A DNA stretch of 64,000 nt from Octopus vulgaris (GCA_951406725.2 OX597835.1:41974001-42038000); one strand, 5' to 3'. Positions 1-64,000 are shown, numbered from the stretch's first letter. Numbers and translations: made by a program. The notes: generated from the sequence alone by a model not told the origin.

Positions 1-109
1 CTGTTTTTCTTCTTCCCATCCACTCCTTTATGCTGCCTCACTCTGCATTGTCCTGTACCAATCCCATGGTATTTTGTGAACCCCCAAAGGGTTACTAAAG
101 AAAACATCA

Positions 110-542
110 TTATTATTTTTGTTACTATTGTTGTTGTAGTTGTTGTTGCTATTGCTGTCATCATCACAATCCTCTTCTTTATTATTTATTATTATTATTA
201 TTATTATTGTTATTGTTGTTATTATTATTGTTATTATTGTTATTGTTGTTATTATTATTGTTATTATTGTTATTATTATTATTATTATTGTTATTGTTGT
301 TATTATTATTGTTATTATTGTTATTATTATTATTATTGTTATTATTGTTATTGTTATTATTATTATTATTGTTGTTATTGTTGTTATTATTATTGTTATT
401 ATTGTTATTAGTATTATTATTGTTGTTATTGTTATTATTGTTATTATTGTTATTATTATTATTATTATTGTTATTATTGTTATTGTTATTATTGTTGTTA
501 TTATTATTATTGTTATTATTGTTATTATTGTTATTGTTATTG

Positions 543-586
<44 letters not shown>

Positions 587-626
587 GTTATTATTGTTAT
601 TGTTATTATTATTGTTGTTATTATTA

Positions 627-675
<49 letters not shown>

Positions 676-676
676 C
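110..676. repeat. (ATT/GTT)n compound microsatellite
   Basis: About 570 bp of TTA/TTG triplets; source of the poly-I/L/N/Y pseudo-ORFs. Confidence 0.97.
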
Positions 677-684
677 GTCATTAA

Positions 685-1177
685 AGTGGAGAGCTGGCAA
701 AATCGTTAACACGCCAGGCAAAATGCTTAACGGAATTTCGTCTGTTGCTATGTTCAAAGTTCAAATTCTGCCAAGGTTCACTTTGCCTTTCATCCCTTTC
801 AGGGTCAATAAAATAAGTAACCAGTTGAACACTGGGGGTCGGTGTAATCAACTCATCCCTTCCCATAAAATTGCTGCCCTTTTGGCAAAATTTGAAACCA
901 TTGTTATTGTTGTTAATGTTGTTATTATTATTATTATTAATTTTTTAATTATTATTATTATTGAGGCAGCAAGCTGGTAGAACCGCTTGCAGACCAGGCA
1001 AAATGCTTAGTAACATTTCATCCATCTTCACATTCTGATTTGAAATTCCACCAAGGGTAACTTTGCCTTTCATCCTTTCAGAGTCAATAAGATAAGTACC
1101 AGTTGGATACTGAGGTAGACAGAATCAAATTATCCCATCTCACCACCAAAACTGTTGACCTTATGCCCAAATTTGAA

Positions 1178-1180
<3 letters not shown>
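685..1180 (+). mobile_element. Two tandem copies of tRNA-derived SINE family A (Nin/Deu-like central domain)
   Basis: Head GAGCTGGCAAAATCGTTA, B-box GAGTTCAAATTC and core TTTGCCTTTCATCC..GGGTCAATAA..AAGTACCAG; copies at about 685-905 and 964-1180. Confidence 0.8.
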
Positions 1181-1257
<77 letters not shown>

Positions 1258-1333
1258 CACTACCAATACTACTACCACTACCACCACTACAACTACTACT
1301 ACCACCACCACCACTACCACTACCACCACCACC

Positions 1334-1367
<34 letters not shown>

Positions 1368-1375
1368 TTACTACT
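1178..1375. repeat. (ACT/ACC)n microsatellite
   Basis: Visible triplet run; gives poly-T and poly-V ORFs. Confidence 0.95.
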
Positions 1376-1948
1376 AGAGTGCTGCCTATTGTGACAGGTA
1401 ACTGGGAAAATATGCTTTTTGCTACCATGGGTCATATCAGGAAATATGGCATGCATACTAGTAAAATGTGAGACCATATAGGTGATCTCCTGGTGACTCA
1501 TTTCATGACAATGTTTCAAGTTTAGGAGATTTAGTAGCTTAGACATATAGACAGACAGACAGACAGAGACACACACACACATACACACACACACAGAGGG
1601 AATATACACACATCAGCACACAGAAATTCACATGTAGGCACATAAACACACATAGACACATACACGCACAGACAGTTACATGCACACACACGCACACACA
1701 AATGTGCATACAGATATATACAGACATAGACATGCGCATACACTCACACACTTACTAGTTATGACAGAAGTATACAATACTTGATTCCCCCCCCCCCATA
1801 TATATATTCTGGCACCAACCTCTACAGGGACAGATGGGACAGAGTTGTTGGTTGCATTCGTTGGGTAATGTATTAGCATTCCAAAAGAATGTAAGGCAAT
1901 AAACAATAAGCGTGTGTTGATGTGTATCTGTGTGTATGTGTGTATAGT

Positions 1949-1981
<33 letters not shown>

Positions 1982-2145
1982 GTGTGTGTGTGTGTATATA
2001 TATATATATACACACACACACATATATTATAGTATTATGAGTATGCATATATATTTATATATATATATATATATATATACATATTTATATATGTGTGTAT
2101 ATATGTATTTGTGCATATATATATATTTGTGTGTGTGTATGTATT

Positions 2146-2189
<44 letters not shown>

Positions 2190-2277
2190 TAAATGCATAT
2201 ATATATATATACATACACATACATATATATGCGTAAATATGCATACATAGGTATATATGTATGTATGTATGTATATA

Positions 2278-2337
<60 letters not shown>

Positions 2338-2348
2338 ATATGTATGTG

Positions 2349-2419
<71 letters not shown>

Positions 2420-2442
2420 GTATATATATATATTTATATATA

Positions 2443-2650
2443 TACTGTTGTGCCTGGGGAGAGTCATTTTCTTTAAGGTTGCAAGACGCAACGAAAATTT
2501 TAGGAAAATAAAAATAAGTGGAAACTTTACTGGTGAGTGTGTTACATTATAAGGCACAAAAAGAAAATGACTCTCCCCAGAAACAACAGAATATGCCTCA
2601 ACACACGAACTCAAATAAAGAATCTTGCAAACCAAATCCCAAAGCGAAAT
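2443..2650. mobile_element. Repeat family D with partial inverted arm (probably a Penelope-like terminal repeat)
   Basis: CTGGGGAGAGTCATTTTCTTT (about 2454-2474) is the reverse complement of AAAGAAAATGACTCTCCCCAG (about 2560-2580); same family at 36524-36986, 51826-51890 and 57260-57740. Confidence 0.5.
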
Positions 2651-2667
2651 ATATATATATATATATA

Positions 2668-2920
2668 TAAAATATGAATTAGAGATAAAACCACTATTAG
2701 GTAACTCAAACAGTGATAGACATAAACCAAAGCATAAAAAAACAAATAATATAATAAATAATAATTATTATTATTTATTATATTATTTGTTATTATTATT
2801 ATTATATTATTATAATTATCGTAATTATAATATTATTTATTATTTGTTATTTATGTTTTGGTTTATGTCTATCAGTATTTGAGTTGTCTAATAGTGGTTT
2901 TATCTCTAATTCATATTTTA
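2668..2920. repeat. Inverted repeat with arms of about 90 bp and an AT-rich spacer
   Basis: AAATATGAATTAGAGATAAAACCACTATTAG... versus ...CTAATAGTGGTTTTATCTCTAATTCATATTT. Confidence 0.85.
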
Positions 2921-3016
2921 TATATTTATACTGTAAAATTTGATTTAATACTAAATCTAATTTTTCCCTGTAAGTTTGGAGCCATACTCCCTCATATTAT
3001 TATTACATATGTATGT

Positions 3017-3071
<55 letters not shown>

Positions 3072-3073
3072 TA

Positions 3074-3955
3074 TCGGTTTGGTAAGAAAGTTCTTGGACA
3101 TTTTTAACTTATCACTTTATTAACAATTACAAAAACAACAAAGAACAATCAATCGTAAAGGTAATCACACTCGTTATCAATCATCTTTTGCCATCTTTCA
3201 GGCAAAGTTTTGAATCTTTTCGTCCAGAAATCGCCTGGTTTTGAATCAATAAAGTTGTAAAGGAATGATTTCACATCTTCTTCGTTTTCGAACTCTGTAT
3301 CACCAATCGCGCATTGCAAGGCAGAGAATAAGTTGTAGTCAGAAGGGGCAACGTCAGGAGAATACGGTGGGTGCACCATAATCTCCCAGCCCACCTCCTT
3401 CAGCTTCTCTGATGTCTTCTTTGTATGATGTGCTGGCACGTTGTCTTGGTGGTAAATTACCTTCTCCAAATTTGAGTGTTTTTCAGCCAGTGTGATCTTT
3501 AGATGGTCAATTTGTTTGCAGTAGACATCCTTGTCAATGGCAGTATTGCATGGGAGAAGATCCAACATAATCACAACACGGTGATCCCACCAAACTGAGA
3601 TCATAACCTTCTTTTGTACAAGCGGTCCTTTTGGTGAAGGTTTTGGCTGTTGACCTTTGCTACACCAGGATTGTCTGTGCCTCACGGTGTACAGTACCCA
3701 CTTTTCATCCATAGTGATTACTGACTCCAACCAATCGAATTGTCAGCTTCACCGGAGAAAACTTTGACATGCAGGGACACGTGCTTGTTTGTTCACTTCA
3801 GTCAATTCATGTGGCACCCATTTTCCAGGCTTGCTGTCCATGCTGAGTCTTTATATAGTCACAATAGACACATTGGCTGCTCCTGATTGGTTGGTGACGC
3901 TGATTGGTTGCAGGACTGAAGGCTTGGTTGTCTAAGAACTTTCTTACCAATGTAA
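3074..3955 (-). mobile_element. Mariner (DD34D) transposon, internally deleted and inactive
   Basis: TIRs TCGGTTTGGTAAGAAAGTTCTTGGACA and the reverse complement of TGTCTAAGAACTTTCTTACCAATGTAA, TA-flanked; about 880 bp with no HTH region. Confidence 0.88.
3149..3835 (-). pseudogene. Mariner transposase catalytic domain remnant
   Basis: WVPHEL upstream, then two in-frame TGA stops, then TMDEKW / HQDNVPAH / YSPDVAPSDY with 34 residues between the second and third Asp. Confidence 0.92.
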
Positions 3956-4061
3956 TATATATATATGCACATATACATACACACACACTTATGCAATGTG
4001 TGTATGCATATATATGCATGTGTGTATACATGCATATATATATGTGCATATATATATATAT

Positions 4062-4352
4062 GGCACGTGAAGCATTCGAGAGAGGTCGTCACCAGTGCCA
4101 CTGGACTGGCTCTTTTGCAGGTGGCACATAAAAAGCACCATTTGGGGGTGGTCGTTGCCAGTACCACCAAACTGGCCCTCGTGCCAGTGGAACGTAAAAG
4201 CACCCACTACTCTCTCGGAGTGGTTGGCGTTAGGAAGGGCATCCGGCTGTAGAAACTCTGCCAGATCAGATTGGAGTCTGGTTCGCCAGACCTCAGTCAA
4301 ATCGTCCAACCCATGCTAGCATGGAAAGCAGACGTTAAATGATGATGATGAT
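4062..4352 (+). mobile_element. RTE-clade LINE 3' UTR fragment with (GAT)n tail
   Basis: Near-identical to 15781-16073, which follows an RTE ORF C-terminus; GGAAGGGCATCC.GCTGTAGAAAC motif; further copies on minus at 10272-10670, 10884-11046, 11163-11410 and 18362-18436. Confidence 0.7.
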
Positions 4353-5106
4353 GATATATACATACATGTATATATCTATGTGTGTGTGTATGTGTCTTTG
4401 TGTCCATGTTTGTCCCTGCTACCATCACTTGACAAACGGATGTGGTGTGTTTATATCCCTGTAACTTAGCAGTTCAGAAAAAGTGTCTGATTAAAATAAT
4501 TACTAGTCTTACAGAGAATAAGTCCTGGGGTCAATTCCTTCGACTAAAAAAACCCCTTGGAGGCAGTGCTCCAGCATGGCTGTAGTTGAATGACTGAAAC
4601 AAGTTGAGGAATAAAAGAATAAAAGGCTACCCACCTGCATATACACATCTCCATGCTACTAAACTTGTCATTAAAAGCCATTAAATAAGTAGGAAGCATG
4701 TGAAAGAAAAACAAAGGGTGTGTATATAAAACAGCCTATACAAAATACAATTTCTATGGTAACCACAAAGGTGAAGCACTTGATAATGGGTGGACTGGGA
4801 ACAGGTGAGTGGATTGAATTGGTTCAAGTTTTTATTTATGCTAACCAGGTGTTTAATTTTAAGTATTTACTTAAGGACTCTGTCACATCTGCCAGTGGAG
4901 GATGGGCCCTGGAATATGTATGAATGTGTATGAAACAATCAGTACTTTAGTAAGTGTAGGGGTAGTCTATGCCTTACTGAGGAGGTCACTATAAGTTTAA
5001 AATATGTGTTGAGTTGTCTCCCATACCTGTTGAAATAATATGAGGCACTGGTTGAACCAGACTTGGACACACATGGTGCTGCCACCGTCAACAACAATGC
5101 AATTAG

Positions 5107-5264
5107 CATTCTTTTATTTGTTTCAATCATTTGACTACGGCTATGCTGGAGCACCGCCTTTAATTGAACAAATCGACCCCAGGACTCACGCTTTGTAAGC
5201 CTAGCATTTATTCCATCTCTTTTGCCGAACCACTAAGTGACGGGGATGTAAACACAGAAAAATT

Positions 5265-5321
<57 letters not shown>

Positions 5322-5445
5322 GATGGGCTTCTTTCAGTTTCTGTCTACCGAATCCATTCACAAGGCTTTGGTTGGCCCAAGGCTATAGTAGGAGACACTT
5401 GCCCATGGTGCCACACAGTGGGACTGAACCCAAAACCATGCGGTT
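5107..5445 (-). mobile_element. tRNA-derived SINE family B
   Basis: Reverse complement matches the full copy at 57858-58263; a 3'-half copy also lies at about 4375-4625 (+). Confidence 0.8.
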
Positions 5446-5892
5446 GCCGCCACCGCCAACAACAATGCACTTAGCATATTCGGGTTTGTAACCGCTGGAA
5501 CCAAATTCTAAACAACAATGACGACAACATCAACAATAATAATTAAAATGATTCTTTCTACTTTTACCACAACTTCAGGAGGTTTGAGGGGAGGGAGAGT
5601 CAATTTTATTGACAGCAGTGCTCAACTGGGGTCATTGTAACTGACCTTCCTTCCTCTCAATATACTTTAGGGAGTAAAACTCTGTAGTGATGGTATAACT
5701 TACAAATGGCAGTTTTTAGTTTTAAGGACATCTATCTTGCAGGACTGATAATGAAAGTAAAACAATTTTGTTTTATTTAATTTTATTTTAATGAAATAGA
5801 TATTTTTATTTTCAAAATTAATATTCATTTCATCATTTTGTATAAACAGCAAGAAATTTGATAAGAGTTGAATAATAATTATTGTTTGTAGT

Positions 5893-6301
5893 GCGGTAAG
5901 CTGACAGAATCGTAAGCATACCTGGCGAAATGCTTAGTGGTATTTCGTCTGCCGTTGCATTCTGAGTTCAAATTCCGCCGAGGTTGACTTTGCCTTTCAT
6001 CCTTTCGGGGTCGATAAATTAAGTACCAGTTACACACTGGGGTCGATATAATCGACTTAATCTGTTTGTCTGTCCTTGTTTGTCTCCTCTGTGTTTAGCC
6101 CCTTGTGGGTAGTAAAGAAATAGATATTTCATCCATCTGAACATTCTGAGTTCAAATTTCACCAAGGTTGACTTTGCCTTTCATCCTTTTGGATTCGATT
6201 AAATAAGTACCAGTTACACACTGGGGTCGATGTAATTGTCTTAATCCCTTTGTCCTTGTTTGTCCCCTCTATGTTTAACTTCCTGTGGCCAATAAAGAAG
6301 T
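5893..6301 (+). mobile_element. SINE family A, long-tail type; full unit followed by a headless second unit
   Basis: Unit ends GTAGTAAAGAAATA at 6122 and restarts at GATATTTC; flanked by AA(T/C)AATTATTGTTTGT duplication at about 5874 and 6303. Confidence 0.85.
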
Positions 6302-6429
6302 AAACAATTATTGTTTGTGTGCCGTAATATTAGTGGAAACCCCAAAATATCAGATGGCACAATCACATTTCCAACAAAGAACTGCATGTACATATGCATC
6401 AACCCACAGCCTCCCGCATCATAGTTATC

Positions 6430-6670
6430 CATCACATGCTGCTATGGACACAACCTCCGTCTCCTGCTAAGTCATCCTCCCAGGACTTAACTCTCATTCA
6501 ACGCAGCAGCTGCGTGCTGGAAGAGGCCTTGTGGCAGGCCCCGCACCAGATGGTTGGTCATCATTGGAGATGATCTCCAGAGGCTCGACTTCACCCTGGA
6601 GGTTGCAGAGGAGCTGGCACGGGACCACCAGCAATGAGGAGCATTAGGAGACCTGGTCAGCTCTGTGACT
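6430..6670 (+). pseudogene. RTE-like LINE ORF C-terminal fragment
   Basis: Hand translation WKRPCGRPRTRWLVIIGDDLQRLDFTLEVAEELARDHQQ*; related fragment at about 47335-47450. Confidence 0.6.
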
Positions 6671-6786
6671 ACTAACTTGGAATGACCCCTGTCACATTAA
6701 CCCATTACATGAAACAAGCAAGTACCATAATATACCATAATTTATCTGACAAGTTGTGGTGCACCTGAGCACTATATACAATAATT

Positions 6787-6823
<37 letters not shown>

Positions 6824-6824
<1 letters not shown>

Positions 6825-7148
6825 GAGTGAGAGAGCAGTGCATGCCATCAAAGTGACACTGGGGTAAAATATACGAAGCCCAGTATACCCATCATGACTA
6901 CCCGTCTGATAAGGGTACACCAGGCACATGCATCACAACCATATGCGCGCGACATGGTGATCTCATATCAAGATAAACAGCAGGTGGGACCCAGTTAGAA
7001 TTTTCTTCTGGTCGAGTAGCCCATCCTGCTCAAAAGGTCCCTGAATAAGTATTGTTTAAGGATGTTGAACAAACCACCCACGTTTCCAAAGGTGAATTAT
7101 CCAAGCCTCCAAGAATCCCTCTCAACACATGGCTATGATGCTCCCCAA
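6824..7148 (-). mobile_element. Non-coding (AAT)n-associated repeat family E, truncated copy
   Basis: Starts GAGTGAGAGAGCAGTGCATG directly after (ATT)n; same sequence at 13423, 14012, 20385-20761 and 20777-21128; strand inferred from polar truncation. Confidence 0.7.
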
Positions 7149-7411
7149 CACATGGCTATGATGCTCCCCAACACATGGCTATGATGCTCCCCAACACATG
7201 GCTATGATGCTCCCCAATACATGGCTATGATGCTCCCCAATGGCTATGATGCTCCCCAACGGCTATGATGCTCCCCAAAGGCTATGATGCTCCCCAATGG
7301 CTATGATGCTCCCCAATGGCTATGATGCTCCCCAACGGCTATGATGCTCCCCAACGGCTATGATGCTCCCCAATGGCTATGATGCTCCCCAATGGCTATG
7401 ATGCTCCCCAA
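7123..7411. repeat. Minisatellite, 14 copies of GGCTATGATGCTCCCCAA (23-bp then 19-bp period)
   Basis: Counted directly; the unit is an internal segment of family E. Confidence 0.93.
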
Positions 7412-7724
7412 TATTATATTATTATTATTATTATTATACTGATATAACCCATAATAGCAAAAGAATACTTCCAACATTATTCATCATATGATGAGTAAGT
7501 TTGGAAATATATAACTCTTGTTAAAATGATAGTATTCAATAATTGCCCAAAATTGTATTTTTTCTCAGCCTATAATTATTTTTAATTATCTTTTTAATAC
7601 CTCTTGTGTTTAATTAATTAAACTAATTCATGTAAGTATCTATCTGTGTCAATCTTATCACAGTTATTTCAAACAAACTTGGTTCAACGCTGTTTTGTGC
7701 GACATTACTTTTTCTTAATTCCAG

Positions 7725-7820
7725 ATTGACCAAGCATTACGTCCATCAGCAAATGTTCTGTTTACTGTTTTTAAAAGAAAATATTCTATTCTTGTTGGGC
7801 TTGAGCAAGCAGCTGAGTTG
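7725..7820 (+). CDS. Candidate internal exon (IDQALRPSANVLFTVFKRKYSILVGLEQAAEL), product unknown
   Basis: Acceptor TTTTTCTTAATTCCAG, 96-nt open frame, weak donor TTG|GTTATG; not repeated in the window. Confidence 0.25.
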
Positions 7821-7887
7821 GTTATGTAGCGAAGAAAGCAGAGCAATGCAGAAACACGTGTCCTGTGGTCTATTGCCGTTACGCACA

Positions 7888-8140
7888 GCCCATGGCTTAG
7901 TGGTTAGGGTATTCAGCTCAAGATTGTAAGGTCATGGGTTCGATTTCCAGTGGCACGCTGTGTCCTTGAGCAAGACAATTTATTTCACATTACTCCAGTC
8001 CATTCATCTGGCAAAAATGAGTTGTACCTGCGATTCAATGGGTAGCCATCTCACATTCTATGTCTTGCTGAATCTCCCTGAGAACTATATTAAGGGTACA
8101 AGTGTCTGTGGAGTACTCAGCCACTTGCATGTTAATTTCA
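7888..8140 (+). mobile_element. tRNA-derived SINE family C
   Basis: A-box TGGCTTAGTGG, B-box GGTTCGATTTCC, then TGTGTCCTTGAGCAAGACA; second copy at about 12025-12260. Confidence 0.65.
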
Positions 8141-8171
8141 TGTGTATCTGTAGTAGAAAGGATTATTATTA

Positions 8172-8202
<31 letters not shown>

Positions 8203-8206
<4 letters not shown>

Positions 8207-8487
8207 TAGTTTTATTTTTATCATGTGCTTTCAATTCACTACCAAGCGCAGCTCTGTATGATTTGGGTATGTACTGTGATTTGTTGTGATGCTCTGATGG
8301 TTACTGTATTGAAAGTGTTTTGCGTAGGATGTGTGCAGTGCCCAGTAGTGCAATTTTCTGTATGTTATATATATTTGTAAATCCTGGTGTTTTTGTTATG
8401 TATTTGTTTGAATATTTTTTTATCATACCTTATGTACCTACTATGATAGGAATTGTTTGTTTTTAGATTCCACATTCGAGTTACCTC
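8203..8487 (-). mobile_element. R4/Dong-clade non-LTR 3' fragment inside (AAT)n
   Basis: Translates VTRMWNLK..IPIIVG..NIQKIALLGTAHILRKTLSIQ*; 3' UTR ends TG then (AAT)n; AAT runs on both sides. Confidence 0.8.
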
Positions 8488-8523
<36 letters not shown>

Positions 8524-8959
8524 GGTGGCAAGCTGGCAGAATCATTAGAATGTTGGGCAAAATGCTTAGTGGCATTTCATCTATCTTTATATTCTGAGTT
8601 CCATTTCCACCAAGGTCAAATTTGCCTTTTGGGGTTGATGAAATAAGCACCACTTATACACAAAGTTTTATGCAATTGACTTACCCCCTTCCCCAAAATT
8701 TCAGCCCTTGTGCCTACAGAAGAAAGTATTATTATTGTTGTTGTTGTTGTTATTATTATCATTATCATTGTTATTAAGGTGGCAAGCTGGCAGAACTTTT
8801 AGCACACCGGGTGAAATACTTAGCAAGCATGCCACCTTTCATCCTTTCAGGGTTGATGAAATAAGTACCAGTTGAGTACTGGGGTCGATATAATCGACTT
8901 TACCTCCTCCCTCAACATTTCAGGCCTTGTGCTTATATCAGAAAGAATTATTGTTGTTG

Positions 8960-9014
<55 letters not shown>

Positions 9015-9017
<3 letters not shown>

Positions 9018-9430
9018 CAAATGCTCAACAGATTAGACTGTTGGAAAAGAAAAGAATCCTAACATTGGGCTTTAGATACCAAGAACCCTGCTATTGGGTT
9101 ACAGCAAGTAACTTTAGATGCCAAGAACCCTCCTAATTATCCTAGCTGACCCTAATAACACTGTTTTCTGCAGCTGTACTAAACTGGGTTTTATGCCTAT
9201 TTCCTCTATCTGTCTGCTCAAATCTTTAGGGATAGTTCCCAATGCACCTATAACAACTGGGGTACATTTTACCCACACTTTCCATACTCTCTCTAATTCA
9301 ATGGCTAAGTCCTGGTACTTTGCTATTTTGTCTATACTTCTCATATTAATTGTTTCATCATTTGGGACTGTAAAGTCAATCATCTGGCACTTTCTATCCT
9401 CTTAATCTACTACAATTAAATCGAGTAGGC
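9015..9430 (-). mobile_element. R4/Dong-clade non-LTR 3' fragment (restriction-like endonuclease domain)
   Basis: ORF 9114-9383 IDFTVP..KIAKYQDLA..PVVIGALG..LQKTVLLGSARIIRRVL; 3' end TGTG followed by (AAT)n. Confidence 0.85.
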
Positions 9431-9564
9431 CCTTCCCCAAAATTTCAGGTCTTGTGCCTATAGCAGTCAATACTATGTTAACACTAGTCTACAGAAATAT
9501 CTGTCAGTTTGTCTCTCTCTTATCACAAAAGTATTTCCTGTTAACTTGTAATATTCTATAATAG

Positions 9565-9867
9565 ATATTAACACTAACTTCATGGTCACTCATGTCTCTC
9601 TCTCTCTCGTCTCTCACTCTCTCTCTTGTCTCTCACTCTCTCTCTTGTCTCTCACTCTCTCTCTCTTGCCTTCCACTCCTCATCCTCTCTCTCTCTCTCT
9701 CTCAATGTCTATCTCTTTATCTTTCACTTTTGTATGTGTTTACACTAACTTAACTGCCTCTGTTCTCACTCTCTCTCTCTCTCTCTCTCTTGATTTCATT
9801 ATCTTTCTCTCTATCTATCTATCTACTCATCTATTTATCTATCTATCACTCTATCTGTGTGTCTGTT

Positions 9868-9919
<52 letters not shown>

Positions 9920-10050
9920 CATCTCTCACTTTTGTATATGTTAACACTAACTTAACTACCTCTCCCTCTCTATTGTCTCTCTCTCTCTCTCTCACTTGAT
10001 TTCATTCTCTATCCATCCATCCATCTATCTATCTATCCACATACCTACTT
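9565..10050. repeat. Compound CT/ATCT microsatellite with higher-order duplication
   Basis: ACACTAACTT(A/C)A recurs at about 9571, 9742 and 9944. Confidence 0.75.
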
Positions 10051-11560
10051 CTAGTTACCATATTTGATAGCAGATAAGGCACATTTTGTTCCGCAAATTT
10101 TCTCAAAACAATCCCCCACTCCGCATCCTATATGCAAATTTGAGCCTATTTTTTCATGCTTTAATGCACAAACAACTAATTTTAACCCCCTGAATATGGG
10201 CTTCTGAAATTGGGGTGCATCTGATATTTCCATGTGTCTTTTATGTCATCAAATAATCCTCTATTCAATATCATCATCATCATCATCATTGTTTAATGTC
10301 CGCTTTCCATGCTAGCATGGGTTGGACGATTTTGATTGAGGGCTGGCAAACCAGATGGCTGCACCAGGCTCCAATCTTGATCTGGCTGAGTTTCTACAGC
10401 TGGATGCCCTTCCTAACGCTAACCACTCCGAGAGTTTAGTAGGTGCTTTTTACGTGCCACCGGCACGGGAGCCAGACAGCCAGTCCTGGCAATGACCTCG
10501 CTCGAATCTTTTTACACATTCCACTGGCACAGGTGCCAGTAAGGCAACGTTGGTAATGATCACACTAGAATGGTGCCCTTTTACGTGCCACCGGCACAGA
10601 AGCCAGTTGGCTGCTCTGGCAACGATCACGCTTGGATGGTGCTCTTGGCACACTACTAGCACGGGCACATGGATATATTGATTTCAAATTTTAGCACAAG
10701 GCCTGCTATTTTGGGGGAGGGAATAAGTCGATTACATCAACTGGTACTTATTTTATCGACCCCAAAAGAAATGAAAGGCAAAAGTCAACCTTGTTGGTAT
10801 TTGAACTCAGAACGCAGAGATAGGTGAAAGTCTGCTAAGTAATGCTTTTGCCAGTTGGCCATATCAGTCTATTAAATAAATGTCATCATCATCATCATCA
10901 TCATCGTTTAACGTCCATTTTCCATGCTAGCATGGGTTGGACGGTTCGACTGGGGTCTGGGAAGCCAGGAGGCTGCACCAGGCCCAGTCTGATCTGGCAG
11001 TGTTTCTACAGCTGGATGCCCTTCCTAACGCCAACCACTCCGAGAGTAAATGAACCCTGGCATGGTTTGAACTCATAACACAATATTAACAGCATCTCAT
11101 TCACTGTTCAACATTATTTTTTTCATATTCCAACTAATATAAGCACTTCTATGTCATATAACATCATCATCATCATCATCATCATCTGTTGTCCATGCTG
11201 GCATGGGTTGGATGGTTTGACTGGACTGACACACTGGAAGGCTACACCAGGCTCCAGTCCGATTTGGCATGGTTTTCTACAGCTGGATGCCCTTCCTAAT
11301 GCCAACCACTCCGGGAGTGTAATCACTGCTTTTATGTGCCACCGGCATGGCTGCCAATTTGTGTGACACTGGTATCTGCCATGACTGTGATTTTGCTCAG
11401 CTTGATGGTTCGTCTTCTCATACATATATATATATATGAAAGAAATAATGGTGTCATTGAGACCCAAAGGTGTCAGGTAATGCTGAATAAGTGCTATAGA
11501 CAGACCATAGTCAAGTTCCAGATTCGGTAATTTTGCAAATAAGCGGTTCAATGGTGGTTC

Positions 11561-11642
<82 letters not shown>

Positions 11643-12741
11643 GTCACTCCATCGATTATGATGACGAGAGTTTCCAGTTGATCCGATCAACGGAACAGCC
11701 TGCTCATGAAATTAACGTACAATCATGTTTAAAATATTCATGTGCACTTGGATGTGGGAAAACCTTTCACTGCAGAAATAACTTCAGGAAAAACTTCTTC
11801 TACAAGACATATCACTGGGTTATGAAAGATGCCATCAGATTGTAGGACATATGTATTTCTGCATTGTTATGCTTTGTCAGCAATGAATACAGAATCAGTT
11901 CTTCACAGTGCTATAAAGAACATCAAATATCATGCGATATGCTTCATATATGTCATACACCTCATAGCCATAAGCTGACAGTGGCCTTACTGCAGTTCAC
12001 AAAGCTACTATATGTAACTCCTGTGGAGGTGCATGGCTTAGTGGTTAAGGTGTTGGGTTTAGGATCATAAGATTGTGGTTTCAATTCCTGGACTTGGTGA
12101 TGTGGTGTGTCCTTGAGAAAAACACTTTATTTCACATAGCTCCTATCCACACAAGTGGAAAAAACAAGTAATCCTTTGACTGACTAGCATCCCATCCAGG
12201 AGATAATATATTCACCACAGAGACCAGGACTGGCCTATGAGTCTATACAACTCAGAAAAGAGTTTTTTCTCTATCTATATACGTCTCCTGAGAGATAACA
12301 CTAGGTTTTGGAGCTATTTATCCTAAAACAGCTCTAACATCCTACCAGCCAGATTTTAAGGAATTAAAAGCCAAAAAATGAAGACTAAACGAAAGTCTTT
12401 AACGAGGTAAAGATTATTCAATTCATTTTAGCAAGTAAAGCTCTGTAGCGATGTCTAATTAACTAATGGCAATCTTTGGTTTTAAGGACATGTATCTGCA
12501 GGGCTGGTAATTTAAATTAAAACAAACTGGGGGAAATACAAGATTAGGCTTGGGGTACCCGAAATAAGTGAAACAAATATGTAAATGCTAAAAAGCCATT
12601 TATTAAGTGCCATTAAATAGAAATATATTAATTTAATGTTCTCTTCAATTAAATCTTTCTAATTTATTTTTATAACTTCTTGGAATGCTTCCAATTCCAT
12701 TCTGGTTGTTGTTGTCCTTCTTTTCCTTCATTATCATCATC

Positions 12742-12773
<32 letters not shown>

Positions 12774-13422
12774 CATCACCACCTTCTTCTTCTTCTTCTT
12801 CTTCTTATTATTATTACTACTTCTATTTATTCACTTAACCTCTCTTGATTTAGCAATGTCACATCTAAGCTCCCTCCTGCAGCTAGCTTAGAGACGCAAC
12901 ACTTTTCCTTCCTTCAACACATGAACTGTTCCAAGTAATGCCACCAACTGAACACTTCCTAAGAAGTGTAGCAGCATTTCACTTCTCTTAACATTCTGAG
13001 TTCAAATTCTGCCGAGATCATCTATGCTTTTCGATCCTTTCAGGGTCCTTAAGATAACTGTCAGCTGAACACTGGGGTTGATGTAATCAACTCCCTACTC
13101 CATGCAGAATTGCTGGCCTTGAGCCAAAATTAGAAAGAATTATATATCTTTTGTGAATTGGCAGAATCGTTAGCATGCTGGGCAAAATGCTTAGTGACAT
13201 TTCATCCATCTTTACATTCTGAGTTCAAATTCCACCAAGGTCAACTTAACCTTCAATCCTTTAGGGGTCAATAAAATAAATATCAGTTGGATACTGGGGT
13301 TGACTTGCCCCATTCCCCAAAATTGCTGGTCTTGTACCAAAATTTGAAATCATCATCATCATTGTCATTATTATTATTATTATCATTATTATTATTATGA
13401 TTATTATTATTATTATTATCAC

Positions 13423-14275
13423 TGAGTGAGAGACCATCACATGCCATCAAAGTGACACTGGGGTAAAATATACGAAGCCCAGTATACCCATCATGACTAC
13501 CCATCTGATAAGGGCACGCTAGGCATATGCATCACAACCATGTGTGCATGACATGGTGATCTCATACCAAGATAAACAGCACACAATCTTGCGGGTGGGG
13601 CCCAGTTAGAATTTTCTTCTGGTCGAGTAACCCATCCTGCTCAAAAGGTCCCTGAATAAGTGTTATTTAAGGATGTTGAATGAAACACCCATGTTTCTAG
13701 AGGTGAATTATTCAAACCCCAAAGAATCCCTCTCAACACATGGCTATGATGCTCCCCCACTATGATGCTCGTGATCAGAGATGTACATATCGTCAGCTAC
13801 TAACGGACATGCTCAGCTGGTTATGGTCAAACAACTGACAAGCAAATCTGTGGTAGTGAGCAGAATATTTGCTGTAGCCCATCTTTTATACCAAGACAAA
13901 ACAATGTACATGACAACACTTCCAATCAGTTAAGATCAGAAACCACGAGAGCCACTGCCTGGTGCTGCATCAGGGCATTTATTTTATTATTATTTTTATT
14001 ATTATTATTATTGAGTGAGAGAGCAATGCATGCCATCAAAGTGACACTGGGGTACAAATACAAGAAGCCCAGTATCTCCCATCATGATTACCCGTCTGAT
14101 AAGGGTACACCGGACACATGCATCACAACCATATGTGCACAACATGATAACCTCATATAAAGAAAAACAGTGCATGACCTTGCAAGTGGAGCCCAGTTAG
14201 AATTTTCTTAAGGTCAAGTAGCTCATACTGCTCAAAAGGTCCCTGCAAGAGGATTATTTAAGAATGATGAACAAA
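13423..14275 (-). mobile_element. Family E, full copy of about 560 bp (13423-13980) plus a truncated copy (14012-14275)
   Basis: Both begin after ATT-type runs; the full copy ends GCATCAGGGCATTT followed by ATT. Confidence 0.75.
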
Positions 14276-14658
14276 GCATTGCTATGTTCTGAGTTCAAAT
14301 TCCGCTGACATCAACTTTGCCTTTCCTCCTTTCAGGGTTGATGAAATAAGTACCAGTTACACACGGGGGGTCCAATGTAATCGACTTACCCCATCCCCCA
14401 AAACTGCTGAGCTTGTATTAAAATTTGAAACCATTATCATCATCTTTATTATTATTATTATTAATAATAATAATTATAATAATTATTATAATTTTTTCTA
14501 ATTTTGGCGACATTAAATGTTAATGATGCTTATCATTGCTGTTGTTGATGTTGTGGGATTGGTTTATTTTCCTGATAATCCTTCCAATTAAGAATGTCTA
14601 CATCAGACCCAATTTGTAATGTACTTGAGAGAGATATAGCTGCCTGATTATTATTATT

Positions 14659-14740
14659 ACAGGCCTTCCATACTTACAGACTTTCATACTTACAGACTTT
14701 CATACTTATAGGCTTTCATACTTATAGGCTTTCATACTTA
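14659..14740. repeat. Minisatellite, 16-bp unit ACAGACTTTCATACTT, about 5 copies
   Basis: Read directly. Confidence 0.85.
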
Positions 14741-15169
14741 CTATTACAACTTCATCATAGAAGTTTCGAAAGAAAAGCAATGCTATTAAAAAAAAAAATT
14801 AAAACATTTAATAAATAAAAATAAACATAAAAAACTAACGAGTTATTAAATTGATTAATTAATACATTATTAATTATTGACTTATATGCATTTACATATT
14901 TGTTCTGCTTACTTAGGACATCCAAGATCACCTTACTTAAGCCTTTTACTTCTTTCAGTCATTGGGATGTGGCCATACTGGGGCACTGCCTTGATGGGTT
15001 TAGTTAAATAAATCACACTCTGAAGCTTATTCTTTAAATGTGGCGCTTATTTTATTGGTCCTTTTTGCTGAACTGCAAAGTTCTGGAGAGATTGAAAAAA
15101 ACAGCACCAACTGGCATACAGGCTCACACACACACACACACACATACATGTGTGCACACATGCACCTTT

Positions 15170-16070
15170 GTGCGCTCACAAGGAATGAAGCCAGCATGCT
15201 CTGATGGATGTGTAATGTCAGTGTGCATACTCGACAGAGTGTTAGTGCCCTGACAGAAAGGTTGGACCTAAGAAGCATCAGATGTGGTGTGCAAGAGAGA
15301 CGACTGCGCTGGCATGGTCATGTGGTGAGAATGGATGTGGATAGCTGTGTGAAAAAGTGCCACACCTTAGGAGTTGAGGGAACTTGTGGAAGAGGTAGAC
15401 CCAGGAAGACCTGGGATGAGATGGTGAAGCATGACCTTCAAACATTGAGCCTCACTGAGGCAATGACTAGTGACCGGGACCTCTGGAAATATGCTGTGCT
15501 GCAGAAGACTTGTGGCCTATGCTGGGGGTGTACCAGTCCACTTATGCATGCCTTTTCTTCATTGGACACTAAACTCTGCTTGCGAAGACCAGTTGAGGCA
15601 AGTGAAATCGAAGTTGAAATCAAACTTGGTGACTGGCATCCATTGCTAGTGGAGCGCTAAGAGTACCATACGAGTGAGATCGTTGCCAGAGCAACAAGTT
15701 GGCCTTCGTGCCGATGGCACGTTAAACACACCATTCGAGTGTGATCATTATCGCGTCGCCTTACAAGCACTTGTACTGGTGGCACGTGAAACATTCGAGC
15801 GAGGTCGTCGCCAGTGCTGCTGGAATGGCTCCTGTGCAGGTGGCACATAAAAAGCACCATTTGGGTGTGGTCGTTCCCAGTACCACCAAACTGGCCCTCG
15901 TGCCGGTGGCACATAAAAGCACCCACTACACTCTCGGAGTGGTTGTCATTAGGAAGGGCATCCAGCTGTAGAAACTCTACCAGATCAGATTGGAGTCTGG
16001 TTCGCCAGACCTCAGTCAAATCGTCCAACCCATGCTAGCATGGAAAGTGGACGTTAAGTGATGATGATGA

Positions 16071-16073
<3 letters not shown>
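15170..16073 (+). mobile_element. 5'-truncated RTE LINE (ORF C-terminus, 3' UTR and GAT tail)
   Basis: RRLRWHGHVVRM..GRGRPRKTW..DRDLWK, typical of the RTE C-terminus. Confidence 0.85.
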
Positions 16074-16106
<33 letters not shown>

Positions 16107-16110
<4 letters not shown>

Positions 16111-16300
16111 AGAGTTTACGAAGAAAAAAAAAAGACGAAGACAGGTGGTGTACAAAACAAACAGATGTATTAGTATAATGCTCAGGAATAGAAAAAGTCT
16201 TTTACGTTTCAAGCCTACGCTCTTCTACAGAAAGGGACACAGAAAAAAACAAGGAGAGAAAAAAATGTGTGTAGTGGCTAATGATCTATCATGGCGACTG
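16107..16300 (-). mobile_element. Penelope-like terminal-repeat fragment with a minimal hammerhead-like motif
   Basis: Minus strand CTGTAGA-AGAG-CGTAGG-CTT-GAAAC-GTA; related copy at about 39605-39800. Confidence 0.5.
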
Positions 16301-17141
16301 ACTCAGGTCACACATGAGAGCGAAGAAGTACAGGAGATAACAAAGTATAGATGACCCCCAACACGAAGGTGTGTGTGTATATAAGAGAGTATGTATGTGC
16401 ATGTGAAAGAAGGCTGGTGGTCTGGACATGTGCGTGTATGTATGTGTAGGTGTGAAACTGTGGGGATGGGAATTGGTCAGTGCTGGTGTGTGGGTGGTGT
16501 GTTGTGATGTGATGTGTAATGTTGTATGGTGTAGTGTGTTGTGGTGTGATGTTGTTGGGAGGTGGGGGAGGCGAGAATGGGGAAAGCATAGGTGGGGTGT
16601 GGATTCGGCTGACGGTTGGGGTATCTGGGTAGGCAGAGGGTAGGGGTAGAGGTGGAGTATATATATATATATATATATATATATAATGGGCTTCTTTCAG
16701 TTTCCGTCTACCAAATTGGCTCACAAGACTTTGGTTGGCTAGAGGCTATAGTAGAAGGTGCCACGCAGTTAGACAGAACCCAGAACCATGTGGTTGGTAA
16801 GCAAGCTACTTACCACACAACCACTCCTGCACCTAATTAACTCATTTGAGTTCATATAAGATAGACCTGAAGATTGGCAATATAATTGTTTTAATATGGT
16901 ATTGTATAGAGAAATTCTATTTCAGCAATATCGAGGAATATGTTGTCATGAAATGTGTGTAGTCTAGATAATGTAAAGTATATGATTTGAAATAAGAATT
17001 GAAGGTATTAATTTTGATAATTTTAATATTTAGTCCTATATGTACCTATTGTAGATAATGTCATTCAATGATGATTGAGTTGCTTGAGGGTGATTCTGTC
17101 TCTTAAACCTATATATATGTGTGTGTGTGTGTATATATATA

Positions 17142-17175
<34 letters not shown>

Positions 17176-17501
17176 CATACACAAATATGCATGTATATAT
17201 GTATTTGTGTGTGTAAGTCATGGGGATGTTTGCATCGCCATGACTTAGCAGTTTACCAAAAGAGACTGCTCGAATAAATACTGCACTGGAGAAATAAGTA
17301 CTAGAGTCTATTTCTTTGATGATGCCTTTTACGGTGGTTCTCCAGACCATGGCTGCATCGCAATGACTGAAACAAGCTAAAGATAAAAGATAAGCAGTTT
17401 AAGTTAATCCATGTAAATTAAATGGAATAACAAAAGCTAATCCTCAGCAGAAGCTAATTATTCCAGTAATGAGAAAACGTCACGCAAGAAATCAGTAAGC
17501 A

Positions 17502-17998
17502 TAACCAGATGAAATATTGATTTCAAATTTTGGCACAAGGCCAGCAGTTTTGGGAGTGGGTTTAAGTCAATTGCTTCGATCCCAATACACAACTGGTACT
17601 TAATTTATTGACCCCGAAAGGATGAAAGGCAAAGTCAACCTCGGCAGAATTTGAACTCAGAATGTAAAGATGAATGAAAAGCCGTTAAGCATTTTGCTTG
17701 GTGTGCTAACGATTCTGCCCGCTCACTGCCTTAATCAGATAAAATATTTATTTATTTATTACCCACAAGGGGCCAAACATAGAGGGAACAAACAAAGAAA
17801 CACAAAGAGATTAAGTGGATTACATTGACCCCAGTACATAACTGGTACTTATTTAAACGATCCCGAAAGGATGAAAGGCAAAGTTGATCTCGGTGGAATT
17901 TGAACTCAGAACGTAGCGGCAGATGAAATACTGCTAAGCATTTTGCCCAGTGTGCTAACGATTCTGCCAGATCACTGCCTTAATCAGATAAAATATTA
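17502..17998 (-). mobile_element. Two SINE A copies (long tail and short tail) separated and flanked by a 17-bp repeat
   Basis: TAA(C/T)CAGAT(G/A)AAATATT at about 17502, 17732 and 17981. Confidence 0.85.
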
Positions 17999-18788
17999 AA
18001 AATAGATTTTAATCTGGAAACTTCAGTTATTATTGGAGATTAGAAGCAAGAATGAAGAATTTCCTTTTTTTTCAAAAACAGTGGAACGGAAGAGTGGAAT
18101 GGTGGAGAGAATGGCATTTTTATTTTAAAATTGCATGTTTAAGAATAGTCTGTTAATCTGTGAAGACCTGACAACATCATCATCATCATTACCATTGTAA
18201 TCATTCTCATCATCATCATCATTGTCGTCGTCATCGTTGCCTCTGTCATTGTTATCATCACCACCATCATCATCATCACCACCACCATTGTTGTATTTGT
18301 CATCCAATTCATTGTCGTTATTATCTTCATCACCATCGCCACCACCATGACCACCGCCATCATCATTTAATGTCCACGTTTCCATGGTTGCATGGGTCAG
18401 ACGGAATTTGTTGAAGCAGATCTTCTACAGCCAGATGTATATATACGGAAGGCTTCTTTCAGTTTCTGTCAACCAAATCCACCCACAAGGCTTTTGGTCA
18501 GCCCAAGGCACTTTCCCAAGGTGCCACACAGTGAGCCTGAACCCAGAACCATGTGGTTGAGAAACAAGCTTCTTATCACCCCCACCCAGCCACATCTGTG
18601 CCTATACCATTTTTTTTTCTTTTTCGGAAGATAGTAAGGCATAATTGAAATGAGTTTTTCGCTTCTATTTCTAGCAGTTTGAGCGAGCACTTAGAGAGGC
18701 CGTTCCTTTCCTTGTCTCTTGTCCTTTCCATTGTTGTATCTTGTATTCTACAACACATAAATAATGAGATGAAGACACTGAAAGCAGA

Positions 18789-18830
<42 letters not shown>

Positions 18831-19789
18831 TGATATTATTGTTGCTGTTGTTGTTGTTCGCATGTAAATATTTAATAATATTATATGTCAGAGATATTAG
18901 CGAAGTTGTTATTAAACTGGGTTTTCGGTTAGAATAGTTTATTATGTGATGTGGTCATGTCTCAAATATCTATGGGCGGCGGCAGCAGCAGCAGCAACAA
19001 CAGCAGTAGCACCACCACCAACATTATAACCACTGCTGCGCTGCTGCCACCACCAACATTATAACCACTGCTGCGCTGCTGCCACCACCATCATCATCAT
19101 CATCATCATCGCTACCTTCACCATCATGACTTAGCCGACAGTCACTATCATCATCACCACCATCACTATTATCATCACTTGTCAATACCACCACCACCAC
19201 CACCACCACAACCATCACTATCACCACCATTGCCACCACCACCACCACAACTATTACTATCACTGTCATCATTATCATCTGTCACTATTGTCAATACCAT
19301 CACCACCGCCACAACCATCCATCACTATTGTCTACCACCACCATCATCATCATCATCACCACAACCATTACTATCACTGTCATCATTATCATCTGTCACT
19401 ACTATCAATACCACCACCACAACCATCATCACCACTACCATTATCACCACCGCTGTGCTACAACCACCACCACTACCACCAACAACAACAACATCATCGG
19501 ATATGGCAATGTATTCACATCCTTCCAGTCAAATATTTAGTTTCTCTTTCAACTGTTTTAGCTTCTCTGGATGTCATCACAGAATTGTATAGAGTTGTTG
19601 TTGTGGTGGTGGTGGTGATGTAATGGTGATGGTGTTCGCGGTGGTGGTGGTGATGGCGAGGGTAGAGATATATAGTTAGTCAGGGGAAGGGGAAGGTTTA
19701 ATGTCTTTGAACAAAATGGTGTGACCTATGTTGTTAATGGTTGGCATGAAATGTCTGTGTGTCTTAGAGCAATCTATCTAATGGCCAAA

Positions 19790-20032
19790 GATGTCAGCAA
19801 AATCATTTGACAGGGAGGAAGGGAGAGGAGGGAATGGTAAGAGAATTCCCTCTCGAAAAGTCTGAAGTTAGGGGAGAAAAGACTGAAAGAAAAGATGTTT
19901 TGAGGCGGAGTTTTTTGGCAGCAGGGGCTGAAGGACTGATTCTTGCTGCACAAGACCAATGCCTGTCCACAAACAACTATAGAAGCAAAATGATGGAAAC
20001 AGTCTCCAACCCCAAATGGTGAATGTGCAACA
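19790..20032 (+). pseudogene. R4/Dong-clade polyprotein fragment (downstream of RT)
   Basis: AEGLILAAQDQCLSTNNYRSKMM..NPKW*MC resembles the R4-type EGLILAAQDQ motif that precedes the CCHC. Confidence 0.65.
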
Positions 20033-20385
20033 CCATCATCATTGTTCGACCGTGATCGAGACAATGGAATTTATTATTTTACACCAGACTTCATGGTCCA
20101 TCAAAGCACTACGGAGGTCCTGTTGCTGGATGCCTGTATCCCTGGAGATTACATCAGGGTAGGAGAGTGTGCGCCCTCTGGTATCGCGAGCAGATGGCTT
20201 CCAGAGGAGAAGAGTAGAAATTACCTCGTTTTCAGCTCTACAACAATGTCCAGCAAACTGGACTCTCCTACCTTTCAAAGAGATGATACAGGTGGTAGTT
20301 TCCCCATTTATTTGTACTTTGGTTGGATGACGCTTCCACGAGAGATTTTGAGCTCTCATAAGGAGGCAAGTGTAACTTCCATCCA
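20033..20385 (-). mobile_element. RTE-like LINE 3' fragment
   Basis: RRVQFAGHCCR..LLLWKP..RGRTLSYPD; ends with a (TGA)n tail; second copy at 51398-51643. Confidence 0.7.
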
Positions 20386-21127
20386 ACTGACAATATGTGC
20401 ATCTCTGATCACAAGCAGAAGTAGTGGGGGAGCATCATAGCCGTGTGTTGAAAGGAATTCTTAGAGGTCTGGATAATTCACCTTTGGAAACATGGGTGGT
20501 TCGTTCAACATCCTTAAACAATCATTATTCAGGGACCGTTTGAGCGGGATGGGTTACACAACCAGAAGAAAATTCTAACTGGACCCCCACCTGCAAGGTC
20601 ATGTGCTGTTTATCTTGATATGAGATCACCATGTCGCGCACATATGGTTGTGATGCATGTGCCTGGTGTACCCTTATCAGACGGGTAGTCATGATGAGTA
20701 TACTGTGCTTCGTATATTTTACCCCAGTGTCACTTTGATGGCATGCACTGCTCTCTCACTCAATAATAATAATAATAAATGTCCTGATGCAGTACCAGGC
20801 AGTGGCTTTCATGGCTTCTGATCTTAACTGATTGGAAGTGTTATCATGTACATTGTTTTGTCTTGGTATAAAGGATGGGCTACAGCAAATATTCTGCTCA
20901 ATACCACAGATTTGCTTGTCAGTTGTTTGACCATAACCAGTTGAGCATGTCCCTTAGTGGCTGACAATATGTGCATATCTGATCATGAGCAGAAGTAGTG
21001 GGGGAGCATCATAGCCTGGTGCACGTGCCTGGTGTACCCTTATCTGACGGGTAATCACGATGGGTATACTGTGCTTCGTATATTTTACCCCAGTGTTACT
21101 TTGATGGCATGCATTACTCTCTCACTC

Positions 21128-21128
<1 letters not shown>
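20385..21128 (+). mobile_element. Two family E copies, each ending CTCTCACTC followed by (AAT)n
   Basis: Reverse complement of 13423-13980; the second copy has an internal deletion near 21015. Confidence 0.75.
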
Positions 21129-21159
<31 letters not shown>

Positions 21160-21834
21160 CAATAATAACACCATATAGAGACATTTTCCATTTCCTGCCT
21201 TGCTGTGAAGGGGACGAGGAGGAGCAATTCTTTTGTTTATTAAACAGACGTTAATTTAGGATTTATTATCGCACATTATCATATTATTCTAATTTATTTT
21301 TCTCCGTCTGCAACCCTCAGTCGCTTATCTCTTGTGATGACATCATATATGTTGTGTACAAGTCTCACACGCAATACTTTTGTGTAAACAGAGCAAAATA
21401 TCGTGTTTTATTAACCCGCTGACATTTTTAGAGTTTTATTCAATGTCACTTTGCAAAGATCGTCATCTTACATATCTGTATCTACAAACAACAATTGATG
21501 GTTTTATTGTTTAATATTTTCTCAAAGCAACATTTCGTGTGTGTCATTCAAAGCTGTTAAACTTTGCGATAATAACAACTCGCCTTCCAATAGAAATATT
21601 TAAACTGCCACGGACCGACGGGAGGGAGGCCTTCATGGTGGTCATTCAACTTTCAAGAAATAACAGCTAAATCTTCTCTTCTAATTCCACTGTACTTGTT
21701 AATAACAAGTACAAACATAAATTTATAAAAAAGGCAATATATAAAGCTTGCTTCCCAACCATGTGGTGTTCGGTTCGGTCCCAATGCGCAGCACCATATA
21801 GCAAATGTCTTCTCTTGTTTCAGGCCAACCAAAT

Positions 21835-22045
21835 GCATGGCAAGGTACCAAATCCTGCTACCACGCATATGACCTTCCAGCAGCAATCCTCTCCAGATCA
21901 CAGTCTCCAGTAGCCTTACATGGCCGTCTGAATTGAACTTAAGGCCTTGTTCAAAGATGTGGATGTCATGACACCACCTTGACTGGAGACACACCCAGAG
22001 ACCATCACATTTTAGGGGAACTTGGTTTTCATGATGCCCACGTCT
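21835..22045 (-). pseudogene. DD37D (maT) transposase fragment
   Basis: KTKFP*NVMVSGCVSSQG..HIFEQGLKFNSD..AW*QDLVPCH, homologous to 32969-33397. Confidence 0.65.
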
Positions 22046-22619
22046 TGTCTTACAGGTGTCAAACTCAAGGCCCGGCGATATGAAGTGCAAACCACAAACT
22101 ATAACTGGAAGCAGGATAATAATCTAATTTTACACTTTATCACATTCAAGAATATAAACACGTTTTTAAGTACAACACACACGGAGTCAAAAAGAAACAC
22201 CTTTCATCAACACATCAGAGTCGGCACTGCGTGAACCACAGTGCTCTCTCTCCCTAGCGTGCAGCTTCCTATCTCGGACATGTGAACATCCGCACAGCAG
22301 CCAAACAACGCGTCGCTGGAACTGTGAAGCGCACAGTTCTATACGAGGATTTTTGTATTTTTTCATAAACTAGGGGATGGCTTAAAGATTATATATAAAA
22401 GTATAAAGTATTATATATAAGCTTAAAGATTATATATAAAAGTATAAAGAAAGAATTAAAGAAAAAAAGGACTCATTATATTGAATGCTATCAATAATAT
22501 CGAGGGGAAATAGGGGCTGCTGCAGTTCCGCAGTGCCTATACACGAGCTGCCACAGTTCGTCTTACTACTGTAATAATAATTCAGTTCATGTGAACAATG
22601 AAAGCATATTTTAAGCGAA

Positions 22620-23386
22620 AATTCCGAAACGAAAGTTTGAGATACATTCTAGGAGTTTCTCAAACTAATTACTATTGTTGTATCTCCTGCCCCACATAAA
22701 CTGGCAGAGATACGAGTCAACTATAGAACGGTGGGTCCCACAGCGTCGTCTATTACCTCGTTTTATACAGGCCCATATGCTCCCCAACCACACTTGTTGC
22801 GTGTGGGTACCGTATTAGGAGTTAATAAACTCATCATTGTGGTTCACTGTTCTATGTTGAAAATTATAACCATCAATTTCTGGAATGTGAGAGTAGGCCC
22901 TCCATAAGTCACTGAAAATTGTGGCTCCTGGAAGAACTGACTGGCGTATACATTCCTCTAGTGTGTTACGATTCCTACATGGGACCGCATAATAAAAAAG
23001 CATGTCTGGTCTCGCAACACATTTCTCCAAAAACTCACTGCTCAGGTAGCAAGCACCCTTCCTCAGCTGCATTTACATCTTGAGAAAACGGTTTCGTCTA
23101 TTTCAACAGTCTTCCCAAGACTGCCTTTCAGAACTGGGTTGCGGAGCAAGTCCTTCGCACATATTTCGCGATCATTGGTGTCATAATCAACAGCCGTGCA
23201 GTGGCGCATCTCCAGTTTTTCAACACAAAACTCGACTGAAGTCAGTTCCTTGACCGATGAGTAAAGGGAAAGAAGCAGTACAGTCCTAAGAGGAAAGGGG
23301 CCATCTTCCGACCCTGTATGTTTTCTGATAGATACACATTCGTTGCATCCTTTTCGGGAGCACCGCCAGTAAATTTTCCTACGAAG

Positions 23387-23390
<4 letters not shown>
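22620..23390 (-). pseudogene. Merlin (IS1016/IS1595-like DDE) transposase relic
   Basis: YWRCSRKGCNECVSIRK, GKTVEIDETVFSR, VLPGATIFSDLWRAY, HRTVNH, THTQ and SYLCQFMW motifs, with stops and frameshifts. Confidence 0.85.
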
Positions 23391-23568
<178 letters not shown>

Positions 23569-24219
23569 TTGGTACATAATATTTTTCTATTAGGGATGAC
23601 AGTTTTCTCTTGCCTCGGTTTTCAATTTCTCCATCATATTCGAAAAACTAAACGAGTTGGGTGCGGTAATACTTCTGTTCAGGTTGAAAAGGTTCTGGGA
23701 AAACACAATTCAAAATTATGAAAAGGAGGGAATGACAGATCAGCAACGGAAAAAATATCGTTTCTCAAAAAAACAAAAAACAAAAAAAAAAAAACAGGTG
23801 AAAACGACAAAAACGAAGTAGTACAAACGTTCAGAAAACACGCCCTTCCCAAGAAAATAGACAGGTAAAGACAATGCATGTGGTTGTAGTTTTAAGCTGG
23901 CAACAGCTTGGCTTGTTACTATAGAAACAGGCATCAATATATCTGTGGTTTTTGATTGGCTAAAATTTCTCAAAATTTGCCAACATTAAAAGCTATTAAA
24001 ATTTTATTTATTAATTTATGGTAAAAACAAATTTCATTTTCATAATTAGTATACAAAACTACATCAGTACACCAAATTTGAAAACAATTTTAAAAAATTT
24101 TTTAATCAAAAACTATGATAGTCACAGAAAATGATCCAGAATATCTACAGGTGAAATTATCGTGCGGTCGCGTTAGTGGTTGAAAATTTCACAGACACGT
24201 GTATTCTTAAACGTAATAT

Positions 24220-25091
24220 TGGTTTCAAATTTTGACTCAACGCCAGCAAGTTCGGAGGAGGGGCTACGTCGCTAAGGCAAAGTCGACTCCGGCAGAATTT
24301 GAACCCAGAACATAAAGACGATTCTGCCGGCTCGCCGCCTATTCTTTAACGTAAAAGTGGCTTCAAATTTTTGGCACAAGGCCCCAGTGTCCAGCTGGTA
24401 ATTATTTTATCGACCCCAAAAGAGGATGAATGGCAATTACGTTAAAGAATATGCGGTGGGTTGGCAGAATCGTTAGCACGCCGGGCGAAATGCTTTGCGG
24501 CATTTCATCAGTCTTTACATTCTGAGTTCAAATTCCGCCCAGGTCGACTTTGCCTTTTCATCCTTTCAAAGTCGATAAAATGAAGGTCAATTGAGCGCTA
24601 TGGTCGACTCAACTCTCCTCCGAGATTGGTGGCCCTGTGCCAAAATGTGAGACCAATAATAATCCTTACTTCCATGGGCACAAGGCCGAAATTTAGGGAA
24701 AGGACACTAATCGATTACATCGACCCCAGTGTTTTACTGGTACTTAATTTATCGACCACGAAAGAATGAAAAGCAAAGTCGACCTCGGCGGAATTTGAAC
24801 TCAGAACATAAAGACAGACGAAATACTGCTAAGCATTTCGCCCGGGGTGCTAGCGATTCTGCGAGCTCGCCACCTTGTGAAACAATAATAATCTTTTCTA
24901 CTCTAGGCACAAGGTCCAAAATTTTAAGGGGAGGGGCGGTTGATTACATCGACCCCAGTACGCAACTGGTAATTAATTTATTGACCCCGAAAGGATGAAA
25001 GGCAAACTCGACCTCGGTGGAATTTGAAATCAGAACGTAAAAGACAGAAGACATACTGCTAAGCATTTCGCCCGGGGTGCTAACGTTTCTG
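24220..25091. mobile_element. SINE A cluster in mixed orientation; the last minus-strand copy is interrupted at 25091 and resumes at 26697-26731
   Basis: Repeated SINE A head and core motifs. Confidence 0.8.
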
Positions 25092-26696
25092 ATTTCTTTA
25101 TTATCCATAAAGGGTTGACGAAGATAAGAGACAAACAACACATTGGGGACATAAAACACACAAAAAAAAAAAGTAAGATAAAAATGAGAGGGTGAAAATG
25201 AAATATGAAAGCGCTGTTACCCACCCCATCGGATAACATCGCTTACCTGTCCTCTTTTCCTAGGTCTTCTTCTTACAGTCTTCTGAAAAATACTTAGTCT
25301 CTTAATTTCATCCCGCACCGCTTTTCCAGTTCTTTATTCTCATCCAAGTCTATCTCCTTTCTTATTGACCCCAAAACATTAATCACTTCATCTTCAAATT
25401 CTCTTACTTGTTCTTCCTCATCCCAACTCAACCTCACCCAAGTCCTTCAATATTTCCAACAGGTCCTCGTCTTCTAATACTCCTATAGCATGCGTTACGG
25501 GAGGGGGATTTTGTAAGTTGTTCTGTGTGTCTATTTTTTTGTTTTCTTGTTGGCAGGGAGTGGGTAGGCTTTGTGTCTGCAGGGGAAGGGTGGGACAAAG
25601 AGGGTGTGGGTGGCGTCGGGGTGGGTTGGGGTTCATTATAACTTGCCTTCTTTCTTTCTCTCTTCTTCCTTTTACCACTGGTTTTCGACTCTGATTTATC
25701 TTCTATCTTTTCTTCTGTCTTTCTCTGTTCCTCTTGCGGCTCCCGGGTATCTTCTATCTCTTTTACGGGCTCCTTCGATGGTTCCTTTGCTGGTGGAGGG
25801 CAGTTAGCTCTTTTGTGGCCTTTCAGGCCGCATTTAAAACATTTACGAGCTCTGCCCTCCACCCATACACGCAGACTAATGTCTCCTATTGTGATCACCT
25901 CTGTTAAGCGCTCCAGGACTTCAGCTTCCGCCTGGACGCTCATTTCCAATACTCCTCCTTTCCACTTGCCTTCATCCGCAATCGTGGCCTGCAGTATGTC
26001 CACCTTATCCTTATTGTCAATGAGGATGGCTGCCACTACCAATTCAGCTTCTATGTCGGGCGGGATTCCCTTTACCCTGATCCTGGTCGTCTTCCTTCCT
26101 AGATACGAGGGCAGAAGGAATACTTTTTCTGTTTTAATAGTCCTTGCTGCCATCCTCCTAGCCACTGCCTCCGATTCGAACTGTACAACGACAGTACCGT
26201 ACTTATTACCTCTTGTCAGGAATATTACCTTTTCTGCTGTTGTCCGTAATGCCTCCTCCACGGTTTCCATTCCAACTGTATCCATTTTTCTTTTGTCTGT
26301 TGCAAATACCTTGTACGTTATGGTTTTCCTATCAAAATTTGTTATCGTTTTCCTTGGCGGAGACAACTCCGCGTCACCGCCTACCTTCTTCACCCATTTC
26401 TGGCCGTCCGGTAACTTCGCAAGGTCAACCTCTTTGTTTGTTGGCTTCATTGCTCCTGCGTAATTCATTTTTCCTTCCATTACCATATCCAGTCTGTTGA
26501 CCGCTCTCGTCAGTTCCTCTTCCTCCGAAGTCAACAGGTCCGACTCACTGAGGTCAGAATACCTGCTCCTCCTTGCCATTTCTTCAACAACACCACCGCT
26601 GCGAACAGCAAATATCTAAAACAATTACACTAAAAAAAAAATATAACTTTTAACCATTCGACCTACACAGATGAAAAAAACACGAAGTATCAAACA
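25092..26696 (-). mobile_element. ORF1-only (Tx1/L1-like, HAL1-type) non-autonomous retroelement inserted in a SINE A head
   Basis: Direct repeat CGG(G/C)GTGCTAACGTTTCTG at 25073-25091 and 26697-26715; single gag-like ORF; 3' end ...GGATAATAAAGAAAT. Confidence 0.78.
25434..26579 (-). CDS. Gag/ORF1p-like nucleic-acid-binding protein (RRM-like region plus CCHC zinc knuckle), 381 aa
   Basis: CFKCGLKGHKRANC (CX2CX4HX4C), TRIRVKGIPP and YGTVVVQFES; ATG start; C-terminus probably frameshifted, since an acidic frame continues to about 25300. Confidence 0.8.
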   Translation of the reverse strand: MARRSRYSDLSESDLLTSEEEELTRAVNRLDMVMEGKMNYAGAMKPTNKEVDLAKLPDGQKWVKKVGGDAELSPPRKTITNFDRKTITYKVFATDKRKMDTVGMETVEEALRTTAEKVIFLTRGNKYGTVVVQFESEAVARRMAARTIKTEKVFLLPSYLGRKTTRIRVKGIPPDIEAELVVAAILIDNKDKVDILQATIADEGKWKGGVLEMSVQAEAEVLERLTEVITIGDISLRVWVEGRARKCFKCGLKGHKRANCPPPAKEPSKEPVKEIEDTREPQEEQRKTEEKIEDKSESKTSGKRKKRERKKASYNEPQPTPTPPTPSLSHPSPADTKPTHSLPTRKQKNRHTEQLTKSPSRNACYRSIRRRGPVGNIEGLG

Positions 26697-26974
26697 CGGC
26701 GTGCTAACGTTTCTGCCAGCTCAACGCCGCCGTGTGAAACAATAATAATGCCGAATCTGTGTGAGAAGGTTGGATTTTTGGATTAAAGGTTATAGTCCAG
26801 GCAGAGAAGAAGAGGAAGAAGATAAGAAGGGGGGAGAGGAGTGTGAGAAAGGAAGAGAAGACTAATAGAAAGATGAAGAGGACAGGGGAAATGGCGGAGA
26901 AGGGGAGGAGGATATTGGTGAGAAGAGGGTAGTGTGAAGGGGAGAATGATGAGGAGGGAAAGAGAAGATTGAGG

Positions 26975-27118
26975 AAGGAAGGAAGGAGAAGGCAGAGGCA
27001 GAGGAGAAAGGAAGGAAGGAGAAGGCAGAGGCAGAGGAGAAAGGAAGGAAGGAGAAGGCAGAGGCAGAGGAGAAAGGAAGGAAGGAGAAGGCAGAGGCAG
27101 AGGAGAAGGGAAGGAAGA
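26975..27118. repeat. Purine-rich minisatellite, 33-bp unit, about 4 copies
   Basis: GGAAGGAAGGAGAAGGCAGAGGCAGAGGAGAAA repeated. Confidence 0.88.
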
Positions 27119-28114
27119 GGTTGAGAAGACAATGACGAAGAAGAAGAAAAGAATAGACCTAATACTTAATTCATCGACCTCCGGAAACGCTGAGCTGTAA
27201 GGTTGACTTCTGCTGGATTTGATCGCAGAATGCAGATGGACCCAGATGCACTAACGGTTCTACTACCACCACCACAGTCACTATTACAACTTGCACCACC
27301 ACCACCACTATTTCTACCACTACCTCCCCCACCATTACTACAACTAGTACCATTACCGCCAGCAGTACCATCAAGACTACGACTAAAATTATGGCCAACA
27401 CTAACTACATTCACACGGGGTGGGCCAATTTGTACTTTGCTGTGAAGTTGACAAATCGTTCCTCTTTCAACAAAATGTAGTTTTCCAATTGAAAACCCGA
27501 GTTTTGGGAGTTTCTGTCCGTAGCGTCATCTTGTAAGTTCATGTTCTTCAGAACCCTACAAAGCATTTTATATTTGTAAGCAATTTTGATGTTAAATTTA
27601 TTTTGTCGTATAACATTTCTGTATACTTCCTTTCCTAATTCGTCTGATGGTTTCCTTATTTACTTCATCTAATCTTTGTTCTTGTCTGCTTGTTTTACAA
27701 ATGAGATCCTTAAATAACTAGCGATGTTTCTTGTTTTATTAAGTCGTAAAAAGCCGTTAAGTTCTTTTTATTTATTTCCATCCCCATTTCCTTTCTGAAA
27801 AATAATTCTCTCATATTTCCCTTCAAAAGATAAATACACATGTAGAAGCTATTACACTTCTGTTTAAGGATGTATATGCCTTTTGCTGCTGATAGCAAGG
27901 TTTAAAAAATATCTACCGCACGCCATTTTTCACGTCTGACCTATCAAAACAGTAAGAGTGGCTGAGAGAGAGAGAGGGAGGTGAAAGGTAAGTGAGTGAA
28001 TGGAGAGAGGAGGAGGAAAGATAGATAAAAGAAGGGATACTGAGACATATAGAAACATGGATAGATAGATAGATAGATAAAAAGGAGATTGAGACACAGA
28101 AACATGGATAGATA

Positions 28115-28869
28115 GGATCTTTTCCTTTTGAACGGCACTTTGTAACATAATTTCTAGGTAACTAAACACTTTTAAACTTCGTATACTGGTAGAATGTGTT
28201 TATAAAACTTTTTTCTCTTGGCTTTATTGAGAAAATTCTATAGGTGGTAAGATATTTCGTCTTTAATTTCGAGCATTTCGGCAATTTTAACCAATCACTG
28301 GCGTCCATTTAGGTAAATAACATTCTGTGCATAATGAATATATTCCCTCCTTTAAGAAACAGATTGGGTTTATTTACATTTGTGAAGAAAAAAAGATACC
28401 CTTCCCCAACCCCTAACCCTAACCCTAAATCTAAAATAGATTGAAATGCAATAGATCTATACTAGGGCCATAATTATGGGTGACATTTTCATTTGAGACC
28501 GCTAGAAAAAAAATCCCATTTTCCGTAGCGGTGTCGTATGAAATTGTCACCCATAATTATAACCCTAGTATCGATCTATTGCATTTCAATCTATTTTAGA
28601 GTTAGGGTTAGGGGTTGGGGAAGGGGATCTTTTTTTTCTTCAGAAATGTAAATAAACCCAATCTGTTTCTTAAAGGAGGGACATATTCATTATGCACAGA
28701 ACGTTGTTTACCTAAATGGAGGTAATCGATGGGTTAAAATTGCCGAAATGCTCGAAATTAAAGACGAAATATGTTACAAACTATAGAATTTTCTCAATTA
28801 TACGAAGTTTAAAAGTGTTTAGTTACCTAGAAATTATGTTACGAAGTGCCGTTCAAAAGGAAAAGATCC
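28115..28869. mobile_element. Merlin-type MITE, foldback (palindromic) form
   Basis: Ends GGATCTTTTCCTTTTGAACGGCA and TGCCGTTCAAAAGGAAAAGATCC; inverted arms centred near 28512; 8-bp TSD GATAGATA. Confidence 0.85.
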
Positions 28870-29307
28870 GATAGATAGATAAAAAGAGGGGAGATTGAGA
28901 TATACAGAAAGATGGATAGATATAGACAGAAAGGGAAAGATCGCGAGAGAGAGACAGATAAACAGAGTGGGGTGAAAGAGGGAGAGGAGAAAATGAAGGT
29001 AACTAAAAGAGAAATGGTGAAGGAGATATATAGACAGAGGGAGAGAGTGAGAGTGATGCTGATGATGTTATGCTGGGCTAAAATAATATGGCGAAATCTT
29101 TGCTGCTGTGTACGATGTTTCTTGGCTCCTGCTCGTGATGTGTTGTTTTCGTTTTTTGACGTTAACGCAGTAAATTATCTTCAAGATAGAGGTAACCCAA
29201 TCGTCATTTCACCTGACTCACAACAGTCTTTACATCTGCAGACAATTGGAAGACATTTTTTCGCTTTGTTTTTGTTTATTTTTATTTGTTTTGTTATTTT
29301 TTTATTT

Positions 29308-29442
29308 TTATTTATTTTTTTTTTCCCCACTTTGCATTTTTAAACTCGAACGAATTTTACGTTTGGGAAACTTGGAGCTGGTTTTCCAACCCAAAATATC
29401 TTCAATTGGAGATGACTGTTGTGAAATTTCATGGTCCCGAAA
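29308..29442 (-). CDS. Weak candidate terminal exon (FRDHEISQQSSPIEDILGWK...)
   Basis: Long polypyrimidine tract plus AAAG on the minus strand, open to TAA; no homology recognised. Confidence 0.15.
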   Translation of the reverse strand, partial: FRDHEISQQSSPIEDILGWKTSSKFPKRKIRSSLKMQSGEKKNK

Positions 29443-30183
29443 CTTTAAAGGAAGGGTGAAAAAAAAAATGAAATAAAATTTTAAAAAAAAACAAAACAAA
29501 AAAACAACCAAGCTCGAAAATGTGGAAGATGTACAAAAAAGAAAAAAAAAAATGTATATTTCAAAAGACTATTGACAGCTTGATTTGTTTACTTAACGTC
29601 TGGTGTTTTCAAGATAAGATGTTCAACAGAAAAGAAGAAAAAAAAAGAGGCTCTTTGCAGTTTATTTTGTTAAGTTTTTTCTTCATCATCTTTGTTGTTT
29701 GCAAACTTATTTCTCTAAAACCGTGAATACCTTTTGTTTTTCTGAAGAGTGTCATTTCAGTTCGTTGCCTTCTTTAGAGATACCGGGCCATGTGTTGTGT
29801 CCTTCAATAATGTACTTCATTTCGCGTTGCTCCACTTATTTATTTATTTATGTATTTATTTATAAATTTATTTGGCTGAATCGTTGGCACGCCGGGCAAA
29901 ATGCTTAGCGGCTTTTCGTCAATCCTGACGTTCCGAGTTCAAATTTCAGTGAGGTTGACTTTGCCTTTCATCTTTTTGGAAGTACCTATTTCTTTACTAC
30001 CCACAAGGGGCTAAACACAGAGGGGACAAACAAGGACAGACAAACGGATTAAGTCGATTATAACGACCCCAGTGCGTAACTGGTACTTATTTAATCGACC
30101 CCGAAAGGATGAAAGGCAAAGTCGACCTCGGCGGAATTTGAACTCAGTACCATATGAATACTGGAGTCGATATAAGTGACTTA

Positions 30184-30600
30184 GGATCTTTTCGGTTTGA
30201 ACGGCAGTTTTTTCTAGCGGTGTCATATGAAATTGTCACCCATAATTATGACCCTAGTATCGATCTATTGCATTTCAATCTGTTTTAGGGTTAGGGGTGG
30301 GGGGAAGGGTATCTTTTTTTCTTCACAAATGTAAATAAACCCAATTTGTTTCTTAAACGAGGAACATATTCATACGGCACAGAATGTTTTTTTTTTACCT
30401 CAATAGACGTCAGTGATTGGTTGAAATTGCAGAAATTGAAGAAAAAAGAAGCAACAAATATCTTACAAACTATAGAATTTTCTCAATAAAGCCAAGAGAA
30501 AAAGATGTTTTATAAACACATTCTACCAGTATACGAAGTTTAAAATTTTTTAGTTACCTAGAAATTATGTTAAAAACTGCCGTTCAAACCGAAAAGATCC
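30184..30600 (+). mobile_element. Merlin-type MITE, 417-bp monomer
   Basis: Perfect TIR GGATCTTTTCGGTTTGAACGGCAGTTTTT; internal TTAGGG-like tract. Confidence 0.88.
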
Positions 30601-31152
30601 GAATATTGGAGTCGATATAAGTGACTTACACTACCCTAAATTGTAGGCTTTGTGCCTATAGTAGAAGTAGTAGAAATTATTATTATTATTATTATTATTA
30701 TTTAAATTTGAAACCATTATTGTCATTTAAATTTGAAACCATTATCAAATCAGATAAGTTCAAGAAATGAGAAACTAATGTTTCAGATCAGTCCCCAAAA
30801 CTTTTTCCTGCTCGTTCGTTTTGGAGATGAAGATTTTCCAGGAAAATCTCCGAAAAAAATATTTTATTACAACAGAAACCAATTTAGTCGTAATGTACAC
30901 CACCTGAAAGTAATTTCTATCTTATTTTGTAGCTTTCACTTATTTCAGTCATTAGACTGCGGCCATGCTGGGGCACCGCCATGAAGAATTTTTAGTCGAA
31001 TGAATCGATCCCAAAATATTTGTTTTGTTTAAGCCTGGTACTTACTCTTTCGGTGTCGTTTGCCGGACTACTAAGTTAAGGGGACGTAAACATGCCAACA
31101 CCGGTTGTCAAGCTGTAGTGGAAGACAAATACAGATGCGAAGAAGGCACACA

Positions 31153-31936
31153 GGATCTTTTCATTTTGAACGGCAGTTTGTAACATAATTTCTAGGTAAC
31201 TAAAAAATTTTAAACTTCGTATATTGGTAGAATGTGTTTATAAAACATCTCTTTCTCTTGGCTTTATTGAGAAAATTCTATAGGTTGTAACATATTTCGT
31301 CTTTAATTTCTTGCATTTCGGCAATTTTAACCAATCACTGGCGTCTATTTAGGTAAATAACATTCTGTGCATAATGAATATGTCCCTCGTTTAAGAAACA
31401 GATTGGGTTTATTTACATTTCTGAAGAAAAAAAAGATACCCTTCCCCCACCCCTAACCCTAACTCTAAACCTAAATCTAAAATAGATTGAAATGCAATAG
31501 ATCGATACTAAGGTTATAATTATGGGTGACAATTTCATACGACACCGCTAAGTTTTTTATAGCGGTGTCGTATGAAATTGTCACCCATAATTATGACCCT
31601 AGTATCGATCTATTGCATTTCAATCTCTTTTAGGGTTAGGGGTGGGGGAAGGGGATCTTTTTCTTCACAAATGTAAATAAACCCAATCTGTTTCTTAAAC
31701 GAGGGACATATTCATTATGCACAGAATGTTATTTACGTCAATGGAGGTAATTGATTGGTTAAAATTGCCGAAATGCAAGAAATTAAACAACAAATATCTT
31801 ACAACCTATAGAATTTTCTCAATAAAGCCAAGAGAAAAAGATGTTTTATAAACACATTCTACCAGTATACGAAGTTTAAAATTTTTTAGTTACCTAGAAA
31901 TTATGTTACAAACTGCCGTTCAAAAGGAAAAGAACC
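31153..31936. mobile_element. Merlin-type MITE, foldback form, inserted in a SINE B (about 30930-32087, minus)
   Basis: Inverted arms of about 390 bp centred near 31555; TSD GGCACACA/AGCACACA. Confidence 0.87.
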
Positions 31937-32699
31937 AGCACACACACACACACAGATAGAAGACACAATATATATATATATAAAGCTGTAGCAGAAGACA
32001 CTTGGCCAAGATGCCACTCAGTGGGACTGAACCAGGAACCATGCGGCTGAGAAGCAAGCTTCTTACCACACAGCCACAACTGCATCTATATTGTACATAA
32101 TTTCATTAAAAAATAGCCATTTTTAAGAAAGTTATGAGGAAACACTTCTGTATTTATCTAACGTGTCTTTCATTTCTGAGATAGTAGGGTATGATTTTAA
32201 GAAAATGAAATTGCTGTTTCTAAGAAGCTAAGTAACCTGATAAAACCGTGAAAGGCAACTACTTTACAACGAAGAATAAATTATAAATACATGACAGCCA
32301 GAAGAGGGCGCCTATGTGCCGTGAAAAAACTATTAACCTTTCATTTGACAAATCCATAAATATGTAACTGATATTAAATTACTGTTTGGGTTTTAAGGAT
32401 TAAGCTGTATTTTTTTTAAATTTCGAAGTAGGTTTTTAAAAACTTAATCAGTAAGTGGGGCTAAGGGTTTTAATTTGTCAAATCACTTGTTCACTGGTGT
32501 GTTTTATTAAAAAATTTCACTTGCACATTCTTACTAATCACCATGCATCTCTTTTCCCCCCTCTCTCTCTCACACACACACACACATGCAGATATAAATA
32601 TATAACATATACACATATATAATGCATGTATATATAAAACATATATACAAACGCACACAATATATAAGGTGTATGTGTACACACACACACACATACACA

Positions 32700-33484
32700 C
32701 AGGGTGTGATGGGTAAATTATCGCCATTTTATATTTTTAATTTCGTGCATGCGCATTGTTGTTTGTTTTTGATTTTGTCGACTACGCAATATCGTAGGGT
32801 CAGTTGGGCACCGTCTGTAAGAAAAACAGCACTATAGCGCAATTTGCTCTACCAGAAATTTGTAAACAACATACTGTACTGCTTGGCATTCGCACCGGAA
32901 GCTCCAATACGAACATTTCAGAGTGTTTGGGTGTCGATGTTCGGGAGGGCAGTGTAATCTGAGGACATGTGCCGAGAGTGATAAAAATCAAACATCCAGT
33001 CAACATCTTGGTGTTTGGAGTGATTACTAGTGATGACGACGTTATGCCTCCATTAATCTTCCCACACGGCCTAAGACTCAACACCGAGGCCTACATCAAG
33101 GAGGTAGTGCTGCTCTGGGTCAAGAGGGTGGCTACTGGTAGATCCGAAGTCTGGCAACAGGACTCTGCACCATGCCACACAAGCAGGAGAACTCATTCAT
33201 GTCTGTCAGACGATTTCTGCGACTACATCACCTCTAACATCTGGTCACCTAACTCCCTACACTGCGACCCCTTTGGTTATTATGTGTGGGGCGCAGTTGA
33301 GCGAGAGACCAACAAAACTCTTTGTAACACCAAAAATGAACTGAAGGCAAGGATTATGGCAGCATTCACCAACTTAAACAAGGAGACCACCATGTAATTT
33401 TGGTAAATATATCTATTAAAATGAGATATCAGTGTTATTTTCATTTCTGCGTAATTTAGACGACAATTTATTTACCGCATCCTG
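32700..33484 (+). mobile_element. DD37D (maT/Bmmar1-like) transposon, internally deleted
   Basis: Degenerate TIRs CAGGGTGTGATGGGTAAATTATCG versus (reverse complement) CAGGATGCGGTAAATAAATTGTCG; ORF 32969-33397 WQQDSAPCH..WSPNS..PFGYYVWG with the third Asp position (now Gly) at spacing 37. Confidence 0.78.
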
Positions 33485-34184
33485 TATATAATACGTGTGT
33501 GTGTGTGTATTATTTATATTATTTGATTGAACGCCACGCATTCGTTTCCAAGGAAGTCAATTTTAATCTTTTTGATCCGACTCCATACTGTTTTTCTCCC
33601 CCATCGTTTTCTCTCTCATCCTTTCCCTTTTTCTCCCCTTCACCGTTTTCTATCTGTCTCTTTCTCCTGTTTTCTCTCTCTCTCTTTCTCCTGTTCTCTC
33701 TCTCGTTGCTCACACATGACCATCGTCCATCTTTCTTTTCGTAATGTGATCATCTTTCTTTTCTTTGAGGGCTGTCCTAAGAACTGGACGTATCCTATCT
33801 CTCTCTTATATCTTTTCTCTTCTCAAAGAAAATATTTCTCCAGTGTTCATTATTTTACCCTCGTTCTGGTCTAGCGAATTTCCATGTTTGTTTTCGTTCG
33901 GTTTCCTTGTATGCCACCACTGTCCTGTTTTTGTCCCAACTTTGACCCTCCATAAATCCCAAATTTTATTTTGATACTTATGGGAGCAACTGTCTTCGAA
34001 GACTCATATTGTCGGTCAATGCTCGAAATGAGGAGTAGATAGACAGCCGACAACAGATAAAGGGTCGTTCTTTATGTTACTTGTCCTGTTTACCATTTGT
34101 TTCTCTCGTTGTTTGCATATTGAACTCATTTGTTTTCGTATTTCATGTTGTTTACTGTTGGTGACGTCCTGTACCCATATATGC

Positions 34185-34225
<41 letters not shown>

Positions 34226-34873
34226 TATGCATATATATTATTTATATTATATATATTATATAAGGTTTGCATATACCCACACACGTATATGATGTATATA
34301 TATATATATAAAATTAACAGAATGAGATAAAAATCCAAGGCTGTGAAAGATTTCAGAACATTTATAAAGAGGTCTTACAGCTGTTTCCGGAATATTTCAT
34401 ACAAAAAGACTCAGATATTCATAACAGAAAATCAGAATAGTCAAAGTTGTACTCGTCAGTAGCTGGGATAAAAACTAAAAAAGGTGTTAGAAGCACATAG
34501 ATTTTCTCTTTGTAATCATATTGTAATAATGTGTTCGTTCTTGGAGTCATGCCTATTTTAAAGATGACTAAAATATATATATATATATTGGGTGTATATA
34601 ATGTTTAAAAAACTGACATTCTCTCTACGGTTTTCAATGTGTGTCTATTTAAAACTTCGTAGATGAATTATATCAACTGGTCATGCTGTGTATGTGTTTA
34701 CGATGAGGAACCCAAATAAGGAAGTGAAAGAATTTTCAAATACAAAAACCCAGTTTTTACTTAACCGTCAATTATCATTTCGAAATTATTAGAAAAACGT
34801 TTAATTGTAATCAATAATAATTTCAGGTTTATAAAATTAGTAATTCGAGTATTTATTGTAAATAATAGGTCTA

Positions 34874-36155
34874 CGGGGGGGGGGGGCGTTCAATAAGTAA
34901 TGCCCCTGACCCACTTCCCATAGCAGTAGAGCAACGAAACTTGGCACAGGTATTAGTCTTTTTCTACATAGGAACCACCAAGAGTTACGCATTTCTCCCC
35001 TCGTTTGATGCAGCTCTGGAGACCGTTTTTGTAGAAGACCCCAGCTTGGTCCTCCAACCACGACGTGACTTTAGAAATCAAGGTTGCACCATCTGGGAAA
35101 CGCTTTCCTTTCAAAAACAACTTCATGGCTGGGAAGAGGTGAAAATCAGAAGGTGCAAAGTCAAGAGAGTAGGGGGGGAGTTCATAGCCGCACGCCTGTG
35201 CTTCTGATCCGGCGACACGCGAGTTCTGGACCGGAGCGTTGTCCTGCAGGAGGAGGATGCCTTTGCTGATCTTGCCCCGCCTCTTGATTTTGATAGCTTC
35301 TCTTAATTTCCTCAAAAGTGAAGTATAATAGGCTCCTGTAATTGTGGTACCATTTGCCAGGAAATCTGTCATCACTACTCCGTCCTGGTCCCAGAAGACT
35401 GTGAGCATGACCTTGCCAGCGGAGGGCTGTACCCTTGCCTTCTTTGGAGGAGGGGAGTCACGGTGCTTCCACTGCATTGACTGGACTTTGGTCTCTGGAT
35501 CATAGTGATGGACCCAGGTTTCATCCTGTCTAATCAGTATTTTGAAAAATTTTGACTCATCTTCTTGGCACATCTCCAAATTCATCCTCGAGCACTCGAC
35601 GCGTTCTTGCTTCTGGAAAAGTGTGAGCAACCTGGGAATCCATCTGGCAGGCACCTTTTGCATATGCAAATGGTCATGAATGATAGTTTCCACAGATCCG
35701 GTACTAATCTTGACCTGATGGGCTATTTGGCGAAGAGTTATGCGTCGATCTTTCAAAATGGCAGCCTCAACTTGACGGACAGATACCTCATCAATGACAG
35801 AAAGGGGGCGACCAGATCTGGGAGCTGTTTCCACAGAGTTCCGACCATGTTTGAATTCACGATACCAGCCAGCGTTTTACAAGGTCATATGATGGGGCAT
35901 CATCACCATAAGTTACTTTCATTTCATCAAAATTCTCCCGTGGTGTGCGTCCTTTCAAATACAAAACCCGGATCGCTGTTCGACACTCAACAGGCTCCAT
36001 TTCACACATGACTCAGTTCAAACACCTGTAAATCAGAAACCACAATTAGTTCAGAGCTGTAATTTGCCACTTAATCTATAGAGATATAAATAATTGCACA
36101 GCTAGATCAAACAATTGTAAGTGGGTCAAGGGCATTACTTATTGAACGCCCCTCG
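34874..36155 (-). mobile_element. Full-length mariner (irritans/Hsmar2-like), about 1.28 kb
   Basis: TIR CGAGGGGCGTTCAATAAGTAATGCCC(C/T)TGACCCACTT at both ends, one with a G-run expansion; TA TSD. Confidence 0.92.
34953..36009 (-). pseudogene. Mariner transposase, frameshifted
   Basis: HTH region, WIPRLL, QDETW, QDNAP and YSLDFAPSDF motifs; 4-bp CTGG duplication at about 35865-35872; second-to-third Asp spacing is 31 (3-aa deletion). Confidence 0.9.
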
Positions 36156-36523
36156 TAATATTCATAGACAAAAATGAGTCATATATCGTAATTAATTAAC
36201 TCGTCACAGTATTGGAACTTAATCAGCAATAATATATTCAATTTTTTTCGATATTAACTATTAAAAAACCTGTCTTATTTATATCGCTCTATAGACGTCA
36301 GATCAGTGGACACAACAGGGTCAAACTAGCCAAAGATGGCTGTAATCGCAAACGAGATCATTCTTATCGTGTCTCTCAAACAGTGAGGATATCAGATACG
36401 CTACAGACGATTATTTAAGTTTTGAAAACGTAAGCAAAATCCCCTTTGCTTCGAACTTTTTAATACCTTATTAATCGTACAGTATCTATTCATAAAGTTT
36501 CTTAAAAACATTCAATAGTACTT

Positions 36524-36986
36524 CGTTTTTGGATTTGGTTTGCAAAATTCTTTATATGAGTTCATGTATTGAAGCATATTCTATTGTGTCTGGGGAGAGT
36601 CATTTTCTGTTTGTGCCTTATTATGTAACACACTCACCGGTAAAATTTCCACGTTTTTCTTATTTTTATTGCAACCTTTTCAATAGTTTTGACTCTCAAA
36701 ACTATTGAAAAGGTTGCAAGATACAACGAAAATTTTAGGACAATAAAAATAAGAAATAAGTGGAGATTTTACCGGTGATTGTGTTAAAGGCACCTCCGAA
36801 AGTGGTGGGGGCTCCACATCAAAACGGTAAAGGAGTAGGGGCCGAAACCGGACGTGGTTCCTCCTGATGATGTCTTGAGCTAACTGGATCCTAACTGGAG
36901 CTGTTGTGGTAGCAGACCACGAAACACGGTTGTAATTCCATAATAAGGCACAGAAAGAAAATTACTCTCTCCAGACACAATAGAAT
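36524..36986. mobile_element. Family D inverted-repeat element with a GC-rich insert of about 150 bp
   Basis: Centre TTGCAACCTTTTCAATAGTTTTGA-CTC-TCAAAACTATTGAAAAGGTTGCAA; outer arms complementary; insert at about 36787-36938. Confidence 0.65.
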
Positions 36987-37338
36987 TCACTAGTACAGTG
37001 TGAAGAAGCAACGTTAGAAATCTTTGGAAATTATTCCAATTAAAGGACGAACTCACATTAAATTCATTAAAAATATATATTTGAAAGTATATATCATATA
37101 AAGTATTTATTTATTTGCTGTGTTTTTTTTAGTGCAGGAGGAAGTATGAGGGGATGGGGTTGGTATTTGATATTTTGAAAAACCAATGAATTTGCAGGAT
37201 ACAGAACGGAGAATTTTTATTGGACAGTTTTGTGAATGGATGGTTTTAGCCTGAATATGTAATTAGCTAATTAGATTTGTTGCCATTGTTTATCAGATTG
37301 CATACATGGCCTCAATCATTGGACTGAAACGAATAAAA

Positions 37339-37394
<56 letters not shown>

Positions 37395-38074
37395 ACGTAT
37401 GTATGTATGTATGTATGCATGTATGCATGCATGCATGTATGCATGTATGTATGCATGTATGCGTACATGCATGTATGTATGTATGTATGTATGTATGTAT
37501 GCATGTATGTATGCATGTATGTCTATGCATGTATGTATGTATTTGAATGTCTTTGTGTTTGTCCCCACCATCGCTCGCTTCACAACCGATGCTGGTGCGT
37601 TGACGTCCTCTTAACTTATCGCTTCGGCCAAAGAGGCCGATAGAATAAGTACTAGGCTTACAAAGAATAAGTCCTCGGGTCGATTTCTCCGACTGAAAAA
37701 CCCCTTTAAGTTGGTGCTCCAGCATGGCCGCAGTCAAATGCCTGAAACAAGTAAACGAATAAAAGAATAAAATAGTGAAATTGGTTACACCCGCCCCTTT
37801 TTATTAATAGTTATTGGTTTAGACACAAAAGACCGGGAATCTTGAGGCGGAGTGTGGAGTGATCGATATTATCGATCTTAGTCTTTGACTTTTATCTTTT
37901 ATCATTTATCTTTTGCTTGTTTCAGTCATTAGTCTAAGGTCATGCTGGAGCACATCCTTAAAGAATTCTTTCTTTTTTTAGTCGAATGAATCGAGCCTAA
38001 GATTATTTTTTCCTTCCCCCCTCTTGCCAGCTTACCGCCTCTCCCCTCCCACCCATCTTATCATCATCATCATT

Positions 38075-38880
38075 GGCAAGCTTGGCAGAATCGTTAGCAC
38101 GTCGGGCGAAATGCTGAGCCGTATTTCGTCTGCCGCTACGTTCTGAGTTCAAATTCCGCCGAGGTCGACTTTGCCTTTCATCCTTTCGGAGTCGATTAAA
38201 TAAGTACCAGTTACGCACTGGGGTCGATATAATCGACTTAATCCGTTTGCCTGTCCTTGTTTGTCCCTTCTGTGTTTAGCCCCTTATGGGAGGTAAAGAA
38301 ATAGGCATTTCGTCTGCTGCTACGTTCTGAGTTCAAATTCCGCCAAGGTCGAGTTTGCTTTTTATCCTTTCGAGGTCGATAAATTAAGTACCAGTTGAGT
38401 ACTGGGGGCGATCTAATTGACTTTCCCTTTCCCCCAAAATTTCAGGCCTTGTGCCTATAGTACAAAGGATTATTATTATTGGCAAGACAAAGGTGGTGCG
38501 CTGGCAGAATCGTTAGCACACTGGGCAAAAATGCTTGGCGACATCACGTTCTGAGAGTTCAAATTCCGCTGAGGTCGACTTTGCCTCTCATCCTTTCAGG
38601 ATCGATTAAATAAGTACCAGTTACGCACTGAGGTCGATGTAATCGACTATCCTCCACTCCAAAATTTCAAGCCTTGTGTCTATAGTAGAAAGGATTATTA
38701 TTGTTGTTGTTATTATTATTTTTGTTGTTGTTGTTGTTATTGACAAGACAAAGGCGGCAAACTGGCAGAATCGTTAGCAAACCAGGCAAAATGCGTAGCG
38801 GCATTCGTCCGTCTTTACGTTCTGAGTTCAAATTTTGCCGAGGTCGACTTTACCTTCCATCCTTTCGGGGTCGATAAAAG
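38075..38880 (+). mobile_element. Head-to-tail array of four SINE A units
   Basis: Units at about 38075, 38303 (headless), 38492 and 38753; flank ATTG(G/A)CAAGACAAAGG duplicated. Confidence 0.85.
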
Positions 38881-39221
38881 GCAACCATCACTACAACTAC
38901 TAATACATTACGCCGTCATACGACAAATGGTGAGAATAGCTTATAGCCATAGCCGAGTGTTTCTTGTCTGCTTACACCAATGCGTGGGACGCCGACTACA
39001 CCTACGCTTGGAGAGAGATTGCCGTTGTTACATAAACGCTGAAGAGTTTGAATGGGTTAATGGATTCTATATAACTGGAATTTTCTTTTCTTCTGTTCTT
39101 TTCTTCTGAAGATGGGACTTTGAGCCCGAAATGTAAAAGTTTTATTTAACTTTCCGCATTGTCAGAATCTGTCTTCATTCTTCGATATTATAATACTTCA
39201 AGCAAACTACAACGCTCTTTA

Positions 39222-39591
39222 TCTCTCTCTATATAAACGGCAAAATGTCTGTCTGTATGTGTGTGTCCTTTATACAAATCCACAATTTTTCAGTTAGAAG
39301 GATCGCACTTTCTATGGTCATTCAAAACCGCCCAAGGGTGGTCGTGCACATCTTTACATTTCCCCAGTCACCCCGCAAAGCCATTAGAAAATCAATAGAA
39401 GTGACTTTTTTGTGAATTTTCTATCCAAAACCCAACCAAAATGCCCGAAACTTGATACGCCAATTGAATGCCAGCTAGCTGTATGTGACTGGTCGGAGAT
39501 TTGGACAGTACATGCGCGTATGTGCACACACACGCAGCTGTATATGCATGCACTAGCACTATGACCCGGTGTTGCCGGGTCATTGTGCTAG
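39222..39591 (+). mobile_element. Non-autonomous Helitron
   Basis: A|TC start, CTAG|T end, terminal hairpin ACTAGCACTATGACCCGG..CCGGGTCATTGTGCTAGT, no TSD. Confidence 0.82.
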
Positions 39592-40051
39592 TATATATAT
39601 ATAATGTTCAAATGCACAGAAAACAAAAGACAAGACAGGTGAGGGAACAAGGAGCAGGTGTATTAGTTTGACGCTCGGGAAAAATGGAAAAGACTTCGAC
39701 GTTTCGAGCCTGCGCTCTTCGACAGAGAGGTATGAGAAGGAAATGGATAAAGAAAGAAAAAAAAACCTGTCTGGATTCGTGGTTACATATTTTGCAATGA
39801 CCAGAAGGGAGAGGCCAATGTAAGATAACAGTGTGGCACGCAGGCGCGCGTGAATACGTGTAGATGGTGCGTGTGAGTGCATATGTGTGGTGGAGACGAG
39901 CGCATGTATATGTATGAATGGGCGAACACAAGATTATATGAGCATCTGTGTGTGTGTGTGTATGAGCGTGCGTATGGTAGTTTGTGTGTGTATGTGTATT
40001 AGTAAACCAGTACATGCGTTGAGGGTAGTGATGTGTGTGGACATCTATGTA

Positions 40052-40485
40052 ATTATGGGTGACAATTTCATATGACACCGCTAGAAAAAACTGCCATTTT
40101 TCTAGCGGTGTCATATGAAATTGTCACCCATAATTATCACCCTAGTATCGATCTATTGCATTTCAATCTATTTTAGATTTAGGGTTAGGGGTGGGGGAAG
40201 GGTATCTTTCTTTCTTCACAAATGTAAATAAACCCAATGTGTTTCTTAAACGAGGGACATATTCATACGGCACTGAATGCTTTTTAACTCAATAGACGCC
40301 AGTGATTGGTTAAAATTGCCGAAATGCAAGAAATTAAAGACGAAATATGTTACAAACTACAGAATTTTCTCAATAAAGCCAAGAGAAAATGATGTTTTAT
40401 AAATACATTCTACCAGTATACGAAGTTTAAAATTTTTTAGTTACCTAGAAATTGTTAAAAACTGCCGTTCAAACCGAAAAGATCC
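40052..40485 (+). mobile_element. Merlin-type MITE whose left TIR is replaced by a short inverted arm
   Basis: Foldback of about 40 bp centred near 40092; right end AAAAGATCC; flanks TCTATGTA/TCTGTGTA. Confidence 0.78.
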
Positions 40486-40777
40486 TCTGTGTAGGAGTTA
40501 TGAAGCTATTAAATGTGTGTGTATGTACATATGTATATGCGCGCGTGTGTCCGAGTGTGCGTTTGTATGTGAGTGTGTGTGTGTGTGAGGAGAGATGATA
40601 GATTGACAGATAACATCCAAGCAAAATAGCGATGAAGACGATGAATTGACAGAGTCGTTAGAGCGTCGAACAAAACGCCTAGCGGTATTTGTTCCGGCTC
40701 TTTACGTTCTGAGTGTTCAGACAGGTGTGGAGAACTTGTCTTGCTCAAGCTGACAAGATGGAACCCTTGTAAAGGTG

Positions 40778-40823
<46 letters not shown>

Positions 40824-40879
40824 AACAGGAAACTACTTTTGAAGCCTCCCATGGCAAAATCTAGAAGCCCCACAGCGTG

Positions 40880-40924
<45 letters not shown>

Positions 40925-41509
40925 ATTCACACATATACACATACATATATAAATACATATCTTTGCACATTATATGCTTGTATATATACATACAACTGAT
41001 AAACGCATATATACATATATGTATGTGTGTATGTATATGCATGTATTAATACATGTATGTAAATGCATGTGTATATATATAATATATATATATGTACACA
41101 GATTTTATATAATATATATGTATATATACATAATGTTTATAAACACATACGTATATACATATTCATATATGTGTGTGTGTGTGTGCATGTGTGTATGTAT
41201 GTGTAAGGCGCATACACACACATGCATTTACACAGATAGACAGATATAACTATATATGTATGCATACCCCGAGAAAACAATGCCGTAAGCAATATAAAAA
41301 TAACAACGCATATGTAACTGTATTTCTACCGGTATCTGTAGATGCTTATACACCTATATATATATGTGTGTGCGAGAGAGAGTCTGCGCACCCACGCACA
41401 CGTTTGCTAGGGTTTGACGGGGTAGGGCTAGGGGTGTAAATTGTTACCTTTTATTCCGTGGCACGGGAACACAGGAAACAAGTATCAAATAACGTGATGG
41501 CGGCGAGGA

Positions 41510-42130
41510 CGGTGGCGGCGGCGGCGGTGGTAGTGGTGGTGGTGGTGGCAACGGCGTTTGGGATGGTGGTGTTTGTGTTGTTGGTGATATCCGTGTGAAT
41601 GATGATGATGATGATGATGACGGCTGTGGCGACAACGACAACAGTGGTGATGGTGGAGGTGATGGCAAATTAGTATTTGTGGTGATGTTGATGATAGTGA
41701 TGATGGTGGTGATCATGATGATCATGATGATGCTGATGGAGTTTTTACTCCTTGGTGGTGGTGGTGGTGGTGGTGGTGACAACGGCAAAGTCTTGGCGAT
41801 GATAGATGATGTTACTGGTGGTGATGATAATGATGAAATTGATGATGAAAGTGATGATGATGATGATGATGATGAAAGTGATGATGCAGATGATGCTGAT
41901 GATGAAAGTGATGATGATGATGATAATGATGATGATGATCATAATGATGCTGATGATGATGATGAAAGTAATGATGCAGATGACGACAGCGATGGTAGTG
42001 ATGAGTCGACGATGATGGTTGACGATGTTTTCGTTATTTGTTATTATTATTATTATTATTGTTGGTGGTGGTGTCGGCAGAGGAGGCGGCGGCTGACGGC
42101 TGGTGTGGTTGGCGGCGACGGCGCTGCCAA
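41510..42130. repeat. (GGT/GAT)n low-complexity tract
   Basis: Read directly; source of the poly-D and poly-M ORFs. Confidence 0.85.
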
Positions 42131-42315
42131 CGAGGAGGATCTGTACGAGTTGAAATGTTTTTAAAACATTTGTATAAACAAAAGGTGAGTTAGTATTCGG
42201 TGAAGAGTGGAACCCATTGCTTTTCATTAGTAACTTGGATGGATTACACACATATTTCCTTCGCTACTCAACTAGCTTTACTCACTGATTCATAATAATG
42301 CATACTCCCTTTTAA

Positions 42316-42353
<38 letters not shown>

Positions 42354-42538
42354 CCTTTCTTTTCTCTCTGTCTTTCTCCTTCATTCTCTCTCTCTCTGAC
42401 TATGTTTCTGTCTCCCTCTGTCTCTGCTTTCAGCGTTTGTCTGAGATTCTTAAAGATTTCTTACAGGAATCCAGAAATATTTCCCAGACAAACCGACAGA
42501 AAACATGACTAGACACACACACGTGTGCATGTATATAT

Positions 42539-42574
<36 letters not shown>

Positions 42575-42611
42575 ATGGATGTATCTTTCTCTGTCTTTGT
42601 GTATGTGTGTG

Positions 42612-42653
<42 letters not shown>

Positions 42654-44356
42654 TACACACACAAATATTTGTGTGTGTATAATACAGATATATCTATGTA
42701 TATCATATATACATATATATATATGAATGCATATAAACGTGTGTGTGTGTGTGTATTTATATATACACGCGCGCGCACAGTAATATTTATCCTAAATTGC
42801 GTACAATATAACTTCGGTTGGCGTGATTAAACTAAAGATAGTTTGTTGATTTAATGAGTAATATATCATATCATATCATATCATATTATATAATATAATA
42901 TTATATATTATATTATACACACCGTTAATACTTGCCAATAACATCCACATCAACTCGATATCCCGCTTATCATATCGATATCATTGATATCACATATCGA
43001 TATCAACATACCACACACATTAACCGCTGGTGGATGGCGCTACTGGCAATAATGATAATGTCAGACGGAAGCTTTCTATCATATTAGTCTTTCGTTTACC
43101 CGTTCATTGTACGAAGCTGGGGTATATTAATGTTCAACTGTTGGAGATTAAATGTGTGTTGTGATGAAAGTTGGCAGATAAACGGACGACGCGCGGCTGT
43201 TGCGGTTAAAGAGGAAGCTCGCTCTGCCATCACGTGCTTTCGGCTTTCAGCCCCGCAGTGCGGTAATTTGTGCAAACATCCTTGTGCCTTCTGCTATAGA
43301 CCCCTAACCAACAAATGATGCCTTGTGAGTGAATTTGGTAGATGGAAACGATATAGAACCCACCCCCCGTCATATATATGTATACTTCTCCTGGCCTCTC
43401 GTATTTTCTACTTTCTCGACCGATCATTTTTTCACCTTTAGCTATATTCTTTCATCCTTCCAGTTCCATTGGATATTTTCCATTCCGTTACATAAACACA
43501 CGTCTTGTCTTTTCTCGGGGCCCCACGGCCATTAATTTGTTTGCATAACGTATAATTAATTTTGTTTGTATAATTACATCTATAGCGGTGCTATATTCGT
43601 ATTTCTTTTCGACAAGTCATCATCGTTCGCTCAATATTCCCAGCAGCTATTTGCTGTTGACGCCACCAAAACATGAACAATATCGTTAAAGGCCTGAAAT
43701 TGTAATGGTTTTTTGAACGATAATTGACGTGGAAAGAGCATGGCCATGTTTTGTGTGTGAACTTTCCGTTCGTTCCTTATTGTGTTTCTGTTAAATCTTT
43801 TAAAACTATACCCATGCGAGGGTTTTAAGTCGAATGCCTTTTGCACAATACCAGACCAAATCTCGCTTGCAATATTAAGGAACCCAGAGACAAGCTAAGT
43901 GCACGATGTCCAGTTTAGTAGAGCAGCGGGTTTTATATACAGGTTAGCCTTCTCTTATTGAGATGTGTGTGTGTGTATGTGTGTGTTTGCCTCCCACCCA
44001 ACACCACTTGACAACCGGTACTAGTTTGTTTATGTCGTCGTAATCCAGTAGCGTTCGGAAAAAAAGATTGATGGAATATGTACCAGACTTTATAAAAATT
44101 AGTGCTGGGTTCGATTTGTTCGACTAAAACCCTTCAAGGCGGTACCCCAGCATGGCCGCAGTACAATAAATGAAACAAGTAAAAGGTAACGGATAAAGGC
44201 AATTTGGTTCCATTGGGAAGATTATATTTGCCATTAACTGTGTCTGGGATGTTTGAGATTGTGTTTTAAAATGTAGCGAGGTTTCAACATAGATTGAAAC
44301 CATCTCGCTCAGATTCACGGTTCAAAGCTAGTGCTTAATTATATGTTGATTAAATA

Positions 44357-44587
44357 GGCGGCGAGCTGGCAGAACCGTTAGCACGCCGGGCGAAATGCGT
44401 AGCCGTATTTCGTCTGCTGTTACGTTCTGAGTTCAAATTCCGCCGAGGTCGACTTTGCCTTTCATCCTTTCGGGGTCGATAAATTAAGTACCAGTTACGC
44501 ACTGGGTTCGATGTAATCGACTTAATCCGTTTGTCTGTCCTTGTTTGTCCCCTCTGTGTTTAGCCCCTTGTGGGTAGTAAAGAAATA
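44357..44587 (+). mobile_element. Full-length SINE A (long tail) with 17-bp TSD
   Basis: GGCGGCGAGCTGGCAGAA...GGTAGTAAAGAAAT; TSD TATAT(G/T)TTGATTAAATA at 44340-44356 and 44588-44604. Confidence 0.92.
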
Positions 44588-45769
44588 TATATTTTGATTA
44601 AATAAAAAAAAAAAAAGGTGTGATCAGCTTCGTGAACTTTAAAAAAAAGCATGAACGTTTACACGAAAATGCCTTTCGACACATCCGTATCGGCTGGCAT
44701 GCAACTGGGAAGGTGGTAATGTGAAAGAAATGTTACGTGAATTACCCCACCCTCACCCTCCACACACAAAATTGTTTTTTTCCGAAGGTTCTAGAAGCTT
44801 TGCTTGCGGTTATAAAAAGTTAGAGTATTGAACCGCAAAACAGAATTCTCTCAGGTGTTGCACAGAACTTATCGCTCAGTTCTATGAAAGATGTTTTCTC
44901 TTTCTCCTACTTATTTTGCATTTTGGCGGTCACGATGCTTTTGCGTATCCCCGTGACTGTCGCCATCTAATTCCATTGTTGTGAATTTTAATTAGGATCT
45001 TGAGTCATAGCGAGTCTTTCATTGGCTGATTACACAACCATGGACGCTGGATGTGTTGCAGTTACTCTCTTGATAGATCTTGGTGATCATGACCGTTGAT
45101 CTTCTGGGATTCCACCGCTCAACATCTATGTAAGAAGCTCAGCTCTTCCATTGCCTCTTCACAACCCGCCATGCTGCTTTCGCGGTTTCCCATGATTCTG
45201 CCACCATCCGATTCCAGTATTATGAACTTGAATTGGAAACTTGAGTGTTACTGAATCTACTGATCACACAAACATGGATGCGTTGCTGTTACCCTCTTTA
45301 TAGAACTTGGTGATCCCGACCATTGATCTTCTAGAATTCCTCTGTTCGGCTTCAATGCAAGAAGTACCATTATCTCCGTTGAGCGCTTCATAATCCATCA
45401 TGCTGTAGTCCCATGACTTCACCGAATCCCTGGCAGGGTGGCTGAACGGGTGCTATGCCTTGCCGAAAGACAACCCATAACTAAGCAGGGCACGGTTGTC
45501 AGTCCGTGAGGTATTTTCGAAATACCTGCATAACATGCTTTATATATCATGTTCAACGAAAGGTTATCAACCTTGTGTTGTAGGTTTTGTGCCGACATAC
45601 ATCAATATCTATAAACATGCAAATATTTTTCCATATTATTCCTTCTGCCTATCTTTATATTTGCTTTTTATTCTTACTAATAACCAGTCACTTCATCGTT
45701 TTTCCATTCATATTTGGGTCTTCTTTGTCACTTTGCTCTTCTGAACCATCAATAATTTCTAGTAATTCC

Positions 45770-46400
45770 TCACGTTGTCTGCCAAGAATGCTTTATCATC
45801 GACATATCTCATATTGTGTATGTTCATGCCATTGTCTGTGGGTTGTTTGATCTCATTTGACTCTCTTTGACTATATAGTTATTAAATAGGTATGATGATA
45901 ATACACATCCTTGCCTTACACCTCTTTTGCTCTCAACTGATTGTAACAATTCGTAGACCATTTTGACGACTACTTTTTCGTTCCGTATAACACACAGATA
46001 ATTCTGATATCCTTTCCTTCTTATAGAACTTTTTTTCTAAAGAGGGGATGAGCACCATGTGGTGTATGCAGTTAAACACTTTGGCATAATCCATGAAGCA
46101 AGTCAATAGAGCTTATCTTATATATACAATAAAATTATAAGAATAGATTGTAAGAAGTTAGTCAGTGTTACATATGTTTCAGTAGCAAGGCATTTATTTT
46201 TGAGCTAGACTGTTGAAGCCGAATGTGGCATGTCATGTACTCCGTTGGCCTTAAATCCAAATTGGTCCTCATTAACTTCTGCATTTATTTGGCATTTTAT
46301 TCTTCCTTGTATGATTGCGTGAAATACTTTAAGAACGTGACATGAGATCAGAGCACTCGTTGGTTTGGGGGATTTTTCGGCATAGGAATTAATATTATCA
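45770..46400 (-). pseudogene. Degenerate RTE-type reverse transcriptase fragment
   Basis: LISCHVLKVF..EDQFGF, CFMDYAKVF and GVRQGCVLSSYLFN motifs. Confidence 0.72.
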
Positions 46401-46739
46401 ATCTCATGTCTCATGCTATTAAAATATTTTTCAGTCATACGAGGAAGAAAAAAAAGCAAGCAAACCAAATGCAGAAATCAGTGAGAAGCAATTTGGATTT
46501 TGGTTATTAGTAAGACAAAACAAAACGGAGTAAATAAAACGGTATACAGACGGACACTTGAACAAGTAAAAAGAACTTCAAGTATTTAGGACCTATTTCG
46601 GCTGACAAACGGCCTTCAGGAACGAATTAAATTCGTAAACCGGGGTTCCAATGTATTTTACACAGTATAAACCTTTAAACATCACATGCACGTCTACACG
46701 TAATTATTCGCCCCGCACCAGTGAAATTTATTCATTGTA

Positions 46740-47110
46740 CTCTCTTTACTCTTTACTCTTTTACTTGTTTCAGTCATTTGACTGCCGCCATGCTGGAGCA
46801 CCGCCTTTAGTCGAGCAAATCGACCCCGAGACTTATTCTTTTGTAAGCCCAGTACTTATTCTATCGGTCTCTTTTGCCGAACCGCTAAGTAACGGGGACG
46901 TAAACACACCAGCATCGGTTGTCAAGCAATGCTAGGGGGACAAACACAGACACACAAACACACACATGCATACATATATATATACATATATACGACGGGC
47001 TTCTTTCAGCTTCCGTCTACCAAATCCACTCATAAAGCACTGGTCGACCCGAGGCCATAGCAGAAGCCACTTGCCCAAGATGTCACGCAGTGGGACTGAA
47101 CCCAGAACCC
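46740..47110 (-). mobile_element. SINE family B
   Basis: Reverse complement of 57858-58263. Confidence 0.85.
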
Positions 47111-47161
<51 letters not shown>

Positions 47162-48631
47162 TCAAACGTGAGAAGCTTGATCCCCAACTACATGATATCG
47201 GGTTCAGATATATAATCTACAACTGTTTGGAATAATGAATATCAGGAAATACATAACATTAATTGTTGGGTCATTCATGTTTATGAAAACAGTCTCTTAC
47301 TTTTTTACAGCTTCTTCTACCTTTCACTTCTATCTTATCACAACCTCACTTTGGATGATGCAGAGGGGCTGGCAGAGGACCAACAGCGATGGAGAGTACT
47401 TGTGGACTTGATTGGCTCTATGCATGATGGTGTCTCTAGGACCTCTTAACCTGGGGTGATCCCAGCCCTCTCAAGCAAGATCAGGAAGCATTAAGCAAGA
47501 GGTTGGCTCGCACGCATTTTTACTGACACGGAGCACATTCATATCTACAAGTTGAAACCTGAAAATTTGAAAAAAAAAAAAAAAATTGTGATGTGTGTGG
47601 GTATATATATGTGCGAGCCCACCAACTTTTTCACATTCAGTTCCAATATAATCGTAATTTTAACCATCTGAAAGGTATTTGTAGGAAACTTCATTAAAAA
47701 ATACCGCTTTTTCTGAAAGTTTTGAGGAAAAAAAGTCGAAGCATTTGAATTTTCCGAAACTCCTCTCCGAATTTTGTTTTTATAATAAATTCCGATATAA
47801 CCGACATTTACACCATCTGAAGTGTATTTGTAGAAAATTTCATTAAAAGATATCCATTTCTTTTAATGTTATGAAGAAACAAAGTCGGTGGATGGGGGAT
47901 GACATTTGTGTAGGTCTGCCGAAAAAGTTATTTTGTTGCACGAAAGAGGAGAGATCTTTCTAGTGAGGGTTTCTGCCGGAAACCACAAATCTTTCTGGTT
48001 GGTCCCTCCCAAACTGAATTATTCCTCGCTGCTAAATGTTTCATATTTACTATTTGTAGGAAGAGGCAGTCTCTAGTTTCCCAGGATTCTTATGTTTCTA
48101 GTCGATATCAATTTTAGCTTCCGAACTGTTGGATAGATAATGATATAGTTCCGGCAAGGTCGTTTTTGCCTTTCATCCTTTCAGGATCGATAAATTAAGT
48201 ACCAGTTGCGTACTGAGGTCGATCTAATCGACTGTCCCCCTCCTTCAAAATTTCGAACCTTGTGCCTAGAGTAGAAAAGGAATTGCTGGCCTTGTGCCAA
48301 AATCTGAAACCGATATGTTAAGTTGCTGTTTAGGGGTTCAAACGCAACAGGAGATGAATTTGTCTTTCATTCCCCAGGGTTAGAAGATACCAGTAGTATA
48401 CTCGTGTTGAATTAGTCGACTACATCTTTTTCTCCTACATACACGCATGCATGTATATATTTTTATTCTCTCTCTCTCAATTCTCAACACATATACAAGC
48501 ATATATTCATACACATACATACAGATGCACACACATATATACATACACACACGCACACATATATTACATATTACGCACACACATACACACGTCCATATAT
48601 ATGCATGTTTGCACACACAAATATATATGTA

Positions 48632-48996
48632 CTAGCACTATGACCCGGCGTTGCCGGGTCATAGTACTAGTGCATGCATATACAGCTGCGTGCGTGCGCA
48701 CATACCCGTGAGTACTGTCCGAATCTCCGACCAATCACATACAGCTAGCTGGCATTCAATTGGCGTATCAAGTTTCGGGCGTGTTGATTGGGTTTTGGAT
48801 AGAAAATTTACAAAAAAGTCACTTCTATTGATTTTTTAATGGCTTTGTGGGTGACTGGGGAAATGTAAAGATGTGCACGACCACCTTTGGGTGGGTTTGA
48901 ATGACTATAGAAAGTGCGAGCCCTCTAACTGAAAAATTGTGGATTTGTATGAAGGACATACACACACAGACATTTTGCCGTTTATATATATAAAGA
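48632..48996 (-). mobile_element. Non-autonomous Helitron (same family as 39222)
   Basis: Same hairpin and CTAG end; TC start on the minus strand. Confidence 0.82.
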
Positions 48997-49619
48997 TGTA
49001 CGTGTTTACAGAGTGCATGTATGTGTGCGCACGTATTTTTATGTAGGCGTGTGTATCTGTATCTATATATCGTATGAATGTCTGTCTGTATGTATATATG
49101 TTTGTATGTATGTACGTATGCATGCATGCACCAACACCAGGTGTGCGGTTCCGGTGCCTGCACACGTACCAGGTGTTGACAAGATTGAAACAAACCGCTC
49201 ACACCACGACGGTTTAATTTTGGGTTTTACGTTTGACGTCAGGTTGTGTACAAAGACAATTGAAATATTAAACTGGGAAACGACCCGGTAGTTTTTAGGA
49301 GAGAGTGCACGAGGACATGTTTACTAAAGTTTTACAAATAGTAAACTTAACTCCTTGTAACAATTTACAAATGCATACATGCATATATAAATATATATAA
49401 ACATATGGCTACGGCCATGCTAGGGCACCGCCTTGAAGAATTTATAGTCGAATGTGTCGACCATAGGACTTCTTTATAAAGCCTGGTACTTATTCTATCG
49501 ATCTCGTTTGCCTAACCGCTAAGTTACGGGCGACGTAGACACAACACCGGTTTTCTAGCGATGGAGGGGGGACAAACACACACACACACACACATATACA
49601 TACATCCACACAACAGCCC

Positions 49620-50860
49620 ACTAACTATTCTACCACCTCGAAGAACCACATAGTAAAGTTTAACAAGAAACTATACATGCAGGTTCAAGGTACAGCCATT
49701 GGTGTCGGTGTAGCTGGAGATATGGCTGGCCTCTTCATAACCTGGTGGGACAGAAAACTTAAGCAGTCCTTTGCAGAACCCTCTACAACTCTTCTACTTT
49801 ACAATAGCTATGTAGATGACATTAATATCATAGTTAAGACCAACTCTAGTAACGGTAATGTAGAAACTGAGAGGGACATAATGAATAGGATACAGCAAGT
49901 AGCTAACTCCAACCACTAAAGTATTAGGATAACTATAGATTTCCCACTAGGCAACCCAACAATAGACACCACGTCTTTGATACTGAACGTTGGTTAGAGA
50001 CTGTGAACAACAGAGTGCAGCTCCTCCACTCCTATTACATCAAAGCCATAGCTTCGAAATATGTTGTTCACAAGAGCTCAGCTTTGTCACACAACAGACA
50101 GCAGATTTAGGATAATGAACAACGTGTCCCCACTATGCGAACTCTATGAAACGAAGAAACATGTACAGAACTTCATGCACCGCATGCAATTCTCTGGATA
50201 TGATCAGAAAGATACGGTTCGGGTATACAGGTGTGCTAGAAAGAAGTTAGTTCAAATTATATGTAATGAAACCAATGATACCTGCCCTAGATACAGAAGC
50301 AAAGACTGGAATAGGAGACAAAGAGCTTGTGACAAAGCAAACAGGGTGATCACGTGGTATAAAACCGACAAATATCAAGGAGTGATGTTTGTAGAGGCCA
50401 CAGCCCATGGAAAACTAGCCCGTAGGTTTAGGAAAACGTTGAAGGAGACCAATCTCAACATTAAGATTGTTGAAAAGCCAGGGAGCTCCATCCTATCACA
50501 ACTATGTAGAACGTACTCCTTTGAGAATACCATATGCACCAATGATAACTGCATGATATGTAGGATTAGTCCTGGCATTAACTATAGAACTAGAAATGTA
50601 GTCTTCAGTATAAGGGTGCATAGAAGGTGCTTGTAAAGACAAGAACATGACATACATAGGGGAGACATCTAGGAGCATTGTGGAAAGACTAAATGAACAT
50701 TTGAGACAATATGATGACAAAAAACAGTCCTCCATACTCTACCAACATGGAGGAAACATGGGTCAACTTGACATCTGCATTTTATCCAAGCACCCAAAGG
50801 ACCCAACACTCAGACAAATACGTCCCCATAAATGAAACATCCCCAGTACTAAATAGGAAA
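49620..50860 (+). pseudogene. Penelope-like element RT C-terminus plus GIY-YIG endonuclease, degenerate
   Basis: YMQVQGTAIG, YVDDI, Cys linker CTNDNCMIC and TYIGETSRSIVERLNEH; several frameshifts and stops. Confidence 0.85.
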
Positions 50861-51279
50861 TATACGTAGTAGATACTCATACTCCCATACCTACAGTTTA
50901 TATTTATATACAAGTAGAATAGTTATGAAGGGCTGTTATGTAGATATATGTATGTATGTATGTGTTTGTGTGTGTGTGTGTGTGTATATATGCACATGTA
51001 TGTAGGCAGATGGATATGAAAGTAAACAGATAGTCATACTGACGGATAGGTACATAGGTGATATGAACAGACAAGCACATACGCAAATGAAGGCTGAAAC
51101 ACATGACCATATACACACACACACACTTCACTACACACAAGGACACATATGCAAACACACGTCCACACCTATGGAGATACACATCCATACATAGAGACAC
51201 AGTACATAGTCACAAAAGCCTATATATACACACATTCAGACATGCACACACAAGGAGACAGAGGTACACATACACACAT

Positions 51280-51315
<36 letters not shown>

Positions 51316-51895
51316 AGAAACACATGAATATGCAGAATACATACATACAAACGTACACACATACATCCATATATACATACGCACAGACACACACACATCA
51401 TCATCATCATTGTTCAACCGTGGTCGAGACAATGGAATTTACCATGCTACGCCAGACTTCACGGTCCATCATAGCACTACGGAGGTCCTGTTGCTGGATG
51501 CCTGTATCCCTGGAGATTACATCTGGGTAAGAGAGTGTGCGCCCTCTGGTATCGCGAGCAGATGGCTTCCAGAAGAGAAGAGTATAAATTACCTCGTTTT
51601 CATCTCTGCAACAATGTCCAGCAAACTGGACGCTCCTACCTTTCACACACACACACACATACATGCATGCATACACGCATGCATGCATACATACATACAT
51701 ACATACATACATACATACATACATACATACATACATACATACATACATACATGCGCATGCGCACACACTGACCTACACACTGATCGCGCAAACAAACAAA
51801 AAGAACGCAGCTTGAATAACGGACAGAGTCAACAACTATTGAAAAGGTTGCAAAGACGCAACGAAAATTTTAGAAAAATAATTAAGTAAATGAGA

Positions 51896-51953
<58 letters not shown>

Positions 51954-53389
51954 GCTTAAAAGCCACTCGAGAGGGCGGCTTTTAAGCTAGCTCCTGTGGA
52001 GGGCTCTTCATTGGGTTTTGGGCCCAACAATGACACTTCACGCATTGAGTACATATTAAATTTTATTAAACTTGAACAATATTTTTCAAGCAATGAACAA
52101 TTTTCATCAAAACAATGATATAATTTGTCGACTTGAAACTTATTGCAAAGCTGCATGATAACATTTTTGTGTCTCCCTATTCGGAGTCAGTTGTTTCCAT
52201 TCCCTACCCTTGAACAGCCAACATATAGCTGGCCGTAGGCAACAATAAGCTTACCTTTTGAAAGCTCAACGATAACTCTTCTGTCGCAACTTAATTTAAA
52301 GACAATTTGATGTACGTAGGGCCTTATTTTTCGTACAAACAACTATTAGTAGTAGCTGGTATGTATCTAAACTCCTGTTCATAGTTTGAAGGAAAATTAC
52401 ACCACTGTTGCTAAACACTGTTTTAAAGTGTAATTTTTATGGTTTTGAATTGCTCTAAACGTATTTGACCATAAAGATGTTTGAAATTTAGTATTTTTTA
52501 GTATTTTTTAAGGTAATAATAAAATTAGTCGAGTCTACTTTCATGCAGTCGGAGTACGCTAAGTTTCCATAGCTCCGACTGCCGACGGCATGAAAATAGG
52601 CCTGACAAATTTTATTAATATCTGAAAAAAGGAGGAGTAAAGCATGAGGAATAGTAGAAAAGTCATTAAATCATGAGAGAGGGGTAAAGCATGAGGAATA
52701 GTAGAAGTGTCACTGGAAGAATAAAGTTGAAAATGTGTGACACACTGATATTCGCTTTCGCATTTTTTTTATTATTATAGATATGCCGTAATATATTTGT
52801 AGGTCGACTTTGCCTTTCATCCTTTCGGGGTCGATAAATTAAGTACCAGTTACGTAATGGAATCGATCTAATCGACCCAAAATTTTCCCCAAAACTTCGG
52901 ACCTTGTGCCTAGAGTAGAAAAGAATATATTTGCAGTTTAATAAAGCATTAGATGGAAACTCTTAGTGAAAGCACCAAGTTGTAAGCAATCAAATTCCAT
53001 TTTCTAGTTCTTTGCACACTAGAAAACTTATTGTTCTTGAAGCATGAAAACCAAATGTTAAACAGGTCTGCCAATTATTCTCTTCATGCCATCATACATA
53101 CACATACATCCTTAAATAGCGGAATAACTTAACAATATGGGGTTTTATGTTAAAACCAAGGGACCAGATATTTATTTTATTATAAATGCAAAACAACACC
53201 ATGGAGGAATCGGCGTAAGCTTAAATAATAAACCACCACATGGCGAGCGATTACTGTAATTAGTAATGGATTTAGAGTGGCGTCATTTTCTTAGTTAATT
53301 TAATAATTAAATGCCTGTATAAAACTTTTAACGATGTCTCAATTGAATACATATTTTTCATGCAACTGAAAAAAAACCCGCATGACCCA

Positions 53390-53437
<48 letters not shown>

Positions 53438-53673
53438 CACAGCTGCACCCTCGTTATACGAGAAAAGACATTGCCAAAAACACTTGCTGGAATGATTCAT
53501 TATTGATGACTTTTGAGCCCAAACAAAGTTTTACGCATTTATTTAACATGTTTTTTCAGACATCCAACTGAGAAGCACACCATTCCACATTTTGCACGTG
53601 TTCCGTTGTGAATTGTAATAGCCACATCACTGTTTATCATGGATCGATTCCTGTGAGATTTTATATATATATA

Positions 53674-54040
53674 CTAGCACTACGACCCGGCAACGCCGGG
53701 TCATAATGCTAGTGCATGCATATACAGCTGCGTGCGCACATACACGCGAGTACAGTCCAAATCTCCCACCAATCACATACAGCTAGCTGTCATTCAATTG
53801 GTGTATCAAGTTTCGGACATTTTAATTGGGTTTTGGATAGAAAATTCACAAAAAAGTAACTTCTATTGATTTTTTAATGGCTTTGCGGGGTGACTGGGGA
53901 AATGTAAAGATGTGCACGACCACCCATGAACGGTTCTGAATGACCATAGAAAGTGCGAGCCCTCTAACTGAAAAATTGTGGATATGTATAAAGGACACAC
54001 ACACACACACACACGTTTTGCAGTCTATATATATATATAT
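53674..54040 (-). mobile_element. Non-autonomous Helitron (same family)
   Basis: CTAGCACTACGACCCGGCAACGCCGGGTCATAATGCTAG hairpin end. Confidence 0.8.
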
Positions 54041-54220
54041 ATCTTTCACTTGTTTCAGTTGTTAGACAGCGGCTATTCTGGAGCACGGCTTTGAAGAATT
54101 TTCAGCCGGATGAACCGTCCTCAGCACTTATTTTAAGCCTAGTACTTATGCTATCGGTGGTGTTTACCGAACCGCTAAGTTACGGAAATGTAAACACACC
54201 AACATTACATTATATATATT

Positions 54221-54383
54221 GGCGTAGGAGTGGCTGTGTGGTAAGTAGTTTGCTTACCAACCACATGGTTCCGGGTTCAGTCCCACTGTGTGACACCTTG
54301 GGCAAGTGTCTTCTACTGTAGCCTCGGGCCGACCGAAGCTTTGTGAGTGGATTTGGTAGACGGAAACTGAAAGAAGCTCATCC

Positions 54384-54414
<31 letters not shown>

Positions 54415-54740
54415 TTTCACGTTCCCGTTTTTCATGTTGTGTACGTTTTTTGACGTCCTGTACCTTTATATGAATGTGTATATACATATATAAGTATGTG
54501 TATGTATGCATATATATATTATTGACATTATATATGTGTGTGTGCGTGTTTGTGTTTGTCCCCTCACCATCGCTTGACAACCGATGGTGGTGTATTTACG
54601 TCCCCCTAACTTAGCGGTTTCGGCAAAAGACATCGATAAAATAAGTATTAGGCTTACAAAAAAAAAACAGTTCTGGGATCGATTTGTTCGCCTAAAGGCG
54701 GTGCTACAGCATGGCCACAGTCAAATAAAAGAATAAAAGA
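54221..54740 (+). mobile_element. SINE family B with an internal insert
   Basis: GGCGTAGGAGTGGCTGTGTGGTAAG head; B-box GGGTTCAGTCCC. Confidence 0.82.
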
Positions 54741-54841
54741 ATTTCCTTCTCTGAGCGTCTGTTAATACCCTGCTTGTACCCCGTCCTCGCGTTGTTGTTT
54801 TTTTTCTTGTTTGTGCTTCGTTTTTTTATTATTATCATTAT

Positions 54842-54880
<39 letters not shown>

Positions 54881-55448
54881 ATATATACATACAGACACAT
54901 ACTGAAAAGAAATTATACATATGTATTCTGAGCAACCACTATTAACCCACCACCATCACTACCCCCATCGCGACCACATCCACCACCATCACGACTGTTA
55001 CTTGTTTTTATTTTATACTTCGCCCTTTTTCTACTGTCCTCCCCGCTGAACGCCACACTAAACATCTTGATTCACCCCTTGAGACACATAAAATGCATCA
55101 CTCGATACATTTGTGTCCCCCATTTCGAAATGACACGACTACTTTAAACATGAAACGTCTTCCTCTTTTCCTTGAATTTATCAACAGGACACAATATATT
55201 AAATATACAACTTCCTTTTCAAGAGAAATATCAAAAGCTATGTATTTATTTATTTATTTATTAGGTGCGAGCGAGGCAAGGTGGTTAAGAATGTCGCTTT
55301 GTAACCATGTGGGTCTCTGGTTCAGTCCCATATCGTATCATCTTTTGTGTCTTCTACGGAAATTGTGAGCCTGTTGTATAGATATATCTTTAATTCTCCC
55401 TCCTTTTTTATTTTTTATCTCCGCTTTAGCGAAGGTGGGGGTATTGTG

Positions 55449-55660
55449 GATCTTTTCGCTTTGACCGGCAGATTTTTAAAATGATTTCCTTGTATCTAAA
55501 CACTTTTAAACTTCGTATACTGGTAGAATGTGTTACGTAAAACATCTTTTTCTCTTGGCTTTCTTGAGAAAATTCTGTAGTTTGTAAGCTATTTGTTGTT
55601 TAATTTCTTGCATTTCGGCAATTTCAACCAATCAATGACGTCTATTGAGGTGAACACAAT
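55449..55660 (-). mobile_element. Truncated Merlin-type MITE
   Basis: GGATCTTTTCGCTTTGACCGGCAG end and body homologous to 31153. Confidence 0.75.
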
Positions 55661-56089
55661 ATCTCCGGTTCTTCGTCACTGGTGCCAAGCTGTATCGGCT
55701 TTTGCCTTTCCCCTGGGTAACATCGGTGAGGCGGACAGGGGGGTGGTGCATGGTTGACCGCTGGTCTTCCGTAAACAACCTTGTCCGGACTTGTGCCTCG
55801 GAGGGTAACTTTCTAGGTGCAATCCCGTGGTCATTCAAAACCGAAGGGGGTATTTTGATTCTCTGACTGATGAATTTTTAAGAGATGTCTTACATGCTTT
55901 CTCTACACGTAAACCTTTGTAACTCCTCTTACGAAATGAAACACGTGTAATGGTGAATATATAATGCCTAAACATTTTCCAATCTCTTGTTTTGCTATGT
56001 AATTACTCGCCAAAAACTATTTTCTGTTATTTTTCAGCTCTTACGCATTCCTCATGCAAATATATCATAACAACATCTACATACATATA

Positions 56090-56510
56090 GGCGCAGACGT
56101 GGCTGTGTGGTAAGAAGCTTGCTTCCCACCCACATGATTCCGGGTTCAGTCCCACTCCGTGGCACCTTGGGCAAGTGTCTTCTACTTATAGCCACAGGCC
56201 AACCAAAGCCTTGTGAGTGGATTTGGTAGACGGAAACTGAAACAGAAAGAAGCCCGTCGTATATGTATATATATCTGTGTGTGTGTGTGTGTGTGCGCGC
56301 GCGTATGTGTTTGTTCCTCCGCCATCGCTTGACAACCGATGTTGGAGTGTTTACGTGTCCGTAACTTAGCGGTTCGGCATAAAAAGAAAGAATAGGTACA
56401 AAGCTTACAAAGAATAAGTCCTGGGGTCGATTTCTTTGACTAAAACCCTTTAAGGCGGTGCTCCAGCATGGCCGCTGTCAAATGACTGAAACAAATAAAA
56501 GAATAAGAGA
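56090..56510 (+). mobile_element. SINE family B
   Basis: Full head-to-tail match to the other copies. Confidence 0.85.
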
Positions 56511-56603
56511 ATACAATTTTGGTGTACAGGAATAAGCTGCTGTGCTCCTTGAGGACGCAACTTGGATTATGGCCCTAACTACAGACTAAAACAATATTGT
56601 ATA

Positions 56604-56942
56604 CTAGCACTATGACCCGGCGTTGCAGCTGCGTGCGTGCGCACATACACGCGAGTACTGTCCAAATCTCCAACCAATCACATACAGCTAGCTGGCATTC
56701 AATTGGCGTATCAAGTTTTAGGCATTTTGGTTGGGTTTTGGATAGAAAATTCACAAAAAAGTCACTTCTATTGATTTTTTAATGGCTTTGCAGGGTGACT
56801 GGGGAAATGTAAAGATGTGCACGACCACCCTTGGACGGTTTTGAATGACTATAGAAAGTGCGTGCCCTCTAACTGAAAAATTGTGGATTTGTATAAAGGA
56901 CACACACACACACACACATTTTGCCATTTATATATAGAGAGA
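56604..56942 (-). mobile_element. Non-autonomous Helitron with half the hairpin deleted
   Basis: Same body as 39222-39591. Confidence 0.8.
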
Positions 56943-57416
56943 TTTGTAATAAAGTATTTCGATTTTTATATCTTGCTGATTTCAGTCGCTTATAAAAGTC
57001 TGATTTAGTCATGGTGGGAAATAAAGTGAAATAAATAATATTGGACTAATCTCTCATGATATCAGTTCTGAATGTCGTACCAGATGGCTTGCTTCTCATT
57101 GTTGATAGGCCGCAATACAAAAGCGCGCTCGCGTTTGTTATGCCATCACCGCGCTCGACAACCGGTGCTGGTTTATTTACGTTCCCGTCACTTAGTGATC
57201 CGACAAAAACAAGAGCGACAGAATAAGTACAAAACTTCGAAGAAGGACAAGTATTGGAGTCTGGAGAGGGTCATAGTGCCCTATTATAACACACGCGCCG
57301 TTTCAATTTCCACTCATTTATTTATTTAACTAGGAAGCTTTTTTCGTCGCCGCATGGATTTTGACTGATTATTGAAGCTAGCTTTCTGGAATAAATAAAT
57401 AAATAAGTGGAAATTG

Positions 57417-57618
57417 GGATCTTTTCCTTTGATTTTAACCATCGATTGGTTAAAATTCGAAAAATTAAACTACGTTAAACTTACAAATTACAATTTTCTC
57501 AAGAAAGCCAAGAGAAAAAAATGTTTTATTTTGACACATTCTACCAGTATACGAAGTTTAAAAGTGTTTAGTTAACTAGAAATTGTGTTGAAAACTGCCG
57601 TTCAAAAGGAAAAGATCT
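57417..57618. mobile_element. Short (202 bp) Merlin-type MITE inserted in a family D element
   Basis: Perfect 8-bp TSD GGAAATTG at 57409-57416 and 57619-57626. Confidence 0.87.
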
Positions 57619-57857
57619 GGAAATTGAACCGGTGAGTGTGTTATATTAAGGCACTATGACCCTCCCCATATACAACAAAATCTGTTTCAACACACGAATT
57701 CACATAAGGAATCTTGCAAAGCAGATATAAAAACGAGGTATTGGAGTCGATTTTGATCTAAGTTTTCAAGGCGGTGCTCCAGTATGGCCGTTTCCCACTG
57801 ACTGCAACACGTAAAGACACTTTTTATTCCCCAATCCCCGTTTTCTTTGAATTTCGT

Positions 57858-58263
57858 ACAGGAGTGGCTGTGTGGTAATTAGCTTGCTTACCAACCACAT
57901 GCTTCCGGGTTCAGTCCCATTGCGTGGCATCTTGGGCAACTGTCTTCTACTATAGCCCCGGGCCGACCAAAGCCTTGTGAGTGGATTTGGTAGACGGAAA
58001 CTGAAAGAAGCCTGTCGTATATATATGTATATATATATATGTGTGCGTGTATGTTTGTGTCTGTGTTTGTCCCTCTAGCATTGCTTGACAACCGATGCTG
58101 GTGTGTTTATGTCCCCGTCACTTAGCGGTTCGGCAAAAGAGACCGATAGAATAAGTACTGGGCTTACAAAAAGAATAAGTCCCGGGGTCGAGTTGCTCGA
58201 TTAAAGGCGGTGCTCCAGCATGGCCGCAGTCAAATGACTGAAACAAGTAAAAGAGTAAAGAGT
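57858..58263 (+). mobile_element. Full-length SINE family B
   Basis: tRNA-like A and B boxes, central (TA/TG)n, tail GAAACAAGTAAAAGAGTAAAGAG. Confidence 0.9.
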
Positions 58264-58609
58264 ATATTTTCTCTCCCTTTCTCGTTTCGTTTCCTTCTTT
58301 TTGCCCGTCCCACCCCCGCTAAGCAACGCCACCATCGCCATCACCATTCTCATCTCTGACATGCACACCTACACACACAGCTCCCCTTTGTCCCCCATTT
58401 CGTGTTTCTCCACCCAGAAACTGGTTTTTCTTTCAATGCTGAATGACTACAACGAGCTAAACTAATTTTCAACAGTTGAATTATTAGTAAAAACTTGTCC
58501 TTACAAACAACCAGCTGGTTGTCGTTGGTGGCTGGGGGAAGTGATGGGGGCCTGACACCTCTTCCTCTTCAGTATAATAATAGTTATTGTTCTTTTTTTT
58601 CTTCAGTCT

Positions 58610-58850
58610 ACTTCTTCTTCTTCCTCCTCCTCTTCGTCTTCTTCTTCGTCTTCCTCCTTTTTCTTCTTCTTCCTCCTCTTCTTCGTCTTCTTCATCCTCC
58701 TCTTCGTCTTCTTTTTCTTCTTCTTCCTCCTCTTCTTCGTCTTCTTCCTCCTCTTCTTCTTCTTCGCCTTCCTCTTCTTTTTCTTCTTCTCCCTCCTCTT
58801 CTTCGTCTTCCTCCTCTTCTTCTTCTTCTTCCGCTTCGTCTTCTTCTTCT
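58610..58850. repeat. (CTT/CCT)n microsatellite
   Basis: Read directly. Confidence 0.93.
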
Positions 58851-58920
58851 ATTTGTTCGTTGCCTGGTTTGTTTACCTTTGCACTACCGGTGCATTTCTC
58901 CGTCTGTTGGTCGGTCAGTT

Positions 58921-58953
<33 letters not shown>

Positions 58954-59260
58954 AAAGAGAAAGAAAGAGTTTACAGGGAGAGAAACACGCACCCACGGAG
59001 TGAAAGGCCAGTCCGTTCACCACCAACACACTGGCATGCCGGTTTATATATACATCGTAATACTTGAATACGTATACACACACCGACAGACAGACAGACA
59101 GATACAACCACAGTCACATACACACGCACACGGACACACCAGCAGATAGACACACAGACAGCGAGATAGATAGACTCAGAGAGACAAATACAGAGATATA
59201 GATAGATAGAAAGAGAGATGAAGTGAAAGAATGATAAACACACACACACACATAGAGACT

Positions 59261-59304
<44 letters not shown>

Positions 59305-59659
59305 GATAGATAGGAAAATAGGGAGAGACGGAGAGAGAAAGGAAGCGGGACACACACACACACACAAGCACACCCACAATCAAGACGGTTCGCATGCGTA
59401 CACACACATGCAAGCAGAGAGAGAGAGAGAGAGAGAAACACCCACTCAAATACACACACACACACGCAGACAACCACGCGCTTCAACAGAGTTACTTTAT
59501 CAACAGAGAGAGAGGGAGAAACCGGCAATGAGAGAAAGACAGAAAACGAAAGAAAGGGTGAAAAAGAGAGAGTGAGAGAGACAGACAGAAACTAGCCAAG
59601 ATCGAGAGAGAGACCAGCAGAAAGAGAAAGAAAGAGACCGGTTGAGAGAGAAAACCGGT

Positions 59660-59707
<48 letters not shown>

Positions 59708-60512
59708 TGTATGTGTGTGTGCGCGTGTGTGAGAGAAAGAGAGAGTGTGTGTGTGAAAGAGAGAGAGACAGACAGAAACTAGCCAAGATCGAGAGAGAGA
59801 GAGAAGAGCAGAAAGAGACCAGTTGAGAGAGAAAAACTGGCAGAGAGAGAGAGAGAAACAGAGAGATAGAGAAAGACAGAAAGAGAGAGAGAGAGAGAAA
59901 TACATTTACGTATATACATCTATACACACCTCCCAAACAGAACGAATCAGACACACACACACACACATTACCGGCAGAAAGAGAAAAAGTGAGAAAGCGA
60001 GAGAGGGAGTGACAGAAAGAGACACAAATACATACATATCTACATACATACACCTCCCAATCAGGACGGTTCACACACACACCTTACCGGCGGTGAGAAA
60101 TGAAGAAGTGTAACATAGAGAAAGCGGGGGGAATAGGAAGAGAAGAAAGCTAGAAAGAGAGAGAGAGAAGCAGGAAGATAGATAGCGAGGGAAAGAGAGA
60201 GAGAGAGAGAGAATTAGATAGTCGGAGATAACCCTGCTGCTCCGTTTTGTCTCTCTCTGTCTCTATACATTGATTCCTCCAACACAGTTTCTCTCTCTAC
60301 CCAACCACTTCAATTACGCATGTGCAGTCACTCAGAACATCTCCAGCACATCTCAAACACAATAAAGCAATATATAGCAGAAATATAATATAAATACACA
60401 GAGTACCCTCCTTTCCTCGGTCTCCTTTCAAACCATCTTCTTCACCTCGAGCCATGGGATATATTATCGACTGTACACGCTAAAAGGTATATATATATAT
60501 AATATATTAACA

Positions 60513-60587
60513 ATGAGCACATCTACAGAGTCTAGGGGTGCTTTTTCGGACGTGGATACCTTTTACCAGGCCGTTAAAAGAACACAG
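60513..60587 (+). CDS. Probable first coding exon of a host gene (MSTSTESRGAFSDVDTFYQAVKRTQ)
   Basis: ACAATG start context, 25 open codons, consensus donor CAG|GTGAGT; preceded by about 2.2 kb with no recognisable transposable element. Confidence 0.5.
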
Positions 60588-60854
60588 GTGAGTGCTTCCT
60601 ACCTCAACTCTAATTAATGCGTGTGTGTGTGTGTTTGTATACAGTGGAAACCACGTTTGCTATTTTTATGTTTATAAATCGAGGTGATGTTTAATGGGTT
60701 TTCAACTGTTAACAATGAACGTACCTTCAAGTTTTAGGTTATCTTTTAAACCGTATCGTATCTTGGGTTAATGCGTGTGTGTGTGTGTGGTTTCCTGATG
60801 GTATATTGTATTTATACACAATTGTTGATATTGCTTTCTCTTCCACATGTATAT

Positions 60855-61153
60855 CTGTCTACCTGTCTATCTTCACACCTCTCTATCTATCTACCTACCT
60901 ATCTATCTGTCTGCCTATTTACCCGTCTGTCTATCTACCCGTCTATTTATTGATCTATCTACCCGTCTATATATCTACCCATCTGTCTATCTACCCATCT
61001 ATCTATCTATCTATCTACCTACCTACCCATCTATCTATCTATCTGTCTGTCTATCTACCCGTCTATCTATCTGTCTGTCTGTCTGTTTGTCTGTCTATCT
61101 ATCTATCTACCTACCCATCTATCTACCCCTTTATCTATCTGTCTATCTACCCG

Positions 61154-61224
<71 letters not shown>

Positions 61225-61225
61225 G
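60855..61225. repeat. (ATCT/ACCC/GTCT)n tetranucleotide array
   Basis: Read directly. Confidence 0.93.
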
Positions 61226-62124
61226 TATGTATTATGTGTGAATTGTGTATGTATGTGTATATATGTAGGTGTATATTGCGTATGTCGTCGTGTGTGTATT
61301 GTAGCTATCTACTTCTTTATATATGCGTGTGTATACATCACTATATACGTGTGTGCGCGTGCGTGTGTGTATATGCGTGTGTGTGATTAATGTTTACCTT
61401 TTACCTTTAAATACTTCCATGGCCTACCTGACCTTTTAATCTCGCTATTCTCCTAAATAACAAGATTTTTAGTCATAAATTCACAACGGTGATACGAATG
61501 TAGAGCAACACCTCACCTTTCGCTCTTTCAGCCACCAATCTTAAAAAGCCTTTTACCTACTTCATTTTCTTTTGTTAATTACAATAAGGAATGACTAATT
61601 ATCATCATCATCATCATTATTTTTAATTAATAACAATAATACCAATAGTACATTAGTAATAATTATTGGATTCGAATACATCGCATTTATCTAAAATTAG
61701 ACGAGTATCTCGGGTGGATGTGTAATTTTTATTCGTTTTTCCCATCGTTTTGTAATTTTTCCATTCGATCGTGCGATGTGTGGGACTTCGAAGGACACCC
61801 ATTCGAAAACTCCGCTGCATGTTCAAGGGTTGGTCGTTGAATTTTACAATCGAGTTTCGAAATGAATGTTTTTCTTTTAGTTTTTTGTTGTTGTTTTGTT
61901 TTGTATCCTCACCTCAACAGTTCTGATAATAAGGGGTTAACTCTGAACCGATCACTTCAACAGGCTCCCCCTTCCCATTGTATGTGTGTGTGTGTGTGTG
62001 TGTTTGTATGCGTGTGTGTATATGTATATATACACACATATATATATATCTTTTACTTGTTTTTATATATGTGTGTATGTTATATATATATGTATGCGTG
62101 TGTGTATATGTATCTTTCTGCGTG

Positions 62125-62157
<33 letters not shown>

Positions 62158-62248
62158 ATATATATATCTTTTACTTGTTTTTTATATATATGTGTGTGTG
62201 TATGTATATATATATATATGTATGTGTGTGTGTATATGTATCTTTCTG

Positions 62249-62325
<77 letters not shown>

Positions 62326-62354
62326 CTTGTTTTTTATATATATGTGTGTGTATA

Positions 62355-62396
<42 letters not shown>

Positions 62397-63011
62397 CACA
62401 CATATATATTTATAAACTATATGAACGTTTAGGCTTGCTAGTTTTAAGGGTGGAGACAAAGAGAGGACCGACCTGTCGTTGAATATTTCACAATATAAAC
62501 AAACAGACAAAAAAAATCACCAAATAACAACAACAACAACAGCAAAAGGTGATTAAAAGAACCAGTTTTTAATGCTGAGAAAGAGAGGAATATCTTCAGC
62601 TTAACAAGTTGTATTTTTATTACCTGCACAAACAGCCAAGTCAGTAGTCAGTCAGATATTTGCACGTCGTCGTGGTCGTCGTCGTATCTCTCTCTCTATC
62701 TCTCTCTCTCCCTCGACTTAACACTATTCGCCCGGCTTCTGTTCCTGTTGCAGCTTTGAAACCCCCGGTGACAGTCACATGCGATGCGTCATCCTTTCTC
62801 TCACCCGCCTCCTCTCCCTTCTCCTATTTATGTGTGTCTAAGTGCGTGTGTTTGTGTGTGCGGGTATGTTTGTATGTGTGTGTGTTTATGCTTTTGTGTG
62901 TGTTGTTTATGTTTGTGTGTCTAAGTGTTCGTCTGTGTTTATGTTTATATGCGTATCTGGGTATATTTTTGTTTGTGTATGTATGTATGTATTTTGCTTG
63001 TGTGGGGTATA

Positions 63012-63251
63012 CAGTATTCCCACGACTATCGCCGGTGATATACGTTCCAAAACTCCCCGCGATAGGGGAAAATCCGCGAAGTAGAAACAGTACTGTATTG
63101 TATATTTTTTAAAGTTATTTTTATAATTTGTATATATTTATTTTATCATAAATGCAAAAACAACACCACGAAGGACTCGACGTAAGCCTAAATAATAAAC
63201 CGCGATAGGTGAACCGCGATAGATGAACCGCGATATGGTGAGAGATTACTG
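63012..63251. mobile_element. pogo/Tigger-like MITE
   Basis: TA|CAGT...ACTG|TA ends, internal CCGCGATA repeats; partial copy at about 53170-53257. Confidence 0.7.
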
Positions 63252-63334
63252 TATTTCTGTGTGTGTATATATGTATTTGTGTGAATGTGTTTGTGTGTGC
63301 ATATACGTGCGGTATGTTTGTGTGTGTAGGTATG

Positions 63335-63372
<38 letters not shown>

Positions 63373-64000
63373 ATTGCCTGTGCCTGTGTGTCTGGGTGTG
63401 TTTATATGCGTGTCTGGGTATATTTTTCTGTGTGTGTGTGTGTGTTGCATGTGTGGGTATGTTTCTCTGTGAGTGCTTATATGTGTATGGGTATGTTTGT
63501 GTGTGTACATTTGTGTCACTGTTATCTGTGTGGGTATATTTCTCTGAGTGTGTGTGTGTGAGAGAGCTAGGAGACAACACACCTATCGCTTCATTTTATG
63601 TCACTTTTTTTTTCTTTTCAATTCAACTCGTTGATAAAATTAGATTTCGATGACCTCTTTAAATATTTACACCTCTTTCAGATAATTCTAATAAAAAAAA
63701 TATATATAAATTTCGATTTGCGATATATATATATATATATATAATATGAATTCTCTCTCTCTATAAATATATATATATATGCATGCGTGTGTGTGTGTAT
63801 AATATATGCATGTATATTGTGAGTGAACCGAACTGGTCTGCTTTGTTGGAAAGTTGCAGGAATTGGAATTCGTCTGCTAGAAAAAAAGCGAAAGAGAAGA
63901 GGGCAGAGAGACAGACTGAAAGAGAAGAGAGGGGGGAGAGGGTGTAGATAGACAGACTGAAAGCGAAGAGAGATGGGGAGAGGGTGCAGATAGCCAGACG

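Follow-up and report, generated by a model that had tools for sequence, protein, structure and literature searches.

HAL1, HeT-A and Ag-Sponge are non-autonomous LINEs that possess ORF1 only (PMC5786205, PMC5753468). Site-specific LINEs are described from the Tx1 clade, where Tx1 resides in Tx1D, Tx1-Mar together with SINEU in Mariner-N4_AMi, and Keno in U2, and where insertion is counted as sequence-specific when over 20% of flanks lie in one repeat (PMC4494074). The R2/R1 SIDEs of 28S rDNA are site-specific non-autonomous derivatives that arose by internal deletion (PMC3414825, PMC4494074). For octopus, the tRNA-derived CORE-SINEs OR1 and OR2 have been reported (PMC4824008, PMC4758252), and 13 L1-Tx1 families with recent activity are given in an O. 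vulgaris annotation of 2026; the words ‘target’, ‘nested’ and ‘ORF1’ are absent from its main text, and its repeat library may hold the families discussed here (PMC13282606). A literature search gave no report that a SINE head serves as fixed target, nor any cephalopod example of the combination set out below. Families of this system may already be catalogued in Repbase or Dfam.

The locus lies in a 64,000-nucleotide stretch of Octopus vulgaris DNA, here called the window, and all its features are on the minus strand. By sequence inspection, a 1605-bp insert (26696-25092) sits inside one SINE. As a preliminary description of this DNA had it, the insert, then put at 1.6 kb, splits a SINE of its own orientation and is flanked by a duplication, GAGCTGG+CAGAAACGTTAGCACGCCG (26715-26697) against CAGAAACGTTAGCACCCCG (25091-25073), with 18/19 identical positions. 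On their outer sides the two SINE halves carry the 17-bp target duplication that belongs to the host SINE itself, ATTATTATTGTTTCACA (26749-26733 and 24892-24876, 17/17), and so they are one single SINE copy. Its 5′ head up to the insertion point is at 26716..26731, and the remainder, body plus short tail, at 24893..25072. The insertion point is at the start of the presumed Pol III A-box, and the box-like motifs of the head may correspond to A and B boxes; ARAGORN gave 0 tRNA genes in the head and Rfam no tRNA match. In what follows the insert's family is called family A, site 1 is TGG(C)^AGAAWCGTTAGCAC, and site 2 is 34 nt downstream, before GGTATTTCG.

The insert begins with a leader of 117 nt (26580..26696), close to the 120 nt first estimated, whose first 28 nt, where a copy is better preserved, read on from the SINE head without a shift of register; a T7 run 16 nt from its start would stop Pol III. 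ORF1 follows (26579-25434; 381 aa), with an acidic N-terminus, predicted tandem RRMs, a CX2CX4HX4C knuckle at residues 247-260, a basic and proline-rich tail and a damaged C-terminus. The sequence AGGTAAGCGATG at 25237..25248 resembles, by eye, the ORF1-stop/ORF2-start junction of related LINEs, and is possibly the scar of an ORF2 deletion. A LINE-type 3′ end with a small CCC-N5-GGG stem-loop (25092..25160) is common to intact APE-RT LINEs, the long-tail SINE and other ORF1-only families, and directly abuts the downstream copy of the duplicated segment (25073..25091), which is target site 1. Nothing of an endonuclease or reverse transcriptase, and no poly(A), is present within the 1605 bp, just as had been noticed at the outset. 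Run X1 (15.5 million letters, RNA by guess) has contigs over 25014-26764 and no depth over 26814-28000. A single contig among them has a non-templated 24-nt poly(A) end, seen as 24 T hanging loose at 25014, a point 78 nt inside the downstream SINE half at which the genome lacks such a stretch; it hints weakly at a Pol II transcript with SINE sequence at both ends. Run X6 has one contig, 25062-26867.

Copies were sought in the 2.8-Gb assembly. Scoring 40 of 798 candidates from a DNA search with the insert gave 30 loci: 13 family-A copies with a 3′ end, which alone enter the targeting count below, 4 without one, 2 relatives at 74-77% also without a 3′ end, and 11 distant subfamilies (68-72%) with other flanks. 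A second search used the 5′ 197 nt as query; all 17 of its candidates were scored and 14 copies have the 5′ end. At least seven family-A copies span both ends within 1.3-1.7 kb and have no ORF2, or no room for one, so that an ORF1-only family, and not a deletion unique to this locus, is present, as had been proposed. With these copies 84-91% identical to one another, the family is small and not young, and since young members are lacking its helper may be extinct. The window copy alone in family A has a long open frame. The wider ORF1-only clade is larger (13,974 candidates, 143 scored), and many of its members have open frames and stand in 1.75-kb head-to-tail arrays. Two family-A copies (L267 and L274) are joined abruptly, on the same strand, to pieces of LINE ORF2, and are read as chimeras, of the kind to be expected if templates were switched within a shared particle. 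These fusions are the only contact with ORF2 found, and could also be taken as ORF2-bearing forms, which would count against the main explanation.

The last 24 nt of the element match those of the long-tail SINE at 19/24, all five mismatches being transitions. This resemblance, already pointed out in the preliminary description, exceeds what shuffling produces: when the 342-nt 3′ region was dinucleotide-shuffled 2000 times, 19 was never reached anywhere (maximum 18), and in fixed register the maximum in 5000 shuffles was 16. Intact APE-RT LINEs ending TAAAGAAAT, the search for which had been suggested, do exist in L218 and L219 (98.9% identical; ORF1 443-446 aa, ORF2 1128 aa; Pfam Exo_endo_phos, RVT_1 and zf-RVT). 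The catalytic motifs are present in them. Their best solved relative is human L1 ORF2p (E 7e-67), and by that ranking L218 and L219 are L1-group LINEs. The last 24 nt of their end match the SINE at 23/24 and the element at 20/24, and over its last 69 nt the element can be aligned to the same LINE end. On these alignments, the tail of the element and that of the long-tail SINE both derive from the LINE tail. The idea that the element carries its host SINE's 3′ tail thus falls, the host copy at the locus being short-tailed, unlike the SINE used in the comparison. Target-primed reverse transcription has left its hallmarks in family A, with duplications of 17 and 20 bp and 5′-truncated copies, and to judge from the shared tail and the chimeras, mobilisation in trans by LINE ORF2 is likely. 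The explanation that we favour, and regard as probable, is that family A is a small ORF1-only non-autonomous family which inserts mostly at one SINE base and would have been copied in trans by tail-sharing LINEs of the L1/Tx1 group.

Among the matches listed, 8 of the 13 family-A 3′ ends are at site 1, the same SINE base, which bears out the expectation that insertions are enriched in SINE heads. With a site density (18 fuzzy sites) taken from the 64-kb window alone, the probability of this is about 2e-28 if positions are random and 1e-9 if the comparison is with all AGAAW sites. The other five copies are off target and count against the main explanation; they end at TAAAGAAAT without SINE, two having target duplications (20 bp in L011, 17 bp in L022) and other off-target insertion being in (TG)n. 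Set against the flank threshold of over 20% (PMC4494074), family A reaches 8/13 at site 1 and LINE-E 23/27 at site 2; the LINE-C type falls below it at site 1 (2/30). Site 1 is also where other ORF1-only families (L097, L125, L126 and L123) and two ORF2-deleted LINEs (L140 and L142) end. Its commonest occupant is the long-tail SINE, with 3,193 exact junctions; exact empty SINE heads, counted under another pattern, number at least 36,004. All 30 junctions sampled have SINE upstream. Some of the 3,193 may be propagated dimers. The view of the SINE as both passenger and target is therefore sustained: the long-tail SINE has the LINE tail at 23/24 and fills the same base. In L230, L224 and L090, the order is head, 18-bp duplication, insert. 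The base after AAAGAAAT is A in 99 of the first 100 junctions listed, and T in 3/8 family hosts against 5/116 intact heads; as it varies with the inserting family, the cut more likely falls a base further on, at TGGC^AGAA, which makes the duplication 18 bp. A class of SINE RNAs ending 8-13 nt into the target and then inserting elsewhere was considered and rejected, the short matches being 18-19-bp duplications of degenerate targets (L224, L228 and L230).

One alternative, to which we give a little under an even chance, is that the site is set wholly by the endonuclease of a separate site-1 LINE, unseen or extinct, with the SINE sequence of the RNA passive and serving in the 5′ join only. Endonuclease-set specificity is the rule stated for Tx1 (PMC4494074), and dedicated endonucleases exist in this LINE group, for the sister family L337 (LINE-E; 5.4 kb, with an uninterrupted 1133-aa ORF2 in which one motif is changed) has 23/27 of its tailed ends at site 2. 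The use of site 1 by several unrelated ORF1-only families (L097, L125 and L126) points the same way, as does a decayed ORF2-bearing fragment, L277/L335, the only such fragment found to end at site 1; to the LINE piece joined to copy L006 it is the second-closest relative. Against it, an intact or multi-copy LINE at site 1 was not found by any of four search routes, a negative result that tells against the main explanation as well. ORF2 was absent upstream in 47 of the 48 Y-junctions examined (the 48th is the ORF1-only L125), in the 30 A-junctions examined of the 3,193, and in 25 LINE-tail junctions save for one deleted copy; the LINE type nearest an ORF2-deleted site-1 copy, to which L218 and L219 belong, has 2/30 3′ ends there, both without ORF2. 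L324, at one point a candidate site-1 LINE, was discarded, since the part matched is a SINE tail and its LINE sits at site 2. Of the autonomous partner postulated earlier, then, tail-sharing intact LINEs are real, but none dedicated to site 1 was found and the LINE that is specific for the SINE uses site 2. The nearest LINE group has, on our own reading, a weak [AC]AGAA[AT] bias (7/14 closest ends), which does not speak for a dedicated enzyme. Nor does the split between full-length copies, 6/7 on target, and 5′-truncated ones, 2/6, small as these numbers are. The two truncated copies that are on target lack the upstream head, for which 3′ transduction or deletion is an alternative cause, and to that extent they tell against the main explanation.

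All 14 copies with a 5′ end have the site-1 segment directly upstream, and in 10/14 it has the variant GTCAG, found in 1/116 intact SINE heads (7/9 among the copies tested, P=4e-9). The upstream segment is there even in L007 and L006, though their 3′ ends are off target. The window copy is one of the four with host-like GTTAG, so that at this locus the segment at 26697..26715 is host-like while in most family copies it is element-borne. Beyond the segment, the leader matches the SINE head in register at 20-23/28 in L003, L004, L005 and L012, a level that 0/2000 shuffles reach, and at 13-17/28 in the other five (13/28 in the window copy). This poor leader and the host-like duplication of the window copy count against the main explanation. 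At the level of the family, the upstream ‘TSD’ is often brought by the element and not copied from the host. The simple 19-bp target duplication first described for the locus is present there, but does not hold as a general account: its upstream copy is usually element-borne and the cut is likely to give 18 bp. A full-length site-2 LINE family has the same anatomy, SINE head 1-63 followed by a leader of its own, and its head variant is present in 5/6 copies against 27/120 controls; the relatives L015 and L021 touch site 2. We infer that the ancestor of family A occupied site 2, took the SINE head lying upstream of it as a fixed 5′ end, and later moved the 34 nt to site 1.

A bolder proposal, which we put forward tentatively and think rather unlikely, is that a passenger RNA with landing-site sequence on both ends base-pairs so as to steer a loosely specific LINE enzyme, the target having changed through capture of the SINE head. 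If true, the passenger RNA and not the endonuclease would set the site, in a self-renewing arrangement where the SINE serves as both target and passenger and also supplies the guide.

The favoured explanation of trans-copying by tail-sharing LINEs can be set out as a series of steps. Transcription by Pol II would start in the SINE head, or before it, and read through the element. Its own ORF1, for which selection is evident, would package the RNA in cis and join a LINE ORF2 complex recognising the ...TAAAGAAAT end. The LINE endonuclease would nick TGGC^AGAA, where microhomology between the AGAA and the end of the RNA would help, and the second strand would be cut about 18 bp further on. The SINE-derived 5′ end of the cDNA could then pair with the homologous head of the target, a chemistry suggested by the pattern of element-borne heads. 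The element's segment would often replace the host-copied duplication, and a fresh landing site would be rebuilt. The long-tail SINE would ride the same LINE tail and fill the same base.

For ORF1, pairwise dN/dS between the window copy and others is 0.22-0.49 in 12/13 comparisons; the exception, at 0.97, is a C-terminal fragment. Within the core, nonsynonymous and synonymous changes stand at 55/69 for those shared among copies and 173/62 for private ones (P=8e-8). Judged from these substitutions, the ORF1 of family A evolved under purifying selection and was functional; the dN/dS comparison had been named beforehand as a check. In the structure model, confidence is high from about residue 51 to 260. 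Compared with solved structures, the model has 61 matches at E<=0.001, headed by tandem-RRM proteins (IMP3 RRM12, E 1.3e-5), and the predicted fold is thus one of tandem RRMs plus knuckle. The knuckle itself scores E 0.011 against Pfam zf-CCHC, under the curated cut-off, and the 1,876 matches of a profile search with ORF1 are partly zinc-knuckle repeats. ORF1 shares a common core with LINE ORF1s at about 30% identity, the closest being about 33%. Trees of the core, which took in five LINE ORF1s, all of which fall outside, place family A and other ORF1-only families in a clade of their own (support 100/98 and 100/99); a second ORF1-only lineage lies elsewhere in them on long branches. The 381-aa frame and its CX2CX4HX4C motif are as originally described; its C-terminus, however, is not sound. 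There is one extra A at 25534 relative to 4/4 sequencing runs and to the O. sinensis protein P0001, there are gaps of 11 and 27 nt relative to copy L003, and intact relatives have 441-472 aa against 381 aa here, from which we take the C-terminus to be damaged and the core to be sound.

Domestication of the window copy as a host gene, retained for an RNA-binding protein, is improbable. The copy is the only long open frame of family A, appears to be transcribed, and has an annotated Octopus sinensis counterpart, the sole protein found by homolog search, 94% identical over 57% of the query. But its private changes (N/S 11/8) do not stand apart from those of other copies (P=0.18), its C-terminus is shortened, and in one sequencing run the ORF1 core has a 15-nt deletion.

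Even less probable is a composite origin, with one insertion after which the element and both SINE halves moved or were duplicated as a unit, the site being inherited. The upstream segment is indeed inherited, the possible transcript holds both SINE halves, and at the locus the whole structure is bounded by a single 17-bp duplication. On the other side, the downstream SINE halves at site 1 are less alike mutually (72.5% host-host) than they are to control SINEs (78.2%), and none has another host as its nearest neighbour (best rank 24/123); the eight halves are thus unrelated and mark separate insertions. Long and short tails both occur among them, and the five off-target copies have no SINE after the element. 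On these comparisons, co-mobilisation as a composite is largely refuted. The idea of an ordinary LINE that lost its interior in this one case and happened to land in a SINE can be dismissed, for although two ORF2-deleted LINE copies are at site 1 (L140 and L142), there are at least 14 independent copies, no LINE ORF1 is closer than about 33%, and site enrichment is strong.

The trans-copied family that we favour has its components known singly: ORF1-only LINEs, repeat-targeting L1/Tx1-group LINEs with their passengers, LINE-tailed SINEs, and co-transcription of R2 with its target. The element is not itself a SINE, as it encodes ORF1, has a T7 run in its leader and has a polyadenylated contig in run X1. 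Its likeness to HAL1, HeT-A and Ag-Sponge is in having one ORF1-type protein, a LINE 3′ end, no ORF2, purifying selection and presumed mobilisation in trans (PMC5786205, PMC5753468). As with HAL1, there are many ORF1 copies without ORF2, homology to LINE ORF1 under selection, and a 3′ end shared with a LINE. Family A differs in that its parent is an octopus L1/Tx1-group LINE, its tail is not poly(A), its target is one base of a SINE and its 5′ end is SINE-derived; the available text of the accounts of HAL1 and Ag-Sponge mentions no sequence target (PMC5786205, PMC5753468). To go by its sequence, it works like mammalian HAL1 and is not a member, the octopus copies ending TAAAGAAAT without poly(A).

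The partner LINEs share the layout of the Tx1 clade (two ORFs, APE, RT and a C-terminal zinc motif, with an L1-group RT). Common to both systems are a LINE group with passengers on a fixed site in another repeat, duplications of about 16-19 bp, tandem stacking, two sites per target, and RNA-gene-derived heads on some LINEs (PMC4494074). In octopus, unlike in the Tx1 systems, the insertions go into a SINE that also travels as a passenger on this LINE tail, the passenger encodes ORF1, and no intact LINE was found for the exact base. R2/R1 SIDEs are alike in being internal-deletion derivatives at a fixed site, and targeting there is said to be strengthened when element and target are transcribed together; they differ in that SIDEs have no protein, and R2 has a restriction-like endonuclease and a ribozyme (PMC3414825, PMC4494074), and in that the octopus target, a SINE, is dispersed, its exact sites numbering at least 36,004. 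OR1 and OR2, compared by description, are tRNA-derived (PMC4824008, PMC4758252); the host SINE is likewise an abundant octopus SINE, and its head may be tRNA-like, to go by the box-like motifs.

This system accounts for thousands of SINE dimers and for ORF1-only arrays in the octopus genome. It is a natural test of RNA-target pairing against endonuclease preference in LINE site choice, which bears on retrotransposon-based gene insertion, and also of why non-autonomous elements retain ORF1. What is new relative to the known systems is an ORF1-only passenger of the L1/Tx1 group for which one SINE is at once fixed target, tail-sharing co-passenger and donor of the 5′ end.

A LINE family of 5.4 kb is specific for site 2, the SINE position 34 nt downstream of that at which the ORF1-only element is inserted (site 1), with 23 of 27 ends (L305-L334, L337-L341) at this position. 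The 5′ SINE head carried by this site 2 family supplied, in turn, the site 1 that was used by an ORF2-deleted LINE at locus L124.

SINE multimers whose later units begin at site 2 (AAAGAAAT|AGGTATTTCG) are very common in the octopus genome searched, G000 (loci L120, L263, L013 and many others). At the 3′ junction of L008, 16 nt of the element's leader replace the homologous SINE bases in the downstream SINE half, which suggests conversion or an aborted second insertion.

Targets outside the SINE are also used. In a 68–70% subfamily (L019, L020, L025, L027, L029) the copies always have one and the same non-SINE sequence, AAGTAATGTCTGTTTT..., after them, and fixed targets therefore differ between sister families. 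A young LINE family with an ORF2 of 1131+ aa is inserted at ACATGGAGGAAAGCACC, as seen in the 3′ flanks of L120, L121, L133 and L135; translation of this target gives a decayed ORF1 homolog, and a copy of the motif stands at the start of the LINE itself. With this motif, three targets show such rebuilding of the landing site. Decayed ORF1-like sequences also lie some 0.5–2 kb from several ORF1-only copies (L042, where they follow ORF1, L077, L080 and L006), suggesting that older layers of the same elements serve as landing pads.

Young ORF1-only relatives (L061-L063, L065-L073, L131-L139), with open frames of up to 472 aa, occur in head-to-tail arrays of up to about 13 units of 1.7–1.8 kb each, for instance at 138.77–138.79 Mb of contig C2 of G000. 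An array often terminates at a full-length LINE, or at a decayed repeat with the start ACATGGAGGAAA.

Upstream of the element, at window 27078–27980, the depth of sequencing run X9 is near that over the element itself; this coverage may reflect a longer transcript or DNA. Elsewhere in the window are ORFs that we take to resemble fragments of known element types: mariner-type transposase (two ORFs, 3149–3712 and 34953–35663), and RTE-type and Penelope-type retroelements (15208–15660 and 50061–50636).
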